Counted from the first letter of the stretch, positions 1-64,000 are shown. The stretch: 64,000 bases of DNA from Stegostoma tigrinum (GCF_030684315.1 NC_081376.1:11939049-12003048), one strand, 5' to 3'. Made by a program: numbers and translations. The notes: generated from the sequence alone by a model not told the origin.

Positions 1-3000
1 GAGCCATAGATGTAATAAGACAAGGCGTTGTCTGAAGTCAACATGCTGGGCGTAGAAGTTTCATAGGAAGTGATAGGATCAAGGGTGTTGTTGTATGTAT
101 AGCACAGTGTAGGGAAGACAGTTGCTAGGCGAGAGGGGTCACCTTCCAGTTTCTTTCAGGTTCCACTAACAAAGGTAGAAAGATGAAAGAATTGCATTGG
201 TCAAGCGTCTCTTATGATCTGAGAGGGTTCTAAATGTTTCACATCCACACAGAGACTTTCGAAGCGTAGTCACTGTTATCATGCAGAAAGCATTGCAACC
301 AATATGCACTGAATAAGCTCCCAAAAGCAATGCTTGATGGGCAATGAGTACTGCTGACAAGCAGCCCTCAGATGGTGAGGTTTCTAACTCAAGGACTTAA
401 ATTCTTGGAAACATCCAATTGGCAAGTTAAATACCTCATGGGCATATAGTTCCTGTAGGCTTTCCACACAGGGGCAACATAGAGTTCCCAGTGATTTTCC
501 AGAAAGAAGTTAAGAGCCCTGTTACCAACATGAAATTCTATCTGTCAACAAATACAAAGAAAGCATTTCTTTCTATAAAGTCTTTAACTTACACACCCCT
601 TTTGACAAACAGCAAATTAACATAATTGTCTGGATCACAAAGCTATTTTTAAAAGGTTAACTTGAACTCACTCTTTCTTTCAACAGTGCAAAAGCTATCA
701 TTTGAATATCTTTTTGAAATCTGAAGTAAATTCTACTCACCGTTACACTGTACAAAGCTCGTTTAGAAACAATTTAATGCAGACAAGTAACTCACTTTAT
801 TAACTACTCAGGTGCCTGTGAAACAAAATTATGATCACGTTTCTGGGAGCCGAGGCATTACTAGTGGTCTTATTTGAAGAGACATGCAAAATGTGGAATA
901 AGTTGGATTTATTTTTTGGCTTTCATAACTCAATAAAAATTTTACTTCATGCCAAAACCATTTTAAATTCTTCGTCAGGGAGTGCCTCGTTGAAGATACT
1001 GAGTGAGAGAATTCTGAACAGATGTAACCATTTATCTGCGGTTCAGTGAGAGCGATCTCTCCTCAGAATCCTGGCTGACACTTAGAATGCAGGAATGCTG
1101 CTCTCCCTCACATGCCATTCTTTTGAATGAGGCACTAAACAACAGATATCTCTTAAGTTCATTCTTGGGATATGGTAAAAACTGGTGTTTATTGCCTAGT
1201 CCTTAATTGCCCACAAGAAAATGGTGATGAATTGCATTATTAAGTATTATTGGCCAATTTAGTGTAATTAAGATTCAATCAAACTGTGGTGGACTTGGAG
1301 TCACATGTAGGCATACTGGGTAAGTTGTCAGCTTTCCTCGTCTAAAGGATTTTAGTGAACCAGATTTTTTTTGACAACAATCCAATAACTCCCTGTGACT
1401 GAATTCTATGTTATTTTGACTAAATCTGAGTTACTATGCATTTTATGGAAGGCTTCTTACTCCTAGTGAGATTTCTCTCTGTTCTGCTTTATTAACTACT
1501 ACATCACTCTTATGGCACCTCTCACATCAGATTCTAGCATTATCATAATTGACTATCTTAATGTCCCTTAGTTAGCCTTAATTAACTTAACTAATTGCCC
1601 ATTTCTGGTCAATGGGTATTCAGAATAGCTTTTATCTGTAAGAGGACATTGGGTTCACATCCAAATGCCTTCCCCTGCCAGTTTACAACCCTGTCTGCCT
1701 CCAATTCCACCTTAAAAGGATGAGTAAAATCTGGCCCCTTAAATTTAATCTCAATTATGTGACTTTTATACACCCATAGCTCTTGCAAAGAAAGGAGGGG
1801 AGTTTCCTTCATCTTTTTCATAGAGGATGAGAGAACCGTCAGGAGATCTGGGGAAATGTGTCTGTCCATGAGGACCCAGGCTACACAATGGGTTTAGATC
1901 AGCCAGCTGGTGCCAGTGACAGCTCAGCATCATTAGTTTCACCCGAAATGCCACCTGACAATGATCCTTTCAGTTACTGAGAGATTGGGAAGTTAGGAAC
2001 TGACAACGTTAGGAATATCCACTTCTGTTCTACACTGTTGGAAATGCACTTAGGGTAGTTAAGAGTACATCCAAAAGGTAGTGATGGTTTGGACACCAGG
2101 AGAACCCCAAAGGATATGTTGGCAATGCCACTTCACAAAGATCATTGAGGCTGTTTGACCAATCCTTTCCAATCATTTTCTGTTACTCCAAAAACAGTTT
2201 TCTTGCAAGTCTCTTTGTCCTTAAGGGGTGTGTTTATTTAACCCACAGTATTATTATATCTGTCAACTTCCAACTTAACAAGTTACAAAACAATGAAGGG
2301 AAAGGCCCCTGTCTCTGCGCTTCCCAGCCTGTGAAACTGTGTCATACAGGTGTGGTTAATACTCTGCATTAAAGTGCACAAAGCTGCAGTGTTGTTCTTC
2401 AGCCAGTCCGTAATTAGACTTCAGCTTTTGGCTATGTTGAAACTTGTGAACTTTATTAATGGGCTATGTGACAAACAGGGTGTATCTGCCCTCTTCAATG
2501 GGAAACCAGTACAGATAGTGACAGAACAGCTATTTATTCTTAGCAGGGGGAGAAACAGATTCTAATGAGCAAAAGATGAAATGTTTTGAGTGAAAGTTTC
2601 AAAACAAAACCATCCACCATCTGAAACTGATCCATTTTCTTTTAGAAGAATACCACCATTTATCACTCCATAGATATTTTTAATTATTTAGACATGTTTA
2701 TAACACACATAAGAAGTAATGAACTCATGCCTCTTGGTTCGGAGGTAGGGAAATTATAATTGCAGCACAACAGCCCGTCTATTGTACACAGTTCTCCTGA
2801 TCAGTAGCCTCAGTTGGCATTAACAAAGTACTATATTGTCATAACCACTGGACTAATAGATTTAACAAGGACAATTTCCTTTCCCACTGTAGTAAGCCCT
2901 AATTACATAAAGCCGCTAACCATTGGAAAGCACTCAGGAGTTGACATATATGCTGTATAATTCAGTGTATGTTTCTGGAAATCATCCTCCAATATCCCAG

Positions 3001-3289
3001 TCTCCATAACTTCTACTCCCCCAGCCCATCCCCCATTGTCCTTTATCAACTCGGTAATGTGGAAAATTGGACTTATCTGCAAAACAGCCTCACTCCAACC
3101 ATGGATTTTAAAAAAAGCTGAATGCCAGAGGTAAATTGAGAGTGACTGCTCTCTCAACATCAAGGAAGTGTGGTGTCGAGGAGCCCAGGTAAAACAACAG
3201 TCTGTGGCAGTCAGGGAGAAATCTTGGGAATTATTTTCCTACTCCTTTAAGTCCACGAGGGCAAAAAACTGTAAGTCTACTCTTAATAT

Positions 3290-4295
3290 TACTGTTTGTA
3301 TCCCTTCACCACAAGGACTACAGCAATTCAGGAAGGAAGCTGACCACCACCTTCTCAAAGGACACTGGCCCTGATTGTTGGAGGCCAATTATCTCAGCCC
3401 CAAGCATATGGCTGCAGGAATTCCTCAGGGTGATATCTTGGGCCTGTCCATCTTTGGCTAATAAATTAATGATCTTCCCTCCAAGGAATGGCCAAAAGTG
3501 ATGTATATGCAATGTTCTATGTCATTCACACTCTTCAGATACTGAAGTAGTCTATGCCTGCAAGGCTTTGAAATCATTCAGACTTGAACTGATAATTGGC
3601 ACATAACATTTACACCATATAAGTTCCAGGAAATGGCCAACTCCAGCAAGACTGAATCGAAGCACCTTCTCTTGGCATTCAGTGGCATTACGTTTACTGA
3701 ATCCCCCATCACGAACATTCTTGGCCAGAAACTAACCAACCAGTCATATAAATATGCTGGCTCCAAGAGCAGATCAAATACTGGGATTTCTGTGATGAGT
3801 AACTCTGCTCCAGTCTCCTCAAAAGCCTGTCCATCATCTACAAAACACAAGTCGGGACAGTGATGGAATAATCTCCACTTGCTTAGATGCATGCAGCTCC
3901 AACAACACTCAAGAAAATTGACACTATCCAGGTCAAAGGAACCCACTGATTAGTACCCAATCCTCCACCTTAAATATTCACTCCCTCCATCCCCAAAGAA
4001 ATGCAGTCTCTACAAGATGAAGCTCTACATCAACTCCTTCCAAGCCCACAATTTCAACCACCTAGGAGAACAAGGGCAGAGGATATAAAGGAACATCATC
4101 ACCTGTAAGTCTCCCTCAAAGTCACACACCATGCTGACTTGGAATCATATCTTCACTGACACAGGTCATAGGTTTGTTACTGCCCCTCTCTGATAGGTCT
4201 GGATGTGCACACGGACTGTACCAGTTGAAGACCATTAGCTTACCACCACATTCTCAAGGTCAGTTAGGGATAGATAATAAATACTGTCCTGGTGA
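3290..4295 (+). mobile_element. Decayed LINE (L2/CR1-group) 3' fragments; related pieces at ~31280-31610, 33600-34000, 54170-54470
   Basis: Recurring CAGCAGTTCAAGAAGG..CACCACCTTCTCAAGG..AGGGATG tail shared across copies. Confidence 0.55.
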
Positions 4296-4297
4296 GC

Positions 4298-5849
4298 ATA
4301 GCGGTGTGCCAATGAACTGGAGATGTGTAAGTGTTATGCCCTTCAAAAAAGGGTGTATGGATACACCCAGTAACTTCAGTCCAGTCTATTTGATATGGTG
4401 CGAACTCCAGCAGAAGCAATGGGAAGCATTTAGTTCCATTCTCCATGTTCAGGTTGGTGACAGCTGGGAATCCCAATACTTTCCTATTTCCACTCCCACA
4501 TCCTTTGAACAATCAAAAATAAATGACTTTACTCTTTCAGAACCCACTGTTTTCTGTTGTCTGTGTGAGGAAATTCCGAGATCTGAGAAGGCAAGTGTGC
4601 ATTGCAATGTGAATTGGCCTGAATTCACCTTAATGAGATGTATGCTTTGAATAAAGAAATTCCTAGTTTTGTAGTTACAGAGTATCAACAGAGCAGAGAA
4701 ACGAAGAGCTATGACATTGTGCTAATGTAAAGTTAGCCTTGATTGGTGAGTTATTTGCTTTGAGTGTCCTCTTCACTTGTTATTTATTTGTCTGCAGAAT
4801 ACTTGACAAGTTCTTGTCATAATCCTTTATAATCTAACTTCAGAGCCTCACATTTTATTATCTTGGAATCTCCAGCATCTGCAGTTCCCGTTATCTCTCT
4901 TCAGAGTTCTTTTTTGTTTCCCTAATTATTTTCCATATCTTTCCTAACATCTTTGTATTCCTAACTCTTCTTAATATTTTTCCTGAATGCATCATCTTTT
5001 AGTGATTTTTTTTCCTTTAACTATCTACTATATCCCTTTTATTCCAAGTCGATTTTTGTTCCTTTCTTACTCACCCACATTTCATCATTGTTTAGTGTGT
5101 ATTTTTATTTTGGCAGAATATGTTTCCTTGAAACTATATTGATCGCCATTCAAACTACTATGTGATGCTGTTTTATCTGTTGTTAACTATTTACTTCCAG
5201 TTTATTCTCTTTAGCTCCATTCCTGTTCCCTCAGAATGAAGATTTATTTCGTGCTCTTGCTTTGCTCTTTGTCTTTTTTAGAGTTATTTCAGTCATTAAT
5301 TTAAAGCTTACTACATTGTGATCACAATTGTCTGCATGGTCTCCATACTTCTACTATCTATTCTGGTATTATTACTGCATCCCACAAGTGATTGTTCAAA
5401 ATAGAATAGCAACTAACTGGAACATGGAGTCCGACAGGAAAACAATCTTAATAGCAAGAGAACATTTTGGTATAAATAACATTAATATGGAATTTTGTGA
5501 GATAGCATCAGAAATAATTACCCCGTTTGTAAATCTCACCTTGTTTGACAATGTCCTTAAAGGAAATAAACATTGATTACTTACTTAAGAGCCTCAGTTG
5601 GCAGATGTACAGGTAGACCACCTAGTGGCTTTACTACCAGGAACATAATGGGAGTGGAAATAGGAAAGTATTGGGATTCCCAGCTGTCACCAACCTGAAC
5701 ATGGAGAATGGAACTAAATGCTTCCCATTGATTCTGCTGGAGTTCGCACCATATCAAATAGACTGGACTGAAGTTACTGGGTATATCCATACACCCTTTT
5801 TTGAAGGGCATAACACTTACACAACTCCAGTTCATTGGCACACCACTAT
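4298..5849. repeat. Long inverted repeat, 201-bp arms (4298-4498 / 5649-5849) with 1.15-kb AT-rich spacer
   Basis: Arms are reverse complements with about 4 mismatches; this produces the mirrored ORFs 4174..4650/5581..5931 and 4264..4512/5671..5901. Confidence 0.92.
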
Positions 5850-7306
5850 ATCTATGGAGGATTGGAAGATTATGGCCTGTACTGTGCAATTTCCACCCTG
5901 ACTCCCTTCTGAATGCTTGGTTGCATCTCATGTGATCCTGATGAAACAGTAACCACCCAACAAGTCCTCTTTATCAATTTTAAGCCTATCCAGTGTCCCG
6001 ACTTCGTCCTCCTGCACTGTGAGTTGAACAGCATATTCTTCCTTGGTTGAACAGGACCACTAAATAATGAGTGCCTTGACAGCATTTCCTGGGACCATTT
6101 GGAAATAAAATTAAGTATTCCTATTTTCATGGTCATATTTTGAAGAAAGAAAGTTCTCATCTCAACAATATCAAGTATTTCTAGAACATATCTGGGTGGG
6201 TGACCAACTGATGCTTCTAAGTTATGGCACATATCTGGAGCGGGTGAGACTTGAACCTAGACCTTCTGGCCTTGGAGAGGGGATGGGGGTGGGGGGTGAC
6301 ACTACCAGTGCATCATGCGGGGTCTATTATGTTTGCATTTATATCGTTATTAAAAATATAATTTTGTTACTCAACAGAGCAAAATGAAATAGATCAATTG
6401 GTGCTTCATGCAATAATTTTAATAAATATATTATGCAGAACATTGCATGATAAGTCATTGAGCAGCGTAAACATATTAATAATTGCACTGAATACTTTTT
6501 AGTATAGAAAATATACAAGTATGGTGGTTGCTTGATCTAATACCATTTTATCAGCAAACGTCCTCTTTTTCACTCTTAGAGCTGTGGCTATTGAACATTT
6601 ACCAACAGTCTTTCCCGTTGGCTGCTCTTTATCATGAAGGCCATCAGTTCTATGAGTGAGGGGGCTACAGACAAAGATGCTGTTCAAATGAGAAAAATCA
6701 CAGCTCAACAAGAGATTGAAGACTGGAAGATTACTTCCCATTTGGCAAATGAGGTAAAGATCAGTGGCAGGAACTTTAAATGTGGTTTTCATTCCTCATC
6801 ACTGAAATAAACTTATGCACCATAATCGTTGTTGCACAGAGAGGAGCTAAATTAGCCCAGGCATTCAGGTTAGAACTGCAGACTCCTTCAAGAGAAACAC
6901 CCTGCGCTGATGGAGGTTCTTATCACGATCACTTGACAGGGCAACTATACATACAACTGTCAAGTATTCAAGATTTATTCCTCTCTTAATAACCAGCACA
7001 TGTTAGAAAATGACCTCAAATTACTAGTTTCAAGTAAATACAATCCGATTGGAATTTTATTCATTCCATAAAGACCCAATAAATACAAAACTGAAGAAAG
7101 ATCAGAATGCAAGATTTGCTAAGCACTAAAAGGTAACACTTTACCCATTGCTGGTGGATTGTCATTCTGATTGCGATCCAAATCAGTCCTTAAAATATTG
7201 CATTTCATACATAATCAAAACATTGCTGAGCTTAGCTTGGCTTCAGGCTAGTTAAAAATGGATCATTACAAGCAGATTTCACTTCAGTTATTCAGTTTGT
7301 TAAACC

Positions 7307-7312
7307 TTTATT
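7307..7312 (-). terminator. Candidate polyadenylation signal AATAAA of copy A
   Basis: AATAAA on the minus strand ~60 nt after the stop; a second one at 7056-7061. Confidence 0.45.
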
Positions 7313-7371
7313 GATATCGGTCCAGGAGCCCTGATCCTTTCCATTGAAACTATTGATGGTTGATGCACAAT

Positions 7372-7460
7372 TTATGGAGGGCATTGTAATGTGATTCCCA
7401 TCATTGTGATGCAAATGGAGAGCAGGAGACTGTAGCTGTTGACTGAAGCAGAACCAGACA
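7372..7460 (-). CDS. Copy A last coding exon, GPI-anchor signal (LSGSASVNSYSLLLSICITMMGITLQCPP*)
   Basis: ttttccag acceptor, small residues followed by a hydrophobic tail and TAA; homologous exons in B (45144-45232) and C (61514-61605). Confidence 0.88.
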
Positions 7461-10400
7461 CTGGAAAATGAAATGAAATGAAGAAAGTCAACAATATTCC
7501 TCTACAGGGATAGTAGGAACTACAGATGCTGGAGAATCTGAGGTAATAAGGAGTAGAGCTGGATGAAGACAGCAGGCTAAGCAGCATCAGAGGAACAGGA
7601 AGGCTGATGCTTTGGGCCTAGGCCCTCTTCAAGGGTCTAGGCCCAAAACATCGGCCTTCCCGCTTCTCTGATGCTGCTTGGCCTGCTCTGTTCATCCAGA
7701 TCCACACCTTGTTATCCCAATATTCCTCGACAGTTCCCTTTAACCTTTTGAGCCAGAGTTGGTTTTAATTTTTATTTACAGTTTCTCCCACAGAATAACT
7801 TCATTTAAAAGAGCACTTTTCAATTTTTTTTAAGCAGTACAGCACAGAAACAGACCTTTCAGTCCAATTCATCCATGCCGACCAGATATTCTACATTAAT
7901 CTACTCCCATGTGCCAGCATTTGGCCCACATCCCTCTCAACCCTTCCTGTTCATATATCCACTCAGATGCCTTTTAAATGTTTGATTTGATTTGATTTTG
8001 ATTTATTGTAGTCACATGTACCTAAGTACAGTGAAAAGCATTGTTTTGTGAGCAGTACAGGCAGAGCATAACAAACTGTACCTACAGTTCATAGGGTGCT
8101 TAGAGCAAGGCCTGCACAGGAGATGTGCAAAATAAGATCAACATTAGCAAGATCCAATGGACTTAGAATTTAGTTTTAAAAGTGCGGAACGATTATCAGA
8201 AATGTGAGAATAAGATCTGCTGTCCAGGGCTTGCAAAGAGTTGCCCGGTGTCAGCATCATCTTCATTATCATGTATTATCTTTGCATCCGCCTCCACCAC
8301 TTCCTCTCTTCTTCCAGTTGCACACTTTAAGCTCTGTTTGTCACTGGCTGCGTATCGTATTATAAGTGCGATTGGAAGTAACTGTGAACCTGTTGTCATG
8401 CCTCACTGGGGCAGCTAGGTATACAGCCCAGCTATTCCCGGAGTCATCACAAAAGTTAAAACATTTTAAAAAGTACATAGAATTCCCCAATTTACCTCTC
8501 TTTTGGACCCAGATTGACAGAAAGCATGGGCTTGTTTTTTGCACTTCACAATAATTACTATTTATTACAAATGTATAGATTCTAACTCCGGATAAACAAT
8601 TATAAACCATCGACATGTAGTTGAACTGGTTAAAATTCTAACCATTTATAGAACTCTTTCTTTATACACCGGTGTGAACAGACACTATAAACAACATCAG
8701 TGTTCCGAATGGAGGGAAAGACCAGAAACTATTCTTTGGTCCCAGTCCGTAGAGTTTGGCCAAGACGACCCTTTAGCTGATCATAGAAACACAGAAAATG
8801 GGAGCAGGAGTAGGCCATTCATTCCTTCGAGACTGCTCCACCATTCAAAACAGTCGTGGCAGATTGTCCAACTTATTATCCTGTTCCCACTTTCATACCA
8901 TACCTTTTGATCCTTTTAACCCAAAGAACTATACCTAACGCCTTGAAAACATTCAATGTTTTGGCTCGACCGCTTTCTGTGGCAGAGAATTCCACTGGCT
9001 TATCTCACTCGGGTGAAGACATTTTCTCCTATTCTCAGTCTGAAGTGGCCAACAGCATATCCTTAGACTGCAACCCCTGACTCTGGACTGCCTGATTGCC
9101 AGGAACACCCTTCCTGTGTTTACCCTGTACTGTCCTGTTAGAATTTTACGTTTTTAAGAGGTCTCTCTCATTCTTCTTGACTCCAGTAAATATAGTCCTG
9201 ACAGATCTGTCTCTGTTCAGACATCAGTCCTGCCAACCCAGTCAGTCAACTCACTCACTTCAAAGCACACTGAAGCATCTCTGCATCTTCCTCATGGTTC
9301 ACCCTCCCACCCAGCTTTGTGTTGTGTGCAAATCTGTAGATATTGCATTGAGTTTGCTCACCTAAATTATTTGTGTAATGAATAGCTGGAGCCCACGAAT
9401 TACTGCCTGCCACTCACAAAAAGACCCATGCAAGTCAGCTCTTTGTTTACTATCTCTATCTTTGCCAGCACACTACAACCCAATCCCATGCACTTTAATT
9501 TTACACATGCTAATATTTTATGTGGGACTTTATCTGAAGCATTTTGAAAGTCCAAATGGACAACATCCACTGGTTCCCTCTTATCATAGACTGAATATTA
9601 TAAGGCCTTGCGGATTTAAATGACTGCTTCTTGGTTTTTCTTCTCCAAATATTTTTGCTTGTTTACAAGAAGCACGGAGTGATTTATAAAGCTCTCTGAC
9701 TTATTGATTGAATGTCACAGCTTCTGACAACTGGAAAGGGGACATAAACTGGTTATTTTAAAGTTTGAGATGCTTTTTACTGCAGTGCAAATACAGATCT
9801 GTCACTTCCAGAGATCTGTTGCACACGGCCTGAAAATTCACAGCCCTAACCTGTTAAGCTGCCTGAGAGTCATTAACAAAGTTGTTGGCTGGCAGAAGTC
9901 CTTTGTAATTAATAACTGGTCAACATTTCACAGACTAATTAGCAATTTGTTGCCAAGTGAATTCCATTTATATGCAGCCCTCTAACTCCAGCTCATCTGT
10001 AACTAGGCTTTTCCCACTCCTTGATGAAGCAATATGTTAGCAGCACTTACGATGGGTGTCAGGTAACTTGCTTTTAAAAAAGTTTATCAATCCTCCAACA
10101 GTCCTTGGCTTTTGAACCTCTCCTTTTCCCAATTCAATCCATAATCAAAAATGCAGATAAATAAAAGATATGGTCTCTACACTGTATAGATTAAATACTT
10201 TATTAATTTTGATTCTGTATGTTTGAACAAATGTAGAAACCTCACAGTGATGCAGTTTTGTTTTCCAAAATTGCCTGACAGCACCAACCAATCCTGGCTA
10301 CAATGTTCATGTCAGGGTGCAGAACTAATGGAAAATGCTACTTACATTCCTGTAAGGCAAAGTTCCCAAGCCCAGCTGGTGATATTCCACCTCTGAGGCC

Positions 10401-13400
10401 AAGTCCCAGACTCATCACCTCAGCCACTAAGTGTGTGTTAACCCAACGCCGCACTATTTCATGATTTTCATTTTCTTTAAGGGAATTCAGGTTAATTCCA
10501 AGCAGATCTCGAATGTTCTCGGCGGTGAGTTTCTGAAAATATGAAAAAGCCACAATACAATGACAACATTGTCCTCACTCTTCCTTCCACATTCTTTCTG
10601 AAATGATTCAAGAACAATCAGGTGCATAAGCAATGTGGAAACAGAAGGTCTCACCTATTTCCTGTTAATAATGTGAGTAAGTATTTATCCCAAATGTTTT
10701 CAGATCCCTTCATCCATCAAACCAATCTAATAATACGTGTTAACAAAGTTTCTTCTTCAACATTGAGTCTTTCCATTCTGTCAACAGATTTAATTTCACT
10801 TCTGATATCACTCCCTCCAATCAACTCAAGCTGTGTAACTCTAACCAAGTGGAGCTATAAATTGTCTTTTGAATTTGAAACATCGGAGGTTTATACATGG
10901 AATCCCCACAGTGTGCAACATACCTTTGGGCCTAACAAGTCCACTCCGCTCCTCCAAAGTGCATCTCACCCAGACACATCCCCCTATCCTTTCCCTGTAA
11001 CCCTCCATTTCCCATGTCGAATCCATCTAATTTACACATCTCTAGACACTACTGGCAATTTAGCATGGCCATTCTAGCATTTAAACCTGGTTGAAGTGAG
11101 GTAAACTTCATGGTTCCCTTTCCTTCACAGCTGAGATCATGATGTTCAGATGTGGTCTCTGGTCAAGGCAAGGTCTCATAAATACAGCAGTTGTGCAGAA
11201 AGGAGGTGACCTATGGTGATTAACATGGGCTGGAGTGTATGAATTCCTGTTTCTGGGCGCTGTATCTAATATCGGGTTTCTGTGTGAGGTGTTTAAGAGC
11301 TGGATGTTGGTGCATGCCTCCACTGATACTCACTTCTACTTCCACTGGATTGAGGCGGCTGAATGTCTCAAAGTCCATGTTGATGTCGCCAGCAGCTAAA
11401 TGCTGTAAATCAGACACTTGTGCACCACCTTTTAGAGATCAGAAAGAACTATCAGCTCACTATTTCTCAACAACAATTCTTCATAAAAATAGAGTGAAAT
11501 GGAAGATTTAATTCATTCGTTTTACTAATAAACTTGCTTGGTTAAAGATGGTAATGAACTGAAAATTAATTGATGTGCATATTTTTTTTCAAATAATCAT
11601 CAAAGCAGATTGTAATATAGCTTACCAATATATGGCTTGAGTTTGTTAAAATAGGCTTTAGGATCACCAGCAAGATCCTGGAACGCAACTTTAGCGATCC
11701 CAAAAAGAATGTCTTTCTTCGCCTGGGTACATGTGGAAATATTCAGTGGTTTGGCTTTCCTGCAACAGAGTGGTAATGATTTTTTGTTAACATGAACACT
11801 TTTAGGACTTTGTTGGTCTGAGTTCTCAGTTGGTCTGAGAATTGTCATTACACTTTGTTTCATGTTATCAGCAATTGTCCATTTACAAAGTGATCCTGGG
11901 AATCAGAGGTTTTCTGGGTCACCATTAAGGCTGTTTAACTGGGAGTTTGAATATTTTCCAGGCTCTACTGAAGATAGTGGCGTCAAGTTGTGTACTTTTT
12001 CTTTTCAGTACTGTCTTTCAAATACATCTGTGCCGTAGGAACTCAAGGATCAGCTGTTTAATTTACATTGTTTTGATCAGAGCGCACTCTCTGATTTGCT
12101 GCTTGTCAGCTCGTGATAATTTCAAACTGTTTCCTTGTTTTCTCCTTCAAGTGCCTGCACTTGGATTTCATGCTGAAGCATTTTGCCAATTTACTGTGGG
12201 CAACATTGATTTTTACAGACACCAGTGGGTAAAGCACCCCATATTTATCTGTTACATCAGCTTGAGAGAATCTGACACTCACTTCAGTTCACTGGGAAGG
12301 ATGGTCCTGAGGTTCTCTTCACGCAGAGTACATAATACTGGACCACCAATGACATCCAATGCAGTGGCATTTAGTGGCCCAGATCTCTGCAGGTAATTTG
12401 CAATAATTGCTTTGGTCTAAAAAGAAAAGAACCAGTGAAAGTTGGGTTTATTAACTTTTGCTCCATGCATGGTACAAATTCACAATAGTTTCTAACTACT
12501 TATTCATTTTCTCCACTGCTATGTATAAAATCAGGGCAGCTAACTTTTGACACAGGAAAAAATATAACATTTCCTTGTTGGAAACCTGGGACAATAAAGG
12601 CTCGATAACCGAATGCATGTTCCTTCAGATGTCAATTGAGTTGCTGTACATGTAGAGAAATCTTTGCTGTCATGGTTACCACAATGGCTTTTGTCAGAAT
12701 CCATTCCAAAGATCTAATAAAAATCTTCCCTGACTGCCCCTTATTTAGCAAACCAGTGTGTATATTATTTTTTATTCATTCACTAGATGTGAACATCATT
12801 GGCCATGCCAACATTTATTGCCCATCCCTAAGTGCCCAGAGGACAGTTAAGAACACTGTGCAAGAGCTGTGTGTCTGGAGTCTAGATGGCAGTTTTCTGC
12901 ATTAAAAGGATGATAGTGATTCTGACAGGGTTTTCCTGAAAATCAACAGCAGCTTCATGGTCATCATTAGACTCCAAATTCCAGGCTTTGTTACTGAATT
13001 CAAATTCCATCATCTGCAACGGTAGGATTTGAACCCAGGTCCCCAGAACATGACCTGGGTCTTGGGATTAAGAGTCTAATGATAATACCAGTAGCCCATC
13101 ACCTCCTTTTAATCAACCATAATGGCCCAGAGTCTTTCCAGCAACATAAGACTCTGTAAGCCAGGAGCTACCCCTCACACTGTGAAGGGATTCTCCATTG
13201 CCTGCTTATCACAGACAGGGACCTGGAGTTGCAGCTGAATGGTGTGGTGGTGAACAGTGCAGTCCCTTTTCCAAACAATCCTCACAGCAGGCCCAGCCAC
13301 CAGGTCCAACCAGTCCAGAATCAAACTGCAGCCTGGGTCAGTGCTGTGTCAATTTGGAATGGAAAACAAAGGAACAGAGTGTTATTTAAATGGAGAAAAA

Positions 13401-16400
13401 CTGCAGAAAACTGCAACACTAAGGGACTTTGAGGTACTAAAGTATGAAACACAGAAACCTAGCACACAAGGGCAGCGGATAATCAGGAAGGATTATGGAA
13501 TGTTGGGCCTTATTTCAAGAGGGTTGGAGTATAAGAATAGGGTATCTTATTGCAACTGTACAAGGTGCTGGTGAGATCATATATGGAGCACAGAGAGCAG
13601 TTTTGGCCCCCTTTATTTAAGGAAAGATATCATTTCACTGGAGATAGTCCAGGGAAGATTCACTAGGATGATGGTATGGAGGGATTATCTTAAACAAGTT
13701 GGGACTCTATTCACTGGAGTTTAGAAGAATGAGAGTTGATCTCACTGAAACATACTGGATTCTTACGGGGCTTGACAGAGTAAATGCTGAGAGGGTTTTC
13801 CCTCCTGGGAGAGTCTCGGATCAGAGGGAACAGTCTAAGAACAAAGGGGCACCAATTTAAGATTGAGAGGAGGAAGAGGAATGTCTTCTCTGATGATTAA
13901 GAATTCCTTACCGCAGAGTACTGTGGGGACAGAGACCTTGTGTATGTTTAAGGCTGCGATAGATTCTTGATCAGCCGGGAAATGAAGGGTCACAGGAAAA
14001 TTGGATATGAAGAATGTTGGATCAGCCACAATCTTATTGAATAGCAGAGCAGGCATGAGGGGCCAAATGACACTCTCCTGATTCACTGGGATAAGTGCCA
14101 CCCTACAAAACATACAAACACACAACCAGAACAAGAGTAAGCCATTCATCCCCTCAATCCTGCTCTAACAATTTAATAAAATCACTGATCCAATTGGAAC
14201 CTCAAATCCACATTCCCGGCTAACCACGTTCACCACCTTGCTTACCAAGAATCTATCCATCACTCATCCTCCTCTTCTCTACCTGCAGTAGATGACCACT
14301 TAGTTTTAGTCAGTGACCCTTAATTTTAGATTCTCCCACAAGAGGAAACATCATTTCCACACTCAATCTGTCAAGCCCCCTCAGGATCTAATGTTTTTAC
14401 CAAATTGTGCCTTGCAGTCCTAATTTCTAGCAGATACAAGTCTACTGTTGAAAATTATCTCAAAAGACAGCCTGCCCAGTCCACATTTACAGCCTTCCTT
14501 ATATAGGAGACCAATACTGTACACTGTATCCAGATGTGGTCTTACTAGTGTCCTGTAGAATAGAAACAATAACCTACTTACTCCCCTTGCAATAAACAAA
14601 AATATTTTATTAGCTTTCCTAATTACTTCCTGTACCGGCATACAAGCAGTTTGTGATTCATGCATTATCACAACCACATCCATCTGGAATCCCTCATCAT
14701 TTAGATAATACGATTCTTTCCTTTTTTCCTGCCAAAGTGCATGATTTCACACCATCTCCTCTCACACTAACTTCAACACTGCCCACACATCTCACCAAGG
14801 CTCAATGATGACAACATTGTAGCATTGTCTCCACTTCACAGTTCTCATTCACCTCACCCTCCCAAGGCTTTTCCTGCTCTCTGCAGTTTCTATCCGCTAA
14901 CTCATTCATTGCAGTCACCTTACCACCTCTTCTGCTCTCACATCAAAGCTAACTCCTCTTGCATTCACTTCCAATGTACTCAATCTCTCCCTTTGTCTCA
15001 CTGCAGGATAGATCTTCCCACCACCCTGTCGGATGTCTCAACGCCACCCTGAATGATCCACTTGTAATTCCTTGATCTGGTTACACTTAACCTTCAGGAC
15101 TGATTGTGGTCTGATTCTGGGACTGCCAGGACACAGATCTCTCGCCTCCAACAGAACTTGTGTCAATGAATGGATGAGGAAGATGGTAGCTATGGAACCA
15201 AGCAGTTACATAGTGGCCACAACAAGCACCTGTTGAGATGTATCCACCAGGCACCCAGTCTGATCAGGAATTTGTGTGTCTAGCTTCTTGGTGGGAGGAG
15301 AGGTGCTTTGGAAGTGAAGTATAAATAAGGTGAGTTAGGGTTTTAATAATATACAAGCACTTTGAAATAAAGGTCATTGCTACTCAATGGCAAAATTCTG
15401 AAGTCACTATTTAAGCCTAGACAGGAATATCAGGAAACAAATTCCTCAACATCAAGAATCAGCTATTTTTCATTCCAAATGCATTTGCCTTCATTTTTTG
15501 CTACTGTTCACACTACACCAGGCAGGGGTCAATCCTACTCAGTACATTTCCTTTCTCTCAGAAAATATTGAATGGAGAATGTTTTATCAAGTCTTCAGAA
15601 GCAAAGGTTTCCATTTTATCCCTATCTCTTGTTACAGTCCAAACAAAATTTGAATTCAGGGTTTAAAACATGCTCTTTAAGAAGCCATACAATCAGAAGC
15701 TTCGTGCTAATCCATACCGTATTCAGATTTGGGCTATTACTTAGAATAAGAGCAAGGGTATCCACATTCATTATGTTCCATGTGATAATTTCCTCAGGGC
15801 TATACACAGTAATAATGAAACCCAGCTGTCGGATCCGTTCTTCTGGCAGTCCGTTTACGTATATCTGTTCCAAAATATCAAAAAAAGTATATTCAATCAG
15901 TTTAAAGCACGCAAGTTGTCAAAACTACCAGATGAATTTTACCAGATATTGACTCAGTGTCAAATTTGGCGAGCTTCACAGAAGGAATTTCCCTGTGAGC
16001 CCTAGCAAGGCTTCTCACCCAATTCTCCAAAACTCACCAAGTGTCTATGAACCAGGCCTCTACCCTATCTTCCTTCTCACATAAGGCAGAAGTACTCTCC
16101 ATTGTCAGGATCTTGCAAAACCCCTGGCCCATCTGGCCGTGCTCCCACTGCCAGACAGAAGTTGCTCTGGCTTGGTACGACTGAGGATTACTCTCCTTAG
16201 GCTTTGAGACTTTGCCATTTGATTGAAGTACATGCAGTGTGTTTGTTGCATGAGTTGCTGGCAGATGGTGCATTCTGACCTTGCTTTAGAATGGTGCCAA
16301 TCAGCAATGTGACAGATCGCTACTGGCAACTGTGTCAAGCTGCCTGGCTTTGTGTTTGCACTTGAAAAAAGGGAAGCAAGGCAAGGCAGGGACTCTGTGA

Positions 16401-19400
16401 GCATCCAAATAGGTGGAAAGCGATGGACACTAAGAGAGTGAGCAAAGAGTTTTGGGAAGCAGCCTGATTGAATCATTGAAGTAGGCACCTGTTCTTGTGC
16501 ACAATGCCCTGTCAACAGCATTGCAATAAAAGGGCTGTGTGCTCTAGAGTACAGCACTGACACAGAGATCGTATTATATATGGATCAGCGATGTGTCATA
16601 TGGCTACAGTCTGGCTCATACATGTCCAACATCAATGTTTGTGGCTTGGGGGCATGGGGAGCATGTGCTCACTGCCCCACAGAGCATGCTCCTAGATGTT
16701 AGCCTGGTGTCCAAGATGGAGGGCTGTGGGAACAAGCAGCAAGTCATTGCTCCAACTTTCATGTCAGGAATTGCTACTGTCCAGTTTCAATCCACTGGGG
16801 TGGAGAATGGGAAATTGAGTATCAATGAAGTGAAATGAGTTCTCATGGAAGAGCAGCAGCCAGCAAATTAATACATTGGCCTCTCACCATTCATTCTCAT
16901 GTTCGTTCAGAACATGGTTGGAGATGTGGAGAATCTAGTGTTTGGCAATTTTGTTATATTTTACCAACTGACTCACCAATGCTCACATCATTCTAGAGTT
17001 GGGAACAGACAAACCTATAGTTTCAACATTACCTAATGCTATGTAACGGCTGGGTCATGAACAAAGGTCAGAATTTTGCAAGACTTTAGATATTTTAACA
17101 TGTAATTTCAAAAATATTAAGTGGCTCTCTGTTGGGGAGGGGATGTGGGGAAGTGTTTCACAAGGGAGGGTTCCATTCTTATGTTAATTCCTGGCCAACA
17201 TCTCTGATTCTGCCGACCTGAACACCTTCTTTCAAATCCTTTACCCAACCCTACATCCCTGGCTTTGTCATGTCATTGGCATGCAGCAGAGCCAACCCAT
17301 TTTTGCCAACTCATGGTCCCCATTAGCAGCTCTTCATTCTGCCTGGTTTACCGTTACTATCCCTTCGGTCTGCCTAACTGTTACCCTCCCTCTCTCTCTC
17401 TCTCTCTCTCTGTCTCTCCCTAGGCTCCATTTCTGCCTATCCACTCAATCATTCCCCTCCTCCCCCTATCTTGAGCATATATACCACCTTTTCAGAGCTA
17501 CCATCAGTTCTGAGGAAGGGTCACTGAACTCAAAATCTTAACTCTACTTTCTGTCACCACAGATGCTGCCAAATCTGTTGGGTTTCTCCAACATTTTCTG
17601 TTTTTCGTTTCAGATTTCTGGCATCTGCATTTCTTTGTTTTCCTTGAAATACCCTGGTTGTGGTTAACCAAGTGGTCGCATGAATGATCCACAACCAGGA
17701 CCTAAATGTATCCTGCCTGGAACTATCCTGCAGCAAAGTAGGGTATCTCAGCCCGGAGCTGTCAATAACGACTGTGAGATTTCTTTCTTTTGGCATCACT
17801 ACAATAGAACGCAATGTAGATTTTCCCAGTTTGCACACAGGCAAGTGTGGTCTAGCAATTGGCCACTCTTTCAGTGACAATTTTAATGTTGACAATTCCT
17901 TGTCTTCTCCATTCACTCTTTCCAAACCTTCTGTTGGTTCTTTCTGGAATATCTCAAGGTCATCAAATCTCATGGGTTAAAGTCAATCCAATCCCCAACA
18001 CTGCAATATGAAGTGCACCAGGATTTTCAGACAGCTTGGAATCAATCGGTCATTAGGCTTTACAAAATGACTGTCAAAATGAGCAGCAATGGATGGTTCC
18101 CTGGTGGTGGGTTGCTTAGAGTACTGTGAAAGCATTTAGCAGGGGCAAAAAACACATTATTAAATGATACATTCTTACCTCTCCCAGTTTCCCTTTTATG
18201 GCAAGAAGCTGCTCTCTGCTCAAAGCTATTTTTCCCAGTTGAGTGAGGTTTGCTATCAACACACTATTGTTCAAACAAGCATCTAATTGGCTGGGTGAAT
18301 AAGATGCCAGGCGCAATGAATTACTGATCATTTCTCCTTTGATGAAGCCCATGGTACAATCTGTAAAAATAAATTTATTTACTGTGTTAGAACCATACAG
18401 ATGTCAATTTGCAGCACAGTGGCTCAGTGGTTAGCATTGCTACCTCATACACCGGGGACCCAGGTTTGATTCCAGCCTTGGGCAACTGTCTGTGTGGAGT
18501 TTGCATATTCCCCCTGTGTCTGCGTGCATTTCCTCCCATAGTTCAAAGATGCGCATATTAGGTGGATTGGCCAGCTTAAACTGTCCATAGTGTCTAGGGT
18601 GGGAAATGCAGGGATAGGTTATGGGGTGGGTCTGGATGGGATGATCTTCGGAGGGTCGGTGTGGATTTGATGAGCAAAATGGCCTGATTCTTTGAAAATG
18701 TCGAACAGAACTGATGAAACATTCACAGTCGATTCTCAAGTTTTCCATGCACTAACTGCGAGTTATATTATTTGGAAGGTTTTTCACCAAGAAGCACATT
18801 GAGTTTTCTCACCATATTTTATTAAACATGCCTCATTAACTATCGATTCCACTCCTACAGTAATCCTCAGATCTGATTCTGTTCTGTTTAACCATGCACT
18901 GCTCCCAGAAGAGCTCACCACGACTGGCCAGAATTCACCAGTGCCCTCACCATCTTTAAAAGTCCACTGTCATTTGGGAGCTGCCCCATGCTGTTCCTGT
19001 CATTTAGCTCAGAAATGGTGGATGGATGGGGTGAATGAGTGGGGACGTCCTCTTTTGGACAGTTTCTTGGGGACTGGTTGTTGCTGGCACAGGATGCCCT
19101 CCATTCCCAGGACTAGCAGCAGAGTCAATGACGCCAAACCTTGCCAACCTAATCTCAGCCATCCAGCAGCATAGTAAGGGGAAGGGCAATGACCTCTGCA
19201 CTCTGCCAGCGTAAGTGTGACCACCTTCTCTCCAATGCCTCACACTCACTCCATCTCTGCTACAGTAGCCACCTCCCGCTAACTTTCATGCGCTGCTATT
19301 GCCTACAGCACTGCTTACTCACTCAGTTGAGACATCTGCAACACTGTTGCGCCCTTTATTGTTCCAGAAGGAAACACAAGGAGGGATGTCTTGCTGCACT

Positions 19401-22400
19401 AGTGCCAAGCAGTGAGACCACTCTTGGAGTATTACGTACAGTTTTGATCTCCTTATCTGAGGAAGGATGTCCTGGCTGTGGAGGGAGTTCAACAAAGGTT
19501 TACCAGACTGATTCCTGGGATGGTAGGACTGGAAAATGAAGAAGAATTGGATTGTTTAGGATTATAGCCACTGGAGATTAGAAGAATGAGGGGGTTTCTC
19601 AGAAACATATAAAATTCCAAAAGGACTAGACAGGGTACTTTTTGGAAGGATGTTCCTGGTGATCAGGGAGTGCAGAACCATGGCTCACAGTTTAAGCGTG
19701 CGGAGGAGGCCTTTTAGGACAAGGACGAGGAGAAATGTCTTCACCCAGACAGTAGTGAGACTGTGGAATTCCCTGCCACAGAAAGCAGTTGAAGTCAAAA
19801 CGTTGAATATTTTCAAGGAAGAGGTAGATACAGTTATTAGGATTAGAGAGATTATGAGATGAAAGCAGGAACAGGGTCCTGAATCAAATGATCCACCATG
19901 ATCATAATGAATGACACAGCAGGCTTGAAGGGCCGAATGGCTTGTACTACTCCTTATTTTCGGTGTTTCTGAGAAAGCAGCTGGACTGAGTCAAGACAGT
20001 TCTGGGCTGTCCAAATTTCAGCCCCTGACCCCTGATGAGCAGAAACAACTGACTGACCATGTTCAAATCCTGGACTACTATCAGAGGCTGCTCTTGGCTT
20101 ACTGCACTGTGAGGCCTTGGCTTTGCTGGGAGCCCCTGGCTGAAAGCTTTCCCCCTCCTATGCTTGACTGAAGTTTATTGACAACCATAGTATGCTGCAT
20201 TTGTGTAAAGCAGCAAAGAAAGACAGAGTAATATGAGCCTGTTATCTCTGGCTGAGGGGGCAAAGCACATAAATGGAAGGCAGGCATTCTGCGAGCACCA
20301 GGCAGGCTCAGAGAGAGTGAGCACTGACAGCGAGCTAAGAGCCTGGAGATACAGTCTGGGCCCAGTCCGCAAGCTTTGTGCCTATCCCTAAGCACAGTGT
20401 CATTCCTGCAGCATTACAATGAGAGTTGCTGGTGAAGACCAAGGTGCAGGATTTGAAGAGCACAAGTGCCCTGCAAGTGTCAGCATAAGCTGGCACATGT
20501 CAGATGCCAACATCTATGAATGTGGGGTGATGTGTGGCTAGTGCCCATGCAGGTCCCTCTGAGATATTGGTGCCTATGTCCAGCATGCTGATTCTTTACC
20601 ACCAGTTTCCCTCAACATCCCACATGTCAAAGTTGCTGGAAAAACTCAGCAAGTCTGGCAGCATCTGCGGAGGAGAAAACAGAGTTAACATTTCGGGCCC
20701 AGTGACCCTTCCTCAGAACCAGACCCAAAACGTTAACTCTGTTTTCACCTCCACAGATGCTGCCTAACCTGCTGAGCTTTTCCAGCAACTTCTCTTTTTG
20801 TTCCTGATTTACAGCATCTGCAGTTCTTTTGGTTTTTATCCTACAGGTCAAGATTTCTCGGTGTCTACCTACTTGGTGTGCTTGGAGGAGATGGGAAGCT
20901 GAATACTAATAAGAGAAGTTGGGCCTTTAGTAAGGCATTTATCGAGATATAATCCTCCTTGATTGGTAATTCACAGCTGACTAGTGTGAAACGTCACCCT
21001 TGTTCAGCAAAGACAGCAAAGATACAGTGAGATGGTCCCAATACCTAGCCTGATTTCTCATCCAATACTTCCACATAGGCCGTATAACTCAGAGCCCTGG
21101 GATCCTGCTGACGTAGCATATCTGAACTTTGAAGAGACTGTAGAAAATGTACAAAATGTTGTTGCATTCACCTGATAATCCGCACTTTCTTCAGAACAAG
21201 AAGACTGAGGGAAAACGAAAATGGGAAAGGGTAGTTCAGCTCCTCACTCTATCTGATGTCCAGTTATAATTATTCTGTGATAAGCTGGTTAGCAAAAATG
21301 TCACTTTAAGTCTGGAACACATTAATTTTTCACTCAGTTTTACTCCTGCACTATCAGGGAACCAGATAGTTATAGTGCCCCTTTAAGAGCTGGCTCTTCA
21401 GTTAATTCTCACTAATTGTTTTTCAGAATTCTATAAACCTTTCCTAAGGCAACTGAAGCAGCTATTCCTAACATCTGGGCCATTTTTGAGGCAGCAATGG
21501 TAGCTGTGGAGCTGCGGGTCCAATTTTTGATTTCATTTATTATTGTTATATGTACCACGATACAGCGAAATGTATTGTTTTGCATGCTATCCAGACAAAT
21601 CATAACTTGCAGAAGTACATCAGCGTAATAAAGCAGAATGCAGGATATAGTCTTGTAGAAGGTGCAGAGCCAACTCTAACATATGAGAGATCTCTTCACA
21701 AGTCTAATAGCAGCGAGAAAGAATCTTATGGTACGGGTTTTCAAACTTTTGTATTTTCTGCCCAATGGACAGAGTATAACCGGGGTGGAAAGGGTCTTTG
21801 ATAATGTTGACTGCTTTCCCAGGAAGCGTCAATTCTGAGTCAGGCTGTCAGCCTGTACAGTTCTGGCAGCTTTTCGGCATGGTTTAATCCAATGAGCTGA
21901 GGCTGGACTACAGACACCAACAGACCCTGTAAAACGATAGCTGTTTTGGCTTTTCTGTCCCCGTGTCCCCACTGTTTGAATCTCCAACCCATGAGGAACA
22001 AAGCGCTTCCTCCCGAACTCCATCCCGCCTCCGCAATTGCCATTTGATCATTGCGCCACGTGTGGAACATTGAAATGCAGCCACAGCTGAAATATGTTTG
22101 AGAAGCATTGATGCAGCAAGAGGGAAGGCCTCTGGTGGCCAGTGATAGTGTCCCTACTTCTGAGCCCAGAGACTTAGGTTCAAGTCCCACCTACTCCAGA
22201 GGTGTGTCATGACATCTCTGAGCAGATTGTTTAGGAAAGATATACTCTTAGGGAAAGGAATGCTGTTTGCTACAGCAATATCCCCATTTCTACATTGTGT
22301 TACTGAATATTTGCTTGGGTTTATTCTATACTTCAGCTGTAATCAGAAATTAAATTTGAGCAGTTGTTACTGTTGTATGTGGAATAGACAGGACAATGCA

Positions 22401-25400
22401 GCCAGTGATCCATCACAATACAGATGGAATTCATTTAGTGTTGTTCTCCAACAGGAACTTAATTTATGCATTTCATGTGATTCTATTATGTTTTTATATC
22501 AATAATAATGTCACAAACAATAGGGGCACTGAGACTGCCGCACCATCAGTGGATCCTACTCCACTGTCAAGTGTCATGTAAACTTTTTTAAACCTTGCTA
22601 AGGAAGAAAGCATTGGCAAACACTTCCTCAGAGCCCTTAGTTACTCAGTATCTTCAATAGCACAGGGAGCGGGGGTGAAGGCTGTCACTATAGTAGGATT
22701 ATAGAATCATGGCAGAGAGCAGCACCACAGAACTATGAAGCAGTAACCTTGCAATAAAGAGCTAAAGCCTCATGATCTGGCCAAGGGCAGTTAGCAGGAT
22801 ATGTTCGGTTGCCTCAGTCAGATGTATGCATGCTATTGTCTGATACTCACCGGTGGCCCGTCTCATTCTCCTTTTAGATACCATCTGGCTGGAGCTTTGT
22901 GACATGTTCTCTCCAACACCCTGCAGATTGCAAAGTAATTACTTAACTTTCAATTTGTTTATGTATTACAGCTTCAATGAACAATGAAGTAACTCACTGT
23001 AAACATTGATATCAAGTATATTGCACGCTACTAGGTCAGAAATCACATGACACACTGGTTTATTTGAAAGCACAAGCTTTTGTAGTCCTGCTCCTTCTTC
23101 AGGGATTAGTGAGAGAGGTGGCATCAGACACTTTGAAATTTGGTGTGTGATACTACCTCTCTCACCAACACCTGAAGAAGGAGTGGGACTCCAGAAGCTT
23201 GTGCTTTCAAATAAACCTGTTGGACTATAACCTGGTGCAGTGTGATTTATGGCCCTGTCCACTTCAGTCAAACACTGGCACCTCCACATCATTACGTGCC
23301 ACTAATCAGCATGTGGCATAGACTGCCTTCATTGCTATTCAATGGAGTCTGTTGCTTTTACATGCACTGCAGGAAAATAGTTGCATTGAGCCCAATATCA
23401 GTTACAGGGATCGTAACATGCAATCTACTTGCCCCTGGTCCCACTGAAGCAAGCAGAACCTGCATTTGGTGCAGCCTTCTTATTGACAGTACATGACACC
23501 ATCCCTGTGCATTCCTAGCTGAAATAACTCACTACATCCTTCACTTAGCACTATTACTGGTTATATTCGAATTGGATTTTTCGACAGTATTCACTCTAGA
23601 AAATGACAATGTTGTTGAGGAGAGTACTGAGATACAGGCTACTAGACTAGGTGGGATTGAGGTTCACAAGGAAGAGGTATTAGAAATCCTACAGAGGGTG
23701 AAGATAGATAAGTCCCCTGGGCCGGATGGGATTTATCCTAGGGTCCTCTGGGAAGCCAGGGAGGAGATTGCCAAGCCTTTGACATTGACCTTTAACTCGT
23801 CATTGTCTACAGGAATAGTGCCAGAAGACTGGAGGATAGCAAACGTGGTTCCCCTGTTCAAGAAGGGGAGTAGAGACAACCCTGGTAATTATAGACCAGT
23901 GAGCCTTACTTCAGTTGTTGGTAAAGTGTTGGAAAAGGTTATAAGAGATAGGATTTATAATTATCTAGAAAAGAATAATTTGATTAGGGATAGTCAGCAC
24001 GGTTTTGTGAAGGGAAGGTCGTGCCTCGCAAACCTTATTGAGTTCTTTGAGAAGGTGACCAAACAGGTAGATGAGAGTAAACCGGTTGATGTGGTGTATA
24101 TGGATTTCAGCAAGGCATTCGATAAGGTTCCCTGCAGTAAGCTATTGTATAAAATGCAGATGAATGGGATTGTGGGAGATATAGCAGTTTGGATTGGAAA
24201 TTGGCTTGCTGAAAGAAGACAGAGGGTGGTAGTTGATGGGAAATGTTCATCCTGGAGACCAGTTACTAGTGGTGTACCACAAGGGTCGGTGTTGGGTCCA
24301 CTGCTGTTTGTTATTTTTATAAATGACCTGGATGAGGGCGTAGAAGGATGGGTTAGTAAATTTGCAGATGACACCAAGGTCGGTGGAGTTGTGGATAGTG
24401 ACGCAGGATGTTGTAGGTTACAGAGAGACATAGATAAGCTGCAGAGCTGGGCTGAGAGGTGGCAAATGGAGTTTAATGCAGACAAGTGTGAGGTGTTGCA
24501 CTTTGGTAGGAGTAACCAGAATGCAGAGTACTGGGCTAATGGTAAGATTCTTAGTAGTGTAGATGAGCAGAGAGATCTCAGTGTCCATGTACACAGATCC
24601 TTGAAAGTTGCCACCCAGGTTGACAGGGCTGTTAAGAAGGCATACAGTGTTTTAGCTTTTATTAATAGAGGGGTCGAGTTCCGGAACCATGAGGTTATGC
24701 TGCAGCTGTACAAAACTCTGGTGCGGCCGCACTTGGAGTATTGTGTACAGTTCTGGTCACCGCATTATAAGAAGGATGTGGAAGCTTTGGAAAGGGTGCA
24801 GAGGAGATTTACAAGGATGTCTCCTGGTATGGAAGGAAGGTCTTATGAGGAAAGGCTGAGGGACTTGAGGCTGTTTTCGTTAGAGAGAAGAAGGTTGAGA
24901 GGTGACTTAATTGAGACATATAAAATAATCAGAGGGTCAGATAGGGTGGATAGGGAGAGACTTTTTCCTAGGATGGTGACAGCGAGCACGATGGGGGCAT
25001 AGCATTAAATTGAGGGGTGAAAGATATAGGACAGATGTCAGAGGTAGTTTCTTTACACAGAGTAGTAAGGGAATGGAACGCTTTGCCTGCAAAGGTAGTA
25101 GATTCGCCAACTTTAAGTACATTTAAATCGTCATTGGACAAGCATATGGACGTACATGGAATAGTGTAGGTTAGATGGGCTTCAGATTGGTATGACAGGT
25201 CGGGACAACATCAAGGGCCGAAGGGCCTGTACTGTGCTGTAATGTTCTATGTTAATATATTCTATGTTAATATGGATGACACTGACTAGCCTCTGCTAAG
25301 TACACACTTCAAAGGCTCATGAGTATCATTTGAAATGTTAACGCTTTCACTGTCACTAGCTCATGTTTATGGTGATAACAGCCCATGAAGAGCACAGGCC

Positions 25401-28400
25401 TTCCCTTGTCTCTCCGTCTCTCTTCTTTCTCTGTCTGCCTTCTTTCTAACTCTACCTTGCTCTTTTTCTCATTTTCCATACTTTCTCTTTCTTTTCCCAT
25501 TCTGTCTCCCTTCCTCCACACTATAGCAAAGATTGGGTCTTGATATGAGATGAGCAGGTAAATGAGACCTGTCTCGGTCTGTTAGGTGCTCGGTCTGCAA
25601 CACAATGTGCTGTTTCAACAAACCCGTTTTTAGTTTGGTTTAAACCAGATCCCAGAACTGACTGGGTGAGAGAAGGTGTGAATTCTCTGCAGTTTTAGGT
25701 CAGAATGACCATGCTTCTGTAAAAGAGAGTGACATTAATTCTGTACACAACAGAGATAGTGACAAGATAGTGGCAACTTTGAAAGAATAATTTTCTTGCT
25801 TTTGTCTACACCACCAGAAAACCAAATCTAGAATACCTGGAGACATAACTTGCTGACCCTTGCCAAACCTTTTCGGTAAATTATCTCAAGAGTTCCCTAG
25901 GATTACTGGATGTTTCAGCAGAGACAGGAATAGCCAGTGGATATGTGGACCTGTCGCAGCTGGGGAGAGACAACAATTCAAAGGGGTAGAAAATGGGATA
26001 CGCCACAGATCAGGGTGGGAAACAAGATTCAAATGAATCTCATGAAGTTCAATAAGATTACAAGCTCTGTAAAAGAATTCATTGATGCACAGGGCAGGTG
26101 ATGTCCTTTGAAGATATGTCACTGGTTTCCACCGCTTGCACCGCAGCCAGGTTTTTGGGGGTCAGACTCTGTGAACTAACCTCAGAGAGCACCTGATCCC
26201 CATCCCCTTCTTCAGGTCAAATATAGCCAACGCCTTCAGCATCACGTCCGCAAATGCGGGGGGAGCCCTATCTGTGGGTGTCCTGTGGCTCCACTTGCTA
26301 TGTTATAGCTCCAGGCCCAGCCTTTCAGAGAGGGAATTAGCAGTTTCTGTTGACTGAGGGCAGCTCCTTTTGAAGACGGGAGAGCTGGCCCGGCCAGCTG
26401 TGCATCCACACATGTAAGCCGAGACCCTTTGCTGAGAACACTGTCAGGGAGCAGCAGCATGGTCTTCAAAGTCCCCATTTAACATTGCCACATATTACAT
26501 TGCTTTATTTTAACATCAGTTACATTTAGAGTCATAGAGATATACAGCACGGAAACAGAACCTTCGGGCCCGTGCATCCATGCCGATCAGATATCCTTTA
26601 TAAGTGTAGTCCCATTTGCATCATTTGGCCCATATCCCTCCAAACCCTTCCTTTTCATATACCCATCCAGATACTTTTTAAATGCTGCAATCATGGTGGA
26701 GGCTGGGCTTGGAGCTATAACGTGGCAAATGGACACCCAAAGAGAGGACTCCTACATTGAAGGTATTGGCTATATTTGACCTGAAGAAAGGGACAGGGAT
26801 CAAGTGCTCTGCGAGGTTAGTTCACAAAGTCTGACCCCAAATCCCTGGCTGTGGTGCAAGTGGTCGATACCAGTGACATATCTTCAAAGGACATCAGCTG
26901 ACCCACGTATCAATGACTCCTCTCACACTTTGTCATGCACCACCCTTCCAGCACTCAGCAGCAGGAAAAGACTCCAGTTCAGCCCTTAGGCAGTCCAGGC
27001 CTCTCTTCCTCGCCTTACAATGTTGCCAGCCTTACAATCACCTCTGACCACCCATCTACAAACCTCCAGGGGAGGCACAAGACAATACAACACACCCATC
27101 AAAGTTCCACCCTCCTCTTGCTTGTCAAGATGACCTACAATGAAAACAACATAAAACCACTTAGGGAAGAGATACAATTGCATTCTTGAGCTGTCCTGAA
27201 GTCATATTGCTCCACAGCATAAAGCCGGCTATGACTCAGATGCATTTTTAGATTTTGAAGACATCAAGGAACATAGGAGTATAGCATTGAGTTAGAGGAT
27301 TAGCCATGATCGTGCTGAATGTTCCAGCAGGCTCAAAAGGCTGAATGGCCTATTCCTCTTCTGGTTTCTATTGCACCCAACTTGACCGCAAATGCTGACA
27401 ATGGCATTATATTCCTGCTTTACGCACCTTTTCAAATCCCTCATCACGCTCATCCTGCAATCTGCCATGAAGTGGAAATCACTGCTGATCGGAACTTGAG
27501 CTTTCTTCCCTCCATCCCAGCTCACACGTCCACCCGTCCCACACCTCCCCACCAACGTCAAGACATAGCAGCAGAAGTAGGCTATTCAGCCCATCGAGTC
27601 TGCTGTGCCATCCAATGAGATCATAGCTGATCTGATAATCCTCAATGTCACTTTCCTGCTTTTTGCCCAAAACGCACTGGATTTCCTATCGATTAAAAAT
27701 CTGTCTGTCACAGCCCTGAAAATACTTTAAGAGCCAGCCTCCACAGCTCTCTGTGGTAGAGAATTGCACAGATTCATTACTCTCTGAGGAAAGAAATTTA
27801 TCCTCAGCTGCCTTAAATAAGCAACTCCTTATTCTGAGATTTTGCACTCTGGTCCTAGACTCTCTACACAAGGGGAAACACCCTTTCTACACCTACCTTA
27901 TCAAGTCCTCTAAAAATCTTGTATGTGTCAATAAGGTCTCCTCGCAGTCTTCTAAACTGCAATGAGTACAGGCTCAATCTACGCCACCTTTCCCATTAGG
28001 ACTGTCTCTGCACCGAGAATCATCCTAATGAACCCTCTCTGGACTATCTCCAACACCAGTATATCATTTCTTAGATAGAGGAATCAAATCAGTTCCCAGT
28101 ATTCCAGCTGTGGTCGGCTGAGAGCATTGTACAGTTTTAGCAAGACCTCTCTGTTTTTATATCTCATTCCCTTCGAAATAAAGACCAACATTCCATTTAC
28201 CTTCCCTTTTAGCAAGTGAACTTTTGTGATTCCTGAGCAAAGACTCCTAAATCCTTCTGCTCTGTAGCTTTCTGAAGTCTTTCTCCATATAAATAATTTT
28301 CAGCTCCTCTCTTCTTCCTTCCAAAGTGCATAACTTTACATGTTCCCCATGCTATATTTTACCTACCAAGATTTTGTCACTCACTTAATCTGTCTGTATC

Positions 28401-31073
28401 CCCTTGCAGACTCTGTGTCATCCTCACCACTTGCCTTCCCACCTATTTTTGCATCACCCTTGGCTATAGTACATTCATTTTCCCTATCCAATTCATGAAT
28501 ATATATTGTAATTAATTGAGGCCCATGCACTGATCTCTACAGCACACCACTATGGACCTACTGCCATGGGTGACCCTACCGGGAGCAAGCTGCCAATAAC
28601 ATCACTCGAGGGATCATCAGAACACGCAATCCTCTCCATCACAGACAGGCAGCAATCCTTGGAGGGAACATTGCCCTGTGGGCCAGCTGTCCTCTGCTGG
28701 AGTGACAGTACTTGTGCCCCTGCCATTGCCACTCCATCAGTGTTTAAACTTTTAGCAAAGATTTGCAGCTCAGGTTGTGGGTGAAGTTGTTGGCTTGCTT
28801 GCCAAGCTGGCTTGTTTTTGTTCAGATGTTTCATCACCATGCTCGGTGACATCATCAGTGGACTCTCTGATGAAGCGATGTTATTTCTACTCTGCTCGGA
28901 ATTTATACTGTCTGGTCCGTTATGGTGAGTAGCATCATTTCTCGTTTTGTTCTATATGGGTTTAGCAATGGGATCCAATTCCATATGTTTGTTGATCGCA
29001 TTATGGGTTGAGACCATGACTCTAGGAATTCCCATGTGTGTCTAGGTTTGGCTTGGCTACTATATTTATGTTGTCCCAGTTAAACTGATGGCCTTCCTTG
29101 TCTGAATGTACTGATATTAAGGAAGGGTTATAGTGTCATTTTGCTGCTAGCTGGTGTTCACATATTCTGACAGTTTCCTTCTTGTCCGTTTGATGTAATG
29201 TTTGTGGCAGTTGTTGCATGGTATTTTATAAACTATACCCAAGCCAAACATAGATCTGCACAGGAATACCTAGAGGCATGATTCTCAACGCATAAGGCAA
29301 TCAACAAACGTATAGAATTGGACCCCACATATAAACCCATATAGAACAAAACTGGAAATGACAGTACTCACCATAACAGACCGGACAGTGTAAATTCCAA
29401 GAGGATTAGAGCAACATCGCTTCATTGGAGGGCTCACTGATGATGTTGTACAGCGTGGTGAAGAAATGTCTGAACGAAAACAACCCAGCTTGGCCAACAA
29501 GTCATCAACCTCACTCCATCAGTGCCTTTGCTGTTCGGCCATCGATCAGCCAGCACCAGCTCCTACCATTCCTGTCAAGGTGGAGCATTCCGTGACTAAA
29601 TTACCTTCCTTCAGACCAAGAGCAGCTTCAGCTCAAACTGAAAAGTCATCTGCAGCTTCCCCCAGTAAAGTCTTTGCCAGTTGTGCTGCACTCACTGGTT
29701 AGCACTTTATGGAAAACACTGTCTACATGCCAAACAGGGAATGCACATACATTTGGAAATATTTTGTGCAAATGTGCAACAGAACATTTTTCCCCCAACT
29801 TACCAGTTGAGCACGCAAAACAGTCAAAAACAAACCTGTAAATGAAATATCAAAACCATATGTTAAAGGAAATCCCCACAAGTTATTTGTTCATCACAAT
29901 ACATAGTTCAAATTCAAGTGCAGCATCTGATTGTTGTGACAAGTCAAAGTTGAAAAAGAATGCAAATAAAACACTGCGGGGGCTTGAAATTTGAAACAAA
30001 CAGAATGCTAGAGAAACTCAGCAGATTTGGCAACATCTGTGGAGAGAGAAACAGAGTTAACATTTTGAGTCCGAAACAGTCACACCAGGTTCAAAACATT
30101 GTTTCCATTTGTCTCTCTCCACAGATGCTGCCAGAGTTGCTGAATTTCTCTAGCATTCTCTACGCTTCAAATAGGAAAAAAAAAGACTGATTCCAGTTGC
30201 CTAACACAATACTGAACATCTGCAATTTTATGGAGAAGGTGCAGAATGCACTCTGACCAAGGGAAAGTGATTAAAGTTACATCGACCTGTAATTACACAG
30301 TCAGTACTGTTGCAATACTCAGAGTGAATCACTTGAAGATTACGCAAAACTGCAAAATGCTTCAACAGCTTCGAGTGCAATCAAATCAAAAGACACCATT
30401 AATTATTTTAAGTAAAAATCGAAAGAACCGTGAGGGTGTAAATCAGAAACAAAAACAGAAATTGCTGGAAAGGCTCAGCAGATCTAAGGTCACTGGACCT
30501 GATACATTAACCCTGCTTCCAGATCTGCTGAGCTTTTCCAGCACCTACTGTCTTTGTGCCATTGATTATTTCAGCCTTCATTCCTACCAAATTTTCCATG
30601 GAAATTTTTTCTAATCAAAGTGAAAGAATCTTTGAACAGAGAACTCTCAAATCTCTGAAGTGTAGAATTCCACAATTTCAATTGCTTTGATGATAGATTT
30701 AATTTGTTTTCTTAATTTTTGTTTGTGGTATTGAGTTATAACTGTAGGATTTCTTTAGTCTGTTGAAAAACCAAGTTTAATACCTGTTGGCTCTAACTGA
30801 GTCTGGCCACTGAGAAGACCCTTTTCTATCAGATTTTGAACACAGTTGTTGGTCTGTCAGGCAGTTTTCTTTATGGCATGTAGGGGACTGCGTGTCAAAG
30901 CAGAGAAACAAGCCCAATCTAAAATGCATCAATTTATTTCACACCTACTACCTCCTGTAAGTTACAGACAATTTCTGAAGGTTAAACAGCCAAAGAATTG
31001 ACTTACCAATGACGACAAATGTCATCAACTTCACTGGAAAAGTCCAGTTAAGAACTGGTGTATTCCAACTCAT
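7372..31073 (-). CDS. msln: Mesothelin-like GPI-anchored protein, copy A (10 coding exons, 378 aa, no MPF domain)
   Basis: Coding exons on the minus strand: 31007-31073, 29804-29835, 22851-22920, 18179-18360, 15718-15864, 12283-12416, 11626-11759, 11334-11428, 10346-10532, 7372-7460. All introns are GT-AG with compatible phases; total 1137 nt with no internal stop. Peptides YSPSQLDAC, GLPEERIRQLG, GGAQVSDLQHLA, LTAENIRDLLG and SLGLGLRGGISP align by eye with mature human mesothelin (YKKWELEAC, GYPESVIQHLG, GGAPTEDLKALS, LTVAEVQKLLG, TLGLGLQGGIP). Orthology to MSLN versus MSLNL is not resolved. Confidence 0.9.
7503..7717. mobile_element. Short Penelope-derived fold-back element with 11-bp TSD
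   Basis: Internal palindrome centred near 7625; CAATATTCCTC at 7492-7502 and 7718-7728. Confidence 0.75.
10346..10532 (-). CDS. Copy A penultimate exon (KLTAENIRDLLG...NFALQE)
   Basis: 187 nt, ttttcag|...|gtaagt, in ORF 10338..10553. Confidence 0.93.
11334..11428 (-). CDS. Copy A exon (GAQVSDLQ...PVEVE)
   Basis: 95 nt, phase 1->0, donor gtgagt. Confidence 0.92.
11626..11759 (-). CDS. Copy A exon (KAKPLNISTC...KPYIG)
   Basis: 134 nt, ttgcag|...|gtaagc, in ORF 11600..11863. Confidence 0.92.
12283..12416 (-). CDS. Copy A exon (TKAIIANYLQRSG...PSELK)
   Basis: 134 nt, ttttag|...|gtgagt. Confidence 0.92.
13350..14750. mobile_element. Two decayed CR1 3' fragments, tail-to-tail (+13350-14090, -14100-14750)
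   Basis: Degenerate similarity to the 3' part of the 23580-25272 CR1 (e.g. YRTLVRPHLD in ORF 14420..14683). Confidence 0.7.
15718..15864 (-). CDS. Copy A exon (IYVNGLPEE...SPNLNT)
   Basis: 147 nt, phase 0->0, in ORF 15622..15873. Confidence 0.92.
17389..17416. repeat. (CT)n microsatellite
   Basis: About 13 CT units with one interruption. Confidence 0.8.
18179..18360 (-). CDS. Copy A exon, N-terminus of mature mesothelin (DCTMG...KLGE)
   Basis: 182 nt, AG/GT, lies in ORF 18116..18352; two conserved Cys. Confidence 0.92.
18411..18690 (+). mobile_element. HE1-type V-SINE
   Basis: tRNA-like head GTGGCTCAGTGGTTAGCA...GGTTTGATTCC followed by TGTGTGGAGTTTGCA...CCCCTGTGTCTGCGTG V-domain. Confidence 0.8.
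19400..19970 (+). mobile_element. Decayed CR1 3' fragment
   Basis: RRNVFTQTVVRLWNSLPQKAVE in ORF 19650..19862, plus CR1 3' UTR. Confidence 0.75.
20631..20837. mobile_element. Short Penelope-derived fold-back element, second family
   Basis: Palindromic; flanks 20617-20630 and 20838-20851 form a 14-bp direct repeat with 2 mismatches; CTGAGGA-AGGGTCACTGGGCCC-GAAA on minus strand. Confidence 0.7.
22851..22920 (-). CDS. Copy A pro-piece/furin exon (GVGENMSQSSSQMVSKRRMRRAT)
   Basis: ctgcag|...|gtgagt, 70 nt, phase 0->1; R-X-R-R furin consensus; counterpart in copy B at 50703-50772. Confidence 0.82.
23580..25272 (+). mobile_element. 5'-truncated young CR1-clade LINE with open reverse transcriptase frame
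   Basis: ORF 23572..25002 with KSPGPDG, YRPVSLTS, GVPQGSVLGPLLF, KFADDTK and HLEYCVQFWSP motifs; ends in a TTCTATG-type tail; lies antisense in an intron of copy A. Confidence 0.95.
26078..26916. repeat. Older inverted repeat (~26078-26323 / ~26700-26916)
   Basis: Collinear reverse-complement blocks (GATGTCCTTTGAAGATATGTCACTGG, TTCTTCAGGTCAAATATAGCCAA, TTATAGCTCCA). Confidence 0.85.
27560..28550 (-). mobile_element. Decayed CR1 3' fragment
   Basis: Reverse-strand similarity to CR1 RT C-terminus and 3' UTR. Confidence 0.65.
28743..29511. mobile_element. Penelope-like inverted (tail-to-tail) insertion with 13-bp TSD
   Basis: Arms ~28780-29060 and ~29235-29510 are reverse complements; flanked by CACTCCATCAGTG at 28730-28742 and 29512-29524; hammerhead-like core on minus strand at 28823-28860. 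Confidence 0.8.
29804..29835 (-). CDS. Copy A 32-nt exon (GLFLTVLRAQL), end of signal peptide
   Basis: tttacag|...|gtaagt, phase 1->0; same length and similar sequence in copy B (51495-51526). Confidence 0.78.
31007..31073 (-). CDS. Copy A first coding exon (MSWNTPVLNWTFPVKLMTFVVI), signal peptide start; whole exon 31007-31123
   Basis: Acceptor cctttttacag, ATG at 31073, donor G|gtaagt; homologous to copy B exon 52782-52888. Confidence 0.75.
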
Positions 31074-33143
31074 TGCTGGTCAAATCTGACACTTTCCAAA
31101 ACCAGAAACAACTTCAGACTTTTCTGTAAAAAGGATTAAGAATCTTAACTATCATACAGATGAGTGAAATGCAAAGTCTTAGAATTTCATCACTCATAAA
31201 ATAATGGCTGGGAGGCCAAGTGAAACCCAACTGCATGCATCATGTTATGTTTGTGTTTCTGTTTCCTGTTATTGTGACTACCTGAAGCAATGTGTATCAT
31301 CTACTGGATGCACTGCAGCAACTCACCCAGGGTCCTTCAACAACACCATCCTAAAGCAGGTCATCCACCACCTAGAAAGACAAGAGCAGCAGATGCATGT
31401 GGGAGCACTGTAACCTGTACGCTCCCCTTCAGGCTTTTTGCCATTCTAGCCTGAAAATATATCATTGGGTCCAAATTCTGAAGGTAATAATACTGAAAAT
31501 GTTCTTAAACCTCCAAAGACTACAGCAGTTCAAGAGTGCCGCACACCACCACCAATAACTCGAAAGCAGTTAGGGATGGGCCATAAAATGATGCTCTAGC
31601 TAGTGATATGCAAAATAGAACACAGAGGCTACACAGTGATGGGAAGAAGTGCTGTCAATCAATTGTTCCTCACACCACTTTCAGCTTTTTGAAAATCATT
31701 GAAAAATTCTGGGTTTCTTTACAGAATAATCTTAGATTAAGATCCTTTTCTTAGTTAATAATTGTATTACAATCAATTGGCTGTAACTTCCTGTGTCACC
31801 ACTGGATTTTTTGGATTCACAAGGTCAGGTTAATTTGATACTGAGCCAGTTCTGTCACTGTATACCAAGTTCCCTTTCAATATGAGATGTTCATGACAAT
31901 TTAGCTGAAAATAATAACTGGAGCTGAAGAAAGAAAATGACCCAGATAGACCAGCCTATTGTCCACACAAAGAGAATAAAACCCTTGTGAATCTGAGATT
32001 AAATCATCATGCACTTACACAACAGAACTGTCACTCACAATGAGAAAGGGCAAGCTAGCATTTTAGGCCGGATTTCAAATCTGGTAAGTGGGAGAGGTTT
32101 GAATAAATAACAAGAAAATTGCTTTCCATCTAATCTCAAAGATTTTACATCCTAAAAGGAGTTGTTTCTCTTTATTTCTGGGATTATCATTTAATTAAGG
32201 TAGAGAAAATATATCAAAGACAGTTATTAAAAGTGAACACTGAAACCATTACACAGTCCAAGTTGTTTAAAAGAAAAAGATTTTCGACAGTGCGATACTG
32301 ATAAACAGGTTGAAGCTACACTAAGCTCCTTAGCAGAGATTTGTTTAACACTTACACATTAAGTATCCCACCATGCGCAGTTCCTTCCGTTATAATAAAT
32401 TGAGATAAAATTCAGACAGTTTTATAAAATGCATACAAACGTCCCCCATCACGCTTTTGATTCTGTGCTCAGTTTATGCCCAAAGATTATACCCTTATGA
32501 AGGTAAAAGTTGACATAGCCTTACCAGACCATAGGACTGCTTTCTCATTAAAGAGAGATAACTTGTGGTGGTTTAGCCTGAGGATCACAACATCTCAGGC
32601 AAGTAGAGAGGTTAAGGAGAGTCCTTTGTTGTACCTCAGACCCTGCAGAAATTGAACCCACACTGTTGTCATTATTCTGCATCAAAGGCCATATATCAAA
32701 CAATAGACCGTGCCGCCAGGCACTATAGGATAATTGAAGCCCTGATTTAAACAGGTAACCCATACCATAATATTTTCCATTAGTCATGTTGAACATGTTT
32801 TACTGAGTGCATAAAAAATTGTAAAGGTTCCTTCGGAGGATTAGTTTCCTACAAATTACAATCTTTTGGAGAAGTGCAGCCTGACAAGTGAAGATTATGT
32901 CTACAATGTTGGAGAAGGTGGTAGATATATATTAATACACTGAGATGTTTCTCAGCTGTCTGAAAGTTCAGCTCCACAGAATATATCAAAAGCAAGCTTA
33001 AAAGTGGAATTATGCTGTAGCTGACAGCAGTACTGTGTGAAAATATTCCCATTAATCCCAAAAGAAAATTCCACACTTGCCATTTTAATATAAGATTGTC
33101 AATTTTAAGTAAATAGAAGGAAAACTAAATCTTGACAACTAAC

Positions 33144-33264
33144 CTCTTGTCTTGAGGGCAGCCGGCTGAGCTCTGCAGAGAGTGAGAGTGAAGAGAAGGC
33201 TGAAGACTTGTTGCTGTAGCTAACTTGTTACAAATTCTCTTTATACTGAATTTCAGGTGTGGTT
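33144..33264 (-). promoter_or_regulatory. Putative TATA promoter and non-coding exon 1 of copy A
   Basis: TATAAA at 33240-33245 (minus), donor AG|gttagt at 33144/33143, and a 30-nt block (33148-33177) matching copy B 55465-55494 at 22/30 ungapped. Confidence 0.5.
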
Positions 33265-34559
33265 TATACTTCTTCGTGGATGTAATCTACACTTCAGAGC
33301 ACTCAGAGATAACAGTGCAACACACCTTCACGTCTGAAGGGCTGGTCCACACTCCCAGGATATTCGTTATTTTTGGCATTCAGATAATTACAGGCCTAAC
33401 AATTTTCCTTCAAAGTAATTAAATGTCACATTTTATTGTTTGTAGTCTGTATTTTATTACTTTCCCTCACTTCCAGTTTCCATGATAACAAACATGATCA
33501 GCACCAAGGACACAGCTGATGGCTGTTCTTACAAAACTTCTGAACACACTCTTCAGTTTTTCTCATATCCATTATCTCACTGATTACATCAAATACTGAG
33601 GCATAGAAACTGGCCATTCAGCACTCCACCCACCACCAATGCTCAGTAGCTGCAGTGTGTACTTTCTAGAAGATGCACTGCAAAAACTCAACAAAAATCT
33701 CAGACAACACCTTCCAAACCCATGATCACTTCCATCTAGAAGGCCAAGGGCAACAGGTATATGGTAACACCATCACGTCCAAGTTCCCCTCCAAGCCACT
33801 GATCATCTTGACTTGGAAATATATCACCATTCCTTCACTGTCACTGGGTCAAAATCCTGGAATTCCCTCCCTAATAGCATTCTCGGTGAACCCACAGCTG
33901 GAGGACTGCAGCAGTTCAAGAAGGCAGCTCAGCACCACCTTCTCAAGGGCATCTAGGGATGGGCAAGGAATGCTGGATGCCCAAACCCACAAATGAAAGA
34001 AAAGCCCAAATGGTCTACATCAGCGATTATGCTCCATACTCCGTGGACACAATCTTAGAAAGGCCTGAAGGACATGGAGAGAATTTAGTGAGACCTATCA
34101 CGACTTCAGGAACAATTCGCTGCTTCTGTTAACTTAATTCCAAACATGGAAGACAGAATCTCACCAGGCAGTAGCAAGTTGCCTCTCAACAGGGGCTATT
34201 GCTTGTTAACAACCTTATTACCTGCACATTAATGTGCAGCTTTCTATGCTGCCGACAGCAAACTAGACACTGGGAATTCTCGACATGAGCATCAGGGAGG
34301 GTTCCTGGTGCCTTCAGCTCGCCACTTCTTCAGTGGGTCTCCATGTTGCACAGCATCAAGCAGCATCGCAGGGTGCAGTCAACAGTCACCAGCTGTACAC
34401 ACACCCACCTCAACTACAAATCCGGTAATTGTCAATCATGATCCTCATGGCACCTCTCCAATCCACTTGCAGGACAATTAGGAAGTTGCATTTCAGGGTG
34501 CACCAGCAACTCACATTGATTGGCTGCTGCAAGGATGGTCCACCAGCTCTTGGATTTTC

Positions 34560-34917
34560 ATAGAATCGTCAAATCCCTACAGTGCGGAAGCAGGCCATTC
34601 AACCCATGAGTCCAGACCATCCCTCTGAAGAGCATCCCACCCAGATCCACTCCCCCACCTCCTCTCGCTGTAATTCTGCGCTTCCCATAGCTAACCCACC
34701 CTGGCCTGCACACCCCTGGACACTACGGGCAGCTTAGCATGGCCAATCCACCTAACCTGCATATCTTTGGACTGCGGGAGTGAACCAGAGCACCCCGAGG
34801 AAACATTCCCCCAGGGAGAAGTGCAGACTCTATAAAGATGATTATCTGAGGGTGGAATTGAACCTGGGTCCCTGGCACTGTGAAGTGGCAGTGCTAACCA
34901 CTGACCCACACTGCCAC
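34560..34917 (-). mobile_element. HE1-type V-SINE
   Basis: Reverse complement of the same head, V-domain and CR1-like tail. Confidence 0.75.
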
Positions 34918-35019
34918 CGGGATTTTGCCAGGTTGTAGCTCAGGCCTGTTGGCTTGCTGTTTGCTGCACCTACCCACACTCTCACAGCAACTCTGCCTAG
35001 CCATTCCTTGCAGTCATGC

Positions 35020-35735
35020 AGTCAAGTTCTCTACATTGGGGAAACCAAGCGGAGGCTTGGGGACCGCTTTGCAGAACACCTCCGCTCAGTTCGCAACAAA
35101 CAACTGCACCTCCCAGTCGCAAACCATTTCCACTCCCCCTCCCATTCTCTTGATGACATGTCCATCATGGGCCTCCTGCACTGCCACAATGATGCCACCC
35201 GAAGGTTGCAGGAACAGCAACTCATATTCCGCCTGGGAACCCTGCAGCCATATGGTGTCAATGTGGACTTCACCAGTTTCAAAATCTCCCCTTCCCCCAC
35301 TGCATCCCTAAACCAGCCCAGTTCATCCCCTCCCCCCACTGCACCACACAACCAGCCCAGCTCTTCCCCCCCACCCACTGCATCCCAAAACCAGTCCAAC
35401 CTGTCTCTGCCTCCCTAACCGGTTCTTCCTCTCACCCATCCCTTCCTCCCACCCCAAGCCGCACCCCCAGCTACCTACTAACCTCATCTCACCTCCTTGA
35501 CCTGTCCGTCTTCCCTGGACTGACCTATCCCCTCCCTACCTCCCCACCTACACCCTCTCCACCTATCTTCTTTGCTCTCCATCTTCGGTCCGCCTCCCCC
35601 TCTCTCCCTATTTATTCCAGTTCCCTCCCCCCATCCCCCTCTCTGATGAAGGGTCTAGGCCCGAAACGTCAGCTTTTGTGCTCCTGAGATGCTGCTTGGC
35701 CTGCTGTGTGCATCCAGCCTCACATTTTATTATCT
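35020..35735 (+). mobile_element. Penelope-like element 3' fragment: GIY-YIG endonuclease plus pLTR with hammerhead-like motif
   Basis: ORF 34954..35418 contains LYIGETKRRLGDRFAEH...VANHF...LQEQQLIFRLGTLQPYGVN; CTGATGA-AGGGTCTAGGCCC-GAAACGTC at 35643-35670. Confidence 0.88.
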
Positions 35736-36959
35736 AAGAAGCTGGCTTTGCTGGTCAGCAATCTCCACCATATGGCAGTGTGCTCTTTCAATCCCATACC
35801 AGCATCAAGCACCAGTTGCTTCCCCAGCAAGCACAGTGCACATGCGGCAAAACCAGTCAATCATGCCTCAAAGTTTTTAGAGGAGTAGTGCTCATTGAAG
35901 CCAATAGAAGCAGCCATTCATGAGGGGTCGTGGCCCAGTGCATCAAGAGCAGCATCCCTGAACCAGTCCAAGGGATCAGCTATGTTTCAACAGCTGGGCA
36001 GGGAGGTCTTAGTTAAGAGGTCTGTGCATTTGCAATCCAGGGCATGGGGCACCGTCAGTCTAGTGGCTCCATAGTTCCTGTCGTTGGGTACGGGTTTAGG
36101 GGCTTATGCAGTCAGGGAGATGGAGAGACAACTGTCAGGATTCTGGGCCAATCTCGCCCAGGGTTTTCTGTAGTTTTAATCAAACAGTTTGGAGATGTTA
36201 GGACACACACCACCCCACCCCAGAGCAGATGGAAATTGAACCCAGGCTGCCTGGTGCAGAGGTAGGGATGCTACTAGTCTACCACAACAGCCCAAGCCCA
36301 GGACTGTCCTGCTCTGAAGAAGAATTATACTGGACTCAAAACTCAGCTTCTCTCTCCACAGGTGCTGCCACTCCTGCTGAATTTCTACAGCATGCTCTGT
36401 TTCTGCAGTGATTTGCTTCAATACGATAAAAATGGATGGAGTAGAGAAATGCAGGAGAGGAATCATCCATAGTCAGGAGCTCCTTGGCTATTGGTGGGGG
36501 GGGGGGCGGCATGCTTGGCAGTACATGACCACACTTAGATTGGATACACCAGGGTCTGGGTGGGGGTAAGGTGGGTAGGTGAGGACTCACAGAGATGGTT
36601 TGGGTGGACACCTGTGGCGATGCAGAAGGGGCTACCAGGAGGCTGAGGGTCTCATCAGCATGTAGAAGCAGAGGCTAAAACCAAGCCCCCTCCCATAATG
36701 AACTCTCAGTCATCTTCCATCATTCCAAAAATTAAAACTACACAACAGCAAGGAAACCAGCTGCGACCCCACCTGGAGCAGGTGGGCTATGTGACTCGAC
36801 CTGTGAAGGAGGGTATCTGCAATTCCAACCAATTTGAGGACCTTGTAGAGGCAAGAACATTTTATACAGTCCCTTGCATCGTATAGTGCACAAATCTTTA
36901 GGCTTCCAAATCTCCGGCAACCTTATCACTCTCTGGGTGCTGTACACCTCACTGTCCCA

Positions 36960-38860
36960 GACATTACTGACTGAAATAATTCCACAGAGACCAGTGTTCT
37001 GTCACCAAAGCACCCGTTATTTACACATGGAGAGCCCTAGATACTGATCCAACTCCATCAGAACCAGCTGTCACAGTGAACAGGCTGTCCAACACTCCTG
37101 TTCGTATCTGTCAGCCTGGGATCCCTGATTGGACCAGATTAACAGCCCCTATCAGGGAAATCATAATTTATGAGGTCTTTCTGGTTGACCTTGTAACAAT
37201 CACCACAGCCGTCTCTCTCTGGGACCAAGGTCATCGGCCGGTTCTGTTTTTTGTAGCTCCTTGGACATATTAGCATCCGATTAGGTTCCTCAAACTCTGC
37301 TTCTGATGCAGGCAGCCTGGATCACACATTAGCTCAACTCTTGCACCAGGAGCATCTCGGAATAAAGTCATTCTCCCATTCAGGCAGCAGAGGCATGGTG
37401 GTGACACCTGCCATGGCCATCTCAGATCCCAAGGTCTCTTCAACATTTAACGGAGTGGGACAACCTATGGGTTCCATCAAAGTTACCAACTGTTCTGAGC
37501 AGCTGGACACATTTTGCTCCGGCACTATTTGCAAGTTTGCAGCTTTCATATGGTCCACATGCGTATTCAGGACAATCTCTCCTGCGCGAACTTTATATGC
37601 CACGGGACCTGACCTCACACCAACCATGCCTCTAACCCATGTAGGGCCATTCCTGTGGTTCCTACACCAAACCTTTTCTGCTGAAGTAATTTACCCAGCC
37701 TTTCCCACAGGGGCTCTGCGGGTGGTAATTTTTGCCCCTGTTCGCACACTGAGCACTGCCCCAACAACATGGCTATGTCTGCATCTAGTCCTGGCCATGA
37801 GGCATAACTTCTTGCCAACATCTTCATTTTGGAAACCCCTGGATGACCCTGTTGGAGTTCAGCCAGTATCTGGTAGCAACATTTGCTCAGGACAATCATT
37901 CTTGTTTCCCATAATAAAATGCCATCCTCTACTGTGATCTGGTCTCTCCAGGTCCAAAAAAAAGTCCCATTTCTGGTCGTGACAGGCCTTTAGTTTCCCC
38001 CATCACCAGCAGCTGTTTCAGTTTTGTCAGGACCGGATCTTTCTGCATCCAAAGTCTGATATTGTCAGCTGTGACTGGAAGTGTCCAGAAAATTTAAAAC
38101 CATGACAGACTCATTCAGTGGCAGTACTACTGGTGGTGTACCTGTCAGAGGGAGGCAGCTCAATCCATCCAACCTGGCCACTTGGCTTCCTGGATGATAT
38201 TCGAGTTCACTGCTGAAGTTGGCCTTAAGCTATGGGCAGCACTGCCTTGCCTTCTTTAAGGACACCTAGCAGGGGTTTGTGGTACATTATTATTACAAAA
38301 TTAAGCCTGTAAAGATGAGGGTGGAACTTCCTGACTCCAAATATGGCCACCAAACCTTCCTTCTCTATCTGGGCATATTTATGCTCTGCACTAGCCAAAG
38401 TCCTGAATACATACTATATTGGGCACTCCGCTCCATTGGGCCACCATATGAGCTAATACTCATAGTGCCTTACGGGGAGGTATCAAATGTTAATACCAGA
38501 TCTCATTTGGGATCATAGTGGGACATCACTTTACAGGATGATACCTGTTTCTTCATTTCCCTGAGAGCTATGCTTGGCTAAGCAACCATTTCCAAGGGTG
38601 ACCCTTTTTTATGAGTTGATGCAAGAGTGCCAGGATGGAGGCCAGGTTAAATATGAACTTACCACAATAATTCACCAGCCCAAGGAAAGACCTCAGCTCT
38701 GGCACAGAGATGGGAGCCAGGCACCTTTTCTTGGCCTTACTTTATCTTCCAACAGGTATAACTTGGACTTATCGACTATATAAACCACGTAGACCTGAAA
38801 CACAATTATTCCTTTCTGACGCGCATGCCCGTCTGGGACAAACATCTAAGGACTATGTCA
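36960..38860 (-). mobile_element. Decayed Gypsy/Ty3 LTR retrotransposon (RT end, RNase H, integrase Zn finger, 3' LTR)
   Basis: Minus-strand YAQIEKEGLVAIFGVRKFH (~38330-38380) and GHPGVSKMKMLARSY..WPGLD...CSVC (ORF 37615..37899); LTR-like 36960-37207 begins TG on the minus strand. Confidence 0.85.
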
Positions 38861-40469
38861 AAAATAATCATTCACTGAGCATCCACAGTGCTCCAGGATG
38901 GAGAATTCCAGTCGTCTGAGTGAAGCAAGTTGTCCTGATCTCCCCTGAAATGTCTGATCCCATATCTAGAGGCTACGACCTGTGTTCTAGACTCTCCAAT
39001 CATAGGAAACAGGCATTGAAACTCTGTCAAGTTCTCTAAGAAGTGCATATATTTCAATTATATCACCTTTCATTCCTCTGAACTTTTAAGAATCTAGGCC
39101 CATTCTACTCATTCTGCCCTCATTGCTTCCTGAGATATGAGACAATGAAGGTGACCCTTCATTGCATCTCATTTAGGCCAAGCTTAGATAAGTTCACCGC
39201 ACACCAGCTCTATATAGTTCTATCACCAATTCCTTTCACTTATTTTCCACATCATTTTGCCTTATTAATTCATTACACACCTTTGCACTTTGCAATTCAT
39301 ATTCAAAAGGGCCCCCCAAGCCATCTGAATGCAACCATTTCTGAAAACATCTGCATCTATTAACACTGCACATGTTAGAAATCTGAAACAAGCACAGAAA
39401 GTGCTGGAGAAACTTAATTAGCGCCTTGAGACTCTTCTTTGGAATCTTGGTCAATGTTACTTTGCAGTCTCTTAGCATTCTCCTCACCTGCCCACCCGAC
39501 TTTGTGTCAGCTGCATTGTGGGATAAATTACACTCAGTGCCCTCATCTAAGCCATTGGTGTAGATTGGTAGTATGGATTCTTGCAATATCCCAAACCAGT
39601 CTCACAGCATGCCATCCTGCCAATGCCCTGTTATCCTAACTTTCTTGTCTGTTTGTTAACCTATCCTCTGCGCCGGTTAATACATTACCCCATCCGATTA
39701 ATGCTAATCCAGTGCATTGACTTTGTGTGCAGCACTTTATTGAATATCTGCTGAAAGTCGGTGTCCAATAGCTGTCAGTGCCAGACTAGCAGTGGTGAGG
39801 GCATTCATGCTGACATTAGCAGAGAGGATGGCCAGGCTTGTGCCTCATTGGCATTCCCCGAGCTCCGTCGGAATGCCCTGCACCTCATATACTCTACTTG
39901 CTGCATTTTCCGTGACAAAGCCATTGTACTATCTGTTTGAAGTCCAACTGGGCTTCAGCTAGTAGGTACTTTTGCATAGTTACACCATTACTCCCACATA
40001 CTAAATAACCTCTCAAGGCTTCATTAAGGGTTAAACCAAAATCACATGCTTCTGTCAATCATTTTAACTGTCAAAGATCCCAATCAGATTTCTCTGGATG
40101 TTGAACTGCCGAGTAAAGCCAATAGTGTCTCAGCATTAAAAGACACTTGGGGTCATAATATTCCTTAACTAAATCTGTCAACTCTTGCAAGGTTTTCAAA
40201 TCTGGAGCGTCAGGGAAAGTTAGGCTCCTAATAACTAAAAAAGCTGTGGGCCCACAAGCTGTCAGTAGAATTACTTGTTACCTTTCATCTGCTACAATGT
40301 AATTTATCAAGAAGAAATATTGCATTCTTTCCACAAACTGGGCCCAGTCTTCGAAAGGCAGGATCAAACGGGGCAAGCATCCCAAATAATGGCATGATGC
40401 TAGAATTGTTTACCTCAATTCAAAGATGACTATTGTCAGTGAATTTCTTCAGGAATGTGCTTTTCTCTC

Positions 40470-40705
40470 ATTACCAGTGAAATAACTCCACAGTAACCAA
40501 GTCACCCTTGATTTACACATGGAGAGTCCTTGATATTGATCCAGCTCTGTCAGAGCCTGCTCTCAGAGTGAATTGAACCTCTGACACTCCTGGCATTCTC
40601 CTCACCAGCTAGGGCTCACTGATTGGACCAGATTAACAGCCCCAGTGGGGGTATCCATATTCTATACAGGCCACCTGGCTGACTTTGTTACAATCATTAC
40701 ACTGA
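40470..40705 (-). mobile_element. Solo LTR related to the Gypsy LTR at 36960-37207
   Basis: Shares TTTACACATGGAGAG and GATTGGACCAGATTAACAGCCCC blocks and the terminal ACAATCA.TACA. Confidence 0.65.
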
Positions 40706-41754
40706 CTTCTCCATTTAACACTAAAACCTTTGCATGTGGAGGCCAGGGAAACAATATAGTTAATGAGAACTGTCGATTCTGGAGTCTGAGATAACACAGT
40801 TTGGATCCGGGAGAACACAACTGGCCAGGCAGCATCAGAGGAGCAGGAAAGCTGATGTTTCAGGTCGGGATCCTTCTTCAGAAAAATAACAGGGATGTTT
40901 GTCCAAAGGTTGATGCCAGCAGAGCCCTCTGTTTCTATTGCTTCCATGTTTTGCAACTGGCTCTCAACACAGATATCACTCCATGGCACCTGTGTGGACA
41001 TGTTATTAGAAATGTGGCATAATTGTCTTCAGAACTAGGCAGAGTCACAAACTAACAGAGGTAGTGCAAAACCATTAATACTTATGAATATCAATAGTTC
41101 AATCGCACCTGACTGCAACTTGCTGTCACATGTTTATATTTTCTCTGTCCGTCGACTCTGATGGGGCAGCTCGTGGAAAAAGCTGATGGATATGCATGCA
41201 TGGGTGCTTGGCACATTGACAGGTCTGCCAGGGAACCTGTTGCAATTGTCAAGATGCACTGCAATGTTGGAGCCAACCAATTAGAAGGCTTTCTGAGGCA
41301 TTCCCTAGGGGAATAGTGATGGTTGCAACGATGCACGAGCCCTGTCATCCTCTTTGCTAATCACAGCATGAATAACCTCGCCACTGCAGGACCTCCATGT
41401 CGATACTGGACACCGACCTTCAGCAGATATTCAATAAGGTGCTGCACATCAGGTGGATGCACTGGATTAAATTGGATGGGGTAATATCTTAACAGGCACA
41501 GAGGATAATTTAACAAACAGACAAGAGAGTTGGAATAACAAGGCATTTGCAGGATGGCACGGTGTGAGGCTGGTTTGGGATATTGCAAGAATGCATATTT
41601 CCAATCTATGCCAATGGTTTAGATGAGGGCACTGAGTGTAATATATCCAACAGCTGACACAAAGTCGGGTGGGCAGGCAAGGAGAATGCTAAGAGACTGC
41701 AAAGTAACATTGACCAGGATTTCAAAGAAGAGTCATGCCAGTTACAAAACATTA

Positions 41755-42180
41755 ACCTTGAACATAGAACACAGAACATAGAACTGTACAGCACAGTACA
41801 GACCCTTCAGCCCGTAATGTTGTGCCGAACTTTTACCCCAAACCTGAGGTCGATCTAACCTCCACCCCTACCTTATAATATCATCCATATGCCTATCTAA
41901 TAGCCACTTAAATGCCCCTACTGAGGCCAACTTCACTGCCCTCTCTAGCAATGCATTCCATGCTCCTACCACTCTCTGAGTAAAGAACCTACCTCTGATG
42001 TCTCCCCTATATCTACCTCCACTCACTATAAAACTATGCCCCCTTGTAATAGCTACCTCCACCCCAGACAGTCTCTGGCTGTCCACTCTATCTATACTTC
42101 TGATCATTTTGTCCACCTCTATCAAGTCCCCTCTCATCCTTCGTCATTCTGAAGAAAAAAGCCCCCGCTCTCTTAACCTT
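41755..42180 (-). mobile_element. CR1 3' fragment inserted into one arm of the 38864-42734 inverted duplication
   Basis: RGDLIEV..KMIR..FFTQRVVGAWNAL (ORF 41868..42137) and TTCTATG tail; absent from the left arm. Confidence 0.8.
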
Positions 42181-42768
42181 TCAGTGTTTCTTTCTCTACA
42201 GATGCTGCCAGACCTGAGTTTCTCCAGCACTTTCTGTGTTAATAGGTGGAGATGTTTTCAAAAATGGTTGCATTCTGATGGTTTGGGGGCCCTTTTGTAC
42301 GAATTGCAAAGTGCAAAGGTGCACAAAGAATTAATAAGACAAAAGGATGTGGAAAATAAGTGAAAGGAACTATTGATGGAGCTATATGGAGCTGGCGTAT
42401 TGTGAACTTACCTACGCTTGCCCTGAATGAGATGCAACAAAAGTTCATCTGACTAGATATCTGTCTCTTATCTCAGGAACCAATGAGGACAGAATAAGTA
42501 GAATGGGCCTAGATTTTTAAAATATAATACATTATGATATAATTACAATGTATAAAATTCTTAGACAACTTGATAGAGTTTCAAAACTTGTTTTCCATGA
42601 TTGGAGAGTCCAGAACTCAGGTCATAGCCTCAAGATATGGGATCAGACATTTCATAGGAGACCAGGAGAACTTGCTTCACTCAGAGGACTGGAATTTTCC
42701 ATCCTGGAACACTGGATGCTCAGTCAATGATTATGCCTATAAATAAACAGAATGGCCCTCCCCAGTAT

Positions 42769-42963
42769 AACAAAGTGTGGAGCTAGATGAACACAGCAGG
42801 CCAAGCAGCATCTTAGGAGCTCAAAAGCTGACATTTCGGGCCTAGGGTCTAGGCCTGAAACATCTGCTTTTGTGCTCCTGAGATGCTGCTTGGCCTGCTG
42901 TGTTCATCCAGCTCCACACTTTGTTACCTTGGATTCTCCAGCATCCGCAGCTCCCATTATCTC
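42769..42963. mobile_element. Short Penelope-derived fold-back element with perfect 16-bp TSD
   Basis: TGGCCCTCCCCAGTAT at 42753-42768 and 42964-42979; arms match the 35650-35735 pLTR tail. Confidence 0.85.
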
Positions 42964-43264
42964 TGGCCCTCCCCAGTATTCATCCTAAAGTCATACATAA
43001 AAGCCTAAAGTCGTGTTGAGGTTATGATAGTGGAATTATTTCCCAGGGTTCAGGAGATCAAGCTGTAAAACTGAGTTCAATAAATCTGTAAATGTGTGAG
43101 ATGGTGCTTTGAAAAATGGCTAATAATGAAAAATCTTCTCAATTAATGTGGAAATTTAGGAAATATTGGAACAGGAGGAGGCCATTCAGCACCTTGTGTC
43201 TGTCCTGGCATTCTATGAATTCATGGCTGATCTGTGGCCTACCCCCACATAACTGCCTTTGGTC

Positions 43265-43545
43265 CATGAAATAACTGCACAGACCTTGGTATCCCATCAC
43301 CAAGCCACGGTTTATTTACACATGCACAGTACACTGAACATAGAACATAGAACATTACCGCACAGTACAGGCCCTTCGGCCCTCGATGCTGTGATCAGCC
43401 AACTCACTGTCAGTCCCTGAAGTCAGGAGACTCTGAATCCACTGTTTAGATCTCTGAACAAGGGATCCCTGATTGGCCCTAGTTAACAGCACCAACAAAG
43501 GATCTCATACTCAACAAGATCCACCAGGTTCTAATCACTACAATC
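43265..43545 (-). mobile_element. Degenerate solo LTR of the same family, interrupted by a short LINE tail
   Basis: GAAATAACT..CACAG, TTATTTACACATG, CCCTGATTGG..TTAACAGC and AATCACTACA blocks. Confidence 0.5.
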
Positions 43546-45143
43546 TGTACCCATTAAAACCTGTGTCTAACAAAAATACACATCCCAGATTTAAAATTAA
43601 CAGTTGATCCAGCATTCTCTATGGAGGAACCTTAAGGCCCTTTTAGACTCTAAACTGCAATGTCTCTGAGTTTAACCTAACGAGGATGTCTAGTAAAGTT
43701 CTGGAGTGTGGATCAGAGTAAAATAGTGACCAGTTCCAGATCATCCACCTGTACAACAGGATTGGCCAAACCCCATGAACAATTCAATTGCTTTTTTTAT
43801 TGAAAATATACATAAAAGTTATTTATCAAATATATTAAGACAAAAAGAACAAATGTGTATCACATACATTCTGGGTAAAACAGCAAACCATATAAATATG
43901 TATGGTTAAAGACAATAACTATTGTTTAACATAGAAGACAAACAAATCATATGGCAATTTCAAACACACTCTTTTCCAATTTGATGACCTGTATTCTTGC
44001 TGACTCAGCATTAAATGCAACACAGACAGCAATGTCTGCCAGCGTTTTTCTCTGCTCGCCATTTTTTGTCATGAATGTTATCAGTTCCATGACGCAGGGC
44101 TGGCGGAGGGGGTGGGGGAGGGGCTGAAAGTGGGGGTGGGGGTAGGGTGGAGGAGGTGGTCGGGGAGGCACTCGAGACCAGAGGCAGAATCTGAGAAAGT
44201 AAGGCCCTGAGCTGATTGAAGTCAGTGTCAGCTCTGCACATGTCCGGGTTCCAATGAAGGTGTCAACTAGTGGATTAGAGAATTGGGAGAGAATGGCAAC
44301 TTGAGCCTGAGAGCTTTCATGTTCCGTTCTCATCCAAGAAAAGGCACTGAAATCGTATGAGTGATAATGGGAACTGCAGATGCTGGAGAATCCAAGATAA
44401 CAAAGTGTGGAGCTGGATGAACACAGCAGGCCAAGTAGCATCTCAGGAGCACAAATCGTACGCCTCACCTCTGCCCATTCCTGAGCCCTACTGGCTTTTA
44501 CACTCATAATGTGAGTCTTGCTCAGCTACTGGTTACATTACAATCAAGCCAACCAATAGAGGAACTTTGTTATAAAAACATTCACTAAGAAAAGCCTTTT
44601 GAACTTTAAGTAGTGTCTTCATTAGGAACATAGGGCTATTGATACAGGAGTAACCTTTTGGAGTCTGGTCAGCTGTTGAATGAGGTTATAGTTAATCTGC
44701 AACATAATTCAAAATTCCCACCTTTGTCCCTTAACTCTTAACATCGTTGCTGAGCAAAAACGTATCTAGAATGAACTATTCATCTGGCATTTAATGCTGT
44801 TTGCCGAAGAGAATTCCAAATTTCTGCCACCTTTCACTCTACAAGGAATCCATGATAAGAAAATTCATTAATATTTCCGTGAGATTTGGTGGGCAGTAAT
44901 TAGATATATCTTTATTGACTGCTTTTGGATTACTGTCATTTCAGCAACAGTCAGGGTGTTGCCCTAAATTATTTTGTTTTACAATTCAACAGCACCATGT
45001 CTAGAAAGCTAGTTTAAAGTCATTTCAAAATTATAAATAGAGTTCAATCTGTGCTGTGCTTGTCAACCTTCTTCAATTTCCTTCATGTGATGCTGGGATA
45101 CATAGTTCCTTCCATTTCATACAGTAGGCAGCACAATCACAGT

Positions 45144-45232
45144 TTATGAATGATATTGCAAAGCAATTCCGAACACAGTGATGCATGTGGAGAGCAGGAG
45201 ACTGTAGCTGCTGACTGAAGCAGAACCAGGCA
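45144..45232 (-). CDS. Copy B GPI-signal exon (LPGSASVSSYSLLLSTCITVFGIALQYHS*)
   Basis: ttttccag acceptor, hydrophobic tail, TAA; AATAAA at 44911-44916. Confidence 0.88.
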
Positions 45233-48200
45233 CTGGAAAATAAAATGAAATGATTAGAAATAGACCAATAATAATTATCCTCCAAAGTATTCTTTGACTT
45301 TCATGAATGGGCATCTTTCACAAACATTACGTCATGCAAGTGCAGTTTTCAAACTTGCATTTTCTTTAACACGACATTGTTACACTCTTCCAGTTAGACT
45401 CAGTGATATATGATGTTAACTGGTTTTGGGGCACCATGATGGAATTCATAGTGACTCTGTGTAGATTAAATGCTTAAGCATACATCAGTATTTTCAAGGA
45501 CAGCACAGCTTGCAAATAAAATATTTCAGTGCATTAATAACTATAAAATACCACTTACATGGCGAAATGGAAAGATTCCCAAGCCCAGCTGGTGATATCC
45601 CACCTCTGAGGCCAATTCCCAGACTCATCACCTCGGCCACTGAGTGTGTGTTAACCCAACGCCGCACTATTTCATGATTTTCATTTTCTTTAAGGGAATT
45701 CAGGTTAATTCCGAGCAGATCTCGAATGTTCTCGGCGGTGAGTTTCTGTAAGATATGGAAAAGCCACAATACAATGACAACATTGTCCTCACTCTTCCTT
45801 CCACATTCTTTCTGAAATGATTCAAGAACAATCAGGTACAAAAGCAATGTGGAAACAGAATGTAATAACACGAGCAAATATTTATCCCAAATGTTTCCAG
45901 AACCCTTCATCCAACAAACCAATCTAATAATACGTGTTAACAAGGTGTCTTCTTCAACATTGAGTCCTTCCATTCTGTCAATGGATTTAATGCCACTTCT
46001 GATATCACTCCCTCCAATCAACTCAAGCTGTGTAGCTCTAACCGAACAGAGCCATAAATTGTCTTTTTAATTTGAAGCATCAGACGTTTATATATGGAGC
46101 ACCTACAGTGTGGAACATACCTTTGGGCCTAACAAGTCCACACTACTCCTCCAAACAGCATCCCAACCAGACACATCCCCCTGTCCTTTCACTGTAACCC
46201 TGCATTTCTCATGTCGAATCCACCTAATGTACCTATCCCTGAACACTATGGGCAATTTAGCATGGCCATTTTAGCATGGCCAACCCACCTAACCTGCACA
46301 TCTTTGGACTGTAAAAGGAAACTGGAGCACACAATGGAAACCCACGCAGACACGGAGAGAATGTGCAAACTCCACACAGTTGCCTGAGGCTGGAATCAAG
46401 CCCATGTGCCTGATGTTGTGAGGCAGCAGTGCTAACCACTGAGCCACCATGCTCTTCGAAACTAACACAACGGGGTGGTAGTGAACCAGCTGTCTGTACT
46501 TGACCCTGCAACATTTCAGTTCCATTACACACATGGAAATGAATGACAACTAAAATGCTTATTATGGCATTTTTCATTTATTAGCAGTCAACCAGACCAA
46601 GTGCACCCCAGTCCCAGAGCACCTCAGTCTCACTTTAAGCCTGGATGAAGTGAGGTGAACTTCATGGTTCCCTTTCCTTCACAGCTGAGATCATGATGTT
46701 CAGATGTGGTCTCTGGTCTAGGCAAGGTCTCATAAATACAGCAGTTGTGCAGAAAGGAGGTGACCTGTGGTGATTAACACGGACTGGAGTGTATGAATTC
46801 CTGTTTCTGGGCGCCGTATCTAATATCGGGTTTCTGTGTGAGGTGTTAAAGAGCTGGATGTTGGTGCAGGCCTCCACTGATACTCACTTCTACTTCCACT
46901 GGATTGAGGCGGCTGAATGTCTCAAAGTCCATGTTGATGTTGCCAACAGCTAAACTCTGTAAATCAGACACTTGTGCACCACCTTTTAGAGATTGGAAAG
47001 AACTATCAGCTCACTATTTCTCGACAACAATTCTTCATAAAAATAGAGTGAAATGGCAGATTTAATTCATTTCGTATTAATAATAAACTTGCTTGGTTAA
47101 AGATGGTAATGAACTGAAAATTAATTGATGTGCATATTTTTTCAAATAATCATCAAAGCAGATTGTAATATAGCTTACCAATATATGGCTTGAGTTTGTT
47201 AAAATAGGCTTTAGGATCACCAGCAAGATCCTGGAACGCAACTTTAGCGATCCCAAAAAGAATGTCTTTCTTCGCCTGGGTACATGTGGAAATATTCAGT
47301 GGTTTGGCTTTCCTGCAACAGAGTGGTAACGCTTTTTGTTAACATTTACACTTAGATGATGCAGGTAGTCTGTGCTCAATGACAAGGTCATCTTTTAATT
47401 TTCCCTCAATTAAGCAAATGTCCCTGTTCACAAAATATTCCTTTGCAGGTTTGTAATGTCACAACTATGTCAAATAGAGAGTAGGAGAGTAGAGTCGCAG
47501 GATAACTTTAGAGAATCTGACACTCACTTCAGTTCACCGGGAAAGATGGTCCTGAGGTTCTCTTCACGCAGAGTACACAGTAATGGACCGCCAATGGCAT
47601 CCAATGCAGTGGCATTTAGTGGCCCAGATCTTTGCAGATAATTTGCAATAATTGCTTTGGTCTAAAATGAAAGAGAAAAGTTCCGATTACTATTTTTTGC
47701 CCCATATATACTATAAATTCGGAATGTTGTCTGATTATGTATCCATTCTTTTCACTTTTTTGCTTGGTAAAACATGTGCGAGCTTAACTACTTATGCAGG
47801 AGAAAATACAAGATAAGTTTACTAGGAATCCATATCAGTATCAACAGCATGGGTGCAGAGGCACCGGAAAGATTTATGAGAATGGCCACAGCAATGAGGA
47901 ATTTCAGTTCTGATGGGTAGGTTGCTGAAGCCAAAACAAGTCCTCTCAAAAAAGATTGAGAGGCGATCAGACAGAGATGTTCAAAGACTGCATAGAATAA
48001 ACGGGGAGAAACCACTTCCTTTGGTGCAATGGTCAAGAACCAATGGATACCAACTTAAACTAAAGGACCAAGAAAACCCAAAGGTAACACAAGGAAAAAT
48101 AACCTACAAAATAAGCGAATCAAGAATTCAAAAACATAAATTGCCGGCAAAACAGTTTTGATGAAGAGTCACCAGGTTTGAATTGTTAACTCGTTGCTTT

Positions 48201-51200
48201 CTTTCCACAAGTACTGCTAGACCTGCTGAATTTCACCAGCAATTTTTGTTTTCGTTTCAGATTTCTAGCATCCGCAGTTCTTTGTTTTATTTACAGCTTG
48301 AGAATTCATTGTCGGAGAATACAGTGGAAACAGAAACAATTAAAGCTTTCAAAACAAAATGGCTGTGTCATCTAAAGAGAATTTGCATCGATATGATGAT
48401 GGTGATGAGTGGGAATAGCTGAGCTGCTCCTGCAGAAGCTCAGCACTGACACAGTGGGTCTCTTTCTGCACTGAGATAATTCTCTTACTCTATGATTCTC
48501 ACTGAAATGTAACAGAAAGTAACAACTGAAGTGCCTTTAGGTTCTGATTGAGTTGCTCTATGTTTGCTTCACTCAGTAATGTTACTACCATCAAAGTTCT
48601 TCTTGTCAGAATCATATCTTTGTCGAAGGGATTCTCTCCATATACTCTTCATTTAATGACCTTGCTATGACTGATTTCCATCTGCAATGTCACATGGATG
48701 AATACTGTGTTTCTTTTAGTTCAAAGAGCATTTTTAAACTGTCTGATGACAAATGCATTGCCACATCACAGGTAGCAATAAGGTTCCATTTTATCCCTAG
48801 TATTTCTTATCATCCATCACAACCCAAACAATATTTGAATTCAGGGTACAACACATGCTCTTTGATGGGATCACACAATCACAAGCTTGCTGCTAATCCA
48901 TACCGTGTTCAAATTTGGGCTATTCCTTAGAACAAGTGCAAGGGTATCGGCATTCGTTATGTTCCACATGCTGATCTCTTCAGGACCGTACACAGTAATA
49001 ATGAATCCCAGCTGTTGTATCCGTTCTTCAGGCAGTCCACTTGTGTATAGCTGTTCCAAAACATCAAAAAATATATATTCAGTCAGATTAAAGTGCACAG
49101 GATGTCAAAACTATGTTTATAAACTGTGGATCTCCTAGAGACTGTGTAACGGCTATGGGTATCTCCCTATAGCTACACAGCAATGGAAGGCTAATGGTGG
49201 GACTGTGCACCACCAGTTGGGCCCTTGCTGTGGGTCATGCTCATCAGGACAATTTTATATTGGAGACCCCATCATGTCTTGTCCAATTGCTCAGTTCACA
49301 CCCTTCATCTCCTGTCATACATGTTTCTCTGAAGGTTGGGAATCTTACAGGTTAAATTCACTTGAAATTTGGCCACCTGCCTCTGCAGCCTAGGGGTGTA
49401 ATTGACTCAAGCAATTCAAACGTCTCAAAAACTACAATCTAATCTTTCATGACGTGCACCAAGATTTGAAAGGCTGCATTTATTCAACATCCTTAGACTT
49501 AACAAAATGAGCTACATGTTGAAGCAAGTAATATGTCGAGAATCTAGACAAAAGTGTATGGTAGAAGAGATTAGAGGGTGGCAATGACAAATTTAGACGA
49601 GGAAAAATGTGAGGAAGGCTTGAATGGAGCATAAACATCACCATGGACTGATGGGGCTGAATGGCCTGAATCTGTGTAGTTTCTGTGCTATCCTATACAT
49701 AGATGACTCTTTGCCATCAGTTATATTGTATACTAGAAGTATTCATCCTAGGAAGAATATATCTCCAAATGAATCAACCTTACCCCATCCAATTTCCTTT
49801 TTAGAACAAGAAGCTGATCTCTGCTGAAAGCTATATGTCCCAGTTCAGTAAGGTTTGCAAGCAGCACACTGTTGTTCAAACAGGCATCTAACTGTTCAGT
49901 CGGATAAATTGCGGGTAACAATGTATTGTCGGTCATATCCTTTGTAATGAAGCCTTCGGTACAATCTGCAAGCACACAAACACATTTGCATTAGACACAT
50001 GCAGATGCCGATTTGTAGAATGAAATTGTTACAACGCGGAACATACTGCCGAACTTTGCTGGGAATGGAACACTGAGCCTGAGGCGTAGGACACAACATG
50101 TTGCAGGTTCGCAAGATAATCTGACAACGTGCCACATGAGGTGACATTTAAAAATGACGACCAAAGGTTTGGTCATTAATGTGGGATGCAAAGACTGCCA
50201 TAAAGGAAGACAGAAGGGCATGCAGGCCGAGAAGTTTAAAGAGGCAATTCCAGATTTTAGAGTCTTAATAATATTGCTGCCCACAGTCAAGCAATTAAAA
50301 TTGGGATTGCTCAAGACGTCAGTGTTGGACACACACAGATAACCTTGTGGTCTAGAAGTAGCTACAATGATAGGGAGGTGTAAGAACACAGAGAAATGTT
50401 TAAAGAAACAAAAGGAGGCAGTATCCATCCGAAAATCTACGTATGGCCAGTGAGAACCATGTCGATGCATAAACAGGACTTGTTACTAATTTGGATACGA
50501 GCAGCATAGCTTTGGATGGACAGAAAAGCATGGTGAGTGGAAGATGGGAAGCTGACCAGAAAGGCATTGCAGAAGAGAAGCCAGGAGAAAATTGTGGCAT
50601 GGATGAGGGTTACAACAGTCAATGAGCAGGAACGGGTCAGAGTCAGATGATGTTACACAGATCTACATCACTAAAGAGTTTGCCTCATTGCTTATTACTC
50701 ACCAGTGGCACGTTTCACTCGTCTTCTTAATAATATCTGCCTGAGTCCTTGGGATCCTTTCTCACCAAGAGCCTGTGGAGGGCCAAACAAGATATTCACT
50801 CCTACATTTATTTATATCATACGTTTTAAACATGTAATTAACTCAATAGCCATATAGCTTGATTTAAAGGCTGGCTGACAGTGACTCAGTGGTTAGCTCA
50901 GTACTGCCTCATAGCACCAAGGAACCAGGTTTGGTTCCACCCACAGCTGACTGTTTGCTTGGAGTCTGCACATACCCCCCCACCATGTCTGCAAAGATTT
51001 CTTCTGGTGCTCTGGTTTCCTCTTACAGTCCAAAGATGTGCAGGTTAGGGCGGATCATCCCAGCTAAATTGTCCCATATTGTCCAGGGGTTTGCAGTTAG
51101 ATGGGTTCGCCATGGGAAATGCGGAGATACAGGGGTGGGGTTGGGTCCGGGTGGGGTGCTCCTCAGAGGGTCGGTTTGGACTTGATGGGCCGAATGACCT

Positions 51201-52839
51201 GCCTCCACTCTCTAGGAACTCTATAATTATTTTACACAAAATGAGGAATGTGTGATGTGAACGGCCTCTGCAATTATTCATTGGTTACTGCTGTTTTTTA
51301 AACATTAATAAAACAAAACACAGGTCAATTTCTCACAATCTCACTGTTCTTATCAAATTTGCCCTTCTGAAACTTTGCCTTAATAATTATACAATACTTT
51401 AAACCAGACTGATCTAGGAATGATTGTGACCTCTAGTTTATCACTGAATTGTATTTTCAACAATGTGCAAGAGAAGATATAAAATTCAACTTACCGGCTC
51501 AGCATTCAAAATAGTCAGAAAGTAACCTAAAAGGAAATATCAGAATAATCTGTTAAAGGAAAGTTCTACAGATCATTTGTTCATCAAAACGTACACACTT
51601 CATATCTCAGTACAACGTCTTATAGCTCATAAACAAACAAGTCAAAGAAGAAGAGAAACTGTTTCAGATCCCTGAACCCAAAACATGAGCAGCTGAATGT
51701 TGATTATCACAGAAGTCATTGTGTGAATCAAACTCCAACTGAAGTAGAGTATTGATGTAAGGAGTTCAGATGAATGAGGGGACAGTCTCATAGAGACTCA
51801 TAAAATTCTAACAGGACTAGGCAGGGTAGATGCAGGGAGGAAGTTCATGATGGTGGGTGTGTCCAGAACCAGGGTCACAGTATGAGGACTTGGGATAGAC
51901 AATTTAGGATAGAGGTAAAGGGACAATTCTTCACCCAAACAATGGTGAGCCTATGGAATTCATTATCACAGGAAGTAATTGATACCAAAACATTGAGTGT
52001 GTTCAAGAGGTGACTAGACATAGCACTTGGGGCAAATGGGATCAAAGTTTATGGAGAGAAAGCAGGATTAGGCTATCAAGTTGAATGATCAGCCATGATC
52101 ATGAAGAATGGCGGAGCAGACTCAAAGGGCTGAATGGCCTCCACCTGCTCCTATTTTCTATGTTTTTATGTATGATTTGTTTGATTATGGTTCGAAACAA
52201 TTCTTATCAGGTTACACATGACAATAAATCATATCAAAATATACCTGCCACTGTATGGAGCAGTCCCATTGCAATACCCACAGTGAATCATTACAGTATG
52301 AAGCTATTAAAAAGCAACAGAATGCTTCAACAATATGCTATACAATTAGATGAATAGTGCTACTTCTTATTTAACACATTCTTCCTCAGAAATCTTCTAT
52401 TGTGAGACATTAAGAGATTAGTGAGAGAATCCTGCACCAATTAGCACTCCAATATATACAGAAGATCTATGAAATAGAATTCCAGAAGTTAAATTGCTCA
52501 GAAGATAGACCTGAATTCTGATTAGAGGTTTTTGTTAGCAGTACTGAATTCAAAGTGCAAGACTTCTTCAGCCAGCTGAATACAAAATATAATTCAAACA
52601 CATTGAGTAACAGGCCATTTCATCTGCAGCTGACTACACAGTTAAGGACATCTGCTCTGTGAAGCCAACGTAGTCCAAAAATGCATTGATTTTATTTCCC
52701 TGGCTTTTCACACTTGTGACCTGACTTAGGCCACAGATAGGTTCTGGAGTTGAACAATAGCAATTAACAGCATTAACCTACCAATGACAATGAGCGTTAC
52801 AAACTTCATTGGAGGGGTGCAATTGGACACTGCCATCAT
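45144..52839 (-). CDS. msln: Mesothelin-like GPI-anchored protein, copy B (10 coding exons, 375 aa, no MPF domain)
   Basis: Coding exons on the minus strand: 52782-52839, 51495-51526, 50703-50772, 49784-49965, 48904-49050, 47528-47661, 47179-47312, 46888-46982, 45559-45745, 45144-45232. Exons 2-10 have the same lengths as in copy A (32, 70, 182, 147, 134, 134, 95, 187, 89), all GT-AG; 1128 nt open. Confidence 0.9.
45559..45745 (-). CDS. Copy B penultimate exon (KLTAENIRD...NLSISP)
   Basis: 187 nt, in ORF 45494..46021. Confidence 0.93.
46100..46452 (-). mobile_element. HE1-type V-SINE in copy B intron (orthologous partial copy at 10900-11080 in copy A)
   Basis: GGTGGCTCAGTGGTTAGCACTGCTGCCTCAC head on minus strand; V-domain present. 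Confidence 0.8.
46888..46982 (-). CDS. Copy B exon (GAQVSDLQSLAVGNINMDFETFSRLNPVEVE)
   Basis: 95 nt, AG/GT. Confidence 0.92.
47179..47312 (-). CDS. Copy B exon (KAKPLNISTC...)
   Basis: 134 nt, appears identical to copy A 11626-11759. Confidence 0.92.
47528..47661 (-). CDS. Copy B exon (TKAIIANYL...)
   Basis: 134 nt, AG/GT. Confidence 0.92.
48904..49050 (-). CDS. Copy B exon (LYTSGLPEE...SPNLNT)
   Basis: 147 nt, in ORF 48871..49098. Confidence 0.92.
49784..49965 (-). CDS. Copy B exon (DCTEG...KLDG)
   Basis: 182 nt, in ORF 49748..49975. Confidence 0.92.
50703..50772 (-). CDS. Copy B pro-piece/furin exon (ALGEKGSQGLRQILLRRRVKRAT)
   Basis: ccacag|...|gtgagt; RVKR furin consensus. Confidence 0.82.
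50870..51215 (+). mobile_element. HE1-type V-SINE
   Basis: GTGACTCAGTGGTTAG head and CCAAAGATGTGCAGGTTAGG core. Confidence 0.75.
51495..51526 (-). CDS. Copy B 32-nt exon (GYFLTILNAEP)
   Basis: ccttttag|...|gtaagt. Confidence 0.78.
51765..52170 (+). mobile_element. Decayed CR1 3' fragment
   Basis: Similar to 19400-19970; ends TTCTATG. Confidence 0.7.
52782..52839 (-). CDS. Copy B first coding exon (MMAVSNCTPPMKFVTLIVI); whole exon 52782-52888
   Basis: ctttttacag acceptor, ATG ATG, donor gtaggt. Confidence 0.75.
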
Positions 52840-53589
52840 ATCTGGTCAACTGTGAAACTTTTTAAGACCAGAAACAAGTTGGACTTTCCTGTAAAAAGGG
52901 AATAAAGGTCACGATTAGCATATGTATGGTGATGTAGCAACGTCCACATTTTCCACAGGCAGAGATAAAGCATGGCCGAAGAGAAACTAGTGGACCCCAA
53001 GCTTGAATGTTTGCTATACTATCTGTTTCCTTTAAGTACAGTTGTTGAGTTATCACATGGCATTGAGGAAAGGTGCTGTCAGTGCTGAGCTCCCACACTG
53101 TATTGGAAAAAGGTACAGTTGGTAGTGCAATCACACATTACTTCCAGTTTTGTTGATATTACCTATAATTTGCAATTTGAAATGTTTTTCAGCCTCTGGT
53201 CGCATACTGGATGTGGATTTTTTTCTAATTTGGAAGACCTTTACAAGTTGAATTTGTTTGCAAATCTTATAACGTTCAATTGCAGTAATCATGTTTAGAA
53301 AATATTATAAATAAGGTATGTTTTTGGAAAAAGATACCTTGCCTCCTTATTGAATAATTTTTATACACAAACTGAGTCGGAAGCCTCTGAATTCTCTGAC
53401 TTAAAAGGAGGTTTCTCAATCGGATCCAGAAGCAAGGGAATTAGACAGCGTAAGTTCCAATTTCCTGGTAAAATCCCACAGAGTCAACTGCATTGGGAAT
53501 TCTGTGTGGTTCCACCCTGCAAGTCCAGCCTATATTGCTGCAAGTTTTCTAATCGTTGGAGGTTTGTGGGCCTTAATGATCAATTAAGG

Positions 53590-53920
53590 GGAAGTCATAG
53601 CATAGTGGTATAATCACTAAACTCTTAGGTCAGGTATTGTTTCAGGGACCTAGGTTTGAAACCTGCAGTGGCAGATTGTGAAATTTGAATTCAAATTTGG
53701 GAAGAACAAAAAAATCTGGTGTTCAAAGTCTATGCTGACCACAAAACCATTGTGGGAAAACCCACCCAGTTCCAGAGAAGGACACAACCTCCCTTAGTTG
53801 GTCTGACCTATACGTGCCTCCAGTCTCACAGCAATGTGGATGACTCTTAACTGCCCTCTGGGCAATTAGGGATGGGCAACAAATGCTGGCATGGCCAGTG
53901 ACGCCCATATCCAATGAATA
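53590..53920 (+). mobile_element. tRNA-derived SINE, SacSINE1-like (related copies ~62335-62660 +, 54480-54810 +, 12825-13105 -, 1150-1400 -)
   Basis: Shared GGTTCAA.TCCCACC..GAATTTGAATTC..AAAATCTGG and GCAATTAGGGATGGGCAA tail among copies; family name from recall. Confidence 0.6.
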
Positions 53921-55279
53921 ATCAAAAGAATTTTTCTACTTCCATCACACTCATGAGGTTAAGCTAATTTTAAACAACTGAACCAATCAGTTGGCCTTTA
54001 ATTCAACATTGTTGTTTGACAAGAAGAAACCTGCAAATGCAAGATGAAAATTTAAAATACTACATGAACTGCAGAATAAAGCAGTTGATATTCGTTCAGA
54101 GGTGATCTTAAAATGACTTTTTTTGATTGAAGTTCTGATGCTGAAAGAAGGACAAACTACCTGAAGTAAACTCAGAGCCTTCTGGTACAGCATGTTCTGA
54201 GTCCATAAGTTGTACTGCCTGAAGGAGGTAGAAAGGCAACAAGCTGTGGGCAAACTCCACCACTTGCAAATTCCCTTCCAAGTCACACACTCTCCTGCCT
54301 TGCAGTTCAACTGCTCTGCCTTCAATGGATCAAACTCCTGCAATTCCTTCCTGACCAGTGCACCTATATTACAAGGATTGTGGCAGTTCAAGAAGGTGAT
54401 GAGTCATCACCTCCTCCACAGTAATTCGAGACGGGCAAACCCACAAAGAACAAAAACATCCCATACCAAGGAAATAGCTTTAATATCACAGTGAGGTTAA
54501 TCCTCTGGGGACAATGGGATCAAATCCCATCATGGCAGCTGGTGGAATTTAAATGGAGTTAATAAATCTGGAATTTAAATTTGGTTTCCATAATGGTGAC
54601 CAGAACAGCTTATCATCAAAAACTGGTAAAAACACCATGATCTTGAGGGAAGAAAACCTACCACCTTCATCCAATCTAGTCTGAATGCGTCTCCAGACAC
54701 ATATCAATTTTGTTGACTGTCAGCTGCTCTAGGAAATGGCCCATGAATCCACTCAGACCCAGGGCAGTCAGGGATGTGCCCCAATGTCCCATCACAGAGA
54801 ATAAATGAGATAAAGGTGTCTTTCCCGCTTTATACATTCAGCTCTGGCTGAAATAAGTGCAGGAAAAAAAGGCTGATATCCAGCTCCTGAGCAGATTGTT
54901 CTCTCTGTACTCTGCCAAATAAAATACTGCATGTCCATCCCATACAACAGTCACACTGTAGTCAGACAAGATCAAACTAGGCTAGCTAAAAGATTTCAAT
55001 GTATGAAATTGGTCCACACCAACGTAACAAAATAGACTTGAAATGAATCAAAAATTGATTTTTCACCTTTTTTCACTGGAAAATTCACAAAACAATCATT
55101 CAAATTCTTTTTGGAGACTCATATCCTCATCTTGTCATTGGTTTAACATAGTTTAAATTTAAAAATCCTTGGCCGTACTTTCCAAGTCAATGGGAAATAA
55201 AAACTGTTGCATCAATATCTTAGGCATTGATTCTTTACAAATCGATCAGATTCTGTTGGCGCAGACCAATCTCACTCAC

Positions 55280-55580
55280 CCACAGTCTAGATCCGCAGTC
55301 ATAGTAAAGCTTGCATTAAACTGAAATAATATTACACAGCAACAATCAATGTAAAATAAAAACCTTTCAAGTTATCTTGAAACATTTTCTCCAAGTAAAT
55401 TCTTATCCTTCACATCCAAGATTATCCATCTTAAATAAAAGCTATACCTTGAAAATGTGTCTTCTGTCTTTTGTGAAAACTGCTGAGCACTGCACTGAAT
55501 GAATGAACAAGCCTCTGGGATTTTATAGCTGCAGCCATCCTCTTAAGGCTATTCTTCTCATGAAAAGTCTGGGTGTGGTT
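55280..55580 (-). promoter_or_regulatory. Putative TATA promoter and 5' UTR exons of copy B (exon ~55448-55497; candidate exon 55280-55320)
   Basis: TATAAAA at 55521-55527, donor AAG|gtatag at 55448; tttcag|...G|gtgagt at 55280-55320; GGGTGTGGTT (KLF/RUNX-like) at 55571-55580. Confidence 0.45.
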
Positions 55581-57163
55581 CTTACGTCTTTTAAGAACAT
55601 TACCTGCTTTCAAAAGTGTTCATGTACATAAATGATGCAAACAACACCATCTGAAAGGGTGGTTTTAGCATCCACAGAACAACAGCTCTAATAACTTAAT
55701 TCAGTTAACGTAAACTGACATTCTCCACATTCAGTTCTCTGCCGTCATTATTTTGTTACTGCTCTCCCCTCCAGTTCCCATGACAAAAAGCACATACCTC
55801 ATGCCCAGGTGTCATGTTAAGATGCAGCTGGCCTTCAACCAGAACATACCAGAAAATACTCACCATTTACTCAAACTTTTCCAAGAACATAGAGTTATAT
55901 CGCGTCAACAACACAGAAATGGTGCAGAGATAATGGGAACTGCAGATGCTGGAGAATCCGAGATAACAAAGTGTGGAGCTGGATGAACACAGCAGGCCAA
56001 GCAGCGTCTCAGGAGCACAAAAGCTGACGTTTCTGGCCTTAACTTAAATTACTTTCACAGTTTTGGGGTTCGGTGATAATAATTCTCCCCCAATCTGAGA
56101 CAAAGAGATTTCACTAAATCTGTAGTCTTCCACTTCAAGTGTTAGGAAAATATTACTTTAAAAATTTATGGAAGAGCAACACAAATATTTTACTATAACA
56201 ATATTGGGATTTAAGAATTTATTTCTCTATTGGAAAAAGATTGTGTGTTCTATACTCTGAGATCTATTAATGTTGCAATTGATTGCACCAGCAACTGCAA
56301 ATAGCATGTTCAGTCTTTAATGAGCTTCCCTATTCATTAGAACTTACATTATCTCAATCTTCTGTACTGCGAAGACACAAACAGATCTCTGAGTGCTCAA
56401 TGGAGGGAGGTACATTACTGAGAAGAAATTCTCAAACCATAGTAATAAGAAAGTTTTTGTAATCTGTCTGAAGCTCATTGAAAAGACTACCTCCAGGAGA
56501 TAAGGTGTAGAGCTGGATGAACACATCAGGCCAAGCAGCATCGGAGGAGCAGGAAAGCAGCTTTCCTGCTCCTCTGATGCTGCTGGGCCTGCTGAGTTCA
56601 TCCAGCTCTATACCTTGTTATCTCAGATTCCACAGCATCAGCAGTTCCTACAGCCTAGAGGAGAGTAATTTTTGCAGCTTGCCCCATTCGTCTGGGGAGA
56701 GATAGATGAGACCTTTAGATTCACTCAGTTTCTTCAGGATCTGTCTTTCTTAAGGTTAAATTGAGACCGATCATCTACAATGTGCACCTGATTATTAGGA
56801 TGATTCCAAAAAGGGCTGAGACTGTAATCCATCACATGTATTTGAAAGCACTCTGACACATCAGTGATGCTTATATGTCATCTAAAGGGCTGGTTCATGT
56901 TTTGAAGCTGTTTCTTATATTCAATGTCCAACATAGGGACACATCAAATCAATTCAAAGAATGTAAACATACATTCTCCACATTCTCTAGTCACCCTTAC
57001 TTTTATAACCACTCTCCTCTTTATGCATCAGGTTAAACAGCTGATTCTCTAACAGATAAACAAGAACATGTAAGAAAACATTCATCAGTTCCTCAACTGA
57101 TTTACTTTACTTCTATCAAATTGAGTCACACTGAATGAACAGCACAGAAACATGCCATTCTGA

Positions 57164-57388
57164 ATAAAATCCTAAAGATCTGCAGATGTTTGTGGTCAAA
57201 AAGGAAAACAGAAATTACTGCAAATGCTCAGCAGGTCTGGCAGCTTCTGTGGAGAGAGTTAACGTTTCAGATTTAATGACTGTACTTCAGTTCTAAGGAA
57301 GGGTCACTGGACCCAAAGCGTGAACTCTGATTTCTCTCCAAAAATGCTACCAGGCCTGCTGAGTCTTTTCAGCAATTTCTGTTTTTGT
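57164..57388. mobile_element. Short Penelope-derived fold-back element with 15-bp TSD
   Basis: AACATGCCA(T/C)TCTGA at 57149-57163 and 57389-57403. Confidence 0.75.
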
Positions 57389-60300
57389 AACATGCCACTC
57401 TGACAAGATATCATGCCAACATTTGTGTTCTACATACTCCTTGGCCCACAATGATGTCAATGGAATCCCTTCTGTTGTCTTGGAAACCCCTACAGAGTTC
57501 CACCCAAAATATTTATTTTCTAAAGGCTAGGATCGCAGAATTTTCCGTCATTGAGCTAGGAACTTAATTAATTTACGTCAAAACATAATATAATTATGCT
57601 GATCTGCACTACTTCAATTTTAGGATTCTTGCTGGGGACATTAAGGCTAAAACTCATATGCTAGATTTTATTGGGACTTTATTTAGTAAATCCAACGCGA
57701 GGATAACTTTCTTGGAATTTTAATTCAAAACCTTCAACATGAGAGATTACAGTGCTCTTTGTGCTCTAGAAGCTATCCCAATGCAGCAATGCTTATTGTG
57801 TGGATGAATGTATCAGGTCATGAACTGACTAACATTAGCCCCTATCACTCAGCCATCTTGGTAATTGTGAATGATAATCTTAAGGCACGTTTTTATATGT
57901 TCTTTTGCCCCCACAGATCCTACAAATGAATCTTGGACACTGAGTTGCTCTATGCACTCAATGTACAAAACAACATGAGACAACTTTCAATAAAGAAGAT
58001 CTATATCATGTTTATGGCAATTAAGCATTGAAACAGCTCAAACTTGTAGCATCTAGCCTGAGAAGATGATTTTGATTTAGACCTTTGTTATGAAAGGTTA
58101 GTGCCTAATTCACTCTGGTATTTCCTTCCAGTACAGTATGTCTGACATTTATGCTCCATACCTGAATGTAAACAATTTCCATGAACAAGGAGAGGTCTTT
58201 TGTAATAGGGAATTTGGAAATATTTCATGTAATGAGGGAAATAGAGGAGTTAAGTTAATAGAGTTAAATGTCTTGGTGCCATTCCTACAGCATAATACCT
58301 ATGAATCTCAATGGCCAGTAAGTGATTGCAGAAGCTTCAATTTATTTGTATGGAAAATTATGTGGAATACCCTGCACAGAAACAGATCATCCAGTTTAAT
58401 TTGGTTCCTGCCATTATGAATGTTCCGCCATCTTTCAGCTCTTTCTTGTCTAACTGTATCGGAACAACATCCAATCCCCAACTCTGTATAACGATTATCC
58501 AGCATTCCCTCAAATCCATCTACACAATTCACCTCATCCTCTCCGCAGAAGTGAATTTCACATTCTCCCCACTTTTGTTTCAAATGTGCTGCTTGCTTTA
58601 TCTGATCTTGATGATCCCTGGTTTTGCTCTTCCCCAAAAAATCTCCTTGGACCTGTTTTGAACTTTATGCAGCTGGGTTTTGGCCACATTAAAATCTTGG
58701 AATTTATCTCTGAACTATTAAAAGCTTTAACAATTTTAAATAGGTCATCTCACAGCCTTCTCTTTTCAAGAGAGAAAATCCAACCAATTCTTCCTCTCCA
58801 GGTAGACACAGCCTTACACTTTTGGTATCATCTTTTACATCAATTTACATCCTCTCCATCGCCTCTATTTTGTTTTTATAATATGGTGACTGTACATACT
58901 ACTCCAAGTTTGGTCTAAAGTGGGATGTATGTTAATGATTCTATCCCTCTAGAAATAAATCCTAGTTCTTGGAATGTTTTCTGTAATGACCTTATTCAGT
59001 CATGCAGTCAGTGACTCATGTATTTGCACTTCCTGCATCTACTGTTACACCACTTCAGTTTAGAATCTTATTTACTAAGAGTTATGTGCCAGTTTTATTT
59101 TACTTAAAATTTAACACTTCACACTTGGCTAATTAATTTATCAATAATATGCATATTTCTCAAGTTGATTGGAAACTAACTTTATCACTGCAAGAAACAT
59201 CTTCCTCTCCCGTTCAAAGTTCACTGCAAAATCATATTGAAGGCTATTGTCATTTAAAGTTTATGGTTCTGAAATTGTAGCACAGGATTCAATGCTAAAA
59301 CGCAAGTTGAACAAAAGAATTTAATAAATCAATTAATTTGTATGTTGTGATCAGAAAAAAATAACTGTGGCTATATAAAACCCTTTAGTTTGTCAAACTC
59401 CTTTAAAAATGGAGACTTATCATCCTTACACTGACTGTGAGACTATCAAAATGCACAATTTCCCCTGGTGTGGTCAGATATATGAATAATTTTTATTTAA
59501 AAGTTAACATCTCCTCAAATAATAAACATAATCTGGACATACTACTTACATCCTGAAAGAAATGCATTTCTCAGAAATGCGAGTTATTCTTGTTTATCAT
59601 AGTCATATAACAGAGAACAGAATTTAGCATTCTCATCTCAAAGCTAACTTGGTCCACATTGCATATCTCCTATCGTCAGGCTAAATAAACTCATCTACAA
59701 TTCATTTGCACTTTTTATTGAAAATATAAATATAATTTTTGCAACACAATAAGGCAAACAGAACAAGATCAACCAATAGATACATCTTAAAATAAATACA
59801 TTCAGAAGCTTGAAACTAGTATACTAAATTATGTAACCATCTAATAACAGCAGCACTGAGTACTGTTTAACATTGAGAATATGCAAGTAATCTGAATGCT
59901 TAAATTTAATATACACTGTTGCATCATCACTTCGGTTCCACTGAGATGAGAAAAATTAGCATGGACATTCAAGTCAGTACTGCTAACCGCTTCAAGATCC
60001 AAGACCCTAGAGACATCAACGACACTGGAAAAAGCACAAAATTATGAGGAGGATCCTCATATGTTTATTGTAAGTAAGATTCTTACTTAAAAAAAGACGT
60101 AAGCATCATCTCTACAAAACAGTGACAACTGGTGGATCGGAAATGGGGAAAAAAACTGACAAGTCCGGGCTGTGATTTTCAAAATATCCAGTGCGCAATT
60201 CTTACCCAAAAACGCTTTTAGCTCATGCATGTGAATTTTACTCAGTCAATGGCTGCATCCAAAAATCAATCTCATTACCAGCTCCCTGTTAAAACAGCAG

Positions 60301-60564
60301 TTTAAGTCACTAACAGTGCTCATTGAAAGGAAATTAGACTTTATTCACATCTTCATTCTGCAGAAAGTTGGTGATATAAAAATTAAGAAAAGTTGTGGAG
60401 CAAAAACAAAATCATTTACTGACAGCTATTGGACGGCAACATTCAGAGGACAATGCAATGTTGACTCTAAATTATGATGTTCAACATTTCGTCAGCATAA
60501 AGTCAATCCAAAGTGGTTTGTTGTAAGTTGATTTCAGTCTGCACATGCTAAACTTGTTACAGAT

Positions 60565-61439
60565 ATAACACAGTATGGAGCTGGAGGAGCACAGCGGGCC
60601 AGGCAACATCAGAGGAACAGGAAAGCTGACATTTTGGATCGGACCCTTCTTCTAAAATTGGGGAGGGGGAAGAGAGCTCTGAAATAGATAGAAATGGTCA
60701 ATCTTAAAGAAGGTGTAACAAGTTCAGAAATAGTAAGAACTGCCGATGCTGGAGTCAGAGGTAATGCAGTGTGGAGCTGGAGGAGCACAGCAAGCCAGGC
60801 AGCATCAGAGGAGCAGGGAAGCTGATGTTTCGAGTCAGAGGGGAAGGGTGCTGTGAAATAAATAGAGGCGTGGGGCTGAAGAAGGTAGGTGGGATGGTAA
60901 AAGTTGAGTGCACGTAGGCAGTGGTGGGGATTGGTCAGTGAGATGGGAGGAACAGATAGGTGGGACAGAAGATGGACAGGTTGCGTCAGGTCAAGGAGGC
61001 GGGGATGACAGAGAGGGTTGGTCAAGGGATGAGGCCAGGTGTGGGGAGATTTTGAAGCTAGTAAAGTCCACATTGAGACCACTGGGATGTAGACTCCCAA
61101 GGCAGTTAATTCCACCCTGGGAGCCTACAACCCAATGGTCTCAATATGATACCTCCTTGGGAGCCTATAACCCAATGGTTGTACCCCTCCAGTTTCAAAA
61201 TCTCCCCACCCCACCTGCACTCACCTATCACCATTCCACCTACTTCCCTAGCCCCAACCCTCCTCTCTCTATTTATTTCACAGCACCCTTCCCCTCTGAC
61301 TCGAAACATCAGCTTTCTTACTCTCTGATGCTGCCTGGCCTGCTGTGCTCTTCCAGCTCCAGACTGCATGACCTCTGACTCCAGCATCGGCAGTTCTTAC
61401 TATTTCTGAACTTGTTACACCTTCTTTAAAGATTGACCA
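60565..61439. mobile_element. Penelope-derived inverted composite
   Basis: Similar to the 35020-35735 element (LGAYNP / FKISP segments, CAGCATC..GGAGCA tails); 60695 onward is the reverse complement of the stretch ending 61439. Confidence 0.75.
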
Positions 61440-61513
61440 CTTCTTCTTAACACCAGAACCTCTGACTCATACTACACTTTATAGCAGAAGGCACAGACGG
61501 GCTGAATCCTAAC

Positions 61514-63901
61514 TAATAAGGAATATTGCAGTGTGATTCCGATCACACTGATACCAAGGGAAAGCAGGTGACTGTAGCTATTGGGCAAAGCAGAACCAGT
61601 CATCATTGGAAAATAACATGAAATAAACTTGTTGTGAACGATTATTCTCTACACCATTCTTTCTACAACACTTCTTCTGGAATTATATTGTGTAAAATTG
61701 TACCAATCACAAATATCATTTCATATTAAAGAATAGGATGTTCACTTTAAAAGTTTATTAAATACTTCTAATTGCGCACAATGACTTATGTGGCTAGTTC
61801 TATAAAGTATTTTTATAAATGAAGTGATAGTGACTTTGTGTAGATTTTAACTTCCTTGTTAGTTTTGAATCTATATAAACAAACACCTGTATCCTCAAGA
61901 ACAGCACAACCTCCTAATTTGCTTCCGTGACGACATTAATCAATCCTATGCTATAGTGAAAGCACTTGTCAGTGCTGAGAATAACAATACCAAATGGCAG
62001 TTACATTCCCGGAAGGAAAAGTTCCCAAGTCTAGCAGGTGATATTCCACCTTTAAGGCCAATTCCCAGACTCATAACCCCAGCCACTGTGTGTGAGTTAA
62101 CCCAGTACTGCACTTTTTTATGATCTCCATTTACTTTAAGGAATTCACGTTTGTTCCAAGCAGGTCTCGAATGTTCTGGGCAGTGAGTTTCTGAAAGATA
62201 AGTTGGTTGTAATGTTACAACAGAATATTCTCATGTCTGTTTTATAATGTCAGAAGGAGGAAGGCACCACTGAAAGAATAATGTACATTGAAAGACACAT
62301 ACAAATAATACAGAAACAAGGTGATTAATAGGAGAAGTAACGGTATAGTGGTATTATTGCTGGACGGTTAACCCAGGGACCTAGCTAAGTGTTGGGGACC
62401 TGGGTTCAATTCCCACCATGTAGATTTTGAATTTGAATTCAGTAAAAATCTGGAATTCAGAGTCTGGTGATGACAATGAGTCAATTGTCAGAAAAACCCA
62501 TCTAATGTCCTTGAGGGGAAGGAAATCTGCTGTCCTTACCAAGTCTGGCCTACATGTGATCCCCAACCCACAGCTATGTGACTGTTGCTGTAGGCAGTTA
62601 TGGATAGACAACAAGTGCTGGCCTAGACATCCTGTGAAAGAAGAAACCCACTTGCTCATGTTATTATTTGCAATCTATGTAAGTAAAAAAATCTTAATTG
62701 CATATGTACCATAACCTTCACCTACCCCCCATCCCATCTGATACTCAACGTAGCATAGTTGCTGTCGTAACCTTTTCATTCTTTCATACTAGCAATCATA
62801 CTGTTCTGATGAATTTAATTCCAATCCTGATGTGAGGCCCTCCAATCAACCTGAAGTATGTCGCTCTAACCAAGTGGTGCTGTGAATAATCTCTTTAATT
62901 TGAGGGAGCTGGGTTAGAAATGCTCTTCAAAGGTAGCAGAACTGGCCAGTTGTGAACCAGCTGTCTGTGCTTGACCCTGCACCATTTCACTTCCATTACA
63001 CACAAGGAAATGAACGACAACTGAAATGTTTATTATGGCATTATTTGCTTAATAACGGTCATACAGTCGAGTGCACCCCAGTCCCACTTTAAACCTGGTC
63101 GAAACGTGATAAACTTCATGGTTCCCTTTCCTTCACAGCTGAGATCATGACATTCAGATGTGGTCTCTAGTCTAGGCAAGGTCTCGTAAATATAGCAGGT
63201 GTGCAGCAAAGAGGTGACCTGTGGTGATTAACATGGGCTGGATTGTATGAATTCCTGTTTCTGGGCACTGTATCTAATATCGGGTTTCTGTGTGAGGTGT
63301 TAAAGAGCTGGATGTTGGTGCAGGCCTCCACTGATACTCAGTTCTATTTCCACTGGATTGAGGTGGCTGAATGTCTCAAAGCCCAAGTGGATGTTGCCAG
63401 CAGCTAAACTCTGTAAATCAGATAAAACCCTAAAAGAACTGCGGATGCTGTAAATCAGGAACAAAAACAAAGTTGCTGGAACATCTCAGCAGGACTGTCA
63501 GCATCTGTGAAGGAGAAAACAGTTAACATTTCGGGTCAAGTGACCCTTCCTCAGAATTCTGTAAATCAGATGCTCGTGCACCACCTTCTAGAGAACAGAG
63601 AGAACTATCAACGCACTATTTCTAAACAACAATTCTTCATAAAAATTGAGTGAAATGGAGGATTTGTATTTAATTGGTAAACTTTTAGATGTAGAAATTG
63701 CAATGAACTTCAAATTAATTGTACAATTCTTCAAATTATCATCAATGCAGATTGTAATATAGCTTAGCAATATGTGGCTTGAGTTCATTAAAATAGGCTT
63801 TGAGTTCACCAGCAAGATCCTGGAATGCAACTTTAGCGCCACCAAAAAGCATGCCTTTCTTCACCTGGGTACATGTGGAAATATTAAGTGGTTAGGGCGT
63901 C
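61514..63901 (-). pseudogene. Mesothelin-like pseudogene, copy C (3' exons only; continues beyond window)
   Basis: Exon relics: 63768-63901 (in-frame TAA at 63892-63894, donor GT->CT); ~63342-63585 (148-bp insertion, donor GT->CT); 62005-62190 (186 vs 187 nt, 1-bp deletion near 62140 giving TAA); 61514-61605 (acceptor AG->AA, stop lost). Confidence 0.9.
63424..63557 (-). mobile_element. 134-bp Penelope-derived insertion inside a copy C exon, 14-bp TSD
   Basis: TCTGTAAATCAGAT at 63410-63423 and 63558-63571; the site is single-copy in A and B. Confidence 0.9.
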
Positions 63902-64000
63902 CTGCAATAAAATGGTAATGCTGTCACAGCTTGGATAACATGAACACTTTAAGGAATTTAGAGGTCTGTGTTCAATAAGAAGCTCATCTTTTCACTTTCC

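Follow-up and report, generated by a model that had tools for sequence, protein, structure and literature searches.

MPF-less mesothelin-like genes of the zebra shark belong to a cartilaginous-fish clade that mostly keeps a furin-type motif

Short mesothelin-like genes in a tandem cluster

The window analysed here, a stretch of 64,000 nucleotides of Stegostoma tigrinum DNA (G000:C27:11939049-12003048), carries two intact mesothelin-like genes on the minus strand, A and B, which we assembled by hand from the window sequence. Gene B has 10 coding exons (52839 to 45144) and an ORF of 375 aa; gene A has 10 coding exons with the same layout (31073 to 7372) and encodes 378 aa. Every intron in both is GT-AG. 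Exon for exon, B is the RefSeq model XP_048408590 (P0001) and A is XP_048408329 (P0034), both zebra-shark "mesothelin-like" models. The features are as follows; all positions are counted in the window unless a chromosome coordinate is given.

52782..52839, minus strand: B exon 1; ATG and first portion of the predicted signal peptide; exits in phase 1
51495..51526, minus strand: B exon 2, 32 nt; last part of the predicted signal peptide; exits in phase 0
50773..51494, minus strand: B intron 2, 722 nt; expected place of MPF exons; about half high-copy repeat
50703..50772, minus strand: B exon 3, 70 nt; enters in phase 0, exits in phase 1; short pro-piece with R-x-K/R-R motif
45559..49965, minus strand: B exons 4-9; mature mesothelin module including both disulfide cysteine pairs
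49784..49965, minus strand: B exon 4, 182 nt; mature module
48904..49050, minus strand: B exon 5, 147 nt; mature module
47528..47661, minus strand: B exon 6, 134 nt; mature module
47179..47312, minus strand: B exon 7, 134 nt; mature module
46888..46982, minus strand: B exon 8, 95 nt; mature module
45559..45745, minus strand: B exon 9, 187 nt; mature module
45144..45232, minus strand: B exon 10; spacer of small residues, then a hydrophobic tail as predicted GPI signal; stop codon
7372..31073, minus strand: gene A, intact paralog; exon 1 31073-31007, exon 2 29835-29804, exon 3 22920-22851
46634..47353, minus strand: near-identical A/B tract; 96% identity to gene A 11080-11801, introns included
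61523..63924, minus strand: copy C, 3' part; pseudogene with stops and frameshifts
about G000:C27:12005737-12007981, just outside the window: copy C exons 1-3; MPF-less layout

The junction between exons 2 and 3 is in phase 0 in A and in B, and blastn identifies A exon 2 (29804-29835) as the homolog of B exon 2. The rebuilt exons and the RefSeq models agree with the original prediction that the signal-peptide exons are spliced in phase 0 to a 70-nt furin exon. An in-frame TGA lies three codons before the ATG in both genes, so a coding exon leading into the ATG exon is impossible. Both ends of the predicted proteins are hydrophobic, with maximum 11-residue hydropathy values of 2.7-3.0 and 2.1-2.3.

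Intron 2 of B had been predicted to be about 720 nt long, half of it repeat, and too small to hide MPF exons; it measures 722 nt, and about half of it is repeat. The repeat spans approximately 50880-51225, and its core reaches a depth of about 20,000-fold in DNA contigs; the longest open AG..GT segments of the intron (107-185 nt) all lie inside the repeat. The contigs, from four runs, are DNA-like and come from one sample, covering introns and containing no splice joints (the 3' part of B was outside the comparison). None of the DNA contigs listed bridges the repeat core at 51035-51178.

With 50 kb added on one side of the window and 60 kb on the other, the cluster region comes to 174 kb without a single N. 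It holds C, B, A and D as a tandem array of four copies, of which C is a pseudogene and D is intact. Copies C and D have the same short MPF-less layout as A and B. The A and B proteins are 62% identical over residues 54-114, 78% over 115-163 and 95% over 164-338, and exon 7 is 100% identical at the DNA level. For the same three parts, the whale-shark orthologs of A and B are 89-94% and 92-93% identical. The near-identical tract at 46634..47353 is likely the result of gene conversion between A and B. The comparison suggests that the 3' half was converted and that the predicted binding end diverged.

The mature module and the missing MPF region

The human-type precursor carries MPF between the signal peptide and the furin site, a feature absent in A and B. 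The Pfam Mesothelin profile (PF06060) matches with 195 bits against a cut-off of 25.8, and only at profile positions 291-594 of 624. We searched for MPF with five queries, the regions that precede the mature module in long relatives, at E<1e-3. The control was the region of a giant gene on the same chromosome, about 2.4 Mb from the cluster (G000:C27:9.31-9.65 Mb), whose 7,881-aa product P0192 has five mature modules and Pfam matches in the MPF region. All five queries gave 0 matches at E<1e-3 in the 174-kb cluster. In the control region four of them gave 31, 26, 25 and 10 matches; the first of these four is the long gene's own product, leaving the three cross-species queries as the real control, and the fifth query, mammalian MPF, gave 0 in both regions. 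Likewise, the long-gene exons had no match in the cluster at the DNA level. Three weak matches in the cluster (E 0.061, 0.38 and 0.83) were considered as MPF relics and rejected; two of them, when translated, look repeat-derived. As judged from the sequence, genes A and B are MPF-less, as had been predicted: the Pfam match is partial and the 174-kb cluster yielded no MPF exons.

The alignment of the mature part with human mesothelin (PDB 7ued, E 6e-46) starts at its first residues. Cysteines 55/82 and 192/218 align with the human pairs C302-C326 and C442-C468. The AlphaFold model is helical, with a pLDDT of 66.7 overall and below 50 in the pro-piece, and in Foldseek all nine matches at E<=0.001 are mesothelin, with TM-scores of 0.37-0.39 by query length. 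These matches support a helical solenoid fold of the mesothelin type, on a model of moderate confidence. Human MSLN (PF06060; PDB 7ued, 8cx3) resembles the shark proteins in its full mature module, disulfide pairs, motif place and predicted GPI-type tail. It differs in that the shark proteins lack MPF and W321, and one-to-one orthology was not recovered in our tree.

The human CA-125 site is described as the N-terminal 64 residues of mature mesothelin (PMC10035497, accessible part), and Y318, W321 and E324 as CA-125-binding residues (PMC11417096, accessible part). At these positions B keeps Y318, lacks W321 and has D in place of E324. Because W321 is absent in the shark proteins, their ligand is likely to be other than the human one, CA-125.

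Distribution and origin of the short form

Protein searches with the short form returned cartilaginous-fish proteins exclusively, of 207-430 aa, and the form occurs in 17 named cartilaginous-fish species, including sharks, rays and a chimaera protein. Of four Logan proteins in a skate cluster, three come from contigs of 1,450-1,706 nt that contain the complete ORF of 375 aa; contigs this short would imply spliced transcripts for this cluster. It is very improbable that the short model is an artefact of annotation or assembly, with MPF exons that the assembly lacks or that are joined on from another place. The unbridged repeat core in B intron 2 would fit such an error; against it stand the identical layout of A, B, C and D, the equal protein length in the 17 named species, the complete ORFs on short Logan contigs, the in-frame stops upstream and the 174 kb without N.

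A profile search (the best 150 of 237 matches) placed the mature module at the C-terminal end of proteins as long as 7,139 aa. Outside the cartilaginous fishes, signal-peptide-bearing short forms were found in a camelid cluster (15 of 15 members, 327-445 aa), in one gecko MSLN, in two gecko proteins and one bird (manakin) protein of MSLNL type, in lungfish and in reedfish; those of non-mammalian bony vertebrates come from one or two database models each. The MSLN models of squamates are between 393 and 801 aa long.

An MPF-less mesothelin has been described before. According to the accessible part of PMC11417096, dog mesothelin lacks MPF and keeps the signal peptide, furin site and GPI site, and MPF is reported lost in Laurasiatheria, for which Kim and Hahn 2011 (PMID 21132261) is cited on cow, pig, horse, panda, hedgehog and dog. 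The camel protein can be aligned with lemur MSLN over the signal peptide and once more from residue 268 onward. The Laurasiatherian forms (dog, and camelid RefSeq models) and the shark forms share a predicted signal peptide, a short pro-piece, a furin motif, a mature body and a predicted GPI signal, and both lack MPF. Laurasiatherian MSLN is, however, the sole MSLN gene, whereas the shark has a tandem paralog cluster together with a retained giant MPF gene.

We built a tree from 47 modules that we had selected from 162. The chondrichthyan short forms make up one clade (support 100/99), with the chimaera inside and with modules of the chondrichthyan long gene as nearest relatives. The position of the chimaera makes the clade older than the split of sharks and chimaeras, which dates to about 420 million years ago. 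The short form is thus not lineage-specific, and the suggestion that MPF was deleted in "this lineage" has to give way to a single clade spanning sharks, rays and chimaera. On the best tree the short state requires 7 changes, and the bootstrap range gives the same figure. Forcing the shark and camel short forms together was rejected (p-AU 1e-64; groups chosen after tree inspection, LG+G4, no mixture model), which points to a separate, convergent origin of the Laurasiatherian form and not to the same deletion event. Under the same conditions, shark with reedfish was rejected at p-AU 0.00035 and shark with lungfish, more weakly, at p-AU 0.021. A single ancient short gene was rejected by these tests with respect to reedfish and less strongly with respect to lungfish. 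Given the 7 changes and the rejected grouping of shark and camel, MPF loss is likely to have been recurrent, and the shark short form likely arose independently of the dog and camel form.

The long gene indicates how MPF may have been lost. In the furin region and the mature module, P0192 matches the short genes in exon size and phase; what sets it apart are MPF-like and further repeats ahead of each module. Its last unit contains a 118-nt furin exon, entered in phase 0 and left in phase 1. The six exons after it measure 182, 147, 134, 134, 95 and 187 nt, the sizes found in the short genes. The exon block before this last furin exon begins and ends in phase 0, so that its removal would preserve the frame. 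Exons 1-3 of the short genes showed no detectable similarity to the 200 kb containing the long gene's 5' end, nor did a search of these 200 kb reveal signal-peptide exons of the long gene itself; for this reason the deletion is one that we infer. As for direction, Pfam MPF positions are present in the long forms of shark, ray, chimaera, frog and primate, which makes MPF most simply ancestral and the change a loss. From sequence comparison, the short genes likely derive from a long, MPF-bearing ancestor through loss of the phase-0-bounded exon block.

A different history would be that the short gene is the duplicated 3' end of the long gene with captured, unrelated signal-peptide exons, or that the family began with the short form and gained MPF afterwards. 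The lack of any counterpart of exons 1-3 near the long gene's 5' end is compatible with it, although exons this tiny may have diverged past detection. The change counts carry no direction, and the position of the short clade among the long modules is an open fork (88/85); several clades nevertheless show short forms nested among long relatives. Together with the MPF positions in the long forms of the five groups named above, this makes such a history quite unlikely in our view.

The furin-type motif and the role of cleavage

A and B both have an R-X-K/R-R motif before the mature N-terminus, and the pattern R-x-K/R-R-A/S-T occurs exactly twice in the six frames of the window, once in each gene. 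Pseudogene C has lost the basic residue at P2. Our comparison used 30 short proteins of chondrichthyans whose N-terminus is intact; N-truncated models and near-duplicates were excluded. The strict motif R-x-K/R-R is present in 23/30, a minimal R-x-x-R in 4/30 and neither in 3/30; the three without are paralog D of this cluster, paralog D of the basking shark and the chimaera protein. By parsimony, the P4 arginine changed once and the P1 arginine three times, whereas each of the 19 other pro-piece columns changed at least 4 times, with a mean of 8.4. That these two arginines change least among pro-piece columns points to selection on the motif.

Elsewhere, the strict motif is found in short forms of camel, geckos, bird, lungfish and reedfish; alpaca P0200 has only R-x-x-R. 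Among database representatives, 8 of 12 short modules and 58 of 114 long modules have it, and three of the five modules of P0192 are without a furin motif. Across the sequences compared, the strict motif is not a fixed trait of the family. In human, the precursor is still processed without furin or after mutation of the motif (PMC13383088).

The proposal that cleavage still matters keeps part of its ground: the motif arginines are constrained, changing far less often than the rest of the pro-piece, but 7 of the 30 proteins, D among them, do without the strict motif, and the human precursor is still processed when furin is missing (PMC13383088). One could argue that the architecture is real and the motif mostly a dispensable left-over, its exon being needed for the frame and the trimming of 20 residues mattering little. 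The motif-less paralog D in two species and chimaera protein, the four minimal sites, alpaca P0200 and the fact that human cells dispense with furin all fit this reading. The stability of both arginines over each of the 19 pro-piece columns in sharks, rays and chimaera, and the strict sites retained in the short forms of the camel, geckos, bird, lungfish and reedfish, do not, and we consider it unlikely.

The explanation that best covers the whole, and that we hold to be probable, is that A and B belong to an MPF-less cartilaginous-fish clade whose products would be processed, GPI-anchored, convertase-trimmed and ligand-binding surface solenoids. It builds on the observed gene structure, MPF absence, clade, fold match and arginine constraint. 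In such a scheme, which would follow the loss of the MPF block by deletion, the product likely enters the secretory pathway, a predicted signal peptide is likely removed after about residue 28-33, and a predicted GPI anchor is likely added. A furin-type convertase would clip the pro-piece of 18-23 residues. The cell surface would then display a helical solenoid with an N-terminal domain starting where mature human mesothelin starts, and this domain would likely bind a glycoprotein or mucin partner.

A wider reading is possible but tentative. MPF may have been dropped at least seven times in jawed vertebrates, with the convertase site kept in members of each lineage, and the conserved unit may be a mature solenoid that needs a cut N-terminus. 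Sharks would have expanded it into a small receptor family with diverging N-terminal binding domains and homogenised membrane-proximal halves, and D would be a member that naturally stays uncleaved and serves another role.

The original prediction had noted that MPF-less forms already described as a norm in fishes would lower novelty, and novelty is not supported: the short form extends over 17 named cartilaginous-fish species, and the architecture is published for the dog and Laurasiatheria (PMC11417096, accessible part). The architecture is already known in mammals and A and B are already RefSeq models, so the gain is comparative and not a new kind of system. The literature searched (mainly freely readable main texts) held no report of an MPF-less mesothelin in a shark, ray or fish, or of repeated loss outside mammals. 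Three points appear to be unreported in that literature: an origin in chondrichthyans that is old and independent, repeated loss in vertebrates, and a natural paralog without the motif.

For mesothelin, a major target in cancer, both the normal function and the purpose of cleavage are described as unclear in the accessible parts of PMC10035497 and PMC13383088. An old independent MPF-less clade would mean that MPF has repeatedly been dispensable, and the motif-bearing A and B beside the motif-less D offer a ready comparison for the role of cleavage apart from MPF release. Otoancorin and stereocilin are placed in the same superfamily of GPI-anchored helical-repeat proteins (PMC2628672, accessible part); their likeness to the shark proteins is one of description, and the shark proteins score as Mesothelin family. 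The accessible part of a catshark semen proteome (PMC11083954) includes an unassigned entry named mesothelin-like protein.

The exon 6–9 tract of A and B and a candidate first exon of B

The intact short genes A and B are 83-96% identical across exons 6–9, introns included (window 45545-47756 in B, 10332-12517 in A), and this identity far exceeds that of their 5′ halves. A pattern of this kind points to gene conversion as the likely origin of the tract. Upstream of B, a TATA-like box (55527-55521, minus strand) is followed by a short segment up to a GT donor at 55447, which we consider a candidate first exon:

Window 55448-55527, minus strand: candidate non-coding first exon of gene B, with TATA-like box and GT donor

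No homolog of this segment was seen upstream of A or of D.

The furin motif in related genes of the same chromosome

Same chromosome, 11906072-11931655 (L023-L026): paralog D, intact, 393 aa
Window 61523-64000 and L017: pseudogene C, its reading frame broken by stop codons and frameshifts
Same chromosome, 9308608-9654112 (L028, L009-L016, L029-L039): giant MPF-bearing mesothelin-like gene, RefSeq model

In paralog D, exon 3 is 94 nt long and the P1 position of the furin motif is occupied by histidine; its orthologs in carpet sharks have only R-x-x-R. In pseudogene C, exon 2 is duplicated and the motif has decayed. The model of the giant gene comprises 7,881 aa with five units, each consisting of MPF and a mature module, and the motif is present in the last two modules (4-5) and absent from modules 1-3. 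This model starts without a signal peptide, and further homologous exons lie upstream of it over ~20 kb, so it is 5′-incomplete.

Short and shortened forms in other vertebrates

The lungfish protein P0046, also without MPF, has a signal peptide, a furin motif and two tandem mature modules, in that order. P0058, P0070 and P0071 (geckos, manakin) are MSLNL-type proteins without MPF in which a long Ser/Thr/Pro-rich stalk separates the mature module from the C-terminal tail. Among P0054, P0080, P0097, P0128 and P0138, mostly from squamates, the region before the furin site shortens by degrees from ~475 to 77 residues.
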